Shown piece after piece: positions 1 through 64,000 of a stretch of DNA of 64,000 nucleotides. The position numbers and the translations under genes were made by a program. The notes under the pieces are model-generated. The model was given only the letters and a program-made list of their open reading frames with translations, searched no databases and was not told the origin of the DNA. Every line of letters begins with the position of its first letter. The first letter of the stretch is position 1. This stretch comes from Sulfurospirillum sp. Its GTDB lineage: Bacteria; Campylobacterota; Campylobacteria; Campylobacterales; Sulfurospirillaceae. Location: positions 68,101 through 132,100 of the forward strand of contig JASFYR010000014.1 of the NCBI GenBank assembly GCA_045047115.1. Reading direction: 5' to 3'.

Positions 1-55
1 TTTTTTATGCAAGTTGTACTCCTTGATTAGAAAATTGCCAACAAATGGTTGATTT

Positions 56-706
56 TCAATCTATTTTTTTTTGAAAAATTAGTTTTTTAACAGCTAAAGA
101 GGCGAGGGCTAGACCAAAACTACCTGTGACCCCGACAAAACTTCCTAGCCCTTGGCATTTTGGATTTTCTGCTGAAAAAACCACATCAAAATCTTCTTTA
201 AAGTTACTTTTTTTGAGTTCATGTCTGAATTTTCTCGCTAACCCGTCACCATGAGTTTTCCAAATTGAAGAGATCTGTATTAAGGTAGGATCTGTTTTTT
301 TTGCTCCCCCCATCGAACTTATGAGTTTATATGAACATTTATGAGCAAGCGCTAATTTTGCCGGCATATCGTCTATGGCGTCAATAACCAAATCAAATCT
401 ATCAAAATTAAAATTTTCTACCCATTTGGGAGTTACTTTCAGATTGAATGCTTCTATGCCATTGTAGATCTTTTGCATTACATCGACTTTGATTTCATCG
501 ATGTTTTCACTGCCTAATTGTCTATTTTGATTTGTTACTTCAAAGGTGTCAAAGTCGATGACAGTTATCTCTTTTACACCGGTTCGCCATAGTGCATCCA
601 GACAAAATCCTCCAACTCCGCCGATCCCGAGAAGAAGAATTTTTGCATTTTTTATTCTTTGGAAATCGTTGCCAAAGAGCAGTTTGCATCTAGAATACCT
701 ATCCAT
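56..706 (-). CDS. tcdA: ThiF/MoeB-family protein, tRNA threonylcarbamoyladenosine dehydratase
   Basis: GIGGVG Rossmann motif, DFDTFEVTNQNRQ, SSMGGA; next to surE as in Campylobacter. Confidence 0.85.
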   Translation of the reverse strand: MDRYSRCKLLFGNDFQRIKNAKILLLGIGGVGGFCLDALWRTGVKEITVIDFDTFEVTNQNRQLGSENIDEIKVDVMQKIYNGIEAFNLKVTPKWVENFNFDRFDLVIDAIDDMPAKLALAHKCSYKLISSMGGAKKTDPTLIQISSIWKTHGDGLARKFRHELKKSNFKEDFDVVFSAENPKCQGLGSFVGVTGSFGLALASLAVKKLIFQKKID

Positions 707-1481
707 TGTTTATCCAGTTCTTTAAGCTCTCCATCTCTTCGTGCGCACTCATATCAAGTTTTATGGGTGAGATAGAGACAAACCCCTCTTCTATAGCACT
801 TAGATCACAATCTTTGCTTGGATTTTCTTTATGCCTAAGTGCATGGGTTCCTAGCCAATAATACTCTTCTCCTCTCGGGTTTCTATGAAGATGGGCATCA
901 TTTCCATAGACTCTATACCCGGCACTGGTGATTTTGTAGCCTTTAAATTCATTGGTAAAAGGGACATTTATATTTAAAAATTTTCTTTTGGCAAGTGGGA
1001 AATCTTCATCAAAAATCTTTTTTACAATATCATATATAACAAATTGAGCCAATTTATAACTATCTTTTGTAAGACTTCCGGGTGATTTATCATATACTTG
1101 AGAAATTGCAATAGCAGGAATCCCTTGTAAAACAGCTTCCATAGCGGCACTTGCGGTCCCGCTGTATGTTATGTCTTCTCCCATGTTTGAGCCTTGATTT
1201 ATGCCGCTCACCACCAAATCAGGCCTGCTGTCATCCCTGAAAAGTGCATTTAAAGAGAGGTATATACAATCACTTGGTGTCCCGTCATCCAGCTTAAAAA
1301 AATCATCCTCTATGGTGATGAATCTCAATGGGCGGGTAAGTGTAAGAGAGTGTCCACAAGCAGATTTTTCACTGCTAGGAGCAACAACTGTTATGTGACC
1401 AAGGGGTAAAAGAGCTTCTTTTAAGGCTTTTAGACCATCACTTTCAAAACCATCATCATTTGTTATTAGAATTTTTTTCAT
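699..1481 (-). CDS. surE: 5'/3'-nucleotidase SurE
   Basis: ILITNDDG, GTPSDC, SGINQGSNMGEDITYSGT motifs. Confidence 0.97.
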   Translation of the reverse strand: MKKILITNDDGFESDGLKALKEALLPLGHITVVAPSSEKSACGHSLTLTRPLRFITIEDDFFKLDDGTPSDCIYLSLNALFRDDSRPDLVVSGINQGSNMGEDITYSGTASAAMEAVLQGIPAIAISQVYDKSPGSLTKDSYKLAQFVIYDIVKKIFDEDFPLAKRKFLNINVPFTNEFKGYKITSAGYRVYGNDAHLHRNPRGEEYYWLGTHALRHKENPSKDCDLSAIEEGFVSISPIKLDMSAHEEMESLKNWINNG

Positions 1482-1532
1482 AGGGTACTTTCAAATTTTT
1501 ATGAAATTATACACAAAAATTTAAAATAAGTG

Positions 1533-1558
1533 GATGGTTGTCAAAGAAGACAACCATC
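1533..1558 (-). terminator. Hairpin terminator after the DUF1104-like gene
   Basis: gatggttgtc-aaagaa-gacaaccatc 10-bp stem about 30 bp downstream of the stop. Confidence 0.6.
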
Positions 1559-1587
1559 TTTTGAAGTTTTTTTGTATTGTTGTGAAA

Positions 1588-1968
1588 TTATCTTTTTCCC
1601 ATGCCGCCACCAGAGCCGCCACCGAAGCCACCCATGCCACCACCAGAGCCGCCACCGAAGCCACCCATGCCGCTACCCATTCCTTCACCTGTTCCGCCGG
1701 CAGATTCACCCATGCTGCCATCACCGCTACCATCCCTAGCTGTTGTTCCTAGCTGGGCTCCTGAGCCACCAGGTGCGATACCTAGAGCTGTTCTCTCTTC
1801 GGTTGTCATTGTGGAGACTCTGCTTTGCATCTCTTCTTGAAATGCTGCTTTCTCTTCAGTTGCTATTGTGCCTTTTGCTGCAACTAAATCCTCTGTGCTC
1901 ATTGATGCGAAATCTGTCGCATTCAATACTCCCGCAGCTAAAATTGCTGCCAAAACTAATCTTTTCAT
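1588..1968 (-). CDS. Exported DUF1104-like protein with Gly/Met-rich tail
   Basis: Signal peptide MKRLVLAAILAAGVLNA; TDFASMSTEDL...MQSRVSTMTTEER resembles DUF1104; GGAG RBS. Confidence 0.75.
   Translation of the reverse strand: MKRLVLAAILAAGVLNATDFASMSTEDLVAAKGTIATEEKAAFQEEMQSRVSTMTTEERTALGIAPGGSGAQLGTTARDGSGDGSMGESAGGTGEGMGSGMGGFGGGSGGGMGGFGGGSGGGMGKR
1598..1673. repeat. 33-bp GC-rich coding tandem repeat, about 2.3 copies (MGGFGGGSGGG)
   Basis: cccatgcc(g/a)ccaccagagccgccaccgaagcca at 1598 and 1631, partial copy at 1664. Confidence 0.9.
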
Positions 1969-2035
1969 TTTTGACTCCTTATGTGTTTTGATGGTGAAAT
2001 TATCACAAAAGAGTGTTACTGAAATGTTAACTGGA

Positions 2036-2455
2036 TTATTTTTGCAAAATTACTTTATTATCCCGAACATTTATAATTTTGACTTTATCTCCATTTTTGT
2101 ATCCACTGATATCATCAAGTGTTTTCCAGTAGGTTCCGTCAAATTTTATCGCTCCGTCTTCTATGGTTCCGATTCCGCTTACATGTGCTCTCTCTTCTTT
2201 TTCGTTTTTGGATTTAGAGAGTTTCTTCAAGAGTGTTTTGCGCAAGATAAAGGTAAAAATCAAAGCAGATATAAAAGCGACAGCGATTTGCAGTGCTCCG
2301 TTGTCAAACATATAAAAGTATGAAATTATCGAGACCAGTACAAATCCTATGCCTATGAAAAAAAGAACAAAAGAAAAGGTCAATGCTTCGAGACCGATAA
2401 GCAGTATGCCAAAAGCCAAAAGCCAAGATGCTGCGATAGTTTCGATCATAATCAA
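2036..2455 (-). CDS. NfeD-family membrane protein (short form)
   Basis: Three TM helices plus OB-like C-terminus (GAIKFDGTYWK); coupled to SPFH gene. Confidence 0.85.
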   Translation of the reverse strand: MIMIETIAASWLLAFGILLIGLEALTFSFVLFFIGIGFVLVSIISYFYMFDNGALQIAVAFISALIFTFILRKTLLKKLSKSKNEKEERAHVSGIGTIEDGAIKFDGTYWKTLDDISGYKNGDKVKIINVRDNKVILQK

Positions 2456-3366
2456 GCCTTTTTGGATGAGATGAATTCTTTTAAAACCGACAAAGATCCA
2501 ATGAGCTCTGTAGTCTCATATGGAATTACTATTTTATCTTTAGATGAGCTTTTTGCTAATTTGGAAAATGCCTTTACTCTGTCTTTTGCGAGCATAAACT
2601 CTGCTGCTTTTGTATTTTCTGCCATAGCACTGTTTATCATGAGTATTGCATTTTGCTGACCTTCTGCCAGTTTTTCCTGTTCATATTTTTTTGCATCAGC
2701 CATTCTCTCTATGGCATCTGCTTGTAAAAATGTCTTTTCTTTTGCACCCTCTGCTTCTTGGATGACTGCTTCTTTGTTTGCCTGTGCTTTCAATTCTATC
2801 GCTCTTTTTTCTCTTTCGGCTTTCATTTGAAGATTCATAGCTTCTTCGATTTCTATAGGTACGGATATATCTCTTAGCTCAACTCTCATGGTTTTAACAC
2901 CCCATTTAGACGAAGCTTCATCTATGGCACGGAGTATTTTTCTATTTAGTGTATCTCTTGAAGAGAGAGTCTCATCGAGTGCCAATTGACCAATTTCAGC
3001 TCTTAAGGTTGTGGTAGAAAGATTTGAAAGAGCTGATTTAAAATTTACAACACCATATGTTGCTTTTTTGGCATCCTCAACCTGTATAAAAACTATGCCG
3101 TCAACGCTTATGTTTACATTATCTTTCGTGATAACATTTTGTTGTGGTATATTTATGATTTGTTCTTGTTTGGTTAATTTAGAGGCAATATTATCAAGTA
3201 TAGGTATAATGATGTGAAATCCACCCTCAAGGGTACGGTTAAATTTACCAAGTCTTTCAATTACATAGGCATGCGTTTGTGGTACGATTACCACACCTTT
3301 TATAATAATGATTCCGATTGCGATGATTATAGCAAAACTTATGATACTGGCTGCTTCATACTGCAT
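2452..3366 (-). CDS. SPFH/stomatin-like (QmcA-type) protein
   Basis: N-terminal TM; VIERLGKF, QNVITKDNV, QMKAEREKRA. Confidence 0.93.
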   Translation of the reverse strand: MQYEAASIISFAIIIAIGIIIIKGVVIVPQTHAYVIERLGKFNRTLEGGFHIIIPILDNIASKLTKQEQIINIPQQNVITKDNVNISVDGIVFIQVEDAKKATYGVVNFKSALSNLSTTTLRAEIGQLALDETLSSRDTLNRKILRAIDEASSKWGVKTMRVELRDISVPIEIEEAMNLQMKAEREKRAIELKAQANKEAVIQEAEGAKEKTFLQADAIERMADAKKYEQEKLAEGQQNAILMINSAMAENTKAAEFMLAKDRVKAFSKLAKSSSKDKIVIPYETTELIGSLSVLKEFISSKKA

Positions 3367-3409
3367 GATAACTCCTTTAAATTTATGATACTTAAATTTT
3401 CTATTTCAG

Positions 3410-4276
3410 TCAAGGTTTAATAAAATCTTTAAATTCTCTAAAAAGTCTGCTTTGATGTTTATTTTTGTGGTAAATAAGGTAAAAATCTCTTTTTATCTCT
3501 ATATTTTTTAATTTTAGCTCAAAAAGTTCACCTCTTTGAAGTTCTTTTTCTACTGCCCGTTTAGATATACAGGTGATTACATTTGCATTGTTACACAATA
3601 GAGTTTTTGCCTCTTCAAATTCACTGAATTCCATAAAAATTTTTATATCTTTTGAAAAATTACCCAAGGCATTTAAAAAGATCTCTCTTGTTCCTGAGCC
3701 TTTTTCTCTTAATATCCATTTTTTTTCAAACAATTCATCTATATAAAATTCTCTATTTTTTAACTTTTTATTGCTGGTAACTATGACAGGGTTGTCTTCG
3801 CCTATCGTTTCTTTAACGATTTGAGGTTCTATGTAGTCGGACTCTATAAAACCCATATCTATACTCCCATTTTTTATAAGCTTAATGATATTTGCTGAGT
3901 TTTGTATATCTCTGTTTATCTTTACATGTGGAAACTTCACTAAAAAGTTATATATGATTTGAGGCATTATAAACTCGCCTATGGTTTTGCTTAGAGCTAT
4001 ATTGAGTTGTCCTGAGATTTTATCTTTTACGAAAAGTTCCTCGGCATCTTTGAGGTTCAAAAAGTGTTCATAAGTTTTCTCTTTAAACTCTCTACCCCTG
4101 TCGTTTAGAAGTAGTTTTTTGCCAATCCTGTCAAAAAGTTTGGTATCCAACTTTTTTTCAAGTGATTTTATAGACAAAGAGAGTGCTGATTGGGTTAAGT
4201 TCAACTCCTTGGCAAGGGAGCTTATGTGTGTATTATCGCTTAGTTTATAAAAAATATTTAATTCTTTGAGTGTCAT
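3410..4276 (-). CDS. LysR-family regulator (YeiE/CysL-like)
   Basis: N-terminal HTH LTQSALSLSIKSLE...LFDR; WILREKGSGTRE; divergent from YeiH-family gene. Confidence 0.92.
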   Translation of the reverse strand: MTLKELNIFYKLSDNTHISSLAKELNLTQSALSLSIKSLEKKLDTKLFDRIGKKLLLNDRGREFKEKTYEHFLNLKDAEELFVKDKISGQLNIALSKTIGEFIMPQIIYNFLVKFPHVKINRDIQNSANIIKLIKNGSIDMGFIESDYIEPQIVKETIGEDNPVIVTSNKKLKNREFYIDELFEKKWILREKGSGTREIFLNALGNFSKDIKIFMEFSEFEEAKTLLCNNANVITCISKRAVEKELQRGELFELKLKNIEIKRDFYLIYHKNKHQSRLFREFKDFIKP

Positions 4277-4387
4277 AGAAATCTCCCGCTCTTATATAAA
4301 AAATATTTAATATTATAGCAAAATTAATTTATTTTACTTATATATAGAATGATAGTATAATTCCGAAATTTTAAAAAGGGTTTATAT

Positions 4388-5416
4388 ATGTTCAATAAAG
4401 AAAACAGAGGCCACACATTAAGTGGTATACTTTTTGTTGCGTTATTCGCGATGAGTGCTACATATCTGGCAGATTTTGCGATATTTAAGCATTTGGCTAT
4501 TAGTCCGCTTATCATCGGTATCGTTTTGGGGATTGTTTATGCAAATACTTTAAGAAACAAACTCCCTGGTGAATGGGTTCCGGGAATTATATTTTCTACA
4601 AAAATCCTACTGAGAGCAGGAATCATATTTTATGGCTTTAGATTGACTTTCCAAAGCATAGAAGCAGTTGGAATTTCCGGGATTTTTATGAGTGTAACGA
4701 TAGTGACTTTAACATTTATCTTGGGTTATTTTATCGGGGTAAAAGTTTTAAAGATGGATAGAGATACGACCATATTGGTTACAGCAGGAAGCTCTATCTG
4801 TGGAGCTGCTGCAGTACTGGCAACTGAGCCTGTTGTTAATAGCGAGCCTTATAAAAGTGCAATAGCAGTGTCAACTGTCATAGTTTTTGGAACGACTGCA
4901 ATGTTTTTATATCCGTTTCTATATAGGATGGGGTATATTCCGCTAAGTCCGCAAGAGATGGGTATATATATCGGTGGAACTATTCATGAGGTGGCTCATG
5001 CAGTCGCAGCGGGAAATGCGGTTGGTCCTGAGGCTGCAAAGACTGCAGTTATAGTGAAGATGATAAGAGTGATGATGATAGCACCGTTTTTACTAGTCTT
5101 GGGATTTTGGTTGGCAAAAACAACAAAAGTGGTTGGTAAAAAGCAAAAAGCCAAGATAGTTATCCCTTGGTTTGCCGTCTTTTTTATGGTGGTAGCAGGA
5201 TTTAACTCTCTTAATCTTTTGCCTACTCATTTAGTGACTGATATCAACTCCATAGATACTTTTTTACTAACTATGGCGATGAGTGCCCTTGGTATGGAAA
5301 CAAGTATAGATAAGTTCAAAAAAGCGGGAATGAAACCCATATATCTTGCATCAATTCTCTTTATATGGTTGATTTTTGGTGGATTCTATATAGTCAAGCT
5401 TGCAGTTAGTCTGTAG
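4388..5416 (+). CDS. yeiH: YeiH-family putative sulfate/sulfite exporter
   Basis: Polytopic membrane protein; AGSSICGAAAVLA, GGTIHEVAHAVAAG, AVIVKMIRVMM. Confidence 0.9.
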   Translation: MFNKENRGHTLSGILFVALFAMSATYLADFAIFKHLAISPLIIGIVLGIVYANTLRNKLPGEWVPGIIFSTKILLRAGIIFYGFRLTFQSIEAVGISGIFMSVTIVTLTFILGYFIGVKVLKMDRDTTILVTAGSSICGAAAVLATEPVVNSEPYKSAIAVSTVIVFGTTAMFLYPFLYRMGYIPLSPQEMGIYIGGTIHEVAHAVAAGNAVGPEAAKTAVIVKMIRVMMIAPFLLVLGFWLAKTTKVVGKKQKAKIVIPWFAVFFMVVAGFNSLNLLPTHLVTDINSIDTFLLTMAMSALGMETSIDKFKKAGMKPIYLASILFIWLIFGGFYIVKLAVSL

Positions 5417-5468
5417 CTTATAATAGCTTAAATGAGTCAGAGTTTAACTTTAAACTAAATAAGATTTT

Positions 5469-5559
5469 GAAAAGCCATATACGGGAAATTCCGCACGTAC
5501 GGATTTGTGAGGGTTCTACCTATGACCGATTTATTGGTTAATAGGTAGTTCTACTCGAT
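5469..5559 (+). ncRNA. Group II intron 3' remnant (domains V and VI)
   Basis: DV aagccatatacgggaaattccgcacgtacggattt (AGC triad, GAAA-type loop, AC bulge); DVI stem ctacctat/ataggtag; canonical end ctactcgAT. Confidence 0.88.
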
Positions 5560-5585
5560 GCAATCAGAAGAGGAGGTATAAACTT

Positions 5586-6716
5586 ATGCTGTCTTTTGAA
5601 GAAAAAGCTATCTCATTATTGCAAGAAGCAGGTATTGAGTTAAATGGTAAAAATCCTTGGGATATACAAGTTTACAATGATAAGGTTTACGAGCATACCC
5701 TTCTTGGTGGTACTATAGCATTTGGTGAAGCATATATGGACGGCTGGTGGGATGTAGAAAGACTAGATAAATTTTTTGAAAAGATTTTTTTACTACACAT
5801 AGATGAAAAAATAAAATCCCCTGTTTTAATGTTTTTCAAGCTCAAGTCATTTTTATTCAATTTACAAAAAGAAAAAAAATCATTTAAAGTTGGAGAAGTT
5901 CATTATAATATAGGTAATGATTTGTACTCTAAAATGCTTGACAAGAGAATGGTTTATACTTGTGGCTATTGGGATGCTTTTCAAGATATACCTGCGGCAA
6001 AAAATCTTGATGAAGCACAAGAAAATAAACTTGAAATGATATGCAGAAAACTTCGAATTAAAAAAGGCGATAAGATTTTAGATATAGGATGCGGTTGGGG
6101 AAGTTTTATGCGCTATGCAGCAGAAAAATACGGTGCTCATTGCGTAGGAATTTCAGTATCGAAAGAACAAGTAAAACTTGGCAATCAAACAAAAGGAAAT
6201 TTACCGATAGAGTTTAGGCTGCAAGATTATAGAGATGTAGAAGAGAAATTTGATCATATTGTATCTATCGGAATGTTTGAGCATGTTGGATATAAAAATT
6301 ATAGAACATATATGGAAGTTGTATATAAAAATCTCAAAGATGAAGGACTATTTTTATTACATACCATAGGATCCAATGTCAGTTTGATAGCAACTGATCC
6401 TTGGATAAATAAATATATATTTCCAAACTCTATGCTGCCATCTGCCAAACAGATATCAAAAGCGACTGAGGGCTTATTTGTTATGGAGGATTGGCATAAT
6501 TTTGGAATCCAATATGATCATACTTTAATGGCTTGGTATAACAACTTTGAAAAATATTGGCCGGATATTAAAAATCAATATAATAAAAAATTTTATAGAA
6601 TGTGGAAATTTTATCTCCTTTCATCAGCGGCAACTTTTAGAACTAGACAAAATCAAGTTTGGCAAATCGTCTTGTCTAAACACAGCATAAAAAAAGATTA
6701 TAAAAGAATCGTTTAA
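5586..6716 (+). CDS. cfa: Cyclopropane-fatty-acyl-phospholipid synthase
   Basis: GEAYMDGWW, HYNIGNDLY, ILDIGCGWG SAM motif, SIGMFEHVG; AGGAGG RBS. Confidence 0.96.
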   Translation: MLSFEEKAISLLQEAGIELNGKNPWDIQVYNDKVYEHTLLGGTIAFGEAYMDGWWDVERLDKFFEKIFLLHIDEKIKSPVLMFFKLKSFLFNLQKEKKSFKVGEVHYNIGNDLYSKMLDKRMVYTCGYWDAFQDIPAAKNLDEAQENKLEMICRKLRIKKGDKILDIGCGWGSFMRYAAEKYGAHCVGISVSKEQVKLGNQTKGNLPIEFRLQDYRDVEEKFDHIVSIGMFEHVGYKNYRTYMEVVYKNLKDEGLFLLHTIGSNVSLIATDPWINKYIFPNSMLPSAKQISKATEGLFVMEDWHNFGIQYDHTLMAWYNNFEKYWPDIKNQYNKKFYRMWKFYLLSSAATFRTRQNQVWQIVLSKHSIKKDYKRIV

Positions 6717-6740
6717 CCAATAAAATATAAAAAAATTGTA

Positions 6741-6975
6741 GGCACTGTAAACCAAACTGTGTAAACCACCTCTAACCCTCGCTTCTTACCTTGCATATTT
6801 TATCATAATATCTTGAAAGAATATGCAAAGTTGAGGGTAAATCTCACTCCAGTTTCTGATTTTTGTCCTGTTCCATTTATCTTGAACCTGCTGGGTTGAG
6901 AGATAAAGCATTTTAAAGGCTGATTCTATAGTAGGAAATGAGCCTTTATTTTTTGTTCTTCTTTTGATACACATT
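6741..6975 (-). mobile_element. IS256-family remnant (transposase C-terminus plus right IR)
   Basis: KRRTKNKGSFPTIESAFKMLYL...NWSEIYPQL; IR ggcactgtaaaccaaactgtgtaaa at 6741-6765. Confidence 0.85.
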
Positions 6976-6987
6976 GGGGGCCAGGGC

Positions 6988-7105
6988 CAATGCCGTTTAG
7001 TTAAGCCTCACAACCCCCATAACAGCGCACTCTAACATCATCTAAAATCCATTCTTTATCTTTATCCGGAAGAAAAAAGAGATCAAATGCATAATTTTTT
7101 ATAGT
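6988..7105 (-). mobile_element. Probable IS4-family right-end remnant
   Basis: caatgccgtttagttaag closely resembles the IS4 TIR (TAATGCCGATCAGTTAAG); a minus-strand frame ...VRVRCYGGCEA* stops inside the IR. Confidence 0.6.
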
Positions 7106-7107
7106 AT

Positions 7108-7578
7108 TAAAGGCTTTCACAAAAGCTGGGGCTGAGAAAGCATTATTACAATTAGAGCAAAAATGGGGTAAAAGATATCCTATGGTTATTAACTCTTGGA
7201 CTAAAACTCAAGAAGAGTTATTAGCTTACTTTGAGTATTCAGAGCTTATTAGAAGGGTTATTTATACTACCAATACAACTGAGGGATTTAATAGACAAAA
7301 AAAGTAAAACGCTTTTTGCTTTAGCAAAAATTTTTCCTGAAATTAGAAAAATAACTAAAACTAAAGGAGGATTTAACAGTAACGAATCTTTGTTTAAATT
7401 GGTATTTTTAGCTTATAAAGATATAGCTAAAAAATGGGAAAAATCTATTTCAAACTGGGCAGAGATTATATCTCAATTTTCAATAATATTTGAAGATAGA
7501 CTTAACGGATATATTAGGTAAAGTTATGTATAATTACATTAATAAAAAGATCATTTACACAAAATTGGACGCGCTCTC
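7108..7578 (+). pseudogene. Second IS256-family remnant: frameshifted transposase C-terminus plus right IR
   Basis: KWGKRYP...IRRVIYTTNTTEGFNRQ then IRKITKTKGGF in another frame; IR tttacacaaaattggacgcgctctc at 7554-7578. Confidence 0.87.
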
Positions 7579-7652
7579 AACTTTTAATACTCTGACTCAT
7601 TTAATACTTCAATATTCTGTCACCTTTGTAAACAAATACTACACAAAAGCTA

Positions 7653-7661
7653 TGCTATAAT
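7653..7661 (+). promoter_or_regulatory. Extended -10 promoter (TGnTATAAT)
   Basis: tgctataat followed by AAGGA RBS and ATG at 7683. Confidence 0.6.
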
Positions 7662-7682
7662 GAGAATAAAAAAGGATATGTA

Positions 7683-7868
7683 ATGTGTATTATGCATGCC
7701 CCGATAAATAGAAAAACTATCAATGTATCAAATAGAGACAAGACAAAAAAAGTCCGACCATCCTTCAATGAAGATTTGCTAAAGCCTGATCCAAATTTTA
7801 TAGATGAGAGAAAAAAGGTAGAATCAACACCGCAAAAGAGAGGTTTTTTTGCTAAAATTCTGCAATAG
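7683..7868 (+). CDS. Small hypothetical protein (61 aa)
   Basis: Own promoter and RBS; C-terminus KRGFFAKILQ. Confidence 0.6.
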   Translation: MCIMHAPINRKTINVSNRDKTKKVRPSFNEDLLKPDPNFIDERKKVESTPQKRGFFAKILQ

Positions 7869-7900
7869 GGTATAATTCTCTAAAAAATTAGGGTTTTAAT

Positions 7901-9793
7901 TTGAAACGAGAGAATAATACACTCTTTCATATGTTTGTAGATTCGTGTGAAAGATATAAAAACAAGACGGCTTTCATCTATAAAGTAGGAGACCAGGAGT
8001 TTGAAGTAACATATCAGAAATTTTTTGATGATGTTCTTCTGCTTAGCCGCGAACTAAAAGCGAAAAAAATTACAAAAAATTCAAAAGTTATGTTTGTTTG
8101 TGATAACAGATATGAGTGGATAGTTACAGATTTTGCCATCATATCTTTGGGGGCCATAAGTATACCGCGAGGCAGTGATACTCCGACATCTGAGCTAGAG
8201 TACATCATGCAACACTCAAAATGTGAATTTTTAGTCATAGAGAATGAATCTGTCTATAAACAACACGAAGAGATGCTAAAAATTCTTAATCTAAAATCCA
8301 TATTTATCCTTGAAGCCCAAAATTTACATTCATTTTTTGGAAATACCTACTCCTATAATGATCTGTTAAAAGATAAAAAAATCTATACAGATGATATAGA
8401 AGAGTTTGAAAAACTAAGAGATAATCTAGACGAAAAAGATACCTTTACACTTATATATACATCAGGTACAACAGGTGTGCCAAAAGGTGTGATTTTAACC
8501 CATAAAAATATAATGTACAATGTTAGAGAACTACCTGAGATCATAGGTTTGAATACTGATGATATATGGGTCTCTATTTTGCCCTCATGGCATATATTTG
8601 AGAGAGCAGTTGAATATCTTTCGGTTTCACAGGGTTGTTGTACCATATACTCAAGTATCAAAACTTTTGCAAATGATTTAGAAGAGTACAGACCCACACT
8701 TGTGGCAACAGTTCCCAGACTTTGGGAGTCTATGTACACAAAAATCAACTCCAAACTAAAAAAAGAGAATCCAAAAAAAGCAAAAATATTTAATAAACTA
8801 ATAGATATATCAGCAGCTTATAACTATAATCTCAGAGTCATAAAAGATGAGCTGCCCATCTTTGGCAAAAGAGGTTTTTTCTCTATATGCAAAGAAAAAT
8901 TTACAGCTTATATAAAACTTTTTATCCTATATCTTCCAAATCTTTTAGCAAAGAAAAAGTTAAAAGTCATACAAGAGAAATTTGGAGGCAGATTAAGGCT
9001 TGCTATCAGTGGTGGCGGTTCACTTCCTGGTTTTATAGACAGTTGGATCGATGCAGTAGGAATCAGAATAGTAAATGCATACGGTATGACAGAGTGTGCT
9101 CCTGCGATTGCGGGACGAGCACTAAACTGTAATACTTTTTCCACCTTGGGGCTTCCTACAAAAGATACTGATTTAAAAATTGTAGATGTTGATGGAAATG
9201 AGCTGGAAAATGGAAAAGTTGGAGAAATAATCATAAAGGGTGAGCAGGTAACTCCGGGATATTATGCCAATGATGAAGAGAATGAAAAGTCTTTTACAAA
9301 AGACGGATACTTTAAAACCGGAGATTTGGGAAAACTAACATTAAAAGGGGAGCTTGTCATCACAGGACGCACAAAAGAGATAATCGTACTTGCGAATGGT
9401 GAAAATGTAGATCCCAGTCGAATAGAATCGGCCATATCAAAACTCCCATTTATCACTGATGCTATATTGGTAGGGCAGGATAAAAAAGGATTAGGTATGC
9501 TTATCGTACCGGATATTGAAGAACTTGGAGAGTATATATCTAAAAAGTTTAACAAAGTTAAACATGATGTTGGGAGCATTTTTGAAGACAAAAAAATCTC
9601 AAATGAGATAAAAAATGACATAAATAGACTCCTGGACTATAAAAATGGTTTTAAATCATTTGAAAAACTTCAAAATATACATCTTTTGGATGAGGAATTT
9701 AAAGTGGGAGAGGAGTTAACAAATACGATGAAAAAAAAGAGACATATTATCGAGAAAAAATATAAAAAGATTATAGATAGATTTTTAAAATGA
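7901..9793 (+). CDS. fadD: Long-chain fatty acid--CoA ligase (AMP-binding)
   Basis: IYTSGTTGVPKG, YGMTE, YFKTGDLG, ITGRTKE. Confidence 0.9.
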   Translation: MKRENNTLFHMFVDSCERYKNKTAFIYKVGDQEFEVTYQKFFDDVLLLSRELKAKKITKNSKVMFVCDNRYEWIVTDFAIISLGAISIPRGSDTPTSELEYIMQHSKCEFLVIENESVYKQHEEMLKILNLKSIFILEAQNLHSFFGNTYSYNDLLKDKKIYTDDIEEFEKLRDNLDEKDTFTLIYTSGTTGVPKGVILTHKNIMYNVRELPEIIGLNTDDIWVSILPSWHIFERAVEYLSVSQGCCTIYSSIKTFANDLEEYRPTLVATVPRLWESMYTKINSKLKKENPKKAKIFNKLIDISAAYNYNLRVIKDELPIFGKRGFFSICKEKFTAYIKLFILYLPNLLAKKKLKVIQEKFGGRLRLAISGGGSLPGFIDSWIDAVGIRIVNAYGMTECAPAIAGRALNCNTFSTLGLPTKDTDLKIVDVDGNELENGKVGEIIIKGEQVTPGYYANDEENEKSFTKDGYFKTGDLGKLTLKGELVITGRTKEIIVLANGENVDPSRIESAISKLPFITDAILVGQDKKGLGMLIVPDIEELGEYISKKFNKVKHDVGSIFEDKKISNEIKNDINRLLDYKNGFKSFEKLQNIHLLDEEFKVGEELTNTMKKKRHIIEKKYKKIIDRFLK

Positions 9794-11619
9794 TTCAATT
9801 CATCAATATATCAAAAAGTTTCGCTGCAAAAAAGCTCTTTGAGAACATAAATTTTAGATTAAATACAAAAAACAGAGTAGGTTTGGTTGGCAGAAACGGT
9901 AGTGGAAAGTCAACTCTTTTTAAGATGATATTAAAAGAGACAGAGCCAGACAGCGGTGAAATTTTGATACCTAAAAACTACAAAATAGGCGCACTGAATC
10001 AACACCTAAAATTCAGTGAAAAAACTATAAGGGAGGAGGTATCACTTGCACTTGATGAAGAGTCTAAGTATGATACCTACAGAGTTGAAAAGATACTTTT
10101 TGGTCTTGGCTTTTCAGAAAATGACCTCGATAGCGAGCCTCTTAGTTTCTCAGGAGGCTATCAGATACGCATAAATCTGGCTAAGCTTTTGGTGGCCGAG
10201 CCTAATATGCTGCTTCTGGATGAGCCGACAAATTACCTGGATATCGTCTCTCTTCGTTGGTTGGCGTCTTTTTTAAGAACTTTTGATGGAGAAGTTATAC
10301 TTATCACGCACAATCGAGATTTTATGGACAAAATTACAACTCACACTATGGGGATAGTGAGAAAAAAATTGAGTCTCATTCCGGGTGGTACACATAAGTT
10401 TTATGAGCAGTTAAAATTAAATGATGAACTATATGCAAAAGAGAAGATTTCTCAAGATAAAAAGATAAAAGAACTGGAGGATTTCATAGCTAAGAACAGA
10501 GCAAGAGCTTCTACGGCTGCTCTTGCTCAATCAAAGATAAAACAGCTTGAAAAGATGGAGCGATTGGGTGATTTTGGGGCAGATACAACACTAAAATTTG
10601 ATTTTAATTTTAAAGAGACACCTGCAAAAATTTTATTTGAAGTTGAAGAGCTAAGTTTTGGTTTTACTTCGGATAAAACTCTTTTTAGTGATCTCTCCTT
10701 TGTTTTAAAAAAAGGAGAGTGTCTGGGGATTATTGGGAAAAACGGCAAAGGAAAATCAACCCTTTTAAATGTTCTCTCTAAAGAGTTGAAACAAAACAGT
10801 GGAGAGATTAAGATGCATCCATCTATATCTTTTGCCCATTTCGGACAGACAAATATCAATCACTTAAACCTGGATAATACAGTTTTTGAAGAGATTTACA
10901 GCTCAAACACAAAACTCTCAACACCTAAGGCTAAAAATATATGTGGTGCCATGATGTTTAGCGGTGAAAATAGCGACAAGAAGATCTCACTCCTTTCAGG
11001 TGGTGAAAAGAGTAGAGTAATGTTAGGTAAGATCTTGGCAAGTGAAGTCAATCTGTTATTTTTGGATGAGCCGACAAATCACCTTGATATGGAATCCATC
11101 GGTTCTCTGAGTAGTGCGATAAAAAACTTTAAAGGTTCTGTGGTTATAGTCACGCACTCTGAAGAGTTATTAAGAAGTGTGGCAAATAAACTCGTTGTTT
11201 TTGCCAAAAATGGAGCAGAGTTTTTTGATGGAGGGTATGATCTCTTTTTGGAAAAAATAGGCTGGGAAGAAGAGGAGGAGGTAAAAAAAGAGAAAAAAAT
11301 ACCAAAATCCAATCAATATGAGATAAAAAAGAGAAAAGCCGCACTTATATTTGAGAGAAATTCCAAGACTAAGGAGCTCAAAAAAGAGATACAAAAACTA
11401 GAAAACGGTATCATGAAAATCGAAGAAATCCTTGAGGCAAACCAAAAAAAGCTTATAGAGCTATCAAACACAGGTGAGAGTTCAAAAATCATAGAATTAT
11501 ACAAAAATATTTCACAACAAGAAAATGAGATAGAAATAAACTTTGAAAAATTAGAAACTCTACAGAGTAAATTTGATGAAATTATGAATGAATATGAAAA
11601 TAAATTGGAGATGTTTTGA
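9790..11619 (+). CDS. ABC-F family ATP-binding protein
   Basis: Two Walker A motifs (GRNGSGKST, GKNGKGKST), two LDEPTN, no TM, C-terminal coiled coil. Confidence 0.93.
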   Translation: MIQFINISKSFAAKKLFENINFRLNTKNRVGLVGRNGSGKSTLFKMILKETEPDSGEILIPKNYKIGALNQHLKFSEKTIREEVSLALDEESKYDTYRVEKILFGLGFSENDLDSEPLSFSGGYQIRINLAKLLVAEPNMLLLDEPTNYLDIVSLRWLASFLRTFDGEVILITHNRDFMDKITTHTMGIVRKKLSLIPGGTHKFYEQLKLNDELYAKEKISQDKKIKELEDFIAKNRARASTAALAQSKIKQLEKMERLGDFGADTTLKFDFNFKETPAKILFEVEELSFGFTSDKTLFSDLSFVLKKGECLGIIGKNGKGKSTLLNVLSKELKQNSGEIKMHPSISFAHFGQTNINHLNLDNTVFEEIYSSNTKLSTPKAKNICGAMMFSGENSDKKISLLSGGEKSRVMLGKILASEVNLLFLDEPTNHLDMESIGSLSSAIKNFKGSVVIVTHSEELLRSVANKLVVFAKNGAEFFDGGYDLFLEKIGWEEEEEVKKEKKIPKSNQYEIKKRKAALIFERNSKTKELKKEIQKLENGIMKIEEILEANQKKLIELSNTGESSKIIELYKNISQQENEIEINFEKLETLQSKFDEIMNEYENKLEMF

Positions 11620-12683
11620 TTGGGCCGTTAAGACTTTTGGTCTCTTCACTAGAGCCATCAGCAAATCTGCATCTTGAGCCGATTTTGCAAAAGCTTGAAA
11701 AGTATAAACTTTTTGGTATATTTGACGAAAAGTTTGGTAAACCTCATCTGCCCTCATCCGCCTTTTCGATTATGGGTTTTTTGGATGTAATTCCAAAGAT
11801 AAAAAAGGCAAAAAAAGCGATAAAAGAGCTGGTAAAACTCAGCTTTAAGACTGATATTGTGCTACTCATTGACTCACCTGCTTTTAACCTGCCTTTGGCA
11901 AAAGCAATAAAAGAGAAAAATCCGAATGTGAAGATTATATACTATATACTGCCTCAAGTTTGGGCATGGAAAGCAAAAAGAGTGACAAAGGTGGAGGCAA
12001 ATTGTGATGTTCTAGCTTCTGTGTTACCTTTTGAGAGTAAGTTTTATAATCGCTCCATCTATGTTGGCCATCCTCTGCTTGATGAAATAAAAGAGTACAA
12101 AAAAGAGTACAAAAAAAGTGGCATTATCTCTTATTTACCGGGGAGTCGAAAAAGCGAAATAAAAAAACTGATGCCTATTTTTAAAGAGTTGGTAAGCAGG
12201 ACAAATAAAAAAGCACTGCTTGTGATACCGCCTTTTTTCAGTGATGAGCAGATAGCTGACATCTATGGAGACATCGGTGAATTCGAAGTCATAAGAGATG
12301 CAAAAGAGGCATTTTTTCAAAGTGAATTTGCCTTTATATGTTCGGGCACTGCAACTCTTGAGGCTGCATTAATAGGAGTGCCATTTATCTTGGCATATAA
12401 AGCAAAAAAACTAGACTATATGATAGCTAAAAGATTTGTTAAGTTAAAACATGTAGGACTTGCAAATATACTATTCGATTTTTCAAATAGACCACCTTTA
12501 CATGTAGAGCTTTTGCAAGATGAGGTTACAAGTGATAACTTGTATAACGAGTATATAAAAATAGATAAAGAAGAATTTTTCAAAAACTCGTTACATATAA
12601 GAGAGATATTAAAAAAAGGCTCATTAAACGATATGTTGGATATAATAACAACCAATAAGAAAAAAATAGCGGAGAAAAGATAA
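11616..12683 (+). CDS. lpxB: Lipid-A-disaccharide synthase
   Basis: [35 protein letters not shown]. Confidence 0.96.
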
Positions 12684-13174
12684 TGCAAAAAGAGCCAATG
12701 ACAGATTTCGGTTTTCAAAAATTGAGCAAAGAGTTAAATGATTTGATAAAAGTACAAAGACCTGAAATCGTGATAGAACTGGATATCGCAAGAAGTCATG
12801 GAGATTTGAAAGAGAATGCAGAGTATCACGCAGCAAAAGAGAAACTGGCTTTCATAGAAAACAGAACAGGTGAATTAAATGATCTTATGACAAGAGCACA
12901 GGTTGTAGATCCTAGTTCTTATACTCACGATAAAGTCAGGTTTGGCTCAACTGTAGTTTTAGAAGACATGGATAGCGAAGAGGAGTTTACCTATACGATT
13001 GTGGGGAGTACCGAGAGTAATCCGAATCGGGGACTCATCTCTTATCATTCGCCACTTGCAAAGCATTTGTTAGGAAAAGAGGAGGGTGATGAAGTAACCG
13101 CAAGGTTGCCTTCGGGAGTTCGAGAGTATGAAATATTGGGTGTTGAGTATAAGGAGATAAACTTTGAAGATTGA
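12683..13174 (+). CDS. greA: Transcription elongation factor GreA
   Basis: [23 protein letters not shown]. Confidence 0.97.
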
Positions 13175-14189
13175 TAAAAAAATTCCGGTAGCCATCATTG
13201 GGGCTAGTGGATACACTGGTTTAGAGCTTTTAAAACTTTTAGTAGTTCATCCTGTTTTTGACATAGCATATATTGGGAATAGCGAAGGTGGTATTAAAGT
13301 CGAAGAGCTGCACCCCTCTCTTAAGAGTGTACTGTCACAAGATGTTTTAAAGAGTGATGCCAAAGAGATTTCAAAAGTTGCGAAGCTTGCATTTTTAGCA
13401 CTTCCCCATAAGACGGCTATGGGATTTGCGAGTAAACTTTTGGAGTATGGTGTCAAAGTGGTTGACCTTTCAGCTGATTACAGACTTGAGCTTGACACTT
13501 ATGAGAAGCACTATTGTGAGCATATAGATAAAAAAAATCTTCCAAATGCCGTTTATGGATTGCCTGAATTTTATAGAGATGAGATTAAAAATAGCTGCCT
13601 GGTAGCAAATCCGGGGTGTTACCCTACAGCTGCACTTTTGAGTCTTTTGCCTTTTTGTGATTTGATAGATGAGAGTTATCCTGTTTTTATAGATGCAAAG
13701 AGTGGAGTGAGCGGTGCTGGTAAAAAATGCACACAAAAGACGCATTTTGTCTCAATTGACGAAAATATTTTTGCTTACAATCCTCTCATACACAGACACC
13801 AACCTGAGATAAAGGAGAAGATGAGACTGGAATCAAAAAAAGAGTTTGATATAAACTTTGTTCCGCATCTTCTGCCTTTAATAAGAGGTGAGATGGTAGA
13901 TAGTTATATGCTTCTAAAAGTTGATGGGATTGATGCCTCAGGCTTGCTTAAAGAGTTTTACAAAAATGAGAGGTTTGTGAGGATTTATGATAAACCAGTG
14001 GATATGAAATCTGCAGGCGGTACAAATTTTTGTGATATATTTGCAAAAGTTAAGGGAAGAAAACTCTATTTAAATGCAGTGATTGACAATATCTTAAGAG
14101 GCTCCTCATCTCAAGCGGTTGTTAATGCAAATATCATGTTTAAACTCGAAGAAAATTTAGGAATTCCTACTATCTCTTATGTGCCTTAA
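13164..14189 (+). CDS. argC: N-acetyl-gamma-glutamyl-phosphate reductase
   Basis: [30 protein letters not shown]. Confidence 0.97.
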
Positions 14190-14916
14190 GATAAAAGACG
14201 GTGCACTCTTTATAAGTGATGCGCACGAAAATGACAAGAGGGATGGTTTTTATCGCTTTCTCTTGAAAATCAAATCCAAAGAGCTGGATCCACCACAGAT
14301 TTTTCTCATGGGCGATATGTTTGATTTACTTATTGGTGAAGTAAAATACCTCAAAGAGAAATATAAAAAATATATTGGTTTGATAGAAGAGATTGCAAAA
14401 GATAAAGAGGTATTTTACTTTGAGGGAAATCACGATTTTGCCCTCAAAAGTCTCTTTAAAAACACAAAAGTCATAGATATAGCTATGCAACCCGCGATTT
14501 TTTATACAGCAGATAAAAAAGTTCTTCTTTCTCACGGAGATAAGTGTGGAGGGGTAATCCATACTATATATACGAAGATTATAAGAAATCTAGTAGTGCT
14601 CAAAATGCTTGATAGATTTGATAGGTTGTGTGGCTTTTGCATATCAAAAAAGATAGAAAAAGACCTTTTGAAGAAAAATATATGTTTAAAAATAGATAAT
14701 TTTCAAGAGATTGTAGAAGATAAAATTAACAACTGTATAGACAGAAATATAGAGTTAATTGCAGAGGGACACTATCATCAAAATAGAAGTTTTAAATATG
14801 GGAAACAGAAATATATAAACTTTTCATCTTTTGCGTGCAATCAAAGTTATTTTATTGTACAATTATCAACTGAATTAGAATTTATAGAAATAAAACTAAG
14901 GGGCAACGATGTTTGA
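14179..14916 (+). CDS. lpxH: UDP-2,3-diacylglucosamine diphosphatase (metallophosphoesterase)
   Basis: FISDAH, MGDMFD, EGNHD, SHGD, GHYH; conserved position upstream of cheV. Confidence 0.8.
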   Translation: MCLKIKDGALFISDAHENDKRDGFYRFLLKIKSKELDPPQIFLMGDMFDLLIGEVKYLKEKYKKYIGLIEEIAKDKEVFYFEGNHDFALKSLFKNTKVIDIAMQPAIFYTADKKVLLSHGDKCGGVIHTIYTKIIRNLVVLKMLDRFDRLCGFCISKKIEKDLLKKNICLKIDNFQEIVEDKINNCIDRNIELIAEGHYHQNRSFKYGKQKYINFSSFACNQSYFIVQLSTELEFIEIKLRGNDV

Positions 14917-15859
14917 TGACAACGTGCTAAAAGTGGGCTCCAATGAGATGGAGTTGGTTGATTTTCGTATATTTAAGCAAGATGGTGATGAGGTATACGA
15001 AGGCATATACGGAGTAAATGTATCTAAAGTTCGTGAAATTATAAAGATACCAAATCTTACTCAACTTCCCGGAGTACCAGAGTATATAGAGGGTATTTTT
15101 GATTTGCGTGGTGTGGTGATTCCTGTCGTAAATCTAGCAAAATGGATGAATATAACCGAACCTATAGACAATAAGATAAAACCAAGAATTGTCATTACCG
15201 AATTCAGTGATATTTTGATTGGTTTTATAGTTCATGAAGCCAAAAGAATTAGAAGAATAAGCTGGAAAGATATAGAGCCGGCATCTTTTGTTTCAGGCAT
15301 GGGAGCGCTGGATAAGAGCCAAATTACTGGAGTAACAAGAATAGAAAATGATGAGGTTCTGCTAATTCTAGATCTTGAAAGTGTAGTTGAAGAGCTCGGA
15401 TTTTATAAGCCAAGAGTCGATATGGATATAAATGAGATTATGCAATTAGAAGGTACTGCTTTGGTTTTAGATGATAGTATGGTAGCTAGAAAACTTGTCA
15501 GCGATGCTCTTAAAAAGATGGGACTAAAAGTAGTAGAAGCAAAAGATGGGTTAGATGGTTTACAAAAATTAGAAGAACTGTATGGAGTATATGGCGATAG
15601 ACTAAATGCAGAGCTAAAGATAATAATAAGTGATGTTGAAATGCCACAGATGGACGGTTTTCACTTTGCGGCAAATGTTAAAGATGACGATAGATTTAAA
15701 GAGATACCTATAGTGTTCAACTCTTCCATAAGTGATCACTTTAGCGAATTAAGAGGGAAGAAGGCGGGCGGTGAAGCCTATTTGACAAAATTTGATGCAG
15801 CGGTTTTTTATAAAGAGATTTCGAATGTTTTAAAATCGCATATAAAAGACCAAGAGTAA
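14909..15859 (+). CDS. cheV: Chemotaxis protein CheV
   Basis: CheW domain plus receiver (ISDVEMPQMDG). Confidence 0.96.
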   Translation: MFDDNVLKVGSNEMELVDFRIFKQDGDEVYEGIYGVNVSKVREIIKIPNLTQLPGVPEYIEGIFDLRGVVIPVVNLAKWMNITEPIDNKIKPRIVITEFSDILIGFIVHEAKRIRRISWKDIEPASFVSGMGALDKSQITGVTRIENDEVLLILDLESVVEELGFYKPRVDMDINEIMQLEGTALVLDDSMVARKLVSDALKKMGLKVVEAKDGLDGLQKLEELYGVYGDRLNAELKIIISDVEMPQMDGFHFAANVKDDDRFKEIPIVFNSSISDHFSELRGKKAGGEAYLTKFDAAVFYKEISNVLKSHIKDQE

Positions 15860-15869
15860 AGGCTGGGCT

Positions 15870-18203
15870 ATGGAAGATATTCAAGAAATATTAGAAGATT
15901 TTTTGGTTGAAGCTTTTGAGTTGATAGAACAGATAGACCAAGATTTGGTTGAACTTGAAAATAACCCGGAAGATTTGGAGTTGTTAAATCGTATATTTAG
16001 AGTGGCTCATACTGTAAAAGGTTCTTCATCTTTTTTAAATTTTGATGTACTGACACAATTGACTCATCATATGGAAGATGTTTTAAATAAAGCTAGAAAA
16101 GGTGAATTAAAGATAGACCCTCAGATCATGGATGTTGTTTTAGAGTCAATAGATATGATGAAAGAGTTGCTAGAGGCCATCAGAGACAGTGGCAATGATA
16201 CAGATGTCGGTATGGATATATCAGATATTTGTGGCAGACTAGATAGTATATCAAAAGGTGAAGAGGTTGAGGTTGCGGAGCCAGAAATCAAAGAAGAGAT
16301 TATAGAAGAGTCTGTCCAGGAAATTGTAAAAATAGAAAAAGAGGAAGAGGAAGTCGATTATTCAAAACTTAGTGATGATGAGGTTGAGGCAGAGATAGAG
16401 AGACTTTTGAAAGAGAGAAAAGATGAGGACAAGAAAAGAAAAGCTGCCAAGAAAAGCCAAAAACAAGAAGCTACACAAGATGAAAAACATAAAGAGAGTG
16501 AATCAAAATCTGTAATAAAACAAAAACCTGCAGCAAAACCAAAAAGTAAAGCTCCTGTTAAAAAACAGGCATCTAGTGCAATTGAACAGACTATCAGAGT
16601 GGAGGTCAAAAGGCTTGATCATCTGATGAATCTTATAGGCGAGTTGGTTTTAGGTAAAAACAGACTTCTCAAAATTTATGATGATGTAGAAGAGAGATAT
16701 GAGGGAGAAAAATTTTTAGAAGAGTTAAATCAAGTAGTCTCTTCAGTATCTTTGGTTACTACTGATTTACAAATTGCTGTTATGAAAACAAGAATGTTGC
16801 CTGTAGCAAAAGTATTTAACAAGTTTCCAAGAATGGTAAGAGACCTCTCTCGTGAACTTGGAAAATCGATAGAGCTTAAAATTACAGGAGAAGAGACCGA
16901 GTTGGATAAATCTATAGTTGAAGAGATTGGTGATCCTTTGGTTCATATCATTAGAAATTCATGTGACCACGGTATAGAAGATGGCGAAACAAGACTTCTT
17001 AAAGGCAAAATGGAAACAGGTACCATTGAGCTGAAAGCTTATCATGAAGGAAACAATATAGTCATAGAGATTGTTGATGATGGCAAAGGACTTGATCCGG
17101 ATATGCTTCGTCATAGGTCTTTGGAAAAGGGCATCATAAGCGAAAGAGAAGCTGATACTATGAGTGACAAAGAGGCTTACACACTTATTTTTAAGCCTGG
17201 TTTTTCAACAGCAGTGCAAGTTACAAATGTATCCGGTCGTGGTGTTGGCATGGATGTTGTGAAGACAAATATAGAGAAGTTAAATGGTATCATTGATGTA
17301 GATAGCGAGATAGATAAAGGGACTATTATCAAATTAAAGATTCCTTTGACTCTTGCGATCATTCAGGCACTTTTGGTTGGTGTTCAAGAAGAGTTTTATG
17401 CTATTCCCTTGGCTTCTGTTTTGGAGACAGTCAGAATTCCACTCGATGAAATCTATACCATAGAAGGCAAAAATGTTTTAAGACTCAGAGATGAAGTTCT
17501 TTCCCTGGTTAGGCTCTCAGATATATTTGGCGTAGATAAGGTATATGAAAATAGTGAGCATGCCTATGTGGTTGTAATCGGCTTGGCTGAGTCAAAACTA
17601 GGAGTCATAGTAGATACTTTGGTTGGACAAGAAGAGATAGTTATCAAATCTATGGGCGACTATCTTAAAGGGATTGACGGAATTGCGGGTGCCACTATAA
17701 GAGGTGATGGAAGAGTAACTCTTATAGTAGATGTAGCTGCTTTGATGGATTTGGCTAAAAATATCAGTGTTGATATCACGGCTGATACTCAAACTGTACA
17801 GAAAATAAAAGAGACTCCGAGTGATTATTTTGTGCTTGTTGTAGATGACAGCAAGATGGATAGAAATATCATGAAAAAAGCTATGAGCCCTATAGGTATA
17901 AGTATAGTAGAAGCGACAAATGGGCAAGAGGCATTAAACATCATAAAATCAGGTGAGTACAATTTTGATGCTGTTCTTATCGATATTGAGATGCCGAGAA
18001 TGGATGGATATACATTGGCCGGAGAAATTAGAAAATACTCTAAATACAAGCATCTTCCATTGATTGCTGTAACATCAAGAACCTCAAAATCGGACAGACT
18101 GCGGGGCGTAGAATCTGGTATGAGCGAATATATAACCAAGCCATACTCTCCGGAATATCTAGAGAGTGTTGTTAGAAAAAATATAAAATTGCTAGCGGAG
18201 TAA
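15870..18203 (+). CDS. cheA: Chemotaxis histidine kinase CheA with C-terminal receiver
   Basis: HPt FRVAHTVKG, RNSCDHG, SGRGVGMDVV, C-terminal DIEMPRMDG. Confidence 0.98.
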   Translation: MEDIQEILEDFLVEAFELIEQIDQDLVELENNPEDLELLNRIFRVAHTVKGSSSFLNFDVLTQLTHHMEDVLNKARKGELKIDPQIMDVVLESIDMMKELLEAIRDSGNDTDVGMDISDICGRLDSISKGEEVEVAEPEIKEEIIEESVQEIVKIEKEEEEVDYSKLSDDEVEAEIERLLKERKDEDKKRKAAKKSQKQEATQDEKHKESESKSVIKQKPAAKPKSKAPVKKQASSAIEQTIRVEVKRLDHLMNLIGELVLGKNRLLKIYDDVEERYEGEKFLEELNQVVSSVSLVTTDLQIAVMKTRMLPVAKVFNKFPRMVRDLSRELGKSIELKITGEETELDKSIVEEIGDPLVHIIRNSCDHGIEDGETRLLKGKMETGTIELKAYHEGNNIVIEIVDDGKGLDPDMLRHRSLEKGIISEREADTMSDKEAYTLIFKPGFSTAVQVTNVSGRGVGMDVVKTNIEKLNGIIDVDSEIDKGTIIKLKIPLTLAIIQALLVGVQEEFYAIPLASVLETVRIPLDEIYTIEGKNVLRLRDEVLSLVRLSDIFGVDKVYENSEHAYVVVIGLAESKLGVIVDTLVGQEEIVIKSMGDYLKGIDGIAGATIRGDGRVTLIVDVAALMDLAKNISVDITADTQTVQKIKETPSDYFVLVVDDSKMDRNIMKKAMSPIGISIVEATNGQEALNIIKSGEYNFDAVLIDIEMPRMDGYTLAGEIRKYSKYKHLPLIAVTSRTSKSDRLRGVESGMSEYITKPYSPEYLESVVRKNIKLLAE

Positions 18204-18206
18204 AAG

Positions 18207-18701
18207 ATGAATGATCAATTAAATAAAGTTTTACAAAAACAACAAAAGCAAGTGAACGAACCGGAAAAAGTGATAGATGATGTTGTACAATTGGTTGGTT
18301 TTATCATAGGAAATGAGGAGTATGCCATACCAATACTTAGTATTCAAGAGATTATCAAACCGATAGAATACACCAGAGTTCCGCAGGTTCCGGATTATGT
18401 TTTAGGGGTTTTTAATCTAAGAGGTGATGTTATACCCTTGATAGATCTTCGTAAAAAATTCAACTTGGAGTCTGCTAAACATAGTGAGGACACAAGATAT
18501 ATAGTCCTAAAAGGTGAAGACAATATAGCTGGATTTGTGATAGATAGACTAACCGAAGCAATCCGCATAAAAAGAGACAGGATAGATCCTCCGCCTGAGA
18601 CTATACACTCAGAGACAGGTATGATATATGGTGTTGGAAAACGAGAAACGAGTATGCTTACTATCCTAAAGGTTGAGGCACTGTTAAAAAGAAATTTTTA
18701 A
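18207..18701 (+). CDS. cheW: Chemotaxis protein CheW
   Basis: GVFNLRGDVIPLIDLR. Confidence 0.96.
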   Translation: MNDQLNKVLQKQQKQVNEPEKVIDDVVQLVGFIIGNEEYAIPILSIQEIIKPIEYTRVPQVPDYVLGVFNLRGDVIPLIDLRKKFNLESAKHSEDTRYIVLKGEDNIAGFVIDRLTEAIRIKRDRIDPPPETIHSETGMIYGVGKRETSMLTILKVEALLKRNF

Positions 18702-18715
18702 ATCTGTTTAGAGGG

Positions 18716-18742
18716 GATAACCGCGCTTGAAGTGCGGTTATC
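18716..18742. terminator. Bidirectional hairpin between convergent cheW and RRM gene
   Basis: gataaccgcgc-ttgaa-gtgcggttatc followed by tttatt. Confidence 0.75.
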
Positions 18743-18770
18743 TTTATTATTAGAATTTTAATATTTGATA

Positions 18771-19049
18771 TTAGAATCTGTTGTTGAAGTTTCTTTTTGG
18801 TCTCTCTTCTCTTGGTCTAGCTTCATTAATTCTAAGAGTTCTACCGTCATACTCTTTTTCATTTAATTCATCTATTGCATTTTGAGCTGCTGCGTCGTCA
18901 TTCATGGTAATAAATCCAAAACCCTTCGCTCTACCTGTTTCTCTATCAGTAATAATCTTTACTGATTCCACTTCGCCATATTGACTAAATAGGTTTTCTA
19001 AACCTTCCTCTGTTGTTGAGTAGGAAATATTTCCAACGTAAATTTGCAT
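18771..19049 (-). CDS. RNA-recognition-motif (RRM) RNA-binding protein
   Basis: RNP2 IYVGNI, RNP1 KGFGFITM, GRTLRINEARPR. Confidence 0.95.
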   Translation of the reverse strand: MQIYVGNISYSTTEEGLENLFSQYGEVESVKIITDRETGRAKGFGFITMNDDAAAQNAIDELNEKEYDGRTLRINEARPREERPKRNFNNRF

Positions 19050-19285
19050 CTTGTCTTGTCCTTAAAAAAATTTTACATTTACCAATAAACATGCAAACTC
19101 TTGTTCATATTCTAAAAAAATACTCACTCGCAATATGCATAGTATTATTGATCAATATAGTAAGATGAGCATTATACTATAAAAAAGGATAATTTGCTAA
19201 TAAATTTTAAAAAATATCTTTTTTATTGGTTTATCAAACAATTTAATGTAGAATTGTTACAGTATTTTATTAAATGGAGGTTCTG

Positions 19286-19915
19286 TTGAAGCTATGTATA
19301 TTTGATTTTGATTCGACCCTAATGGACGGAGAGACGATAGATTTTTTAGCCAAAGAGTTAAATTTTGAACAAGAGGTTTCTCTTATAACCAAAAGTGCTA
19401 TGCAAGGAGAGATAGATTTTTTTGAAAGTCTTAACAAAAGAGTAAAATTTTTAAAAGGCCTGCCTGAAAAAAGAGTAGATGAGATATGTCACAATTTACC
19501 TTATATGCCAGGAGCGAAAGAGACCATAAAAGAGTTAAAAAAAAGAGGTCACAGGGTGGTTGTTTTTAGTGGTGGCTTTAGAAATGCTACGAGTTTCGCA
19601 AAGGATATACTTGGATATGATGCGGACTTTTCAAATGCTCTGCATGTAAAGGGCGAAGTTTTAACAGGCTTAGTTGGAGGAGACATGATGTTTGGGTTTT
19701 CAAAGGGTGATATGCTCCAAAGACTGCAAGCCCTTTTAAATATAGACAGAGCTTCGACTATGGTTGTGGGAGATGGAGCAAATGATATCTCAATGTTCAG
19801 ATATGCCGGGACGAGAGTGGCATTTTGCGCAAAAGAAGTACTTAAAAAAGAAGCAAATGTAGTGATTGATACAAAAGATTTAACTAAAATATTAGAGGAT
19901 AAATTATGTATATAA
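19286..19915 (+). CDS. serB: Phosphoserine phosphatase (TTG start after GGAGG; ORF track starts at 19274)
   Basis: DFDSTL, SGGF, GDGAND HAD motifs. Confidence 0.95.
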   Translation: MKLCIFDFDSTLMDGETIDFLAKELNFEQEVSLITKSAMQGEIDFFESLNKRVKFLKGLPEKRVDEICHNLPYMPGAKETIKELKKRGHRVVVFSGGFRNATSFAKDILGYDADFSNALHVKGEVLTGLVGGDMMFGFSKGDMLQRLQALLNIDRASTMVVGDGANDISMFRYAGTRVAFCAKEVLKKEANVVIDTKDLTKILEDKLCI

Positions 19916-20892
19916 AGGATTTAAAGTTTTCACTTTGGTGTGATTTTGTTGAGAGAAGTTTTTTGGATGGTGAATTTGCAGAGTTAATAAACAGAGGAAT
20001 TATCAATGGAGCTACAAGTAATCCGGCAATTTTTAAATCTGCCATATTGAATTCACATGCGTACAAAAATGATATAGATGCACTTAAAGGTAACAGCCCA
20101 AAAGAGATATATGAAGAGTTAGCCATAAAAGATATAAAAAAGGCTGCTCAAAAACTCTTGCCACTTTATGAAAATGGAGACGATGGTTTTATAAGTATAG
20201 AGGTGGACCCATTTTTATGTGATGATACACAAGGAACTATAGCTGAGGGCAAGAGACTTTTTGCCAAGATAAACATGCCAAATGTAATGATTAAAGTCCC
20301 TGCTACCGAGGCGGGATATGAGGCTATGGCATCACTTATCGGCGAAGGGGTAAATGTAAATGCAACTCTTATTTTCTCGACAAAGCAGACTAAAAATTGT
20401 TTAGATGCATTTAATAAAGGAAATAAAGAGTTTAAGGGAGCAAGGTTGCCAAAGGCTGTTATCAGTGTATTTGTAAGCAGGTTTGATAGAAAACTTGATG
20501 AAAAGTTAGACAAATTGGGCTTGGCAACATCAAAAGTTGGAATTTACAATGCCATTAAGGTGTATGATTTGGTTGAAGGATATGGATTAGACAATGTTAG
20601 GACTCTGTTTGCAAGTACCGGGGTTAAAAGCGATAATTTACCAGCTGATTACTATATCAGAGGATTACTGCTTAAAAATTCTATAAATACCGCTCCTCTG
20701 GCAACAATAAAAAGTTTTGTAAATTCAGGTATGGTGGACAGGGAGATTAAAATAGATAAAGAGGTAGATCTCTTTTTGGAGACAGTAAATAAAAACGGGA
20801 TTGAAATACAAAGAGTTTGTGATGATTTAATGGCAGAAGGGCTTGATGCATTTAAAGAGGCTTTTAAAGAGATATTGGATACGCTGAGCTAA
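19906..20892 (+). CDS. tal: Transaldolase
   Basis: GATSNPAIF, ISIEVDP, MIKVPAT, VNATLIFS, LFASTG. Confidence 0.96.
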   Translation: MYIKDLKFSLWCDFVERSFLDGEFAELINRGIINGATSNPAIFKSAILNSHAYKNDIDALKGNSPKEIYEELAIKDIKKAAQKLLPLYENGDDGFISIEVDPFLCDDTQGTIAEGKRLFAKINMPNVMIKVPATEAGYEAMASLIGEGVNVNATLIFSTKQTKNCLDAFNKGNKEFKGARLPKAVISVFVSRFDRKLDEKLDKLGLATSKVGIYNAIKVYDLVEGYGLDNVRTLFASTGVKSDNLPADYYIRGLLLKNSINTAPLATIKSFVNSGMVDREIKIDKEVDLFLETVNKNGIEIQRVCDDLMAEGLDAFKEAFKEILDTLS

Positions 20893-20916
20893 GAAAATAA
20901 ACTAAAAGGCAGAAAT

Positions 20917-22104
20917 ATGAGAGATCTTCATGAGATAAATGTCGATGAATTGACATTTGAAATGACCAAAAAACTAAAATATTATCTGAGTAAGTTAGTC
21001 GAAAACAGAGGGAGCGATCTGCATATAAAGAGTGGCTCAAATATAAGAGGCAGGGTTAACGGACAGATTGTCTCCTTGTCAAAAGAGATACTATCTCACA
21101 AAGACAGTATTACACTTGCAAAAGAGTTGCTTCGCACAAGATTTCCGGACTTGGTTGAACATAAAAATCTAGATTTTACATATAAGTTAAATGATGATTT
21201 TAGATTTAGGGTAAATATTTTTTTTCAAGTTGACGGCATTTCTGCTGTATTTAGAGCTATTCCTGCAAGTCTTCCTACTATCGACTCTTTGGGATTGCCA
21301 GATCAAGTCCATACTTTTTGCCAAAAACCAAGAGGCCTGGTTTTGGTTACCGGACCTACTGGAAATGGAAAGACAACAACTTTGGCAGCTATGATAAACA
21401 GCATAAATAAACAATTTGCAAAACACATCATTACCATAGAAGATCCTGTGGAATTTGTCTATAAAGATCAAAAATCTATCATAAACCAAAGAGCGGTTGG
21501 ACAAGATGCTGTAAGTTTTGCGGACTCATTGAGGGCAGCACTGAGGGAAGATCCGGATGTTATTTTAGTTGGCGAGATGAGAGATTTGGAGACGATAGAG
21601 ACTGCGATGCATGCTGCTGAAACAGGACACCTAGTTCTATCTACTCTCCATACAGTAGATGCAAAAGAGACTGTAGGAAGGATACTGGGTATGTTTCCCG
21701 GAAGTGATCAAAACAGGATAAAAATGACTCTCTCCTCTACTCTGCAGGGAATTGTATCTCAAAGATTGGTTAGAACAACAACAGGAAAGAGAACAGCAGC
21801 TGTTGAGATATTGGTCAAAAATGCAAGGATAGAAAATCTAATCTTAGATGGTAGAGATGGAGAAATTACAGATGCAATCAAAGAGGGGAAAGATGTATAT
21901 AAATCTCAAACATTTGATCAATCCCTTTTGGGTCTGTATGCAGCAGGAACGATTTCCAGAGATGAGGCATTGGCAAATGCTACGAGTAGAAATGACCTCT
22001 TGATGGATTTGGATTATTATGATGCAGAGAAAACATTGAAAAGAAAAAAATCCGGAGAGTTTAAAGAAAAAGTTGATAAAGACATACTCGCCTTAAAAAA
22101 ATAG
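20917..22104 (+). CDS. pilT: PilT/PilU-family type IV pilus retraction ATPase
   Basis: GSDLHI, GPTGNGKTTT, TIEDPVE, LREDPDVILVGEMRD, STLHT. Confidence 0.88.
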   Translation: MRDLHEINVDELTFEMTKKLKYYLSKLVENRGSDLHIKSGSNIRGRVNGQIVSLSKEILSHKDSITLAKELLRTRFPDLVEHKNLDFTYKLNDDFRFRVNIFFQVDGISAVFRAIPASLPTIDSLGLPDQVHTFCQKPRGLVLVTGPTGNGKTTTLAAMINSINKQFAKHIITIEDPVEFVYKDQKSIINQRAVGQDAVSFADSLRAALREDPDVILVGEMRDLETIETAMHAAETGHLVLSTLHTVDAKETVGRILGMFPGSDQNRIKMTLSSTLQGIVSQRLVRTTTGKRTAAVEILVKNARIENLILDGRDGEITDAIKEGKDVYKSQTFDQSLLGLYAAGTISRDEALANATSRNDLLMDLDYYDAEKTLKRKKSGEFKEKVDKDILALKK

Positions 22105-22193
22105 CCCCTTATATTAAGTTCGGTAATAATTTATCAAGGTTTTATGTTATTTTTTGTATAATCGTCTCCCTAAAATTTTTTTAAAGGACAGTT

Positions 22194-22730
22194 ATGTTAG
22201 AAGGCATAGTTAGAGAGAGTATCACTAAGAAGACCACCAAGGAACTTCGAAGAAATGGTTATCTAATTGCCAATATTTATGGAAAAGGTATTGAAAATAT
22301 CAATGCTGCATTCAAAGAGAATGAGTTCATAAAAGCGGTTAGAAATAAAACTACACTTGCATTTCCGGTAAAAGTTGGAGATCAAGAGTTAAATGTTATC
22401 ATACAGGAGTATCAAAAAGATCCTGTAAAGAGTAAATTTTTGCATGTTGATTTAAGAGTAGCACTTCCAGGTGTTTTAAGTAAATATTTGATCCCCATTT
22501 TACTTACAGGAACTCCAAAAGGGCTTAAAGACAAGGGTGTTCTTGCGCAATCAAAAAAGAGGCTTACTGTAAAATGTACAGCCGAAAATCTTCCAGATAA
22601 CTTTACGCTGGATGTCAGTGACTTGGGTGTTGGAGATACTATTTTGGTCAGAGATGTTAAAACTGATGACAATATCAAAATTATGGATGAAGACAGAATC
22701 GCAATAGTCGGAGTTATAAAAGCTAAATAG
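22194..22730 (+). CDS. rplY: 50S ribosomal protein L25/Ctc
   Basis: [20 protein letters not shown]...HVD; upstream of pth. Confidence 0.95.
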
Positions 22731-22741
22731 CGATTAATCTG

Positions 22742-23302
22742 ATGAATTTAATCGTAGGACTTGGTAATCCCGAAGAGACATATAAGAATAATAGACATAA
22801 TGTCGGATTTATGGTTATAGATTCTCTTTTGGAGGACCTCTCCTGCACTTGCATAAATAAGAGCAATTTTAGAGGAAATCTATATAAATGCTCAAATACC
22901 CTACTTTTAAAACCGCTTACATTCATGAACCTTTCAGGGGGAAGTGTCAAGGCAGTAAGTGACTATTTTAAACCTGAACATATCATAGTTATACACGATG
23001 ATCTGGATTTGCCTTTTGGAACACTTAAGTTTAAATTTGGTGGAGGAAATGGTGGGCATAACGGATTGAAATCCATAGATGAGTATATAGGCAAAGATTA
23101 TCTAAGGGTGAGAATCGGAATCTCAAAACCAAAGAACAAAGACATGATCATATCCCATGTTTTATCAGACTTTTCTAAAACAGAAAAGGAAAATTTAGAT
23201 AAGATTATAAAAAATGCAAAAGAGGCAAGTTTGGCTCTTTGCCAAGAGAGTTTGGCAAGTGTTTCACAAAGATACAGCCTTAAAGCATCAAAAGAGACTT
23301 AA
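22742..23302 (+). CDS. pth: Peptidyl-tRNA hydrolase
   Basis: VGLGNP, RHNVGF, HDDLD, GGHNGLKS. Confidence 0.97.
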   Translation: MNLIVGLGNPEETYKNNRHNVGFMVIDSLLEDLSCTCINKSNFRGNLYKCSNTLLLKPLTFMNLSGGSVKAVSDYFKPEHIIVIHDDLDLPFGTLKFKFGGGNGGHNGLKSIDEYIGKDYLRVRIGISKPKNKDMIISHVLSDFSKTEKENLDKIIKNAKEASLALCQESLASVSQRYSLKASKET

Positions 23303-24360
23303 TGAGGTTATATCAAAACTATATAATTGCAAAGTATCTAAAGACCTTTTTTATAATCTTCTTTGCGCTTGAAGTGTTTTACGTAGGGATTGACCTATTG
23401 ACAACATATAAAAAATTGCCACAATCAGCAAACTTGCAAATTCTATATACTATGTTTGAAAGCATGTATGCTATAAATTATGTATTGCCACTCTCAGTCG
23501 TATTCGCAATGATTTTAACAGCAACCTCCATGGTAAAAACGAATGAGCTTGTAAGTATGCTTTCGTTTGGGATAAGCAGGCAAAGTATAATCAAGCCTCT
23601 ATTTATCACTTCGTTGTTTATAATAATTTTATATGTACTTTTAAATTTTACTGCCTTTTCATACTCAAGAGAATATAGCAATAATATTCTGAGATTTAGT
23701 CAAATCTCAAGTGATACAAAGGATATGTTTTTAAAAAATGGTGAAGATTATATCTATTTTGGAAAATTAGATCCTATAAAAAAAGAGGCAATAAATATAA
23801 AAATATTTAAAGTCAAAGATAGAGATGTTGTATCGATAATTAATGCTAAAAAGGGTTATTATAATGACAAATATTGGATTCTTTATGGTGTTGAGAAGAT
23901 TTTGAAGCCCAAAGTTACTGTTTTGGACAGCAATGGGTTAAAAATAGAAAAATATGCAAAACTGGAGACACTTAAGAATTTTAGGCCCAAGATTATTGAC
24001 AATGTCTATAAGGGAAAGTTTAATCTCTCAATTCCGGATGCAATTGATGCTCTAAATTTTTTTAACTCACAAAATTTAGACACAAGCAGATTGAGAACTA
24101 TCATATTTACACAAATTTTTCTGCCGTTTTTTGCTCCTTTGTTGGGTTTGATTCTTTTTGTGAAATTACCTATAATCTCAAGGTACAATAGTATTATGCT
24201 GCTCTCATTTTCTTTAACATTTTTATCTGTATTTATTTGGGGATTACTGTTTTTGTTCTCTAAGCTGGCTCTGAACTCTGTTATATATCCTGAGCTTGCC
24301 ATTATGTTTCCAATCTTTGTCTTGGGGCTGTTGGCTCTATACTCCTATATCAAAGAATAG
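23302..24360 (+). CDS. LptF/LptG-family LPS export permease
   Basis: 3+3 TM topology, NELVSMLSFGIS motif; synteny. Confidence 0.85.
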   Translation: MRLYQNYIIAKYLKTFFIIFFALEVFYVGIDLLTTYKKLPQSANLQILYTMFESMYAINYVLPLSVVFAMILTATSMVKTNELVSMLSFGISRQSIIKPLFITSLFIIILYVLLNFTAFSYSREYSNNILRFSQISSDTKDMFLKNGEDYIYFGKLDPIKKEAINIKIFKVKDRDVVSIINAKKGYYNDKYWILYGVEKILKPKVTVLDSNGLKIEKYAKLETLKNFRPKIIDNVYKGKFNLSIPDAIDALNFFNSQNLDTSRLRTIIFTQIFLPFFAPLLGLILFVKLPIISRYNSIMLLSFSLTFLSVFIWGLLFLFSKLALNSVIYPELAIMFPIFVLGLLALYSYIKE

Positions 24361-24438
24361 ATACCTCTGTATATGCCCTTAATTTTATTTTTGACTTTTT
24401 TTAGATAAAATAGAGTCATTTTAAAAAAAGGTAAATAT

Positions 24439-25647
24439 ATGTCTAACTTCCAAGAGTTGTCACAAAAATATGATACACCCTTATATGTATATGATTTTGA
24501 TGAAATAGATAAAAATTATAACTCTCTGAAAGAGGCTTTTAAAGCGAGAAAATCTATACTTTGTTATGCGGTAAAAGCAAATTCAAATCTTAGTGTGCTA
24601 AAACATTTGGCCAAGTTGGGAAGCGGATTTGATTGCGTCTCTATCGGAGAAGTCAAGAGAGCACTTAAAGCAGGTGCCCAAAAGTACAAGATTATTTTTA
24701 GCGGTGTCGGTAAAAAAGACAGTGAAATAAAAGAGGCTTTGCAAAAAGATATCTTGATGTTAAATCTTGAGAGTGAAGAGGAGATGTATAGAGTCGAAAT
24801 GATAGCCAAAGAGTTAAAATCTATGGCAAGAATCAGTATAAGGGTAAATCCAAATATAGATCCCAAAACCCATCCGTATATATCCACAGGACTTCATGAA
24901 AACAAGTTTGGTGTTGATATAGATAGTGCAAAAAAGATGTATCTATATGCAAGTAAATCTAAGTACTTAGATCCTGTTGGCATACATTTTCACATAGGAA
25001 GCCAGATAACGGATGCTTTACCTTTTAAGGAGGCTTCACTTGTTATATCCGATCTGTTAAAGAGTTTAAAAGCTGCAAATATAGATATCAAATTTTTTGA
25101 TGTTGGCGGTGGCATAGGTATCACATATAAAGATGAAAAAACAATCTCTTTATACGAGTATGCACAAAATATTTTTGAAGCACTTGGCAATCAAGATGTT
25201 ACAATTGTTTGTGAGCCTGGTAGATTTTTGGTGGGAAACTGTGGCTATCTTTTGACAAAGGTTTTATATGAAAAAAAGAATGAGAAAAAAAGATTTGTTA
25301 TAGTTGATGCAGCTATGAATGACCTTATACGCCCAAGTCTCTATAGGGCTTATCACGGTTTTGAGCTTTTAGACGGAGATAATGATGCCAAGAAATCGTT
25401 GGCAGACATAGTCGGTCCGATATGTGAAAGCGGTGATTTTTTAGCAAAAGATATCTATATCCAAAAGACAAAACATGATGACATAATTGTCATAAAGAGT
25501 GCAGGAGCTTATGGGTTTACAATGAGCAGTAACTATAATACAAGACCGAGAGCTGCAGAAGTTGCTTTGGTAAAAGGAAAAGACAAATTGATAAGAAGAC
25601 GGGAAACTTTGGAAGATTTGTTAGTACAGGAGATAGATTATCTATGA
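24439..25647 (+). CDS. lysA: Diaminopimelate decarboxylase
   Basis: YAVKANSN, HFHIGSQ, EPGR, GPICESGD, SSNYN. Confidence 0.97.
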   Translation: MSNFQELSQKYDTPLYVYDFDEIDKNYNSLKEAFKARKSILCYAVKANSNLSVLKHLAKLGSGFDCVSIGEVKRALKAGAQKYKIIFSGVGKKDSEIKEALQKDILMLNLESEEEMYRVEMIAKELKSMARISIRVNPNIDPKTHPYISTGLHENKFGVDIDSAKKMYLYASKSKYLDPVGIHFHIGSQITDALPFKEASLVISDLLKSLKAANIDIKFFDVGGGIGITYKDEKTISLYEYAQNIFEALGNQDVTIVCEPGRFLVGNCGYLLTKVLYEKKNEKKRFVIVDAAMNDLIRPSLYRAYHGFELLDGDNDAKKSLADIVGPICESGDFLAKDIYIQKTKHDDIIVIKSAGAYGFTMSSNYNTRPRAAEVALVKGKDKLIRRRETLEDLLVQEIDYL

Positions 25648-26432
25648 GTTTTTTTATAGATGTGCAAGGTACGCTGATAAGTGATAAAGACAAAAAACCG
25701 ATAAGTGGCTCAATTGAATTTATCAATTTTTTAAACAGAAAAAAAATTCCTTATATGGTAATTACAAACAACACCAAAGAGCTGAGCAGGGATTTTCATA
25801 AATTTTTACTTGATCTGGGTTTTGAAATTGCTTTTGAGAAATATTTAGATCCATTTATGGTTTTAGATAAAAATGTAAAAACAAGAGATGTAAAAGCTTT
25901 TGGGGCGAAAGAGTTTACAAAAAGTCTTGAGTCTATGGGGTATGATACAACCACAAAACATCCAAAGGCGATGCTAATAGCCAGTAAAAAAGATTTTAGC
26001 TCAGATGATTATGCCTCCATGATAGAGACTGCTCTAGGTGATGTAGAGATTATAGGTATGCACGCCACTAGCATTTATGCAAAAGATGGCAGAAGATATC
26101 CGGGTGTGGGGGCTATTTTAGAGATGATATCTTACGCAACTTCTAAAAATTATAAGATAATCGGAAAACCAAGCGATGCTTTTTATAATGAGGCAAGAAG
26201 ATTATTAAATATTCAACAGCATACCAGTTTGAACTTTGAAGATATAACCATGATAAGTGATGATGCCATAGGCGATCTTGGCGGCATCAAAAAACTAGGC
26301 GCAAAGACTATTTTGGTTCTCAGTGGAAAATGCAAAAGCAAAGATGAAATTGAACCCGTAAAAGAGTTGATAGATGAAATAATACCCAATATAGGCAGTA
26401 TAGATGTATCCGGGCAGGAGACAATAGTATGA
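25644..26432 (+). CDS. HAD-IIA family hydrolase
   Basis: IDVQGTL, ITNN, IIGKPS, ISDD. Confidence 0.88.
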   Translation: MSFFIDVQGTLISDKDKKPISGSIEFINFLNRKKIPYMVITNNTKELSRDFHKFLLDLGFEIAFEKYLDPFMVLDKNVKTRDVKAFGAKEFTKSLESMGYDTTTKHPKAMLIASKKDFSSDDYASMIETALGDVEIIGMHATSIYAKDGRRYPGVGAILEMISYATSKNYKIIGKPSDAFYNEARRLLNIQQHTSLNFEDITMISDDAIGDLGGIKKLGAKTILVLSGKCKSKDEIEPVKELIDEIIPNIGSIDVSGQETIV

Positions 26433-27493
26433 ACTTAGATAAGTATAGAAAAGAGATAGACGATATAGACGATAAAATTTTAAAGCTCTTAAATAAAAGG
26501 ATGGTGGCTGTTAAAACTATCGGAGATTTAAAAAATACAACGGGAACAGCTATATATAGACCAGAAAGAGAAAGAGAGATTTTAGATAGGCTTAAGTCAC
26601 ACAATGATGGCTATTTAAATGATGCTGCGATTGATGCGATATTTCAAGAGGTATTTGCAGTCAGTAGAAATATAGAGCTCCCAGAAAACATAGCCTATCT
26701 TGGACCCGAGGGTAGTTTTACCCATCAAGTTGCACAGAGTAGATTTGGTGCCATGGGCAGATATATAGGACTAAATTCGATAGAGGCGGTTTTTTCGGTT
26801 CTTGAGAATACAGAAGCAAAATACGGAGTGGTTCCCATAGAAAATAATACGGAAGGTGCCGTTGGAATCACACTTGATTGTTTGGGTAAATACAGTGCAA
26901 AGATAGTTGCAGAGATATATATGGATATTCATCACTCTTTTGCAACAACATGTGAAAGTCTCAAAGATGTCAGTAGGATTTACTCTCATCCTCAAGGTTA
27001 TAACCAATGTAGAAAATTTTTAGATGAGCATTTTCTAAATGCTGTTGAGTTTGTAGCGACAAAATCAACAGCTCAAGCTGCAAAATTGGCAAGGGATGAT
27101 AAAAACAGTGCGGCAATATGTTCACATATAGCTGCAAAATTATATAAAGTTCCGATTCTTTTTTCAAAGATAGAGGATAATTTGGCAAATAAGACAAGAT
27201 TTTTAATTTTGAGTGATTTTAAAAATGCCAAGTCAGACAAAAGTAAAACTTCTATTTTAGCAAAGACTGCCAATAAGCCCGGTGGTTTGGTAGAGTTTTT
27301 GCAGACATTTCAAAGAAACAGAGTAAATCTGACCAAGATAGAGTCTCGCCCAACAAAAGAGAGAGGTTTTAAAACGGTTTTTTATCTCGATTTTGAGGGG
27401 CATATTGACGATAAAAATGTGCAGGATATTATAGAAGAAAATAGAGACAGTCATGAAATAATCTGGCTGGGAAGCTATGTAAATGGAGAGTAA
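26429..27493 (+). CDS. pheA: Chorismate mutase/prephenate dehydratase
   Basis: CM domain, YLGPEGSF, NKTRF, LTKIESRP. Confidence 0.96.
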   Translation: MNLDKYRKEIDDIDDKILKLLNKRMVAVKTIGDLKNTTGTAIYRPEREREILDRLKSHNDGYLNDAAIDAIFQEVFAVSRNIELPENIAYLGPEGSFTHQVAQSRFGAMGRYIGLNSIEAVFSVLENTEAKYGVVPIENNTEGAVGITLDCLGKYSAKIVAEIYMDIHHSFATTCESLKDVSRIYSHPQGYNQCRKFLDEHFLNAVEFVATKSTAQAAKLARDDKNSAAICSHIAAKLYKVPILFSKIEDNLANKTRFLILSDFKNAKSDKSKTSILAKTANKPGGLVEFLQTFQRNRVNLTKIESRPTKERGFKTVFYLDFEGHIDDKNVQDIIEENRDSHEIIWLGSYVNGE

Positions 27494-28610
27494 AATGAGA
27501 TATAACACTGTTTTGGACAATCTAAAGATATATGAAGCAGGGAAGCCTATAGAGTTGGTTGTGCGAGAGTATGGCGTGGATGAAAAAGATATTATTAAAC
27601 TCGCGAGCAATGAAAATCCTCGGGGTTGCAGCAAAATGGTTCAAGATGCAGTATGTAAAGATGTCTCAAAGATGAACCTCTATCCAGACGACAGTATGTA
27701 TGAATTAAAAGACAGGCTCGCTAACAGATTTGGTGTGCAAAGTAAAAATTTGATAATTGGTGCGGGAAGTGACCAAATTATCTCTTTTGGCGTGCAAGCA
27801 AAAGCAAATGCTAACAATAAAGTTTTGATGGCGAAAACTACTTTCGCGATGTATGAGATATATGCAAGACAGACCGGAACCACTATACTTAAAACTTCTT
27901 CTCATCAACACAATCTTGAGGAATTTTTAGATATCTATCAAAACAACAGCGATATTTCTATCATATTTTTATGTTTACCGAACAATCCGCTAGGAGAGTG
28001 TTTAAATAGAGACGATGTATATGATTTTTTAGATAAGATAAATAGCGATACTTTGGTAATTGTTGACGGTGCTTATCAAGAGTATGCAAAATATAAAGAC
28101 AAGAAAAAAGAGATAGACCCGAAAGATATAATTCAAAGATATCCTAATGTTCTATATCTTGGAACTTTTTCAAAGGCTTATGGACTGGGCGGTATGAGAT
28201 GTGGATATGGGATAGCTCAGAGTGATATCATAAATGCATTGTTGAAATTAAGAGCCCCGTTTAATATAACAACTCTGTCTCTCAAGGCCGCTATAGTGGC
28301 ACTTGAAGATGAAAAATTTGTGCAAAATTGTATAAAGGAAAATTTTGAACAGATGAGTGTATATGAAAAATTTGCCGGAGAATTAGGCTTTGATTTTATA
28401 GATAGTTATACTAATTTTATCACTTTAGAGTTTAAAAATGGCAAAAATTCCACAGAAATTTCCGAAAAACTCTTGAAAAAAGGTATAATAATCAGAAATC
28501 TTGGAGCATATGGTATGAATGCGATACGGGTAACCGTTGGAACACCTGAGCAGAATATTAGATTTATGAGAGAATTCAAGGAAATTTACTTAAATGATAT
28601 GGAAGGCTAG
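27483..28610 (+). CDS. hisC: Histidinol-phosphate aminotransferase
   Basis: KLASNENP, PNNPLG, TFSKAYGLGGMRCGY. Confidence 0.94.
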   Translation: MESKMRYNTVLDNLKIYEAGKPIELVVREYGVDEKDIIKLASNENPRGCSKMVQDAVCKDVSKMNLYPDDSMYELKDRLANRFGVQSKNLIIGAGSDQIISFGVQAKANANNKVLMAKTTFAMYEIYARQTGTTILKTSSHQHNLEEFLDIYQNNSDISIIFLCLPNNPLGECLNRDDVYDFLDKINSDTLVIVDGAYQEYAKYKDKKKEIDPKDIIQRYPNVLYLGTFSKAYGLGGMRCGYGIAQSDIINALLKLRAPFNITTLSLKAAIVALEDEKFVQNCIKENFEQMSVYEKFAGELGFDFIDSYTNFITLEFKNGKNSTEISEKLLKKGIIIRNLGAYGMNAIRVTVGTPEQNIRFMREFKEIYLNDMEG

Positions 28611-30323
28611 ATGAATCTAAAACTGTTTTTAAATCAGATAACAGCACTATTGCAGAGCCTGTCAAAAAAGCAAAAAATTGTCTCGCTTGTATCGGTATTT
28701 GTGGTAATAGGTTTTTTATCGTTTTTAGTTTTTTTTAGAAATCCAAGTACTTCTATAGGATCTGGATACAGTGTGCTTTTTGACAACACAACACCGAGTG
28801 ATTCTGCATTGATTATACAGCAGTTGGAGAAAGACGGTGTAGCTTACAAGGTGATAAACGAAGGAACAATAGCCGTACCGAGCAATGTTGTGTATAAAGA
28901 GAGAATTGCCATATCTGCTTTAGGAATTCCTAAAAATTCAAAAGTTGGATTTGAGATTTTTAATAAGTCAGATTTTGGCTCGACAGATTTTGAACAGCAA
29001 GTAAAATACCTCAGAGCCCTTGAAGGTGAGTTGGCAAGGACCATTGAGGATTTAAATCCGATTCAAAATGCAAGTGTTCATATAGCTATACCCAAAGAGA
29101 GCGTTTTTGCAGCAAAAAAACAGGATGCTACAGCATCTATAGTTGTTGATATTAAAAACGGACGAAAACTTTCCAGCAAGCAGATAACAGGCATAAAAAA
29201 CCTAGTCTCCTCATCTGTTGTAAATCTTAAGCCAAATAATGTAAAAATTGTAGATCAAAATGGAGTGCCTTTAGGAGAAGATGAAGGAGTATTTTCATCA
29301 GATCTTATAAAAAGTCAAATGGAGTACAGACGCAAATACGAATCAAACCTGGAAGATAAAATTATCAATGTATTAACCCCTGTGGTCGGCGGAAGTGATA
29401 AGGTAGTAGCAAAAGTTACTATTGATTTTGATTTTAAACAGGAAAATTCTGTCAGTGAAGTTTATGACCCAAACTCTGTTCCCAGAAGTGAACAGAGTGT
29501 CGAAGAGAAAAAAACAGGCTCAACTCCTGCAAAAGTCGGAGGAGTCCCGGGAGCAATCAGCAACATAGGACCAACTCAAGGCTTGAATAGTCAAAAGAGT
29601 AGTCAGAAATATCAAAAAAGTTCTACAACAACAAATTATGAGATATCAAAAAAAACTACACATATCAAAAATGAATTTGCAACGATTAAAAAGATAAGTA
29701 CTGCAGTTGTTGTCGATGGTGACTATAAATATAAAAAAGTGAAAGGCAAGAAAGAATTAAAATATACGCCGCTGACAAAAGAACAGTTGGCTCAAATCGA
29801 TAAAATAGTCAAGCAAACAGTAGGATATACTAAAGCTAGAGGAGATGAGGTTACGGTAAGTAATCTGGAATTTAAACCGTTGGCAAAAGACGGACGCCAG
29901 CCTGTCACCAAGACTTTAATAGACGAGATAAGTTTTTATTTGTCTCCGATTATTCCTGCATTGAAATATATTTTTGTTGCTATTTTACTGTTTGTATTTT
30001 ATAAAAAAATAATCTCACCTTTTTCAGCAAGAATGCTTGAGCAACAAACAGAAGAGATTGAGGAGATTGATCGCACCCAAATAGCCGATGAAGAGGAAAA
30101 TGCAGAAGATACTCTTGAAAAATTTAAAAAAGCAAGACAGAGAGTAGAGGAGCAATTAGGTATAGGAAAAGACTTTAATGAAGAAGCGCTAAAATATGAT
30201 GTATTGCTTGAAAAATTGAAAAATTTGGCCGATCAAAAGAGTGAAGAGGTGGCTGGATTATTGCAAGGTTTGATTAAAAATGCAAACGATTTTGATTTGT
30301 CAAAAAGCGGGAAAGAAGTATAG
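28611..30323 (+). CDS. fliF: Flagellar M-ring protein
   Basis: GFEIF, RALEGELARTI, GGVPGAISN, two TM segments. Confidence 0.97.
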   Translation: MNLKLFLNQITALLQSLSKKQKIVSLVSVFVVIGFLSFLVFFRNPSTSIGSGYSVLFDNTTPSDSALIIQQLEKDGVAYKVINEGTIAVPSNVVYKERIAISALGIPKNSKVGFEIFNKSDFGSTDFEQQVKYLRALEGELARTIEDLNPIQNASVHIAIPKESVFAAKKQDATASIVVDIKNGRKLSSKQITGIKNLVSSSVVNLKPNNVKIVDQNGVPLGEDEGVFSSDLIKSQMEYRRKYESNLEDKIINVLTPVVGGSDKVVAKVTIDFDFKQENSVSEVYDPNSVPRSEQSVEEKKTGSTPAKVGGVPGAISNIGPTQGLNSQKSSQKYQKSSTTTNYEISKKTTHIKNEFATIKKISTAVVVDGDYKYKKVKGKKELKYTPLTKEQLAQIDKIVKQTVGYTKARGDEVTVSNLEFKPLAKDGRQPVTKTLIDEISFYLSPIIPALKYIFVAILLFVFYKKIISPFSARMLEQQTEEIEEIDRTQIADEEENAEDTLEKFKKARQRVEEQLGIGKDFNEEALKYDVLLEKLKNLADQKSEEVAGLLQGLIKNANDFDLSKSGKEV

Positions 30324-31349
30324 ATGAAATTAAATGAAGAGCAAAAAAATGAGTATAATGAACTCTCAATGCCCGAAAAAGTTGCTATTTTACTTATTCA
30401 GCTTGGAGAAGATATAACAACAAATCTTTTTTCTCATATGGAGATAGATACAGTAACAGATATATCAAAGTATATAGCAACAGTGAAAAATATAGACAAG
30501 CAAGTTGCAAATGCGGTCCTTGAGGAGTTTTATGCACTCTTGCAGTCCAATCAATATATCAGAAGTGGCGGTATGGAGTATGCCAAAGAGATACTCTATA
30601 GAACATTTGGCTCGGAAGCTGCTCAAAAGATATTGGAAAAATTATCTAAAAATATGGAAACTACGCAAAACTTTGGTTATCTTGCACAGATAAAACCACA
30701 ACAATTAGCAGATTTCATTATAAATGAGCATCCTCAGACGGTTGCTTTGATTTTGGCACATATGGAACCAACCAGTGCGGCAGAAACTCTCTCCTTTTTC
30801 CCAGATGAGCTTAGAAGTGAAGTGACTATAAGGATGGCAAATCTTGGTGAAATTTCACCATCGGTTGTAAAAAGAGTCTCTACCGTACTTGAAAACAAAC
30901 TTGAATCTTTAACATCATATAAGGTTGAAGTCGGAGGACCAAGAGCGGTTGCAGAGATACTGAACAGACTGGGACAAAAGGCCTCTAAAACAACAATTTC
31001 ATTCATAGAGCAAGCTGATGAGCAGTTGGCATCTGTTATTAAAGACATGATGTTTACTTTTGAGGATATTGTAAAGCTTGATAATACCGGAATCAGGGAG
31101 ATATTAAAAGTAGCTGACAAGAAAGATTTAATGGTTGCTTTGAAAGGTTCAGGCGAAGATTTGAAAGAAAAATTTATGGGAAGTATGTCTCAAAGAGCAC
31201 AAGAGGCATTTAATGAGGAGATGAGTTTTCTGGGGGCTGTTAGAGTAAAAGATGTTGAAGAGGCTCAAAGAAGAATTGTTGAAGAGGTTCAAAAATTAGC
31301 AGAACAGGGAGTTCTGCAAATTGGTGAAGCTGAAGAGATGATTGAGTAA
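30324..31349 (+). CDS. fliG: Flagellar motor switch protein
   Basis: EHPQT, MFTFEDI, DVEEAQ. Confidence 0.98.
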   Translation: MKLNEEQKNEYNELSMPEKVAILLIQLGEDITTNLFSHMEIDTVTDISKYIATVKNIDKQVANAVLEEFYALLQSNQYIRSGGMEYAKEILYRTFGSEAAQKILEKLSKNMETTQNFGYLAQIKPQQLADFIINEHPQTVALILAHMEPTSAAETLSFFPDELRSEVTIRMANLGEISPSVVKRVSTVLENKLESLTSYKVEVGGPRAVAEILNRLGQKASKTTISFIEQADEQLASVIKDMMFTFEDIVKLDNTGIREILKVADKKDLMVALKGSGEDLKEKFMGSMSQRAQEAFNEEMSFLGAVRVKDVEEAQRRIVEEVQKLAEQGVLQIGEAEEMIE

Positions 31350-32142
31350 AGGGGTTCAAGACATGGACAATGTTATAGAACAGGATGAATTAAATAAACA
31401 TACAATTCAAAGATACAGATTTAAAGTTTTGGGTTCTGTTAAAACAGAAGAAGAGAATGAAGATGACTTTGCTCAAGAAGTTGAAACAGACAAAAAGAGT
31501 AAGATGATCCAAAAAGATTCTATAGATAAAAATCAAAACCAATTTATAGAAGAATTGCTTAAAAAAAGTGATATACTCTCTTCAAATATTATAAAACTTC
31601 AAATGCAAATAGAAAAGCAAGAGAGTGAATTTGAAAACAGACTTAAAGAGAGTGTGGCTAGAGAAAAAGAGATATCTTTTGACGAAGGATACAGTAAAGC
31701 AAAGGAAGAGTTGGAATTAAGCTATAATGAAAGAGTATCAAACTATATAGAATCAGCAAAAAAATTAGAAGAAAAAAGTAAAAGTTTTGATAATTTTTTT
31801 AAAAAGGTAGAAAAAAATATTATAGATACATCTTTGGAAGTAGCAAGAGAAGTTATAAAAAAAGAGGTTTCAGGTGCCAGTTCACAAGTTGCTCATTCGC
31901 TTGCTAAGGAGCTGATAAAGGATCTAAAAGATGCCAGTAAAATAACTATTAAGGTAAACCCAAAAGATTTTGATGCATTAAATGATATTTTTGCACAAAA
32001 TGCAAAAATTGATGTTCAGTCAGATACTGCTGTATCTTTGGGAGGTGTTATTCTTCTTAGTGACAGTGGAAACTTAGACGGAAATATATCTGCAAGATTA
32101 GAAAAGGTTAAATATCTTCTGCAAAATGAATCTAATGATTAA
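31342..32142 (+). CDS. fliH: Flagellar assembly protein FliH (start may be ATG at 31363)
   Basis: Position after fliG; IKVNPKD, GGVILLS. Confidence 0.92.
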   Translation: MSKGVQDMDNVIEQDELNKHTIQRYRFKVLGSVKTEEENEDDFAQEVETDKKSKMIQKDSIDKNQNQFIEELLKKSDILSSNIIKLQMQIEKQESEFENRLKESVAREKEISFDEGYSKAKEELELSYNERVSNYIESAKKLEEKSKSFDNFFKKVEKNIIDTSLEVAREVIKKEVSGASSQVAHSLAKELIKDLKDASKITIKVNPKDFDALNDIFAQNAKIDVQSDTAVSLGGVILLSDSGNLDGNISARLEKVKYLLQNESND

Positions 32143-32164
32143 GTAAAGTAAAATCAGGTAAAAA

Positions 32165-34000
32165 ATGAAAATTGATGTTAAAAATAAAAATATACAAGAG
32201 TTGAAAGATTTGTGTGTCTCCTTGAGAGACAAAATCATAAAAACAGTAAGTAAAAATGGTGGACATCTCAGCAGTAATGTTGGGGCTGTGGAGCTGATAG
32301 TTGCTATGCACTATGTATTTGATGTTAAAAATGACCCCTTTATCTTTGATGTCAGTCACCAATCCTATGCGCATAAATTATTAACGGGCAGATGGGAATC
32401 GTTTGATACACTAAGACAATTTAACGGGCTTAGCGGATACACGAAACCCAGTGAATCTAAAGCGGATTATTTCATAGCGGGTCATAGTTCAACATCAATC
32501 TCTTTGGCAGTTGGTGCCGCAAAAGCTATTAAATTAAAAGGACAAAGTGACACGAGAATTCCTGTAGCTTTGATTGGGGATGGTTCTATGAGTGCAGGAA
32601 TGGTGTATGAGGCACTAAATGAACTTGGATTTAGAAAATATCCCGTAGTTATAATCCTAAATGATAATAAAATGAGTATATCAAAGCCGATAGGCGCCAT
32701 AAGTAGTTTTCTCTCTCACGCAATGGCTGGTAATTTTTATCAAAAAATGAAAAGAACGACAGAGCAAATTTTGGAATATTTGCCTGAGAGTGCTACATAT
32801 ATGGCGAAAAAATTTGAAGAAGGCTTTAAATTGATAACCCCCGGTATCTTGTTTGAAGAGTTGGGAATTGATTATATAGGGCCGGTTGATGGTCATAATT
32901 TGGAGAGTCTTATCAAAGCTTTTGAGATGGCAAAAGGGTTGAAAAAACCAGTGATTATCCATACGCAGACACTTAAGGGGAAAGGCTATGAAAAGGCAGA
33001 GGGTTATTATGAGAATTGGCATGGTGTCGGTCCCTTTGATATAGAGAGTGGAAAATCACTCAAAAAAAGTGTCAGCAAAAATGCAACTATCATGTATGGC
33101 GAGGCACTTTTGGATTTGGCAAAGAAATACGAAAATGTAGTAGGAGTTACGGCAGCAATGCCAAGCGGAACAGGAATGGACAAACTTATAGATGCTTATC
33201 CGGAACGCTTTTGGGATGTAGCTATAGCAGAGCAACATGCAGTAACTTCCATGTGTGCTATGGCAAAAGAGGGTTTTAAGCCTTTTATTACTATCTATTC
33301 TACTTTTTTGCAAAGAGCATATGATCAAGTGATTCACGATGCGTGCATTATGAATCTTAATGTTGTTTTCGCAATGGATAGAGCCGGAATTGTAGGAGAG
33401 GACGGAGAGACTCATCAAGGAGTGTTTGATGTATCTTATTTGAGTGCGATTCCAAATATGACTCTCATTGCGCCTAGAGATGAGGCAAGCATGCACCGAG
33501 CAGTAGAGTATGCATATAAACACATAGGCCCACTTGCTATAAGATATCCAAGAGGAGTATTTTTAGATTCATTTGCCAAGCAAGATGAAGCTTTTGAGTA
33601 TGGAAAAGCTCAGATATTGAGTCAAGATGATGGTGCAAGGATTTTATTATTGGGATATGGAAACGGTGTTGGAAGAGCCAAGCAAACAGCAAAGGAGCTT
33701 GAAAAAGACGGCATCAACTCTTGTGTTGTCGATTTGAGGTTTGCAAAGCCAATGGACGAAAAACTTTTAGTAGATCTGGCAAAAAAATATACAAAATGGT
33801 TTGTTTTTAGTGACAGTGCAAGATATGGAGGAGTAGCTTCTTTACTTGGGCTTTTAAAAGAGAAAAATGCTCTACATGTAGAGATAGAGAGTTTTGAGTA
33901 TGAAGATAAATTTATCCAACACGGAAATACAAAACTGGTAGAAGAGAGATTGGGTATATCGCCTATACAGTTATCAAAGAAGATAAAAGAGACTCTATAG
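32165..34000 (+). CDS. dxs: 1-deoxy-D-xylulose-5-phosphate synthase
   Basis: GGHLSSNVG, DVSHQSYAHK, GDGSM, DRAGIVGEDGETHQG. Confidence 0.98.
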   Translation: MKIDVKNKNIQELKDLCVSLRDKIIKTVSKNGGHLSSNVGAVELIVAMHYVFDVKNDPFIFDVSHQSYAHKLLTGRWESFDTLRQFNGLSGYTKPSESKADYFIAGHSSTSISLAVGAAKAIKLKGQSDTRIPVALIGDGSMSAGMVYEALNELGFRKYPVVIILNDNKMSISKPIGAISSFLSHAMAGNFYQKMKRTTEQILEYLPESATYMAKKFEEGFKLITPGILFEELGIDYIGPVDGHNLESLIKAFEMAKGLKKPVIIHTQTLKGKGYEKAEGYYENWHGVGPFDIESGKSLKKSVSKNATIMYGEALLDLAKKYENVVGVTAAMPSGTGMDKLIDAYPERFWDVAIAEQHAVTSMCAMAKEGFKPFITIYSTFLQRAYDQVIHDACIMNLNVVFAMDRAGIVGEDGETHQGVFDVSYLSAIPNMTLIAPRDEASMHRAVEYAYKHIGPLAIRYPRGVFLDSFAKQDEAFEYGKAQILSQDDGARILLLGYGNGVGRAKQTAKELEKDGINSCVVDLRFAKPMDEKLLVDLAKKYTKWFVFSDSARYGGVASLLGLLKEKNALHVEIESFEYEDKFIQHGNTKLVEERLGISPIQLSKKIKETL

Positions 34001-34010
34001 AGTCTCTTTT
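33985..34010. terminator. Perfect 26-bp palindrome at the convergent dxs/ahpC ends
   Basis: aaaagagactctatagagtctctttt, which includes the dxs stop codon. Confidence 0.75.
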
Positions 34011-34016
34011 TCAGCC

Positions 34017-34613
34017 TTATAGTTCTTCTGCGTGTTTTGCCAAGTAATCAGCAACACCATCAGTTGATGCTTTCATACCCTCATCGCCTTTATTCCACCC
34101 TGCGGGACAAACTTCACCATACTCATTTGTGAAAAGCATCGCATCTACCATTCTAAGCATCTCATCAACATTTCTTCCAAGTGGAAGGTCATTGATAACA
34201 GCATGTCTGATTGTACCATCGATTCCTATGAGAAATGAACCACGAAGTGCAACACTCTCATTTAGAAGTACATCAAAATCTCTGGCGATTTGTTTACTCA
34301 AGTCTGATACAAGTGGAAATTTGATTCTGCCTATTCCACCATCTTCTACAGGAGTTTCTCTCCATGCAAAATGTGAAAATTGGCTATCAACTGAGACACC
34401 AATTACATTTATACCTCTACTTTTAAATTCTTCAATTCTGTGTGAAAATGCGATAATTTCACTTGGGCATACAAATGTAAAATCAAGTGGATAAAAGAAA
34501 ACCACCGTTCCCATCTCTCCAAAATTTTCATATAGATTAAAATCCTCTACTATCTGTCCATCTTCTAAAACCGCAGTTGCAGTAAAATCCGGTGCTTTAT
34601 TTGTAACTAACAT
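34017..34613 (-). CDS. ahpC: 2-Cys peroxiredoxin AhpC
   Basis: FYPLDFTFVCPSE, GEVCPAGW. Confidence 0.97.
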   Translation of the reverse strand: MLVTNKAPDFTATAVLEDGQIVEDFNLYENFGEMGTVVFFYPLDFTFVCPSEIIAFSHRIEEFKSRGINVIGVSVDSQFSHFAWRETPVEDGGIGRIKFPLVSDLSKQIARDFDVLLNESVALRGSFLIGIDGTIRHAVINDLPLGRNVDEMLRMVDAMLFTNEYGEVCPAGWNKGDEGMKASTDGVADYLAKHAEEL

Positions 34614-34681
34614 TTTTTCTCCTTGTTAATAATTTTTCTTAAAAACAAAATTATAGCATTTTAAAATTATATTAAGTTTAA

Positions 34682-36667
34682 TCAAGTTCTAAACTCATTC
34701 AATTTATTTTTTAATGCTTCTGTCATCTCGTTTAGATGCTCAGCTGCACTGGCTATCTCTTCCGTACTTCTCGCATTTTTAGTAGAGATGCTATCTATCT
34801 TTGATACTTGTTCTACTACAATATCAACATCTCTTTGAGTTTCGCTATATCCTTTCTCTGTAGCATCTGAGGTTTTGGTTGCCGCATTATCTATGATGAC
34901 TGCCATCTCATCTATTTTTTCTTCCACTTCGACTGCTTTGTGAGAAAGAACTTCTACTTGCTGTGAGTTTGCATTCATCTCTTCGCTGCTTTGTACAATA
35001 GATTGGACTATTACATTTATAGTAGCATTTATTTCTACAAGTGATTTTTGCGTTCTCTCAGCCAGTTTTCTCACTTCGTCTGCTACGACTGCAAACCCTC
35101 TGCCGTGCTCTCCTGCACGAGCCGCCTCTATGGCTGCATTTAGCGCCAAAAGATTTGTTTGGTCTGCTATGTCGCTTATGACTGTAAGTACACCTTTTAC
35201 CTGTTCTGCATCAGAACTTAGTTGCTGTATTTTCCCGGCTAGTTCTATCTCTGTTGATGCGCTTGTTTGTATATCTTCTGCTAGCTGAAGTATTGCCTGG
35301 TTTGCCTCTTTCATCTGGGTATCTACTTTTTCGAGCTCAATTCTAGCCTCTTTGGCTTCTTGTACAGAGACTACAAGTTTATCTTTTATCTCTTTTGTTT
35401 TTGTATTTGCTTCATGTGTTGCTTTAGTAGATGACTCTACTAATTTACCGACTTCTAGGGCGGTAGAAGAGAGTTCATTTGCGATAGATGAGTTTTCGCT
35501 TGATATATGTTTGGCTTCTTGGGTTATGAGCCTCACTTTTTCTATGAAGCTGTTTATCTCTTTACTTGCCTGGGCTATCTCATCTTCTCCATGGATTTCT
35601 AGTTTCTTGGTTAGATCACCATCTCCGCTGGCTAAATCAGCCGCTTTTTGGGTAAGGTTGTTTAATGGTTTTGTTATGAGCCTGTTTAACATAAAAAATA
35701 TTACTAAAATGATTATAATTGTTACAGCTAAAGTTGCTAGTAAAAGTAGATTGGACACTCTGTTTCCTACGGCTTTAAAATCTTTCATATTTGCTTTTCC
35801 CACAACAACCCAATTCCATTTTTTAAAATAAAAAAAGTCATAAAGTAAATGCTCTGAGCCGTTTTCCTTTGAGATAGTTCCCCTTTTTTTCTTTTCTATA
35901 AGTTTATCAATAGCACTCATAACAGTTTTATTTTCTAGTCTCGGGTGGATTATATATTTATTTTGTTTGGTATTTATAACATAGTAATATCCGGTTTTTC
36001 CTATCTTGATTTTTGATATATCTTTTTTTAAAGCCCGGAGTCCTTCACTAAAATTATATCCTATATATAAGATACCGATTATATTTTTGTTATCATCAAG
36101 CAGAGGTTTATATACTGTTATGTAGTCTTTTCCAAAAAGATGAGCTGTTCCCACATACTCTTTTTTGGCCATTATGGGTTTAAAAGCCGGAGATTTTTTT
36201 GTCAAGTATGTTCCCATTGCTCTTGTGCCATCCTCTTTTCTTAGAGATGTGCTAATTCTGACGAAATCATTTTTGTTTTTATCGTATGCAAAAACTGTGG
36301 CTGTAGCGCCGGTTACTTTTGTAAAATGATCGACAGATTTGAAGTATTTGTTTAAAACTTCGCCACCGTCAGCCATCATCGGAGTTTTTACCCCGTTTAC
36401 ATTGACATATTCATCTTCTATGAGTGCTACTTGCTTGAAAGAGCCTTCAAATACATTATATAGTTTGAGTGCATTTTTTTCCAATGCTTTGCTATATACA
36501 TCAACAGTAATGTTTAGACTGTGAAGTCCTGATTTGATGTTCGCTTTTGCTTCTTTGACAAAATAGTTATGCAAGTATCTATTCAAATACATCGTCAGTA
36601 GCCCCATAAGCAACAATATAGCCACAGTCTGTATAAATAAAACTTTTTTTGTTATGGTTTTAAACAC
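34682..36667 (-). CDS. Methyl-accepting chemotaxis protein with Cache sensor and HAMP domain
   Basis: TM-Cache(ATATVF...RISTSL...GTRAMGT)-[41 protein letters not shown]. Confidence 0.96.
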
Positions 36668-36849
36668 ATTAAGTCCTTGGTTGGATTTTATAGAAGAATA
36701 ATGATAGAACTAAAGAGCTTAAACAGGGGTTAAAAGAATAACCCCCTAATTTATATTTTTCTGTATAATTATGAATTAACAGTAACTTTTATTTCTATTT
36801 TAATTTTCTTGTGATATAGTTTCGTATAAATCAAATTTAAGGAGTTGAA

Positions 36850-37134
36850 ATGGCTGTAAAAATTACAGATATTTGTATAGCTTGCGGCGCTTGTATAGAT
36901 GAGTGTCCGGTAGAAGCAATTGTTGATGATGATGATAATCCAACAGGAGAAGATATATATTATGTATATGCTGACAAATGTGTAGAGTGTGTCGGTTATC
37001 ATGACGAGCCTGCTTGTGCTGCTGCATGCCCGACTGAGGGTTGTATAGTTTGGAGTGATCTTGTTGATGGTCAACCAAGTCGTGATGAGATAGGAGCGGA
37101 TCTTAGAAAAGGCGATACTCCTTGCGTAGAATAG
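36850..37134 (+). CDS. fdxA: 2[4Fe-4S] ferredoxin
   Basis: CIACGACIDECP and CVEC...CAAACP; upstream of ndk as in Campylobacter. Confidence 0.9.
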   Translation: MAVKITDICIACGACIDECPVEAIVDDDDNPTGEDIYYVYADKCVECVGYHDEPACAAACPTEGCIVWSDLVDGQPSRDEIGADLRKGDTPCVE

Positions 37135-37142
37135 CATAAAAT

Positions 37143-37167
37143 TTGAGATGATGTTTCATCATCTCAA
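37143..37167 (+). terminator. Hairpin after ferredoxin
   Basis: ttgagatgatg-ttt-catcatctcaa 11-bp stem. Confidence 0.6.
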
Positions 37168-37272
37168 CCCTCTTCTTTATCTAAATTGAAAATTTAACTA
37201 CAATTAAAACTTTTTTTGGTATAATCCGCCCTTGACCTCTATAAAAGAGATTAAAAATTTTAGGAGAAGATA

Positions 37273-37686
37273 TTGGAAAGAACATTATCGATAATAAAAC
37301 CAGATGCAGTAGCAAAGAATGTTATAGGAAAAATAGTTGATAGATTTGAGTCAAACGGACTTAGAATTGCTGGTATGAAAAAAATACAATTAAGCAAAAG
37401 CGATGCCGGTAAATTTTATGAAGTACATGCAGGGAGACCATTTTTTGGTGAGTTGGTAGAGTTTATGACAAGTGGACCTGTTGTAGTTATGGTGCTTGAA
37501 GGTGAAAATGCAGTAGCTAAAAACAGAGAACTTATGGGTGCTACAAATCCAAAAGAAGCCGATGCCGGTACTATAAGAGCTGATTTTGCTGATAGTATAG
37601 ATGCAAATGCAGTTCATGGAAGTGATAGCTTGGAAAACGCAAAAATAGAGATAGATTTCTTTTTTGCAGGAAGAGAAGTACTATAA
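37273..37686 (+). CDS. ndk: Nucleoside diphosphate kinase
   Basis: [21 protein letters not shown]. Confidence 0.98.
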
Positions 37687-37699
37687 AAAACGGTATAGT

Positions 37700-38068
37700 A
37701 TGAAAATAGAGTTCAAAAAAATTCCACTAAGCGGAATTGATTTTGAAGTAAAACAGGAAAATATCAAATTTTACGGAAACGCAAAGAAAATTGATAAAAA
37801 TCTAGTAAAATCTATCGGTACAATGACTGGTTCTTTTGAGCATATCTGTGATAGATGTGGCGATGATTTTGAAAAAATTGTCAACCAAAATTTTGAGATA
37901 TATGCAAGTAATGGCATACACAAAGAAGATGAGTATGATAATTTGATAGAATTTTTTGATGCTTATGTAAATTTTGATACAATGTTGCAGAGTGAGTTAG
38001 AGTCACTCAAATGTGAATATCTACACTGTAAAAAATGCAGTGCAAATAATAATATTTTAGGAGAATAA
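37700..38068 (+). CDS. YceD/DUF177-like protein
   Basis: CDRC and CKKC motifs, directly upstream of rpmF; ATG at 37700. Confidence 0.8.
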
Positions 38069-38070
38069 TT

Positions 38071-38223
38071 ATGGCAGTTCCAAAGAGAAGAGTAAGTAAA
38101 ACAAGAGCGGCAAAAAGAAGAACTCACTACAAAGTGACTCTGGCTATGCCGGTAAAAGACAGTGATGGCACATGGAAAATGCCACATAGAATTAACAAAA
38201 CAACAGGCGAATATAAAAACTAA
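38071..38223 (+). CDS. rpmF: 50S ribosomal protein L32 (not in ORF track, 50 aa)
   Basis: Manual translation [58 protein letters not shown]. Confidence 0.96.
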
Positions 38224-39219
38224 ATGTTAAATATTGCCATTGATGTAATGGGTGGAGATTTAGGTCCGAGACCTGTTATTGAAGGCACTATAAAAGCTTT
38301 CAGAGAACAGAAATTCCACCCTATACTAGTTGGAAGAGTTAAAGAGATCAAAGAGTTGGTCCCTCCACAGTTTTTAGATAAAATAACATTTGTTCAAGCT
38401 GATGAAATACTAAGCATGAGTGATAGTGCTACAGATGCCCTCAAAAAGAAAGAGACCTCTATATACAAAGCAGTTGAGTTAGTAAGGGAGGGAAAAGCCG
38501 ATGCTATAGTTTCTCCGGGACACAGCGGAGCTACTATGAGTCTGGCAACACTTCGAATAGGAAGACTCAAAGGTGTACTTAGACCGGCAATCGCTACTAT
38601 TATGCCAACCTCCACAAATAGACCTAGTTTTGTTTTGGATATTGGTGCAAATGTGGATTGCAAAAGCGAACATTTGGTCCAGTTTGCGATTATGGGTGAA
38701 GCTTATGTAAAAGATGTTTTAAAGACAGAAGATCCTCGTGTCGGACTTCTATCCAATGGCGAAGAAAAGAGCAAAGGCAATGATATAACCAAAGAAGTCT
38801 ATAAGGTATTGAGCAAAAATGACAGCTTTATAGGCTATGTAGAGGGAAATAATATCTTCGATGGCTCTACTGATGTGATTGTTTGCGATGGTTTTGTGGG
38901 CAATATACTTCTAAAGACAAGCGAAGGTGTTGCAGAGTCTATCACAAAAATTATCAAAAAAAATATAAGAAGATCTCCGATGGCTATAGCCGGCTCGCTT
39001 CTAATGAGAAGAGTTTTTAAAGTTTTGAAAAAGCAGGTTGATTATGCTGAGTATGGGGGAGCGCCTTTGATCGGCATAAAGGGATGTGCTATAGTGGCAC
39101 ATGGAAAAAGTAACGCAAAAGCTATTAAAAATGCTATTTTTCAAGCAATTAGCTTTTCTGATTCTGATATTAACGAAGATATAGAAGAAAATATAGCTAA
39201 GCTACAACAAGATATATAA
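38224..39219 (+). CDS. plsX: Phosphate acyltransferase
   Basis: [32 protein letters not shown]. Confidence 0.97.
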
Positions 39220-39229
39220 AAGGATATAA

Positions 39230-40222
39230 ATGTACGCATCTTTAAAATCCATTGGTTCTTATGTGCCAGAAAAAATTATGAGCAATGAAGATTTTGAGAA
39301 AATCGTTGAGACGAGTGATGAGTGGATAGTACAGCGTACAGGTATAAAAGAGAGAAGAATAGCGGCTTCCAATCAGACTACAAGCGATATGGGTGCATTA
39401 GCGGCTAAAAAAGCGATACAAAGAGCGGGGATAGACAAAGACGATGTGGATTTGGTGATCTGCGCAACACTCTCTCCGGATCATTTATGCATGCCATCAA
39501 CTGCATGCCTGATAAGCGATAAAGTTGGCATAAGAAACGTTATGGCATTTGATGTAAGCGCTGCATGTAGCGGTTTTGTCTATATGCTTTCGATCGCAAA
39601 AGCCTTTATAGAATCAGGTGCGAAGAAAAACATACTCTTGGTTGGAGCTGAAAAGATAAGCTCTATAGTTGATTATACAGACAGAGGAACCTGTATACTT
39701 TTTGGTGATGGCGCGGGCGCAGCTATAATCAGCGCAACAGAAGATAAAAATGAAGCCATAATTGATGTGCATGCTTCAGCAGATGGAAAATACTCAGATT
39801 TGCTTATAACTCCGGGTTGCGGATCTACATATCCTTGCTCAACTGATACCATGGACAAAAAACTCCAATACATAAAAATGGCTGGAAATGAAGTCTTTAA
39901 AGTTGCAGTTAGAACTCTAACAAAAGATGTAGTAGATATACTCAAAACAAATGATATAGCATCAGAAGATATAGATCTTTTTATTCCACATCAGGCAAAC
40001 CTCAGAATCATAGAGGCTGTAAGAAACAAACTGAACTTTTCAAAAGAAAAAACTGTCTTTACAGTAGGAAAATACGGCAATACTTCAGCAGCATCAATCC
40101 CTATGGCAATAAATGACGCCTATGAAGAGGGAAGGTTGAAAAAAGGTGATTTGATGTTGCTCGACACATTTGGTGGCGGATTTACCTGGGCTAGCGCCCT
40201 AGTTAGATTTGGTGGCAAATAA
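39230..40222 (+). CDS. fabH: Beta-ketoacyl-ACP synthase III
   Basis: [26 protein letters not shown]. Confidence 0.98.
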
Positions 40223-40480
40223 CTCAATATATTTATAAAGTAAAATAATGAGAAGATACTTACTGCTTCGTTAGTTAACTTCCAATGTGGCTTTCAAGGC
40301 TTTTTAACACAGTCAAGTGTGCTGTTTCTAATCACGGGATATGATGAAGTTTACTGTTGGATGGTAATACTATGAGAGTGGTTTAGTGCGTAAGTTCAAT
40401 TTAACATAAATTTGGGTAAAATGTACATCTACTTAATTTTCAGGACTCTTTTAAAAGCCCTTTCGTTTTTAGGAAAAAAT

Positions 40481-42361
40481 TTGTTTTTATTTGATAATTT
40501 GTCTATTTTGTTTATATTTCTAATAATACTTGGAGTCGTGCCAAATCTATTTTACTCTTTTGGTTATCTGTCTCACATAAAAAGAAAAGCATACTATCTT
40601 ATTCATTATTTTGCTTTTATAGCCTCCATGATTGGAGTAGTAACTGCCGGAAATGCACTTGTTTTCCTCCTTTTTTGGGAGCTTATGAGTTTGACATCAT
40701 GGCAACTTATTTTGACGGAAATTGAAGATAAATCAACTATAAAAGCCGCTAGATTTTACTTTTTTATGACACATTTTGGTTTTATATTTTTGTTGGTTTT
40801 CTTTTTGATTGTGACAAGTGGCAATCTGGAAATCGGCTTTTATGAGATGAAAATCATAGCAGAGAATTTTGCGTATCCTACGCTTCTATTTTTCTTTATA
40901 ATTTTTGGACTCTTGAGCAAGGCCGGAGCGGTGCCTATGCATGTCTGGCTTCCTTATGCTCACCCCTCCGCCCCCAGTCCGGTATCGGCTTTGATGAGTG
41001 GAGTGATGCTTAAAGTTGCAATCTATGCACTTTTTAGATTTTTGTTTGATATTTTGAGCGGATGGCAACTAGAATGGGGTATTTTGATACTTATAATTGG
41101 AGCTATTTCATCTTTGGTAGGTGTTTTGTATGCACTTAGTGAACACGACATAAAAGCACTTCTGGCAAATCACTCCATCGAAAATATCGGCATCATTCTT
41201 ATAGGTTTTGGTATGGGAATGATTTTTTTAACTTTAAAACTCCCCGTTCTTAGTGCATTTGCTTTTATAGCCGCACTTTTTCATACATTTAATCATATGA
41301 GTTTCAAATCTTTGTTGTTTATGGGAGCCGGCTCTGTTTTACACCAAACACATACAAAAAATATGGAAAAATATGGTGGACTTATAAAAGCTATGCCTGT
41401 AACTGCTTTTACATTTTTATTGGCGTCCATCAGTATTTCAGCGCTTCCACCGACAAATGGTTTTTTGAGTGAGTGGATGATCTTTCAATCCCTGCTTGGC
41501 TCATCTAGTATAGATAATATTTCGTTAAAACTGGCTATCCCTTTTTCAGTTTTTGCTTTAGCGCTGACTGGTGGTTTGGCGATAGCTTGCTTTGTAAAAG
41601 TTTTTGGGATTACATTTTTAGGACTTCATCGAAGTACAAATGCAAAACACGCACACGAAGTGAATGGCATGATGAAAACAGGTATGATTTTGATGAGTTT
41701 GGTTGTAGTCTCCTTGATGCTTTTCACTCCTTTTTATATGAAACTATTTGACGGAGTGACAAATCAACTCTTACATGTAAGTATATATGATAAAATTTTT
41801 CCAAATATCTGGAGTTTGCACTCTGTATCTAATAACGGCGGTATCGTTTCACCTCTTATATTATTGGCTGGTTTGATAGTGTTGACATTTAGTTTATATG
41901 TAATCTATAAATCTCTAAATATAAAAGAGAAGGTTTTTCATACCTGGGCTTGTGGTTACAACACAAGTGCGAAGACGCAATACTCCGCAACAGGTTTTGC
42001 AGGACCTATCAGGAGATTCTTTACTTGGCTTTATAATCCTGATGAACACTTTGAAAAAGAGGTTATACCAGGACACAGGACAAAATTTATAGATGCTAGC
42101 TTTAGCGTACATGTAAAACCACTTTTTGAAAAATCTCTTTACCAAAGCAGCGTAAAACTAACTAATAAAATCAGCTATTATGTGTATAGATTAGCTCATT
42201 TTGAACAAAGTAGATATGCAGCTATGATTTTTAACATACTTTTATCTGTTTTGTTTAGTTATAGGATTTTTGCTCATGAATTTAGCTGGGCAACGCTGGC
42301 ACTGGAGTCTATCGTCATGATTATATCCATTAAAGTTTTACTCATAGGAGAGAAAAAATGA
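40481..42361 (+). CDS. hyfB: HyfB/NuoL-like antiporter subunit, Ehr set 1 (probable TTG start at 40481 after AGGA; ORF open from 40412)
   Basis: FWELMS, PMHVWLPYAHPSAPSPVSALMSG, HSIENIG, TWACG. Confidence 0.88.
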   Translation: MFLFDNLSILFIFLIILGVVPNLFYSFGYLSHIKRKAYYLIHYFAFIASMIGVVTAGNALVFLLFWELMSLTSWQLILTEIEDKSTIKAARFYFFMTHFGFIFLLVFFLIVTSGNLEIGFYEMKIIAENFAYPTLLFFFIIFGLLSKAGAVPMHVWLPYAHPSAPSPVSALMSGVMLKVAIYALFRFLFDILSGWQLEWGILILIIGAISSLVGVLYALSEHDIKALLANHSIENIGIILIGFGMGMIFLTLKLPVLSAFAFIAALFHTFNHMSFKSLLFMGAGSVLHQTHTKNMEKYGGLIKAMPVTAFTFLLASISISALPPTNGFLSEWMIFQSLLGSSSIDNISLKLAIPFSVFALALTGGLAIACFVKVFGITFLGLHRSTNAKHAHEVNGMMKTGMILMSLVVVSLMLFTPFYMKLFDGVTNQLLHVSIYDKIFPNIWSLHSVSNNGGIVSPLILLAGLIVLTFSLYVIYKSLNIKEKVFHTWACGYNTSAKTQYSATGFAGPIRRFFTWLYNPDEHFEKEVIPGHRTKFIDASFSVHVKPLFEKSLYQSSVKLTNKISYYVYRLAHFEQSRYAAMIFNILLSVLFSYRIFAHEFSWATLALESIVMIISIKVLLIGEKK

Positions 42362-43278
42362 TTATGTATATATTTACTATTTTATTGATGATTTTTTTAG
42401 CTCCTTTGATGCCTAGTTTTATGAAGATAGTGAAAATGTATCTATTGTATAAAAAACCAATCTCACTTTTTCAAGGTTACAGAGATTTTTCAAAACTTTT
42501 AAGCAAAGAGGTAATCATCTCAAAAGAGACAAGTGCTATCACGAGGATTGCGCCTTATTTGGTTCTATCTCCACTATTGCTAACACTGTTTTTTCTTCCA
42601 CCGATTGTGAGCGGTGAATATTATGTGAGTTTTGTAGATGCTTTTACGATTACAGGTTTAATATCGCTTTCTACATTTTTTCTTATGCTTCTTGGACTTG
42701 ATAGTGCGAGTAGCTTTGGGGGAATTGGAAGTAGTCGCGAAGCATTTATCTCTGCTTTGGTGGAGCCTGCTATGATATTGACACTTTTTAGTGTCTCTAT
42801 GATGGCAAAAAATCTTGGCATTGGTCAAGCCGGTATAAATCTTAGTTTGCATTTTCCCTCTGAACATATGGCTAGTTTTATATTTGCAGGTATCAGCTTT
42901 TTTATACTTTTGATTGCAGAAAATGGAAGAATTCCAGTGGATAATCCAGAAACTCACTTAGAGCTAACAATGGTTCATGAAGCTATGATTTTGGATCTTA
43001 GTGGATTTTATTTGTTGCTGATAGAAAGTGCAGGAAGTGTGAAATTTATCATTTTTGCTTCTATGTTTGTATCTTTATTTATACCTTTTGGCTTAAATCT
43101 TCCTATAATCCTGGCTGTTTTAGTGTTTATAGTTAAACTATTTATAGTAGCTCTTTTAGTAGCTCTTTTAGAAGTAAATATTGCAAAATTAAGACTCTTC
43201 AAAGTGCCAAATCTTCTTGGAATTGCGATAGTCTTTGCCTTTTTATCTTTAATTACATTTTATGTGCTAGGAGCGTAA
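42358..43278 (+). CDS. hyfC: HyfC/NuoH-like membrane subunit, set 1
   Basis: GSSRE, AENGRIPVDNPETHLELTMVHE. Confidence 0.9.
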   Translation: MIMYIFTILLMIFLAPLMPSFMKIVKMYLLYKKPISLFQGYRDFSKLLSKEVIISKETSAITRIAPYLVLSPLLLTLFFLPPIVSGEYYVSFVDAFTITGLISLSTFFLMLLGLDSASSFGGIGSSREAFISALVEPAMILTLFSVSMMAKNLGIGQAGINLSLHFPSEHMASFIFAGISFFILLIAENGRIPVDNPETHLELTMVHEAMILDLSGFYLLLIESAGSVKFIIFASMFVSLFIPFGLNLPIILAVLVFIVKLFIVALLVALLEVNIAKLRLFKVPNLLGIAIVFAFLSLITFYVLGA

Positions 43279-43280
43279 TT

Positions 43281-43550
43281 ATGAGACCACCGTACAGTAC
43301 AAACACCCATAATATCAATAGGTTGTTTATAGACGAGGCAAACTCTTGTAGTACTAACTCGTTAATTCAAAAGAGTTTAACGAAGTATATAAGCCACCTA
43401 TTGATACCCAAAGGGAAGTCTGCTTCCCAGCAATCTTTACAAAATAAAGTTTCTCGAATTAACGAGTTAGTCCTTCAAAATTTATCTTGCAAATCTTACC
43501 CAAAATCAGACTTTTATGGGTGTTTGTACTGTGCGGTGGTCTCATTATGA
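43281..43550 (+). CDS. 89-aa ORF spanning the whole MITE (possible translational-coupling bridge)
   Basis: Starts after the native AGGAG RBS; its TGA overlaps the hyfE ATG (ATGA); no recognisable domain. Confidence 0.45.
   Translation: MRPPYSTNTHNINRLFIDEANSCSTNSLIQKSLTKYISHLLIPKGKSASQQSLQNKVSRINELVLQNLSCKSYPKSDFYGCLYCAVVSL
43283..43543. mobile_element. 261-bp MITE-like element with 30-bp TIRs and 5-bp TSD ATTAT
   Basis: gagaccaccgtacagtacaaacacccataa (43283-43312) matches the reverse complement of 43514-43543 at 29/30; ATTAT at 43278-43282 and 43544-43548; no transposase. Confidence 0.92.
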
Positions 43551-44137
43551 TTAGTTTTTTGATAGGCGCATTTTTAGCAACACTTATAACCGCACTTTTT
43601 ACGACAAGATTGTATGGTCTTATACTTTGGTATTCACTAAATTCTCTTTCTCTTGCACTTTTGGCGATTACGATAGGTGTTAATATAAGCGATGATACTA
43701 TGATTATAAGCGGATTTTTGACACTTATCGTAAAATCAGCTGTGATTCCATATGTGCTGAAAAAAGTTAGCATACAGTTTGGCTTGTCTAGGCAAATCAC
43801 GCCAAATGTCCAAGTTTATTATTCTATCATGCTCATTCCTGCACTTTTGGTTTTTACATTTTATCTAGCAGAGCCTATCACAAATATGCTTGTGGCAAAT
43901 GCTAATTATGTGGCTATTAGTATATCAGCCCTGTTTTTATCTCTTTTATTGATGATTGAGCATAAAAATATAGCACCTAAAATCATAGGTTTTTTAACTA
44001 TCGAAAATTCACTGTTTTTGCTTGGAACAACAGCTACAAATGGCATGCCGATGCTTATAGAACTTGGTATATTTTTCGATTTATTGATGGCTATAGTCAT
44101 CATAAATCTACTTTTTAAATCAGAGGAGCTTTCGTGA
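43547..44137 (+). CDS. hyfE: HyfE-like membrane subunit, set 1 (native ATG at 43547; the ORF-track extension lies within the MITE)
   Basis: IIGFLTIENS, GMPMLIELGIFFD. Confidence 0.88.
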   Translation: MISFLIGAFLATLITALFTTRLYGLILWYSLNSLSLALLAITIGVNISDDTMIISGFLTLIVKSAVIPYVLKKVSIQFGLSRQITPNVQVYYSIMLIPALLVFTFYLAEPITNMLVANANYVAISISALFLSLLLMIEHKNIAPKIIGFLTIENSLFLLGTTATNGMPMLIELGIFFDLLMAIVIINLLFKSEELS

Positions 44138-45546
44138 TTTTTCTTTTGATGTTACCAGCATTTATCATGTTGGTGTTTTCATTTTGGGATGTTAGCAAAT
44201 CCAAATTTCTATTTCCGATTGTTTCATTTTTTATCCTTATTCCTTCAATCCGACTCTTTTTCTTGCCAAAGCCTTATGCGATTTGGGGCGATTATCTAAT
44301 CGTAGATAAATTAAGCCAATACATAATGCTTGTTTCGTCCATCGTAGCTATTTGTGTAACTCTAGCTATCAGTACACTTGATTTACATGTAAAGATAAGT
44401 AAGGTTGAGTTTTCAAAATTTTATAGATTTTTTGCGATTTTCTGGATAGGACTTACAGTTTCTATCTTGGCAAACAATATGGGAGTTTACTGGATTGGTT
44501 TAGAAACAGCCACGCTTAGCACAGTTTATATGATAAAAACAAACAAAACAGTAGCAGCAAAAAAAGAGGCTTGGAACTATATGATAGTCGGAGCCATCGC
44601 TATATCTTTGATACTTTTTGGCATCATACTGATTTATGCAAGCGCTAAGCCTATTTTAGGTGAAGAGGCTATGAGCTTTACTGCATTATTGCAAAGTGCA
44701 AAAGAGATAAAATCACCTTTCTTGTTTGAAATAGGATTTGCCATCACGACACTTGGTATGTTTGTAAAGATGGGATTTTTCCCTATGAATTTATGGCTTG
44801 CAAATATAGAGAGAGTCTCTTTTTACCCAATCGCCGCTCTTTTTAGCGGTATTTTAGAGAGCGCAGTTATAGTTGGATTTTTTAGATTTAGCAAGATTGC
44901 GAGCGTTATAAACCAGCAGCATGTATTTATATTTGTGTTTATTTATACCACATTGACTATATTTATCGTCTCTTTTTTGATATATCGTGCTAAAGATTTT
45001 ATGCGACTTTTTTCACTCTCTGGAGTAGAGCATATGGCGATTATCGCACTTTTTTGGGCGAGTGGTGGTGTGTTTCCGGCACTTTTGCATTTTGGAGCCC
45101 ATGCATTTTTAAAACCGGCTCTATTTTTATCGACTGGAATTTTAGAATCAAGAGGAAAATACAGAATAGCCGGGGCACTCAAAGGCTATAGTGGTGTAAA
45201 AGGAAAACTTTTTTACTTTTTAACGGGTCTGTTTTTATTGGCAATTGTTTCGATTCCTCCAAGTCCTATGTTTTTTAGTGAATTGTATGGTTTTGGTGCC
45301 ATGGTTGAAATAGCGAAACAAAACAAGCATCTACTTTTGATGATAGGTGCTATCATTGTATTGCTAGGGCTTTTATCTATCATATTTTATAGATTTGTAG
45401 AGATTTATCAATCCATGAAATACGAAGGAAGTGAAAAGAAAAAAGTAGTTTATGCCAATGAAGTTTTAGCACTTGGCATCTTTGCTTTATCTCTGGTTTT
45501 TTTATTGACACCTTGGAGTTTTGAATTTTTAAGAGGTATATCATGA
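44134..45546 (+). CDS. hyfF: HyfF-like antiporter subunit, set 1
   Basis: WIGLETATLST, EAWNY, KMGFFPMNLWL, SGVEH. Confidence 0.85.
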   Translation: MIFLLMLPAFIMLVFSFWDVSKSKFLFPIVSFFILIPSIRLFFLPKPYAIWGDYLIVDKLSQYIMLVSSIVAICVTLAISTLDLHVKISKVEFSKFYRFFAIFWIGLTVSILANNMGVYWIGLETATLSTVYMIKTNKTVAAKKEAWNYMIVGAIAISLILFGIILIYASAKPILGEEAMSFTALLQSAKEIKSPFLFEIGFAITTLGMFVKMGFFPMNLWLANIERVSFYPIAALFSGILESAVIVGFFRFSKIASVINQQHVFIFVFIYTTLTIFIVSFLIYRAKDFMRLFSLSGVEHMAIIALFWASGGVFPALLHFGAHAFLKPALFLSTGILESRGKYRIAGALKGYSGVKGKLFYFLTGLFLLAIVSIPPSPMFFSELYGFGAMVEIAKQNKHLLLMIGAIIVLLGLLSIIFYRFVEIYQSMKYEGSEKKKVVYANEVLALGIFALSLVFLLTPWSFEFLRGIS

Positions 45547-45857
45547 TCATGAGAGAAGAAAATTTTTTTCATTTTGAAGGCGATGTACTAGTTTTAAATG
45601 TACTCGGAACTCCTTCTGCCAAAGTTGACAAGATAGGAAAGATAAGAGGAGACCAACTAAAAATCGCCATAAAAGCAGCCGCAGAAGATGGCAAAGCCAC
45701 AGATTATATGATAAAATTTTTAGCAAAAGAGTTTGGAGTTAAAAAAGCAGATATCGAGCTTAGCTTTGGATTAACAAGCATAAATAAGCAGTTTAAGATA
45801 AAAGCTCCTAAGAAATTTCCAAAAGTGATGCAAGAGATTATGGAAGAAGAGAAATGA
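45543..45857 (+). CDS. DUF167/YggU-family protein
   Basis: LKIAIKAAAEDGKAT...LAKEFGVKKADIEL.G.TS..K signature. Confidence 0.82.
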   Translation: MIMREENFFHFEGDVLVLNVLGTPSAKVDKIGKIRGDQLKIAIKAAAEDGKATDYMIKFLAKEFGVKKADIELSFGLTSINKQFKIKAPKKFPKVMQEIMEEEK

Positions 45858-47227
45858 AACAGCAACGACTGATAGCAAGATTTGCGGTTGAAAATAGTGA
45901 TTGTTTTGAAGTGATAACTGTTTTTGATGATGAAATTTTAAGAGAAAAACTTGATTTAAAAAATCCTGTTTTAAAATCTATATCTTCAAAATACACAACA
46001 GCAACTTGGTTTGAGCGAAAGATACAGGATGATTTTGGCATAAAGATAGAAGGAAGTTATGACAACAGACCACTTGTTCATCATGAGAGGTTTCCAGACA
46101 TCCACCCTATGCGTAAAAATTTTAAATCTTTACATGTAGATTATGACGAATTTACTCCATATAAGTATGAAACGGTTGGGGGAGAGGGAGTTTTTGAAGT
46201 AGCGGTCGGTCCAATTCACGCTGGAATTATCGAGCCTGGGCACTTTCAATTTTCACAAGAGGGAGAGAGAATTCTCCATCTTGATATTAGGCATTTTTAT
46301 ACTTATCGAGGGATTGAAAAATCTTTAGAGGGTAAAAATATATATGATGCCAAAGAGATAATAGAGAGAATTAGTGGCAATGAAAGTGTAGCTTATCAGA
46401 TAGCTTGGTTTGATATAGTTATGCAAGCAAGCGAAAAACAGTATGATGAAAAACTGAAAAAATACCACTGCTTGCTTTTAGAACTCGAGCGAATTATCCA
46501 TCATCTTACAGATATAGGGTTTATACCAAATGATGCAGGTTTTGGCTCAGCCCTCAGTTTTGCGTCGCAGCTAAGCGAAGACGCAAGAGTATTTTTGAAA
46601 GATTTTTGTGGACATAGATTTGGTTTTGGAAGTATTGGTTTTGAAGTGCGAAAATATGATAAGAAAAAGTTATCGGATTTCTTAAAAATTTTAGAAGAAA
46701 AAGCGAGATGGTTTGAAGATTGGATTGTGGATATCCCCTCACTTTGGGATAGGTTTGATACGACAGGCACATTAAATAAACAAAAAGCCAGAAAGTATGG
46801 AGTTTTAGGAGTCGTGGCCAGGGCCAGTGGTAAAAAAATAGATGTAAGAGACAACAATTTTTATAAAAAACATGGTTTTGTCTTGCAAAATGAAGATGTT
46901 GGAGATGTAGCTTCAAGGTTTAAGCTCAGAATCAAGGAGATATACAATTCAATATCCATGATAAAAAATTTTATAGACGATTTTGTGCAAATTGAAAAAC
47001 CAGAGAGTTTTAAAGATGGGCAATATATGAGTTTTGTTGAGAGTTCTATCGGAGAATTGTTTATGTTTATAGAGTTAAAAGAGGGAAGAATCCAAAGATA
47101 TTATAGCCGTGACCCTAGTTTTATAAATTGGCAAACACTATATTTGATGATGGAAAAAGACATAATCGCAGACTTTCCGCTTATCAATAAAAGTTGTGAT
47201 TTAAGTTATGCAGGAAGTGATTTGTGA
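45854..47227 (+). CDS. hyfG: HyfG/NuoCD-like large subunit lacking NiFe ligands, set 1
   Basis: GPIHAGIIEPGHF, RDPSFINW; L1 = ERISGNES, C-terminus FPLINKSCDLSYAGSDL. Confidence 0.88.
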   Translation: MKQQRLIARFAVENSDCFEVITVFDDEILREKLDLKNPVLKSISSKYTTATWFERKIQDDFGIKIEGSYDNRPLVHHERFPDIHPMRKNFKSLHVDYDEFTPYKYETVGGEGVFEVAVGPIHAGIIEPGHFQFSQEGERILHLDIRHFYTYRGIEKSLEGKNIYDAKEIIERISGNESVAYQIAWFDIVMQASEKQYDEKLKKYHCLLLELERIIHHLTDIGFIPNDAGFGSALSFASQLSEDARVFLKDFCGHRFGFGSIGFEVRKYDKKKLSDFLKILEEKARWFEDWIVDIPSLWDRFDTTGTLNKQKARKYGVLGVVARASGKKIDVRDNNFYKKHGFVLQNEDVGDVASRFKLRIKEIYNSISMIKNFIDDFVQIEKPESFKDGQYMSFVESSIGELFMFIELKEGRIQRYYSRDPSFINWQTLYLMMEKDIIADFPLINKSCDLSYAGSDL

Positions 47228-49218
47228 CAAGTTTCATAATCACACTTTTTATCGTTCCGATATTTTTATCTTTTAAGCCCCGTTTAGCCTTTATAATCGA
47301 AGCAATTTCTAGTTTTTGCTTGGTTGTTGCATCGTTATATCTTTTAATTTCTCAAACAGCGACAAGTGTCAATCTATTTCACTCAATCACTCCTTTTTTG
47401 GATTTTTCTATAAGGCTTGATTCTTTATCATTGCTTTTTGTTATCATAATTTCTACTATAACGCTCGCAGTTTCTCTATACTCTTTAAATTATGTATATG
47501 ATGAGGATTATCATCACAAGAGGCTTTTTGCATTTTTATATACATCATTTATCTCATCTTTACTTTTTGTAATTACTAGTTTTAATGCTATCTCGTTTTT
47601 GATTTTTTGGGAGATAATGTCCACTCTATCTTTCTTTTTGGTGATTTACGACTATGAAAACGAAGAAAACAGACAGGGTGGTTTTTTATATATATTTATG
47701 ACTCACCTTGGGACTGCTTTTATCATGGTGGCTTTTATATTGATGTATTTGCAAACAGGCTCTTTTTCCTTTGAAAGCTGGATACATGTAAGACTTGATG
47801 ATAGTATGAAATTTTGGGTATTTTTATGTATGTTGATTGGTTTTGGAACAAAGGCGGGTATGTTTCCACTTCATGTCTGGCTTCCAAAAGCTCACCCTGT
47901 TGCTCCTTCAAATATCTCTGCTTTGATGAGTGGAATCATGATAAAAACAGCAATTTATATGATGGTTAGATTCTGTTTTTATTTTCTTGAGGATATTCCT
48001 TGGTGGTATGGTTTTATAATTTTGCTTTTAGGTGCACTATCGGCTCTGTTTGGAGTCATGTATGCTCTGGCTCAGCATGATTTAAAAAGCCTATTGGCAT
48101 ATCACAGTATAGAAAATATAGGTATCATTTTGATGGGATTAGGAAGTGCGATGCTTTTTAACTCGAATCATATGCCTATATTGGCATCTTTTGGGCTTTT
48201 AGCGGCACTTTTTCATACTTATAACCATGCGATTTTCAAAAGTTTACTTTTCTTAGGCTCAGGTGCAACATTTCTAAAGACTCATACGAAAGACATGGAA
48301 AAATACGGTGGTCTTATAAAACTTATGCCATATACTGCACTGTTTTTTATCATAGGTTCCATCTCGATTTCTGCGCTACCGCCTTTTAATGGATTTGTCA
48401 GTGAATGGCTTACATATCAATCATTGCTTTTAAATAACAAAATAGATATCAATATCATACATATTTTTGTACCTCTTTTTGCATCCATGTTAGCTCTCAC
48501 TGGTGCATTTGCGGCGGCTTGTTTTGTCAAAGTTATAGGAATCTCATTTTTAGGATCACCGCGAAGTGATGGTGCAAAAAAAGCAAATGAAGTCGGCAGA
48601 TATATGGTGTGGGGCATGGGAATGTTGGCGGTTCTTTGTGCGGTATTTGGGCTTTTCCCAAATATAGTAGTTGGAATTGTAGCTCCTGTTACTTCACTTT
48701 TGTTGGGGATTGATGTCTCTTTGAGTGCTAGTTCACATGCATTTATGGTGTCAACTCCTGATTTTTCTTTTGGGCATTTAAGCACTTTTGGACTCTCAAT
48801 CGGTTTTATGTCGGCAATTTTCATACTCTTTGTTTTAATCAGGAAATTTGGAAATACCAAAACTAGAATATGCCCGACTTGGGGATGTGGTCAGTTGAAT
48901 AATGACGAAACCAACCAATACACAGCGAGTGGTTTTTCGCAACCAATCAGAAGAATATTTGGATTTTTCTATCATCCAAAAGAGAAAGTTTATCCAATTT
49001 CAAGGAAAAAGAAGTACTTTTTTCCAACTCTTGAATATAGCGCACATTCTCATGACGGTATAGAGACAATTTACAATCTTATACTTAAAATTTTTGTAAA
49101 AAGCAGTTCGTATTTGATAGGTAAAATTGAAAATGGATCAATCCACATATATCTTTTGTATATATTTATCACCTCGGTTGCTTTTTTGGTATATGCAGTT
49201 AAAGGAGGTGTAAAATAA
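47224..49218 (+). CDS. hyfB: HyfB-like antiporter subunit, set 2
   Basis: FWEIMS, PLHVWLPKAHPVAPSNISALMSG, AYHSIENIG, TWGCG. Confidence 0.9.
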   Translation: MTSFIITLFIVPIFLSFKPRLAFIIEAISSFCLVVASLYLLISQTATSVNLFHSITPFLDFSIRLDSLSLLFVIIISTITLAVSLYSLNYVYDEDYHHKRLFAFLYTSFISSLLFVITSFNAISFLIFWEIMSTLSFFLVIYDYENEENRQGGFLYIFMTHLGTAFIMVAFILMYLQTGSFSFESWIHVRLDDSMKFWVFLCMLIGFGTKAGMFPLHVWLPKAHPVAPSNISALMSGIMIKTAIYMMVRFCFYFLEDIPWWYGFIILLLGALSALFGVMYALAQHDLKSLLAYHSIENIGIILMGLGSAMLFNSNHMPILASFGLLAALFHTYNHAIFKSLLFLGSGATFLKTHTKDMEKYGGLIKLMPYTALFFIIGSISISALPPFNGFVSEWLTYQSLLLNNKIDINIIHIFVPLFASMLALTGAFAAACFVKVIGISFLGSPRSDGAKKANEVGRYMVWGMGMLAVLCAVFGLFPNIVVGIVAPVTSLLLGIDVSLSASSHAFMVSTPDFSFGHLSTFGLSIGFMSAIFILFVLIRKFGNTKTRICPTWGCGQLNNDETNQYTASGFSQPIRRIFGFFYHPKEKVYPISRKKKYFFPTLEYSAHSHDGIETIYNLILKIFVKSSSYLIGKIENGSIHIYLLYIFITSVAFLVYAVKGGVK

Positions 49219-50153
49219 TGAAAATTATACTTATGGCTCTGATACAATTTTTTATCATTTTGATTATTTCTCCATTTATCGCAGGACTCATGCAAAAGAC
49301 AAAATCTCTCATAAGAGGTTCAGATGGTCCTAGCGTTTTTCAACCATATTTTAATCTTGTAAAATTATTTAACAAAGAAGTTGTTCTCTCGAATCAATCT
49401 TCATACATCTCTATAATCGCACCATATATCGTAGCGATTGTACCTATAACAGTAGCAGGATTTTTGCCTGTATTTGATGACAATACCTTGATGTCATTTA
49501 GCGGTGATATCATTGCCATGGTTTATATCTTAGCACTTGGCACTTTTTTCTTGGCACTCTTTGGATTTGACCAAGGTTCAAGCTTTGGAGGACTTGGAAG
49601 CAGTCGTGAGATGACTGTAGCATCTTTGGCAGAACCTGCTTTTATCATGGTGATTTTTACTTTTGCACTTCAGAGCAATTCGACAAATATCAGTCATATC
49701 TTTGATTCTATGCGAGGCGATATATTTTTCAACTATCCAGTCTCTTCTACTTTGGCTTTGATGGCTTTATACTTTGTCACTTTGGCAGAATCAGGAAGGA
49801 TTCCTATCGATAATCCTGAAACTCATCTTGAGTTGACTATGATTCATGAAGCCATGATTTTAGAAGCAAGCGGTAGAAATTTGGCGCTTTTGGAGATAGG
49901 CTCTTTTGTAAAAACGACGATTTTTCTCACTCTGTTTTCAAATATCTTTATGCCTCTTGGATTTTATGATACAAATACCATCTGGACTATCGGTTTTAGT
50001 ATTTTTGTCTATTTTTTGAAGATGAGTACATTGGCTATTATCATAGCAATAGGGGAGCTAACACTTGCAAAGTTGAGATATTTTAGGATTTCAGATGCCA
50101 TGATGTTCGGTTTTGTTTTGGCACTGATTTCGATGGTTACATATAGGTTATAA
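49218..50153 (+). CDS. hyfC: HyfC-like subunit, set 2
   Basis: GSSREM, ESGRIPIDNPETHLELTMIHE. Confidence 0.9.
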   Translation: MKIILMALIQFFIILIISPFIAGLMQKTKSLIRGSDGPSVFQPYFNLVKLFNKEVVLSNQSSYISIIAPYIVAIVPITVAGFLPVFDDNTLMSFSGDIIAMVYILALGTFFLALFGFDQGSSFGGLGSSREMTVASLAEPAFIMVIFTFALQSNSTNISHIFDSMRGDIFFNYPVSSTLALMALYFVTLAESGRIPIDNPETHLELTMIHEAMILEASGRNLALLEIGSFVKTTIFLTLFSNIFMPLGFYDTNTIWTIGFSIFVYFLKMSTLAIIIAIGELTLAKLRYFRISDAMMFGFVLALISMVTYRL

Positions 50154-50165
50154 GGTGGTATTTTA

Positions 50166-50813
50166 GTGTTTTCAGATTTTATAGAACTTATCGGTGCTTT
50201 TGTTTTGGTTTTGGCAATTTTACAAATCACGAGTGATAGATTATATTTTTCGATTAAAATATATGCGATTCAGTCATTTTTTGTAGCTGTTTCAATCCTG
50301 AGTATAGGGATTTACAGCTCCTCTTTTGATTTGTACGTCAGCTCCTTTTTGACGCTTGTTATCAAAACATTTGTTATACCTTATGCACTTTTTAAGACGA
50401 TAGATGAGATGAAAATCAAAAGAGAGATAAAGGCATTTGTAAATATCACAAACTCTTTATTGATCATTTCGGCGATTATAATATTTACATTTTTACTTAC
50501 AAGATACATAAATATAGGTGGAAGCGTGATAGCAAAAGAGATATTTCCTATCTCATTATCTATCATCTTTATCGGTGCTTTTATCATGGTTTCAAGGCAA
50601 AAACCAATCACACAACTCATAGGGTTTTTGACTTTGGAAAACGGAATTATGCTAGTTGCAACTTCCGTGACTTACGGTATGCCGTTGATTGTGGAAATCG
50701 GTATATTTTTTGATGTTATCGTCGGCGCTACCATGGCTTCACTTATCATTCATCATATCAACCATGATATAGATGATATAGATGAAACCAGTGTTAGCGA
50801 TTTTAAGGAGTAA
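50166..50813 (+). CDS. hyfE: HyfE-like subunit, set 2
   Basis: QLIGFLTLENG, YGMPLIVEIGIFFD. Confidence 0.9.
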   Translation: MFSDFIELIGAFVLVLAILQITSDRLYFSIKIYAIQSFFVAVSILSIGIYSSSFDLYVSSFLTLVIKTFVIPYALFKTIDEMKIKREIKAFVNITNSLLIISAIIIFTFLLTRYINIGGSVIAKEIFPISLSIIFIGAFIMVSRQKPITQLIGFLTLENGIMLVATSVTYGMPLIVEIGIFFDVIVGATMASLIIHHINHDIDDIDETSVSDFKE

Positions 50814-50816
50814 GGT

Positions 50817-52271
50817 GTGGGATATATACTGGCAATTCAATTAATCTGGACAGCAATCTTAAAGTTTTTGCCATTAAGGTTTGTGTATATCGCACAAGTT
50901 TTTGTAAGTGGCATTATTTTTATAGGTAGTTTTAGCTATATTCCAAAAGTGATAAATCAAAAAATTATACTTGAAATCAAAGATTATTTTTTTCTTGATT
51001 CTTTAAATATTTTGATTTTAACCTCCTTACTGTTTCTTGTCTTTTGTATAGCTATTTACTCTATCGGGTATATGAAAACAGAACAAGAGCATGGTTTAAG
51101 TGTCGATAAAGTTAAAACCTTTTACATGTGGAAAAATTTATTTGTATTTTGCATGAGTGTAGTATTGCTTTCAAATAACTTTGGAATTGCTTGGATAGCG
51201 ATAGAAGGAACTACGCTTTCTACCACTTTTTTGATAGGATTTTATAATACCAAAGATGCAGTTAAAGCTTCGTGGCACTATATTATCATCTGTTCATTTG
51301 GTATAGCTTTGGGACTTTTTGGAGTAGTTACACTCTATTTTGCTACCTATCACGCTTTAGGCGAGGGAATGAATTCATTAAATTGGGTAAATATTATACA
51401 AATTTCTAAAAATCTAGACCCTGCACTTTTAAAGATATCTTTTGCTTTTTTTCTAGTAGGTTTTGGTACAAAAGCAGGACTTGCCCCTATGCACTCTTGG
51501 CTTCCTGATGCACATTCCCAAGCGCCGACTCCTATAAGCGCACTTATGAGTGGTGTTTTGCTCAGTTCTGCATTGTATGTTATTTTGAGACTCAAAGCTA
51601 TCGTTGATAGTGCTGGTTTAGTATATTTTACATCCAATCTTTTGCTTATTGTGGGTATGCTTTCTATCTTTGTAGCGGCCATTGCAATCATTGGACAAAA
51701 AGATTATAAAAGACTTTTGGCATTTTCATCGATGGAGCATATGGGACTTATGGCATTTGCCTTTGGCATAGGAAACAGGCTTGGGATTTTTGCAGGATTA
51801 TTGCACCTTATCAATCATGTTTTTGCAAAAGGATTGATGTTTTCTAGCGTAGGTTCGATTTTAGTGAATTTTCACACAAGGGAGATTTTTAAAATCAAAG
51901 GTTTATATAAAAGTATGCCTTTAACTGCTGTATTTATAACTTTAGGAGTTTTAGGAATTACAGGAATTCCGCCGTTTAATATCTTTGTGAGTGAATTTTT
52001 GATTTTAACTTCTGCATTAGATGCTCACATGTACTGGCAAGTTGCTGTAGTTTTACTGTTTTTAGTGATGATATTTGGTGGTTTTATCTATCTTTTTAGC
52101 TCCATGTTGATGGGGAAAAGCGATGAAAAGAAAAAAGAGGATTATAATATGTTGCTTCCGATGGCGATGCTTTTAGCTATGATGATTTATCTTGGTATCA
52201 CGATGCCTGAAAATATGAAAATCTTGCTAAATAATGCAGTAAATATTTTAAGTAACAAAGGAGTTCTTTGA
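50817..52271 (+). CDS. hyfF: HyfF-like subunit, set 2
   Basis: WIAIEGTTLST, GTKAGLAPMHSWLPDAHSQAP, SSMEH. Confidence 0.9.
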   Translation: MGYILAIQLIWTAILKFLPLRFVYIAQVFVSGIIFIGSFSYIPKVINQKIILEIKDYFFLDSLNILILTSLLFLVFCIAIYSIGYMKTEQEHGLSVDKVKTFYMWKNLFVFCMSVVLLSNNFGIAWIAIEGTTLSTTFLIGFYNTKDAVKASWHYIIICSFGIALGLFGVVTLYFATYHALGEGMNSLNWVNIIQISKNLDPALLKISFAFFLVGFGTKAGLAPMHSWLPDAHSQAPTPISALMSGVLLSSALYVILRLKAIVDSAGLVYFTSNLLLIVGMLSIFVAAIAIIGQKDYKRLLAFSSMEHMGLMAFAFGIGNRLGIFAGLLHLINHVFAKGLMFSSVGSILVNFHTREIFKIKGLYKSMPLTAVFITLGVLGITGIPPFNIFVSEFLILTSALDAHMYWQVAVVLLFLVMIFGGFIYLFSSMLMGKSDEKKKEDYNMLLPMAMLLAMMIYLGITMPENMKILLNNAVNILSNKGVL

Positions 52272-53797
52272 TGAAAGAGATATTTAACTCTATTCATTAT
52301 TTTTGTGATGAATTCAAAGAAGACGGGAATTTTGTAACTATAAAAACAAAACAGTTAAAATCTCTTTGCTTGTATCTCTTTAGGGATTTAGATTGTGACT
52401 TAAGCAGTGTCGTAGCACTCAAGAAAAAAGATGGATTTATCATAAAATATCTATATTCTTATCCTAAAAAAGATTATTTTTTCATCGTTGAGCAAGATGT
52501 ACAAGATGAATTTGAGAGTTTTACTGATAACATTCCTGCATTAAACTGGTTTGAGCGAGAGATATATGATTTGTTTGGATTAAAGCCATTAAATCATCCT
52601 GATTTTAGAGCATTATCTTTACATCCCGAAAACTATCCTATTGGTTTTCATCCTATGACAGAAGCAAAAAATGAAGATGAAAAATATGCTACTTATGAGT
52701 ATAAAGATATAAAAAGCGAAGGAGTATATACGATTCCTGTAGGTCCTATTCACGCAGGAGTCATAGAGCCTGGGCATTTTAGATTTGCGATGTCAGGAGA
52801 GCCGATACTTCAGCTGGAAATCAGGCATTTTTGGAAGCACAGAGGGATAGAAAAACTTTGTGAGAACAAAGAGGTAGATGAAGTTTTAAGAATTTCTCAA
52901 AAGATTTCAGGGGACAATGCCTTTTCACATGCTCTTAGTTTTGCCATGGCAGTTGAGAAGATTTGCGGTGTTGGCATTCCTGGTTTTGCCAAGTATTGCA
53001 GAGTTATTGGAGCTGAATTAGAGAGAATATCTTGTAATCTTTCTGATTTTGCAGGAGTTTTTCAAGATACAGGCTACTCTTTTGGAGCGAGTGGGATTAG
53101 TGCCTTAAAAGAGGATATCATGAGATTGATGAAACTTTTAAGTGGTGATAGATTTTTTAAGAATTTTATCATTATTGGCGGTGTCAGTAGAGATATAACT
53201 CCACATGTAAAAGAGATTATAAGCACTATCAAACAAGTTAATGCTACATTTGATAAGTATAAAAAGATTATGGAGAACTCTTCTAGCATACTGGAAAGAC
53301 TCGAAACTACAGGAAAAATTCAAAATAAAACAGTCAAAGACCTTTCTTGTGTTGGATTTACGGCAAGTGCAAGCGGGAGATTTAGTGATTTTAGGAAAAC
53401 TCATCCCTATCTTGTATACGGTAAGCTGGATTTTGAAACTCTGGTTTTAGACGAAGGTGATGTGAGTGCAAGGGTGCAAGTAAAATTGAGCGATATAAAA
53501 AATAGTTTTGAGATTATAAAAATATGCACAAACTATATCTCTCAAGTAGATAACCCACAGTTAAAAGTAAAGTATGAGATAAAAGATGGTGAAGAGTTTG
53601 GATATGCACAAAGTAATCGTGGAAACATAGTGCATTTTGTAAAGATAAAAGATAAAAAAGTAGTAAGATTTAAACCAAGAGATCCTAGTTTTATGAATTG
53701 GCAAAGTATCCAATTTGCAGTTCTAGGCGATGTTATAGGGGATTTTCCTTTGGTAAATAAGAGTTTAAACCTTAGCTACGCGGGGAATGATTTATGA
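52268..53797 (+). CDS. hyfG: HyfG/NuoCD-like large subunit lacking NiFe ligands, set 2
   Basis: WFEREIYDLFG, GPIHAGVIEPGHF; L1 = KISGDNA, C-terminus FPLVNKSLNLSYAGNDL. Confidence 0.88.
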   Translation: MMKEIFNSIHYFCDEFKEDGNFVTIKTKQLKSLCLYLFRDLDCDLSSVVALKKKDGFIIKYLYSYPKKDYFFIVEQDVQDEFESFTDNIPALNWFEREIYDLFGLKPLNHPDFRALSLHPENYPIGFHPMTEAKNEDEKYATYEYKDIKSEGVYTIPVGPIHAGVIEPGHFRFAMSGEPILQLEIRHFWKHRGIEKLCENKEVDEVLRISQKISGDNAFSHALSFAMAVEKICGVGIPGFAKYCRVIGAELERISCNLSDFAGVFQDTGYSFGASGISALKEDIMRLMKLLSGDRFFKNFIIIGGVSRDITPHVKEIISTIKQVNATFDKYKKIMENSSSILERLETTGKIQNKTVKDLSCVGFTASASGRFSDFRKTHPYLVYGKLDFETLVLDEGDVSARVQVKLSDIKNSFEIIKICTNYISQVDNPQLKVKYEIKDGEEFGYAQSNRGNIVHFVKIKDKKVVRFKPRDPSFMNWQSIQFAVLGDVIGDFPLVNKSLNLSYAGNDL

Positions 53798-54306
53798 TAG
53801 ATTTGATTAAGATGAGATTTCGCGATAAGCTTCTTAGCGAAAAGTTAGAATTAAAAGATGAAAATGTAGAGATTTTAGGCTTAAAACTAAAGCAAAGAGT
53901 AGATAAAATTTTCAAAAGAAGTTTTTCTATAAGAGAAGTAGATACGGGCAGTTGCAATGCTTGCGAAGTTGAGATAAATGCTCTTTCAAATCCTTACTAT
54001 AATCTGGAGAGATTTGGTATATCATTTGTGCCTTCACCAAAATTTGCGGATGCCTTGATGATAACAGGGGCGCTGAGTAAAAATATGTATAAAGCTTTGA
54101 TGAATGCATATGAATTAACTCCAAATCCAAAGTTTATAATAGCCGTTGGAGATTGCACGATGGATGGTGGAGATTTCAAAGACACTTACGCCTGTATGGG
54201 CGGTATAAAAGATAAATTGCCAATAGATTTATGGATAAAAGGATGTCCGCCTGAACCTATTGATTTGATTAGTGGATTATTAAAACTATTGGAGAAAAAA
54301 AGATGA
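53794..54306 (+). CDS. hyfI: HyfI/NuoB-like [4Fe-4S] small subunit (copy a)
   Basis: GSCNACE, GDC, GCPP. Confidence 0.9.
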   Translation: MIDLIKMRFRDKLLSEKLELKDENVEILGLKLKQRVDKIFKRSFSIREVDTGSCNACEVEINALSNPYYNLERFGISFVPSPKFADALMITGALSKNMYKALMNAYELTPNPKFIIAVGDCTMDGGDFKDTYACMGGIKDKLPIDLWIKGCPPEPIDLISGLLKLLEKKR

Positions 54307-54812
54307 TAAAATTTTGGCAAAAAAGAGTTGAGTCTAAGGTTTCAACTCAAAATTTGGAATTTGATAGTGAAATTGAACATATAAGAAAAGAGTTAAAAAA
54401 TAAAATCAATAAGAAGTTTGCAAGAAGCCTTAGTATCAGAATGGTAAGTAGCGGGAGTTGTAACGCCTGTGAAGCGGAGTGTAATGCGCTTTCAAATCCC
54501 TACTATGATTTAGAGAGACTTGGTATTCATTTTGTAGCAAGTCCAAGACATGCTGATGTGATGCTTTTAAGCGGCGTAGTGTCGATAAATATGTATCATC
54601 ATGTACTAGATGCTTATCATCAAATGCCTCAACCCTCATATATCATCACTTTAGGTGATTGTCCTATTTTGGATGGAGTATTTAAAAAAAGTTTTGCTAT
54701 AAAAGGAGTGAAATCCTTAGAGTTGCCTATAGCATACCATATACAAGGTTGTCCCCCTGAGCCAAAAGAGATAATCAGCGGACTGTTGGAGTTTTTAAAG
54801 ACTTTGGACTAG
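54303..54812 (+). CDS. hyfI: HyfI/NuoB-like [4Fe-4S] small subunit (copy b)
   Basis: GSCNACE, ASPRHAD, GDC, GCPP. Confidence 0.9.
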   Translation: MIKFWQKRVESKVSTQNLEFDSEIEHIRKELKNKINKKFARSLSIRMVSSGSCNACEAECNALSNPYYDLERLGIHFVASPRHADVMLLSGVVSINMYHHVLDAYHQMPQPSYIITLGDCPILDGVFKKSFAIKGVKSLELPIAYHIQGCPPEPKEIISGLLEFLKTLD

Positions 54813-55636
54813 AGTATCTTATGTAGAGTAGTCGCATTTCCCATCCATTTTTCCAACTCTTCCCAGTTTTCTTCTTTTACTATCTTTTTGCATTTGTTTA
54901 GTTCGTTTTCAAAGAGCTCTATTGAATGTAGAAGATTTTTTTTATTTTGCTTAAAGATATCTGTCCACATAAGAGGTGAACTTTTTGCGATTCTGCTCAT
55001 ATCTTTAAAACCACCACCTGCAAGTAAAAGTATGCTTTTTGGCTCTTCTTCGCCCATAACACTGTTCGCTAAGGCATAGCTGAGTGCGTGAGGTAGATGA
55101 GAGATAAAAGAGGCATGTTTATCATGCTCAACCGCATCCATAAAGACTATCTTCATGCCGATATGAGAAAATACCTGTATAGCTCTGTTTTTATGCTCAT
55201 CCCCACTTTGGGACATATTACATAAAACAACTACGCTGTCATGATATAAGTCCTCTATTGCAGCGCTTGGGCCAAATTTTTCAGTTCCAGTCATCGGGTG
55301 GGCAGCTATAAAGTTTGATCTTATCTCTTTTGGTACACTTTTTATGATTTTCTCTTTTGTGCTTCCAAGATCAATTATGGTTGTGTTTTTTGGTATATCT
55401 TTAAGATTCTGAAGTACGCTTATGATAGCTTCAACAGGAATTGCTAAGAAAATCATGTCGCATTTTTTGATTTCAGAAAATTTTACTATCTCATCTACAA
55501 GCCCCAGCTTGAGTGCTTCTTCGCAGTGTGAAAGATTGTGATCAAATCCACAGGTTTTAGATACAAGTTTTATATGTTTAAGTGCAAGCCCCAATGAACC
55601 ACCCATAAGACCGAGTCCGATAATACCAATTTTCAT
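54809..55636 (-). CDS. tyrA: Prephenate dehydrogenase
   Basis: GLGLMGGS, DLGSTK, HPMTG, SHLPH. Confidence 0.95.
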   Translation of the reverse strand: MKIGIIGLGLMGGSLGLALKHIKLVSKTCGFDHNLSHCEEALKLGLVDEIVKFSEIKKCDMIFLAIPVEAIISVLQNLKDIPKNTTIIDLGSTKEKIIKSVPKEIRSNFIAAHPMTGTEKFGPSAAIEDLYHDSVVVLCNMSQSGDEHKNRAIQVFSHIGMKIVFMDAVEHDKHASFISHLPHALSYALANSVMGEEEPKSILLLAGGGFKDMSRIAKSSPLMWTDIFKQNKKNLLHSIELFENELNKCKKIVKEENWEELEKWMGNATTLHKIL

Positions 55637-55723
55637 ATGTGTTACCTTTAACGAATAATTAATTCCAAAAATGGTATTATATCTTTTTTTTATGACAAAG
55701 AAATATTAAATTAGGGTTTTTAA

Positions 55724-57934
55724 ATGAATAAAATATTATTTTCAGGATTAGTGCTAGCTTCCTCTCTTTATGCAATTACGATAAAGCAGATAAAATTTGA
55801 TGGTTTAATTCATCTCTCGCCAAGTATTGCAAAAGAGATTATGAATCTTCATGTTGGAGATGCTCTTAGCATTGAAGTTGTTGACAAAGGCATACAAAGT
55901 TTATATAAACAAAAGTTTTTCAAAGATATTTCAGTAAGTGAAGAAAATGGTATTTTAACTGTTTTTGTTGTGGAAAAACCGGTTATTGCAAATATAGACA
56001 TTGCGGGTGTTGGCGATAATGATAAAAAAGCTCTAAAAGATGTGATAGCGGTAAAAAAAGGTGAGATCTATGATAAAAGCAAGGTTGAATTTGCAAAAAA
56101 ACGAATAGAAAAATATTATGAAGGCAAGGGTTACTTTAACACCGTAGTAGAGGATAGTATCAAAAAGCTGAATAAAAACTCTCTTGCTCTTGATTTAATA
56201 ATAAACAGAGGCGAAAAGATAGTTATAGAAAAAGTTAAACTGTGTGGTGCAAAAAAGTTTAATTATAGTGATATAAGATCTTCTGTAGCAAATAGACAAA
56301 AAGAGTTTTTATCCTGGATGTGGGGATTTGATGATGGAGAGGTCAAGCTTGGTGACTTGCCATATGATCCGGCAAGAATCAGAGACTACTATCTTCGACA
56401 TGGGTATTTGGATGTAAAAGTAAGCAATCCTTTTTTAAAAGCTTATATGGATAGCTACTCCGCTGATCTTACATACAGTATAAGCGAGGGAGAGCAATAT
56501 AAAGTGAAAAAAGTAGATATCATAGCTCCAAAAGGTTTGCTGGATGTCAAAAAAGTTCTCTCCAATCTTCGTCTTCAGCCAGGACAGATGTTTAGTTCTA
56601 AAAGATTAAGAAAAGATATAGCGAGCATTCAAGACGATGTAGCAGACTTGGGATATGCATATGTCAGGGTAAATCCGGATGTGAAAACGCACAAAAAGAA
56701 ACATAACGCTGATATAATATTTATAGTAAATCCCGGTCAAAAAGTCTATATTAACAATGTGATAATTTCAGGCAATACTAAAACAATCGATAGAGTTGTC
56801 AGAAGAGAAGTATATCTGGCGCCGGGAGATTTGTATAACAGGACAGATTTAAAAGATTCCAGGAGTGCTCTGAAGCGTACAGGATATTTTGAAGATGCAA
56901 ATATAAAAGAAGTCAGAGTCGGTGAAAACAAGATAAATTTGTTAGTAACAGTAAAAGAGGCAAGAACAGCATCTATTGGTGGTGGAATAGGATATGGCTC
57001 ATCAGACGGTATATTGCTTAGCGCAAATCTCTCTGATGGAAATATCTTTGGTTCAGGCATAAAAGCCACATTCAATATTGATAGATCAAATTCTAAATTA
57101 AGTGGAAAAATATCTTTAACAAATCCTAGAGTTTTTGATTCAATCTATAGTTTATCGGGGAGTATATACAGGTCGCATTATAATTATAGTACATATGACC
57201 AAGATACGGCAGGTTTTAATATTAGTGTTGGTAGGAAATTTGGCAGATTTTGGAGAGGTTCTGTCGGATATACACTTGAGAGCTCAAAATTAAGCAATCT
57301 CTCTTCGACTTTAAACCCTAGTCTGTATACAACTAATACAACCATAAAGAGTGCAATAACACCGGGAATTTCATTTAATAATACAGATGACTACTATTTG
57401 CCAAGAAGAGGTATGGATACATCACTTAGCGTAGAGTATGCTGGTATCGGTGGCGATGAGAAATTTGTGAGTACAAGGGGTAAGTTTGCGTATTTTTATG
57501 GTCTTGAAGATAAGATTGATTATGATTTGATTTTGAGATATAGAGCAAGTTTTCGCTACATAATCGATAATGGTTACCTTCCTATTGGTGAGAAAGTTTA
57601 TATGGGTGGTGTTGGTACAGTCAGAGGATATGCTTCAAGGTCTATCTCGCCTAAAAACAGTAGTGGTGATTTGTTAGGTGGGAAGATGATGCTGGCAAAT
57701 AGCATAGAAGCAAGTTTCCCGCTTATAGAGCGTTTGAAATTAAGAGGTGCTCTATTTTTGGACTATGGTATGACAGGCGAAAACAGTCTTGATATAAAGA
57801 GAGCCGGTACAGGCTTATCCCTGGAATGGGTTTCACCTATGGGACCTATAAATCTCATATTTGCATCCCCATTACTACAAAAGGCAGGAGACAGTACATC
57901 ATCATTTGAATTTACCATGGGAAGACAGTTCTAG
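55724..57934 (+). CDS. bamA: Outer membrane protein assembly factor BamA
   Basis: Signal peptide, POTRA repeats, VRGY motif, C-terminal F. Confidence 0.96.
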   Translation: MNKILFSGLVLASSLYAITIKQIKFDGLIHLSPSIAKEIMNLHVGDALSIEVVDKGIQSLYKQKFFKDISVSEENGILTVFVVEKPVIANIDIAGVGDNDKKALKDVIAVKKGEIYDKSKVEFAKKRIEKYYEGKGYFNTVVEDSIKKLNKNSLALDLIINRGEKIVIEKVKLCGAKKFNYSDIRSSVANRQKEFLSWMWGFDDGEVKLGDLPYDPARIRDYYLRHGYLDVKVSNPFLKAYMDSYSADLTYSISEGEQYKVKKVDIIAPKGLLDVKKVLSNLRLQPGQMFSSKRLRKDIASIQDDVADLGYAYVRVNPDVKTHKKKHNADIIFIVNPGQKVYINNVIISGNTKTIDRVVRREVYLAPGDLYNRTDLKDSRSALKRTGYFEDANIKEVRVGENKINLLVTVKEARTASIGGGIGYGSSDGILLSANLSDGNIFGSGIKATFNIDRSNSKLSGKISLTNPRVFDSIYSLSGSIYRSHYNYSTYDQDTAGFNISVGRKFGRFWRGSVGYTLESSKLSNLSSTLNPSLYTTNTTIKSAITPGISFNNTDDYYLPRRGMDTSLSVEYAGIGGDEKFVSTRGKFAYFYGLEDKIDYDLILRYRASFRYIIDNGYLPIGEKVYMGGVGTVRGYASRSISPKNSSGDLLGGKMMLANSIEASFPLIERLKLRGALFLDYGMTGENSLDIKRAGTGLSLEWVSPMGPINLIFASPLLQKAGDSTSSFEFTMGRQF

Positions 57935-57954
57935 AGGATTAATCCTCTAGAACT
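57927..57954. terminator. Perfect 28-bp palindrome at the convergent bamA/ppx ends
   Basis: agttctagaggattaatcctctagaact, containing both stop codons. Confidence 0.7.
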
Positions 57955-59408
57955 ATAGCAAAAGAGGCTGGTTTGGCAAGTTTTTTTATACACTCTTTTG
58001 CTAGATACAGTTTTTTATTTGATTTTATATGTAGCGTATGATTTAAATATTTGAAAGAAAATTTATCATCCGCCAAGTCTCTGTGCAGACAATTTGAAAG
58101 AGAGAGGATAAAACTGAGCCAGTTGACAATTTTAATATCCGGCAGCAAATCCTTGTAAGCTTTCAAATCATTATCCGAAGGAAGTTTTTTCATATGGTAT
58201 TTTATCAGTAGAGCTATTAAGATTTTTTCTCTGTGAGAGAAGCCATAATTTAATCCGTTTATTATAAAATAAAAACTATGTAAGTTTTTTTCATAATAAT
58301 TCAGCTCTACTCCTATATTGTATAATTTTGCAGAATTTGTGAGTATATTTAAGTATTTTTCGTCTATTTGATGAATATAGTCAAGCGTATAAAACAACTC
58401 TTTTGTATATCTGACGATTGAGCTGTTTTGCCTATCTTTTAGACCAAATCTGTCAACTAGACTTCTTAGGCCGAGTTTGTAATTTTTAGGGAAGCTGTGG
58501 TTATGGTTTCTAAGTAAATCACACAGATATACTCCTTCTCTTACACCAACTCCCGCAGTAATTATATCTGTGGTTTTTAGTTTTTTGCTTATTTCATCAA
58601 AGATATACATACCTTCTCTGATTGTGTCGATTCTATCTCTTTTAATATTAAGTTTTTTTAAATTCAGTGTGTCCGACTTCTTGATATTCCGTATAAGATC
58701 TACATAATTTTCGAGTTTATATTCAAAACCATGTACAGATTCCAAAGGGTAAGATATGCTTTTCATAATCAATTCGGACAATGATCTGGTAGTTCCACCA
58801 ATTACAATCAAAGTGCTGTTTTTAAAGTTTTGTGGTATTTGGCTGATCTCTTTGGATATATAGTCCGTAATATCATCGCTACTGGCATTTTTGTCTAAAA
58901 AAAGTTCTTTTAATCTCACTGTGCCTACATCTATAGATATTGTATCAGTAATTTTTCCATTTTTTATAACGCAAAGCTCAGTTGAGCCACCACCTATATC
59001 AACAGTGGTTGCATTTCTCACAGGTTTGAGTAAATTTTTTGCTGCAATTCCACCATAATATGCTTCTTTTAAACCATCTATAATTTTTATATTGATGTCC
59101 AAGTCAAGTTTTATCTTTTTTATAAAACTTTTTGAGTTGGGAGCATCTCTAAGAGCTGAAGTGGCTACACAAAAGACTTTATGACATTTCAGTGTTTTGA
59201 TGATATTTTTATAGCCAACAAGCGTATCAAATGTTCTTTGAAGAGGTATATCTTGGAGGTTACCACCGTTTTCATAAGCTCCCTCTCCAATGCGTACCCT
59301 GCTTTTTATCTCTTTTATAAGGTGAAATGCCAAGTGACTGGTTCTTTCAAAAACAACCATTCTGGCTGAGTTTGAGCCTATGTCAATGACGGCAGTTCGT
59401 TTTGCCAT
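57939..59408 (-). CDS. ppx: Ppx/GppA phosphatase
   Basis: IDIGSNS, ATSALRDA, DIGGGSTE, GVREG. Confidence 0.94.
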   Translation of the reverse strand: MAKRTAVIDIGSNSARMVVFERTSHLAFHLIKEIKSRVRIGEGAYENGGNLQDIPLQRTFDTLVGYKNIIKTLKCHKVFCVATSALRDAPNSKSFIKKIKLDLDINIKIIDGLKEAYYGGIAAKNLLKPVRNATTVDIGGGSTELCVIKNGKITDTISIDVGTVRLKELFLDKNASSDDITDYISKEISQIPQNFKNSTLIVIGGTTRSLSELIMKSISYPLESVHGFEYKLENYVDLIRNIKKSDTLNLKKLNIKRDRIDTIREGMYIFDEISKKLKTTDIITAGVGVREGVYLCDLLRNHNHSFPKNYKLGLRSLVDRFGLKDRQNSSIVRYTKELFYTLDYIHQIDEKYLNILTNSAKLYNIGVELNYYEKNLHSFYFIINGLNYGFSHREKILIALLIKYHMKKLPSDNDLKAYKDLLPDIKIVNWLSFILSLSNCLHRDLADDKFSFKYLNHTLHIKSNKKLYLAKECIKKLAKPASFAIVLED

Positions 59409-59659
59409 TACTCTTCACTGGTTAATTGTTTAAATTTTAGTTTCAACTCTTCCATGCTCTCTATATTATCTCTATCTGGTACTATGCAGTCAACAGGACA
59501 AACCGATATACAAGCCGGTTCATCATAGTGTCCGACACATTCAGTGCATATATCGGGATCAATTATGTATATTGGGTCTGACTCTTCGATAGCACAATTT
59601 GGACACTCATCTCTGCAAGCATCGCAAGCTATACATTCATCTGTTATTAGTAGTGACAT
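59408..59659 (-). CDS. YfhL-family 2[4Fe-4S] ferredoxin
   Basis: CIACDACRDECP, CTECVGHYDEPACISVCP. Confidence 0.93.
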   Translation of the reverse strand: MSLLITDECIACDACRDECPNCAIEESDPIYIIDPDICTECVGHYDEPACISVCPVDCIVPDRDNIESMEELKLKFKQLTSEE

Positions 59660-59685
59660 TTTAAATTTCCTTAATTTCTTGTTTG

Positions 59686-59719
59686 GACAACTTGTAAAAC
59701 AATTGTTTTACAAGTTGTC
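59686..59719. repeat. Perfect 34-bp palindrome
   Basis: gacaacttgtaaaacaattgttttacaagttgtc. Confidence 0.9.
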
Positions 59720-59797
59720 TTTTTTAAAATAGTTAGAGAGATTTATACAGTAAGTTTACTTTAAAAAAATTTAAAAAATCAATTTTTTGTAATTTTT

Positions 59798-61090
59798 TTA
59801 TTTTTTATTGCTAGGAATGAATATAGAAGCTTTTGCTCCGGAGCTATTTTTTCTGTTTTTGAGAGATATTTTGATGTTTAGTGCATTTGCTGCACCCTTT
59901 GCCAGAAAAAGTCCAAGTCCGGCTCCGGATTTGTTTCCAAATCGTTTAAATGGAGCAAAAAGATCCTTACTTTCATCTATACCTCTGCCTTCATCGAGAA
60001 TCTCTATGAGATACCCCAATTCGGTTTTTTTTGCATATATAGATATAGTTTTTCCTGTGGGTGTAAATTTTATAGCATTTTGGACAAAGTTTTGGAGTAT
60101 ATGTATCAAAAGAGTGGGTTGGGTTTTAAATAAGTATTTCTCAGGGGAAATACTTATTTCAAATTTTTTTTCCTTCTGATAAGCTAGAATTCTAAAATTA
60201 TTTGCTTTCTCTTTTAGGAATTTTATCAAATCAATTTGAGTTGGCTCTTCAAACTGGGCGCTTTCTTGTCTCCCTATCTCTAAGATATTGCTTATCATTT
60301 TGTTCATTTCATCAATAGTTGAAATATTGTTCTTTAGTGCATCTTTGTATTTTTCTATATCTCTGGGTTTAAGAAGAGTTACTTCGTTTTTTGTCTTCAT
60401 GACTGCCAAAGGAGTTTTAAGTTCATGAGAAGCTCCTATAAAGAGCTCTTTTTGATACTGGGTAAATGTTTGTATTCTTTTGACAAGAGAGTTTATACTT
60501 TTACCAAGTGGGACAAATTCTTTTGGCAGGGTTTTTGGGTCAATGATTTGTAAAAAACTTTCGTTCATATTTGCCAGTTTCATTGTAAGAGATTTTATTG
60601 GCACAAGAAGCATTCGCGAGAGAAACAAAGCATAGAATAAAACGAGAAAAAGCATTATAAAGTTAATTGTTAATATATTTTTTAAAATCTCAGCAAGTAG
60701 TTTGTCTGTATCGGATATATTTCTTGTTATCGATATAAAGAGAGATTTTTTTTCATTATATGGATAATATATAGTTAAATAATGCACATTGTGTGCAACA
60801 GATGGTTCAAAACTAATTTTTGACTTTGCATCAATTCTTACAACTGTTTTTATCACTCTGTTTTGAGCCCGAAGAGAGGATGTAAATGAGTATTTTTCAA
60901 CTTTATTCAAATCTGAAGACTTTTCGACTGCTATCAATGCAGCCTCATTTTGAAGTGATTTTGTTAGATCTTTGTAGATAGATATTTTTATGTAGCTATA
61001 TAAAATAACTGAGAAGATTACAATTAGTATTATAGAAGCTAATACTAATTGTAATACAAAATTATACCTTATACTTTTTTTGGAAAGCAA
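59798..61090 (-). CDS. Sensor histidine kinase (CosS-like)
   Basis: Two TM segments, SHELKTPL, NAIKF, DEGRG, GAGLGL; coupled to regulator. Confidence 0.93.
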   Translation of the reverse strand: MLSKKSIRYNFVLQLVLASIILIVIFSVILYSYIKISIYKDLTKSLQNEAALIAVEKSSDLNKVEKYSFTSSLRAQNRVIKTVVRIDAKSKISFEPSVAHNVHYLTIYYPYNEKKSLFISITRNISDTDKLLAEILKNILTINFIMLFLVLFYALFLSRMLLVPIKSLTMKLANMNESFLQIIDPKTLPKEFVPLGKSINSLVKRIQTFTQYQKELFIGASHELKTPLAVMKTKNEVTLLKPRDIEKYKDALKNNISTIDEMNKMISNILEIGRQESAQFEEPTQIDLIKFLKEKANNFRILAYQKEKKFEISISPEKYLFKTQPTLLIHILQNFVQNAIKFTPTGKTISIYAKKTELGYLIEILDEGRGIDESKDLFAPFKRFGNKSGAGLGLFLAKGAANALNIKISLKNRKNSSGAKASIFIPSNKK

Positions 61091-61740
61091 AATCTATAAC
61101 CTCTTCGTCTGACAGTCTCTATGGTCGAGATGTCCAATGGTTTATCCATTTTTTGACGAATTTGGTTAATAGCTACCTCTATAACATTTGGAGTTACGAG
61201 TTCAGGCTCTTCCCAGATGGCATCTAAGAGTTGCTCTTTTGATACTATTTGGTCACTGTGGCGGGCTAGATGGGTAAGAACTTCAAAAGGCTTTCCTTTC
61301 AGTTCGATTTCTTGAGATTTGTATGTGATTTTTTCTTCATCAGGGTCAATCACCAAATCATCAATTTTGATTACATTTGTGCCACCAAATCGCAGGCGTG
61401 CTTCAATACGGGCAACCAATATATCAAAATCGAATGGTTTTTTTATGTAGTCATCAGCCCCGGCTTTAAGAGCTTTTATCTCGCTCTCTTTATCGTCTTT
61501 TGCTGACAATACAACTGCAGCAGTTCTTGGGGTTTTTTGCTTGATTATATTTACCAAATCAACGCCGTCACCATCTGGCAGCATCCAATCTACTAGTACT
61601 AAATCATAATTTCTGATACCTATATAATATTCTGCATCTTTAAAATTTTCAGAGCTATCTGTTTGATAGCCAAACTCTTGAAGTCCTTCGGCAATAGTTC
61701 TGCCCAGAGTTACTTCATCCTCTACAATTAGAATTCGCAT
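61069..61740 (-). CDS. hsrA: OmpR-family homeostatic response regulator HsrA/CosR
   Basis: IGIRNYDLVL, KGKPFEVLTHLARH, VIEVAINQIRQKMDKPL; folB-plsY synteny. Confidence 0.9.
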   Translation of the reverse strand: MRILIVEDEVTLGRTIAEGLQEFGYQTDSSENFKDAEYYIGIRNYDLVLVDWMLPDGDGVDLVNIIKQKTPRTAAVVLSAKDDKESEIKALKAGADDYIKKPFDFDILVARIEARLRFGGTNVIKIDDLVIDPDEEKITYKSQEIELKGKPFEVLTHLARHSDQIVSKEQLLDAIWEEPELVTPNVIEVAINQIRQKMDKPLDISTIETVRRRGYRFCFPKKV

Positions 61741-61819
61741 TATTGTTCCTTCTTTTAAATTTTGAAAAAGAGAATTATACCATAATTTTAGCTAGATTTA
61801 AAGTTTTTTTAATAATTTT

Positions 61820-62170
61820 TTAATTTTTTTTAAAGTTTTTTTTAATTTTTACACCTACTGTGCAATTACGCAATATGTCAGGCTTTGAAATTTTTAATTT
61901 TATCTGATTTGATTGGGGAAATTTCGTTTTTATCTCTTGGGCTAATACCTCAAGCGCCTCTTCAAGCAACTCAAATTTTTTGGTAATTAAGATGGATTTT
62001 ATCAATTGCGCAATATCTGCGTAATTGATAAAACTATCTTTATCATAGTGATATTTTATTTTTGCATCAACTATAATTTTTTGCTCATTCTCTCTCTCGT
62101 TTTTTAGTAATCCAATGATACCGTAAAATGTAAGATTTTTGATATGGATTTGCAAGTTTTCTTTAGACAA
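61820..62170 (-). CDS. folB: Dihydroneopterin aldolase
   Basis: IIGLL..ER...Q, INYA, LLEE, KP. Confidence 0.85.
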   Translation of the reverse strand: MSKENLQIHIKNLTFYGIIGLLKNERENEQKIIVDAKIKYHYDKDSFINYADIAQLIKSILITKKFELLEEALEVLAQEIKTKFPQSNQIKLKISKPDILRNCTVGVKIKKNFKKN

Positions 62171-62789
62171 CTCTTCTCTCTTTTCCTTTAAATAACCTTA
62201 TTATATTTGGAATATGTTTGTAAAAAATTATAAACCCTATGATTAGAACAGGAGCATGGGTTTGGATTTCATATATATTTGGATGAATGACAAATGAAGA
62301 AAAGATCAAGGTAGCCAACGCTAAAAGAGATGATACGGAGGATACTTTGACAGTTTTTACGGCTATTGCCCAAACTACCAGGGCTATAGTTGTTTCTATA
62401 GGAAGCATAAAAAAGAGTACTCCCATACCGGTTGCAACGCCTTTTCCTCCTTCAAATTTTAGATAGGGACTGTAACAGTGTCCAATTACACTAAGTATGG
62501 CGATAGCCCAAAGAGTCTCCGTGCTAAGTCCTATAAGTTTGGCAACAGATAGAACTACAACGCCCTTTAAAACATCACAAGCAAGAGTTGCAATTGCTAT
62601 CTTTTTTGCCAGTTTTGGATTTTCTTCTTTTAAAACTCTCAAAACATTTGTTGCCCCTATGCTTCCACTGCCAGCTTCTGTGATGTCAGTTTTTGCAAAA
62701 TATTTAGCAAAAATCAAGCCAAAAGGAATACCACCGACTAAATAAGCTACGATATAAAACTGTATATTTGTATTTAATAAAAAATCCAC
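62163..62789 (-). CDS. plsY: Glycerol-3-phosphate acyltransferase
   Basis: GSGSIGATNVLR, GHCYS, GGKGVAT, HIPNI. Confidence 0.96.
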   Translation of the reverse strand: MDFLLNTNIQFYIVAYLVGGIPFGLIFAKYFAKTDITEAGSGSIGATNVLRVLKEENPKLAKKIAIATLACDVLKGVVVLSVAKLIGLSTETLWAIAILSVIGHCYSPYLKFEGGKGVATGMGVLFFMLPIETTIALVVWAIAVKTVKVSSVSSLLALATLIFSSFVIHPNIYEIQTHAPVLIIGFIIFYKHIPNIIRLFKGKERRVV

Positions 62790-62875
62790 TTCTATCCTTT
62801 AAATTTTCTTTTTGAATTCTACCCAAAAATAAATTTAACTTAGCTTTTGCTATAATACGATGCAAAGGATTTAAT

Positions 62876-63868
62876 GTGAATAATGAAGAGCTAAAAATAG
62901 AAATAAACAAATTAAAAAATGAGCTGGATGTTAGTATTGTTGCACATTTTTACCAAAAAGATGAAGTTTTTGATATGGCTGATTTTAAGGGTGATTCATT
63001 AGAGCTTGCAAAATGGGCGGCTAAGGATGATAAGTCAAATCTTATATTTTGTGGAGTAGGCTTTATGGGTCAGAGTGTAAAGATACTTGATCCTTCAAAG
63101 AGGGTTTTTATGCCCAAGATTGCCTGCTGTGCAATGGCAAGAATGATAGATGTGGATTACTTTGATCAAAATATAAATATATTGGAAAAAGCAGGCATAA
63201 AAAAAGAGGATATCATGCCAGTTACTTATATAAACTCTTCTGCTGAGGTCAAAGCAAGGGTGGGAGAGATGGGTGGCTATGTATGTACCAGTTCAAATGC
63301 CAAGAAAATTATCACTAAAGCCTTACAAAGTGGCAAAAAGATACTTTTTGTACCTGATCGTTGTCTGGGTCAAAATATCGCAATAGATATGGGATTAAAA
63401 TCGTGTGTGATTGGCGATGGAGTTGATCCAAATAGTGCTGACATTATCTGCTACAATGGTTTTTGTTCTGTGCATCAACTTTTTGAGGTGGAAGATATAG
63501 AGTTTTATAGACGAAAGTATCCAGGTATATTGATAGTAACTCACCCTGAGTGCAAGCCGGAAGTTTGTGTAAAATCAGACTTTGTAGGCTCAACCTCACA
63601 AATTATCAAGTTCATAAAAGAGTTGCCGTTGGATCAAAAAGTAGCAGTCGGCACAGAGTTTAATATGGTCAACAGGCTAAGAGAGAAAAATACCTTTATC
63701 CTCTCTTCAACAAAACCCGAATGCCCAACTATGAATGAAACAACACTTGAAGATTTGTATAATGCTCTACTCTCAATAAAAGAGAAAAAATATGAAAATG
63801 AGATAACTATAAGTGAAGAGGTGAGAAAATACTCATATCTTGCACTAAAAAGAATGTTTGAAATTTAA
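62876..63868 (+). CDS. nadA: Quinolinate synthase
   Basis: AHFYQ, GDSL, YINSSA, CTSSNA, CSVH, HPEC, CPTM. Confidence 0.96.
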   Translation: MNNEELKIEINKLKNELDVSIVAHFYQKDEVFDMADFKGDSLELAKWAAKDDKSNLIFCGVGFMGQSVKILDPSKRVFMPKIACCAMARMIDVDYFDQNINILEKAGIKKEDIMPVTYINSSAEVKARVGEMGGYVCTSSNAKKIITKALQSGKKILFVPDRCLGQNIAIDMGLKSCVIGDGVDPNSADIICYNGFCSVHQLFEVEDIEFYRRKYPGILIVTHPECKPEVCVKSDFVGSTSQIIKFIKELPLDQKVAVGTEFNMVNRLREKNTFILSSTKPECPTMNETTLEDLYNALLSIKEKKYENEITISEEVRKYSYLALKRMFEI

Positions 63869-63898
63869 CCACCACATGTAGAGGTTGGACATATGGGG

Positions 63899-64000
63899 AC
63901 AAGGAATTTTTACGGAATTTACTTCCTTGTTAAGGGTATAAAAAATAGTAAAATTCTTGGCGACAGCCAAAGCTTCAGTCGCGAGGAATTTTTACGGAAT
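63899..64000. repeat. REP/MITE-like repeat region truncated by the window end
   Basis: aggaatttttacggaat at 63902-63918 and 63984-64000; hairpin acaaggaa...ttccttgt. Confidence 0.6.

Follow-up and report, generated by a model that had tools for sequence, protein, structure and literature searches.

Mycobacterial interspersed repetitive units (MIRUs) are repeats of 40-100 bp that often lie in tandem, and we know of no transposase assigned to them. The accessible text of PMC12548453 describes them as short repeats that insert at start codons and couple an ORF of their own, at -4 nt, to the host gene, and holds that insertion is thought to be harmless through such coupling. Rickettsia RPE, ERIC and Anabaena MITEs fuse in frame with host proteins (PMC10969869 and PMC2759123, accessible parts), and Neisseria REP2 and Borrelia IR repeats carry a promoter, an RBS and an ATG, and are without TIRs (PMC3184786, accessible part). 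Translational coupling at ATGA and TGATG overlaps is itself established, according to the accessible part of PMC6728339.

The element described here lies between a hyfC-like and a hyfE-like gene in a 64,000-nucleotide stretch of Sulfurospirillum sp. DNA (the window). Its likeness to MIRUs, as these are portrayed in the text available, is one of lifestyle: it, too, is often found at start codons and has an ORF of its own placed for coupling to the host gene. It differs from them in its Campylobacterales host, in being a 261-bp MITE with TIRs, a target duplication and a candidate IS5 transposase, in its -1 and -4 overlaps, and in having closed-frame sisters as controls. Like the RPE, ERIC and Anabaena repeats, as far as the accessible texts describe these, it is a small structured mobile repeat with an open frame touching genes. 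Unlike RPE and ERIC, however, the element together with its duplication measures 266 bp and is out of the host frame, and the host protein is unchanged; the host-gene frame was closed 4-28 codons upstream in 30/30 copies, with no in-frame fusion. With REP2 and the IR repeats, in the same partial account, it shares a position directly upstream of genes and the delivery of translation signals, but a promoter and terminator scan inside the element gave no match. Finally, termination-reinitiation and RNA-unfolding coupling (accessible parts of PMC6728339 and PMC12548453) likewise involve ATGA and TGATG overlaps, ribosome delivery by a short ORF and upstream translation that opens structure; this case would differ from them in having a mobile coupling unit, which puts both junctions in place by itself. 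A literature search, confined to main texts and with little reach into subscription journals, did not turn up this MITE family, and the accessible text of a preprint on prokaryotic MITEs (10.1101/2024.01.18.576219) holds nothing on such a relay. A start-codon lifestyle is already in print for MIRUs as a suggestion, to which the present family adds.

The features at the junction, in positions of the window, are as follows.

42358-43278, + strand: hyfC, the upstream gene, encoding a HyfC/NuoH-type membrane subunit of 306 aa (PF00146); the native RBS lies inside its last codons
43269-43273, + strand: native RBS AGGAG, read from the sequence
43278-43282: left target duplication ATTAT, which shares bases with the upstream stop and whose AT opens the new ATG
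43281-43550, + strand: bridging ORF of 89 aa by translation, without a Pfam match, whose closing TGA overlaps the next ATG (ATGA)
43283-43543, + strand: MITE of 261 bp without a transposase, with a three-helix fold closed by the TIRs (from sequence, fold and copies)
43283-43312, + strand: left TIR, 30 bp, its outer 17 bp common to the IS5-family partner
43313-43406: long internal hairpin, kept with compensatory changes; the body is common to MITEs with other ends
43514-43543, - strand: right TIR, 30 bp
43535-43541: RBS-like GGTGGTC in the right TIR, 5 nt before the hyfE ATG
43544-43548: right target duplication ATTAT, which gives back the AT of the hyfE start codon
43547-44137, + strand: hyfE, the downstream gene, encoding an intact HyfE-like membrane subunit of 196 aa, counted from the ATG; alignments with its orthologues begin at residue 1

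The insert at the hyfC/hyfE junction is a MITE: inverted ends, a duplication, dispersed copies and empty sites are all present. A preliminary description of this DNA had reported a 261-bp element with 30-bp TIRs and an ATTAT duplication, and these coordinates all check. The element has 37% GC. Including the duplications, its inverted arms (43278-43312 and 43514-43548) extend over 35 nt and agree at 94%, the 30-bp TIR having one mismatch. An Rfam covariance-model search with the element returned 0 matches at E <= 1. HyfC and HyfE are names given by resemblance; the HyfE match (PRK11492) was under its cut-off.

Orthologous junctions were sought in 13 other genomes. The element was missing from the hyfC/hyfE junction in 10/10 genus relatives having the pair, where the gap from stop to ATG was 0-5 nt, and one contig of sequencing run X1 also skips the element. 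The empty site proposed earlier was thus right in being an element-free junction, as the 10 relatives show, but its gap of 2 nt compares with 5 nt in the three closest relatives. Recent movement is suggested by contigs of runs X2 and X3, in which the copies carry 3 and 5 differences and their flanks are unlike. In run X3, a contig from an organism about 87% alike shows what seems to be a remnant of the element, 47 bp long, at this hyfC/hyfE junction (window 43191-43677), left either by an older shared insertion or by a second one at the same site. The length of this remnant is not a multiple of 3 and its frame would close 8 nt inside hyfE, which counts against the relay proposed below.

The ATGA geometry had been noted elsewhere in the surrounding operon (40412-50153), and its other junctions do overlap, by 4 nt in 5/6 and by 1 nt in 1/6. 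A complex-I/hydrogenase-type large subunit encoded at 45854-47227 seems to lack the CxxC nickel ligands, so the operon may encode an Ehr-type complex, not hydrogenase 4. A DUF167/YggU gene (45543-45857) is set among the membrane-subunit genes of the operon and overlaps each of its two neighbours by 4 nt, and a second paralogous hyfB/C/E/F-like run follows directly (47224-52271), its HyfE paralogue being 36% identical.

The bridging ORF opens 2 nt past the hyfC-like stop (TAA, 43276-43278) and 7 nt past AGGAG, the distance that, judging by the inferred empty site, separated this RBS from the hyfE ATG before insertion. The preliminary description had pointed to this new ATG at the old RBS spacing; the spacing holds, but the site is no coincidence, because the family target is ATNAT and the element begins with G. 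Conceptual translation bore out the 89-aa stop-free frame that ends on the hyfE ATG at 43547 as ATGA, and the frame from the opposite end, expected to close after about 28 codons, stops after 28 codons. The chance of such an open frame had been put below 1%; in 20,000 dinucleotide shuffles, 29 (0.145%) kept the bridging frame open, and 0.68% kept any of the six frames open. An in-frame TTG at 43487 was rejected as the hyfE start: its RBS pairing is weak (-3.4), only 1/30 copies has TTG at that place, and orthologues begin at the ATG.

To place this copy within its family, we collected others. Matches occurred in 11/41 relatives and in 39/401 genomes of the order, including elements that have the body alone in common. 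Requiring both ends, separating copies by their 15-nt flanks and setting partial copies aside, we kept 40 distinct full copies of a family of at least 40, part of the loci coming from among the matches listed in an end-motif scan. Thirty of the 40 were 261 bp long, with a mutual identity of 75-99%, and the other 10 were 262-267 bp. Named records with the element, among the matches listed, were Campylobacterota/Desulfurellales almost throughout; one was titled Chlorobiota and none was mycobacterial. Plasmid and E. coli collections, searched in the distant mode, gave no match, and 15 pattern matches in viral contigs included no full copy.

The outer flanks of the copies are ATNAT and lean towards a following G; with the terminal G of the element, such a flank forms an ATG in most insertions. 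Duplications of 5 bp were also present at non-AT targets. The paired duplications were identical in 20/39 copies, and mismatches fell mostly at positions 3 and 1, in young-looking copies too, some of them lengthening the inverted repeat. Chimeric assembly was rejected as a general cause of these mismatches, since the flanking genes are adjacent in this genome for 7/9 other two-gene-flanked copies, and for 5/7 of those with mismatched duplications. A model with a 2-bp duplication fits a few copies and fails for those on non-AT targets.

Among the matches listed were 1.5-kb elements, candidate partners of the MITE, whose ends agree with its own over the outer 17 bp and which have a frame of 418-441 aa. 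The one partner transposase tested (418 aa) scored 190 bits against NF033581, for which the cut-off is 140, and matched PF01609 and PF05598. The partner is an IS5-family element with a DDE transposase over the curated cut-off, and its GAGACC end may resemble those of the IS1106 group. The outer 17 bp and a 5-bp ATNAT-like target are common to the MITE and the 1.5-kb element, but the MITE body is not derived from the IS: 17-24 terminal bases alone aligned in 5/5 full IS copies tested, and an origin by internal deletion was rejected. A search of this assembly for an intact partner transposase found none; what it contains is a 674-bp internally deleted partner remnant with both ends and a broken transposase (G000:C2:99-772; G000 is this genome). 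Judged by the ends and target in common, the MITE is probably mobilised by the IS5-family partner transposase.

The preliminary description had left two options, a family pre-adapted to start codons or a rare surviving insertion. The second was rejected, since the open frame is a trait of the family. Within the 261-bp class, on which this count is conditioned and which does not contain the closed clade below, the bridging frame was stop-free in 27/30 copies; the remaining 3 had one TAG each, and each of the other five frames had 3-10 stops. Counting present-day copies only on a tree of the 30 (length 1.82), with placement read from the tips, we observed 3 stop gains as opposed to 18.7-25.4 expected (P <= 1e-5), and 3 as opposed to 14-18 when 14 copies from one metagenome assembly were left out. 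A weaker test agrees with this deficit: variable near-stop codon columns reached a stop in 3/54 cases in the bridging frame versus 43/214 in the other five (p = 0.009). The open bridge frame is a family trait, beyond chance. In 10/40 full copies, those of 262-267 bp, the frame was closed, always by codon 15; nine of the ten form one clade nested among open copies, which has spread all the same, in intergenic sites. The outcome named beforehand as contrary, stops in the other copies and random sites, was looked for in the copies and was not what we saw.

Copies might share an open frame simply by inheritance from a founder, with ATNAT targets often holding an ATG by chance. The target preference does make the ATG, the copies are related, and paired changes in the hairpins reduce the number of independent events. 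On the other hand, copies differ by up to 25%, and both the stop deficit and the strand asymmetry argue against this explanation, which is already largely refuted and which we regard as extremely unlikely.

The frame could instead be kept for a peptide of 88-89 aa with its own function, as cargo, toxin or regulator, to which start sites merely lend expression signals. Length and frame are conserved, start sites would bring an RBS, and a protein database search gave 2 matches among 3 candidates, 69-71% identical and of equal length. We take both proteins as gene calls of other MITE copies, and a Pfam search with the bridging ORF found no match. The dN/dS of the bridging frame was 0.80, within the 0.64-0.83 of five closed frames, and third positions were no more variable; median identity among copies was 70% for amino acids at 85% for nucleotides, and copies that have shrunk to 27 and 43 codons are still in frame. 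The peptide is thus not visibly under protein-level selection and appears to be a by-product. Structural constraint could hide weak selection on the protein, but a function of its own seems very unlikely.

Where the copies sit was scored by a simple rule, under which an end was at a start if an ATG in its outer duplication opened at least 80 codons; the copies are kin, and the counts should be read with this in mind. Among the 27 open copies, the sense end was at a start codon in 16, was not in 8 and was undecided in 3, as opposed to 0, 26 and 1, respectively, for the reversed end. This is the sense in which pre-adaptation to start codons found support (27/30 copies open, 16/27 of these at starts). 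None of the 13 closed copies, among them the three 261-bp copies with a gained stop, was at a start in either orientation (open versus closed, Fisher 7e-5). Dropping the 14-copy metagenome assembly left 6/12 open versus 0/13 closed copies at starts (p = 0.005). With partial copies included, starts were found at 23/70 right ends, 0/54 left ends, 0/42 ends of the partner IS and 0/134 other matches; for ends containing an ATG, the counts were 23/32, 0/4 and 0/10 for right, left and partner IS, respectively. The background in this genome was 319/5776 for ATNAT sites outside ORF cores and 319/1497 for the ATG-containing ones, a rough comparison because many such sites are not safe.

An upstream stop was overlapped or adjoined by 12/27 open copies, 9 of which combine it with a start codon, and some open copies at starts have no close upstream gene. 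The proteins downstream of the 16 start-site copies matched families in 12 cases, in several of which the match already began with the first model residues (hisS, minC, trkH and a 3'-5' exonuclease), and in one genome (G012) a copy occupies the start of the sole hisS over the cut-off. Right ends near a start numbered 28, of which 25 lay at -2 (14) or +1 (11). This exact overlap is largely forced by CTC, ATNAT and G and is therefore not independent evidence for a relay.

Judging from these sequences, we consider it likely that a translational relay makes start-codon insertions tolerable. The IS5-family transposase would insert the MITE at ATNAT in either orientation. Where ATNAT is followed by the G of a start codon, the target AT and the terminal G form a new ATG under the host RBS or an upstream stop, and the terminal GA of the element can also rebuild an upstream TGA. 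The 261-bp body is stop-free in the frame of this ATG, which the terminal CTC and the duplicated ATNAT close in TAATG, TGATG or ATGA on the host start. Ribosomes arriving by way of the native RBS or an upstream stop would load before the right TIR is transcribed, cross the element ahead of or during formation of the TIR helix, keep this helix off the start codon of the host gene and reinitiate at it, perhaps with some help from the RBS-like motif of the TIR. At start codons the sense open form alone would survive; selection would then shape the pattern, for which active targeting of starts would not be needed. Protection from Rho may add to the relay. The 8/27 open copies away from starts count against it, as does the spread of the closed clade.

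The element folds strongly (z -12), and 35/87 consensus pairs were changed on both sides. Such paired changes may reflect RNA structure, and DNA-level correction between repeats could also produce them. The predicted fold gave unpaired probabilities of 0.08 for the native RBS, 0.03 for the new ATG and 0.00 for the TIR motif; burial of all three fits unfolding and reinitiation models as given in the accessible part of PMC12548453.

Translation through so stable a structure might be needed to protect the mRNA, at the hairpins, against nuclease cleavage or termination by Rho and not to pass on ribosomes. Shielding would account equally well for stop avoidance and orientation, and rho was present over the cut-off. 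Against it stand the open copies at starts that have no close upstream gene, and the shrunken copies, which stay in register with a start, though this register is partly automatic. In this genome, a 75-bp shrunken copy (C31:3769-3843) retains an open frame whose end overlaps the start of a 459-aa gene as ATGA. A second copy, decayed to 126 bp and located on contig C9, retains 43 codons that stop 1 nt before a 420-aa gene, its left end now providing the upstream TGA; both sites are empty in relatives. Shielding and relay are compatible, not exclusive, and shielding in place of a relay appears unlikely. Two copies with diverged TIRs also retain 261 bp and an open frame, one of them at a start. 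Palindromic remnants of 22-28 bp, made up of both end tips and the duplications, were observed in intergenic positions (C9, C22 and C24 of this genome; loci L047, L048 and L065).

Another possibility is that the GGTGGTC of the right TIR acts as an RBS that starts the host gene de novo, the open frame mattering little. Its duplex with the anti-SD was predicted at -11.4 kcal/mol versus -7.8 for the native AGGAG, values computed with an assumed anti-SD sequence; the 16S tail was not found in this assembly. Sister MITEs are in favour as well. Of 20 elements that combine this body with different ends, none had a stop-free frame, and 3/20 adjoin starts, with GGAG in the TIR. These closed-frame sisters adjoining start codons are located as follows, L091 being named by its locus.

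G000:C10:130008-130272: sister MITE with GGAG ends and a closed frame, adjoining a start codon
G000:C11:6533-6796: the same
L091: the same

The GGAG end may supply their RBS, and the bridge is therefore not the sole route to a start codon. However, GGTGGTC occurs at both ends of the element and on the partner IS, and yet no left end (0/54), partner IS end (0/42) or closed copy (0/13) was at a start. The motif is also buried in the TIR helix of the predicted fold, and initiation there leaves stop avoidance unexplained. We hold de novo initiation to be quite improbable as the main route, while the motif may well assist reinitiation in the relay. The same structured body, of about 200 bp, was also seen with at least five different terminal repeats (L017, L018, L079, L080, L244, L249 and others), as if one structured core had been passed between transposase families.

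Going further, the relay might be self-installing and the product of selection acting on the mobile element itself, a reading that we offer tentatively and that on balance stays doubtful. Length, terminal bases and target would then be co-adapted such that both neighbouring proteins and their coupled junctions survive; the design would outlast changes of the TIR and perhaps of the transposase, and, owing to the conserved helix, the downstream gene would depend strictly on the element being translated. If this were true, the element would be to translation what self-splicing introns and inteins are at their own levels, its deletion would be difficult unless in frame, and its same-body sisters would have solved the same problem by a TIR-borne RBS.

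Beyond what has been suggested for MIRUs, this MITE family has a candidate transposase, natural controls and a stop deficit that was measured and is not accompanied by protein selection. The closed clade, the reversed orientation, the partner IS and the RBS-bearing sisters make the relay model directly testable. The family explains a class of spurious hypothetical proteins of 88-89 aa and would provide a non-polar insertion cassette of natural origin. It is also an example of how cut-and-paste parasites can occupy start codons and tightly coupled operons in gene-dense genomes, even before an essential gene.
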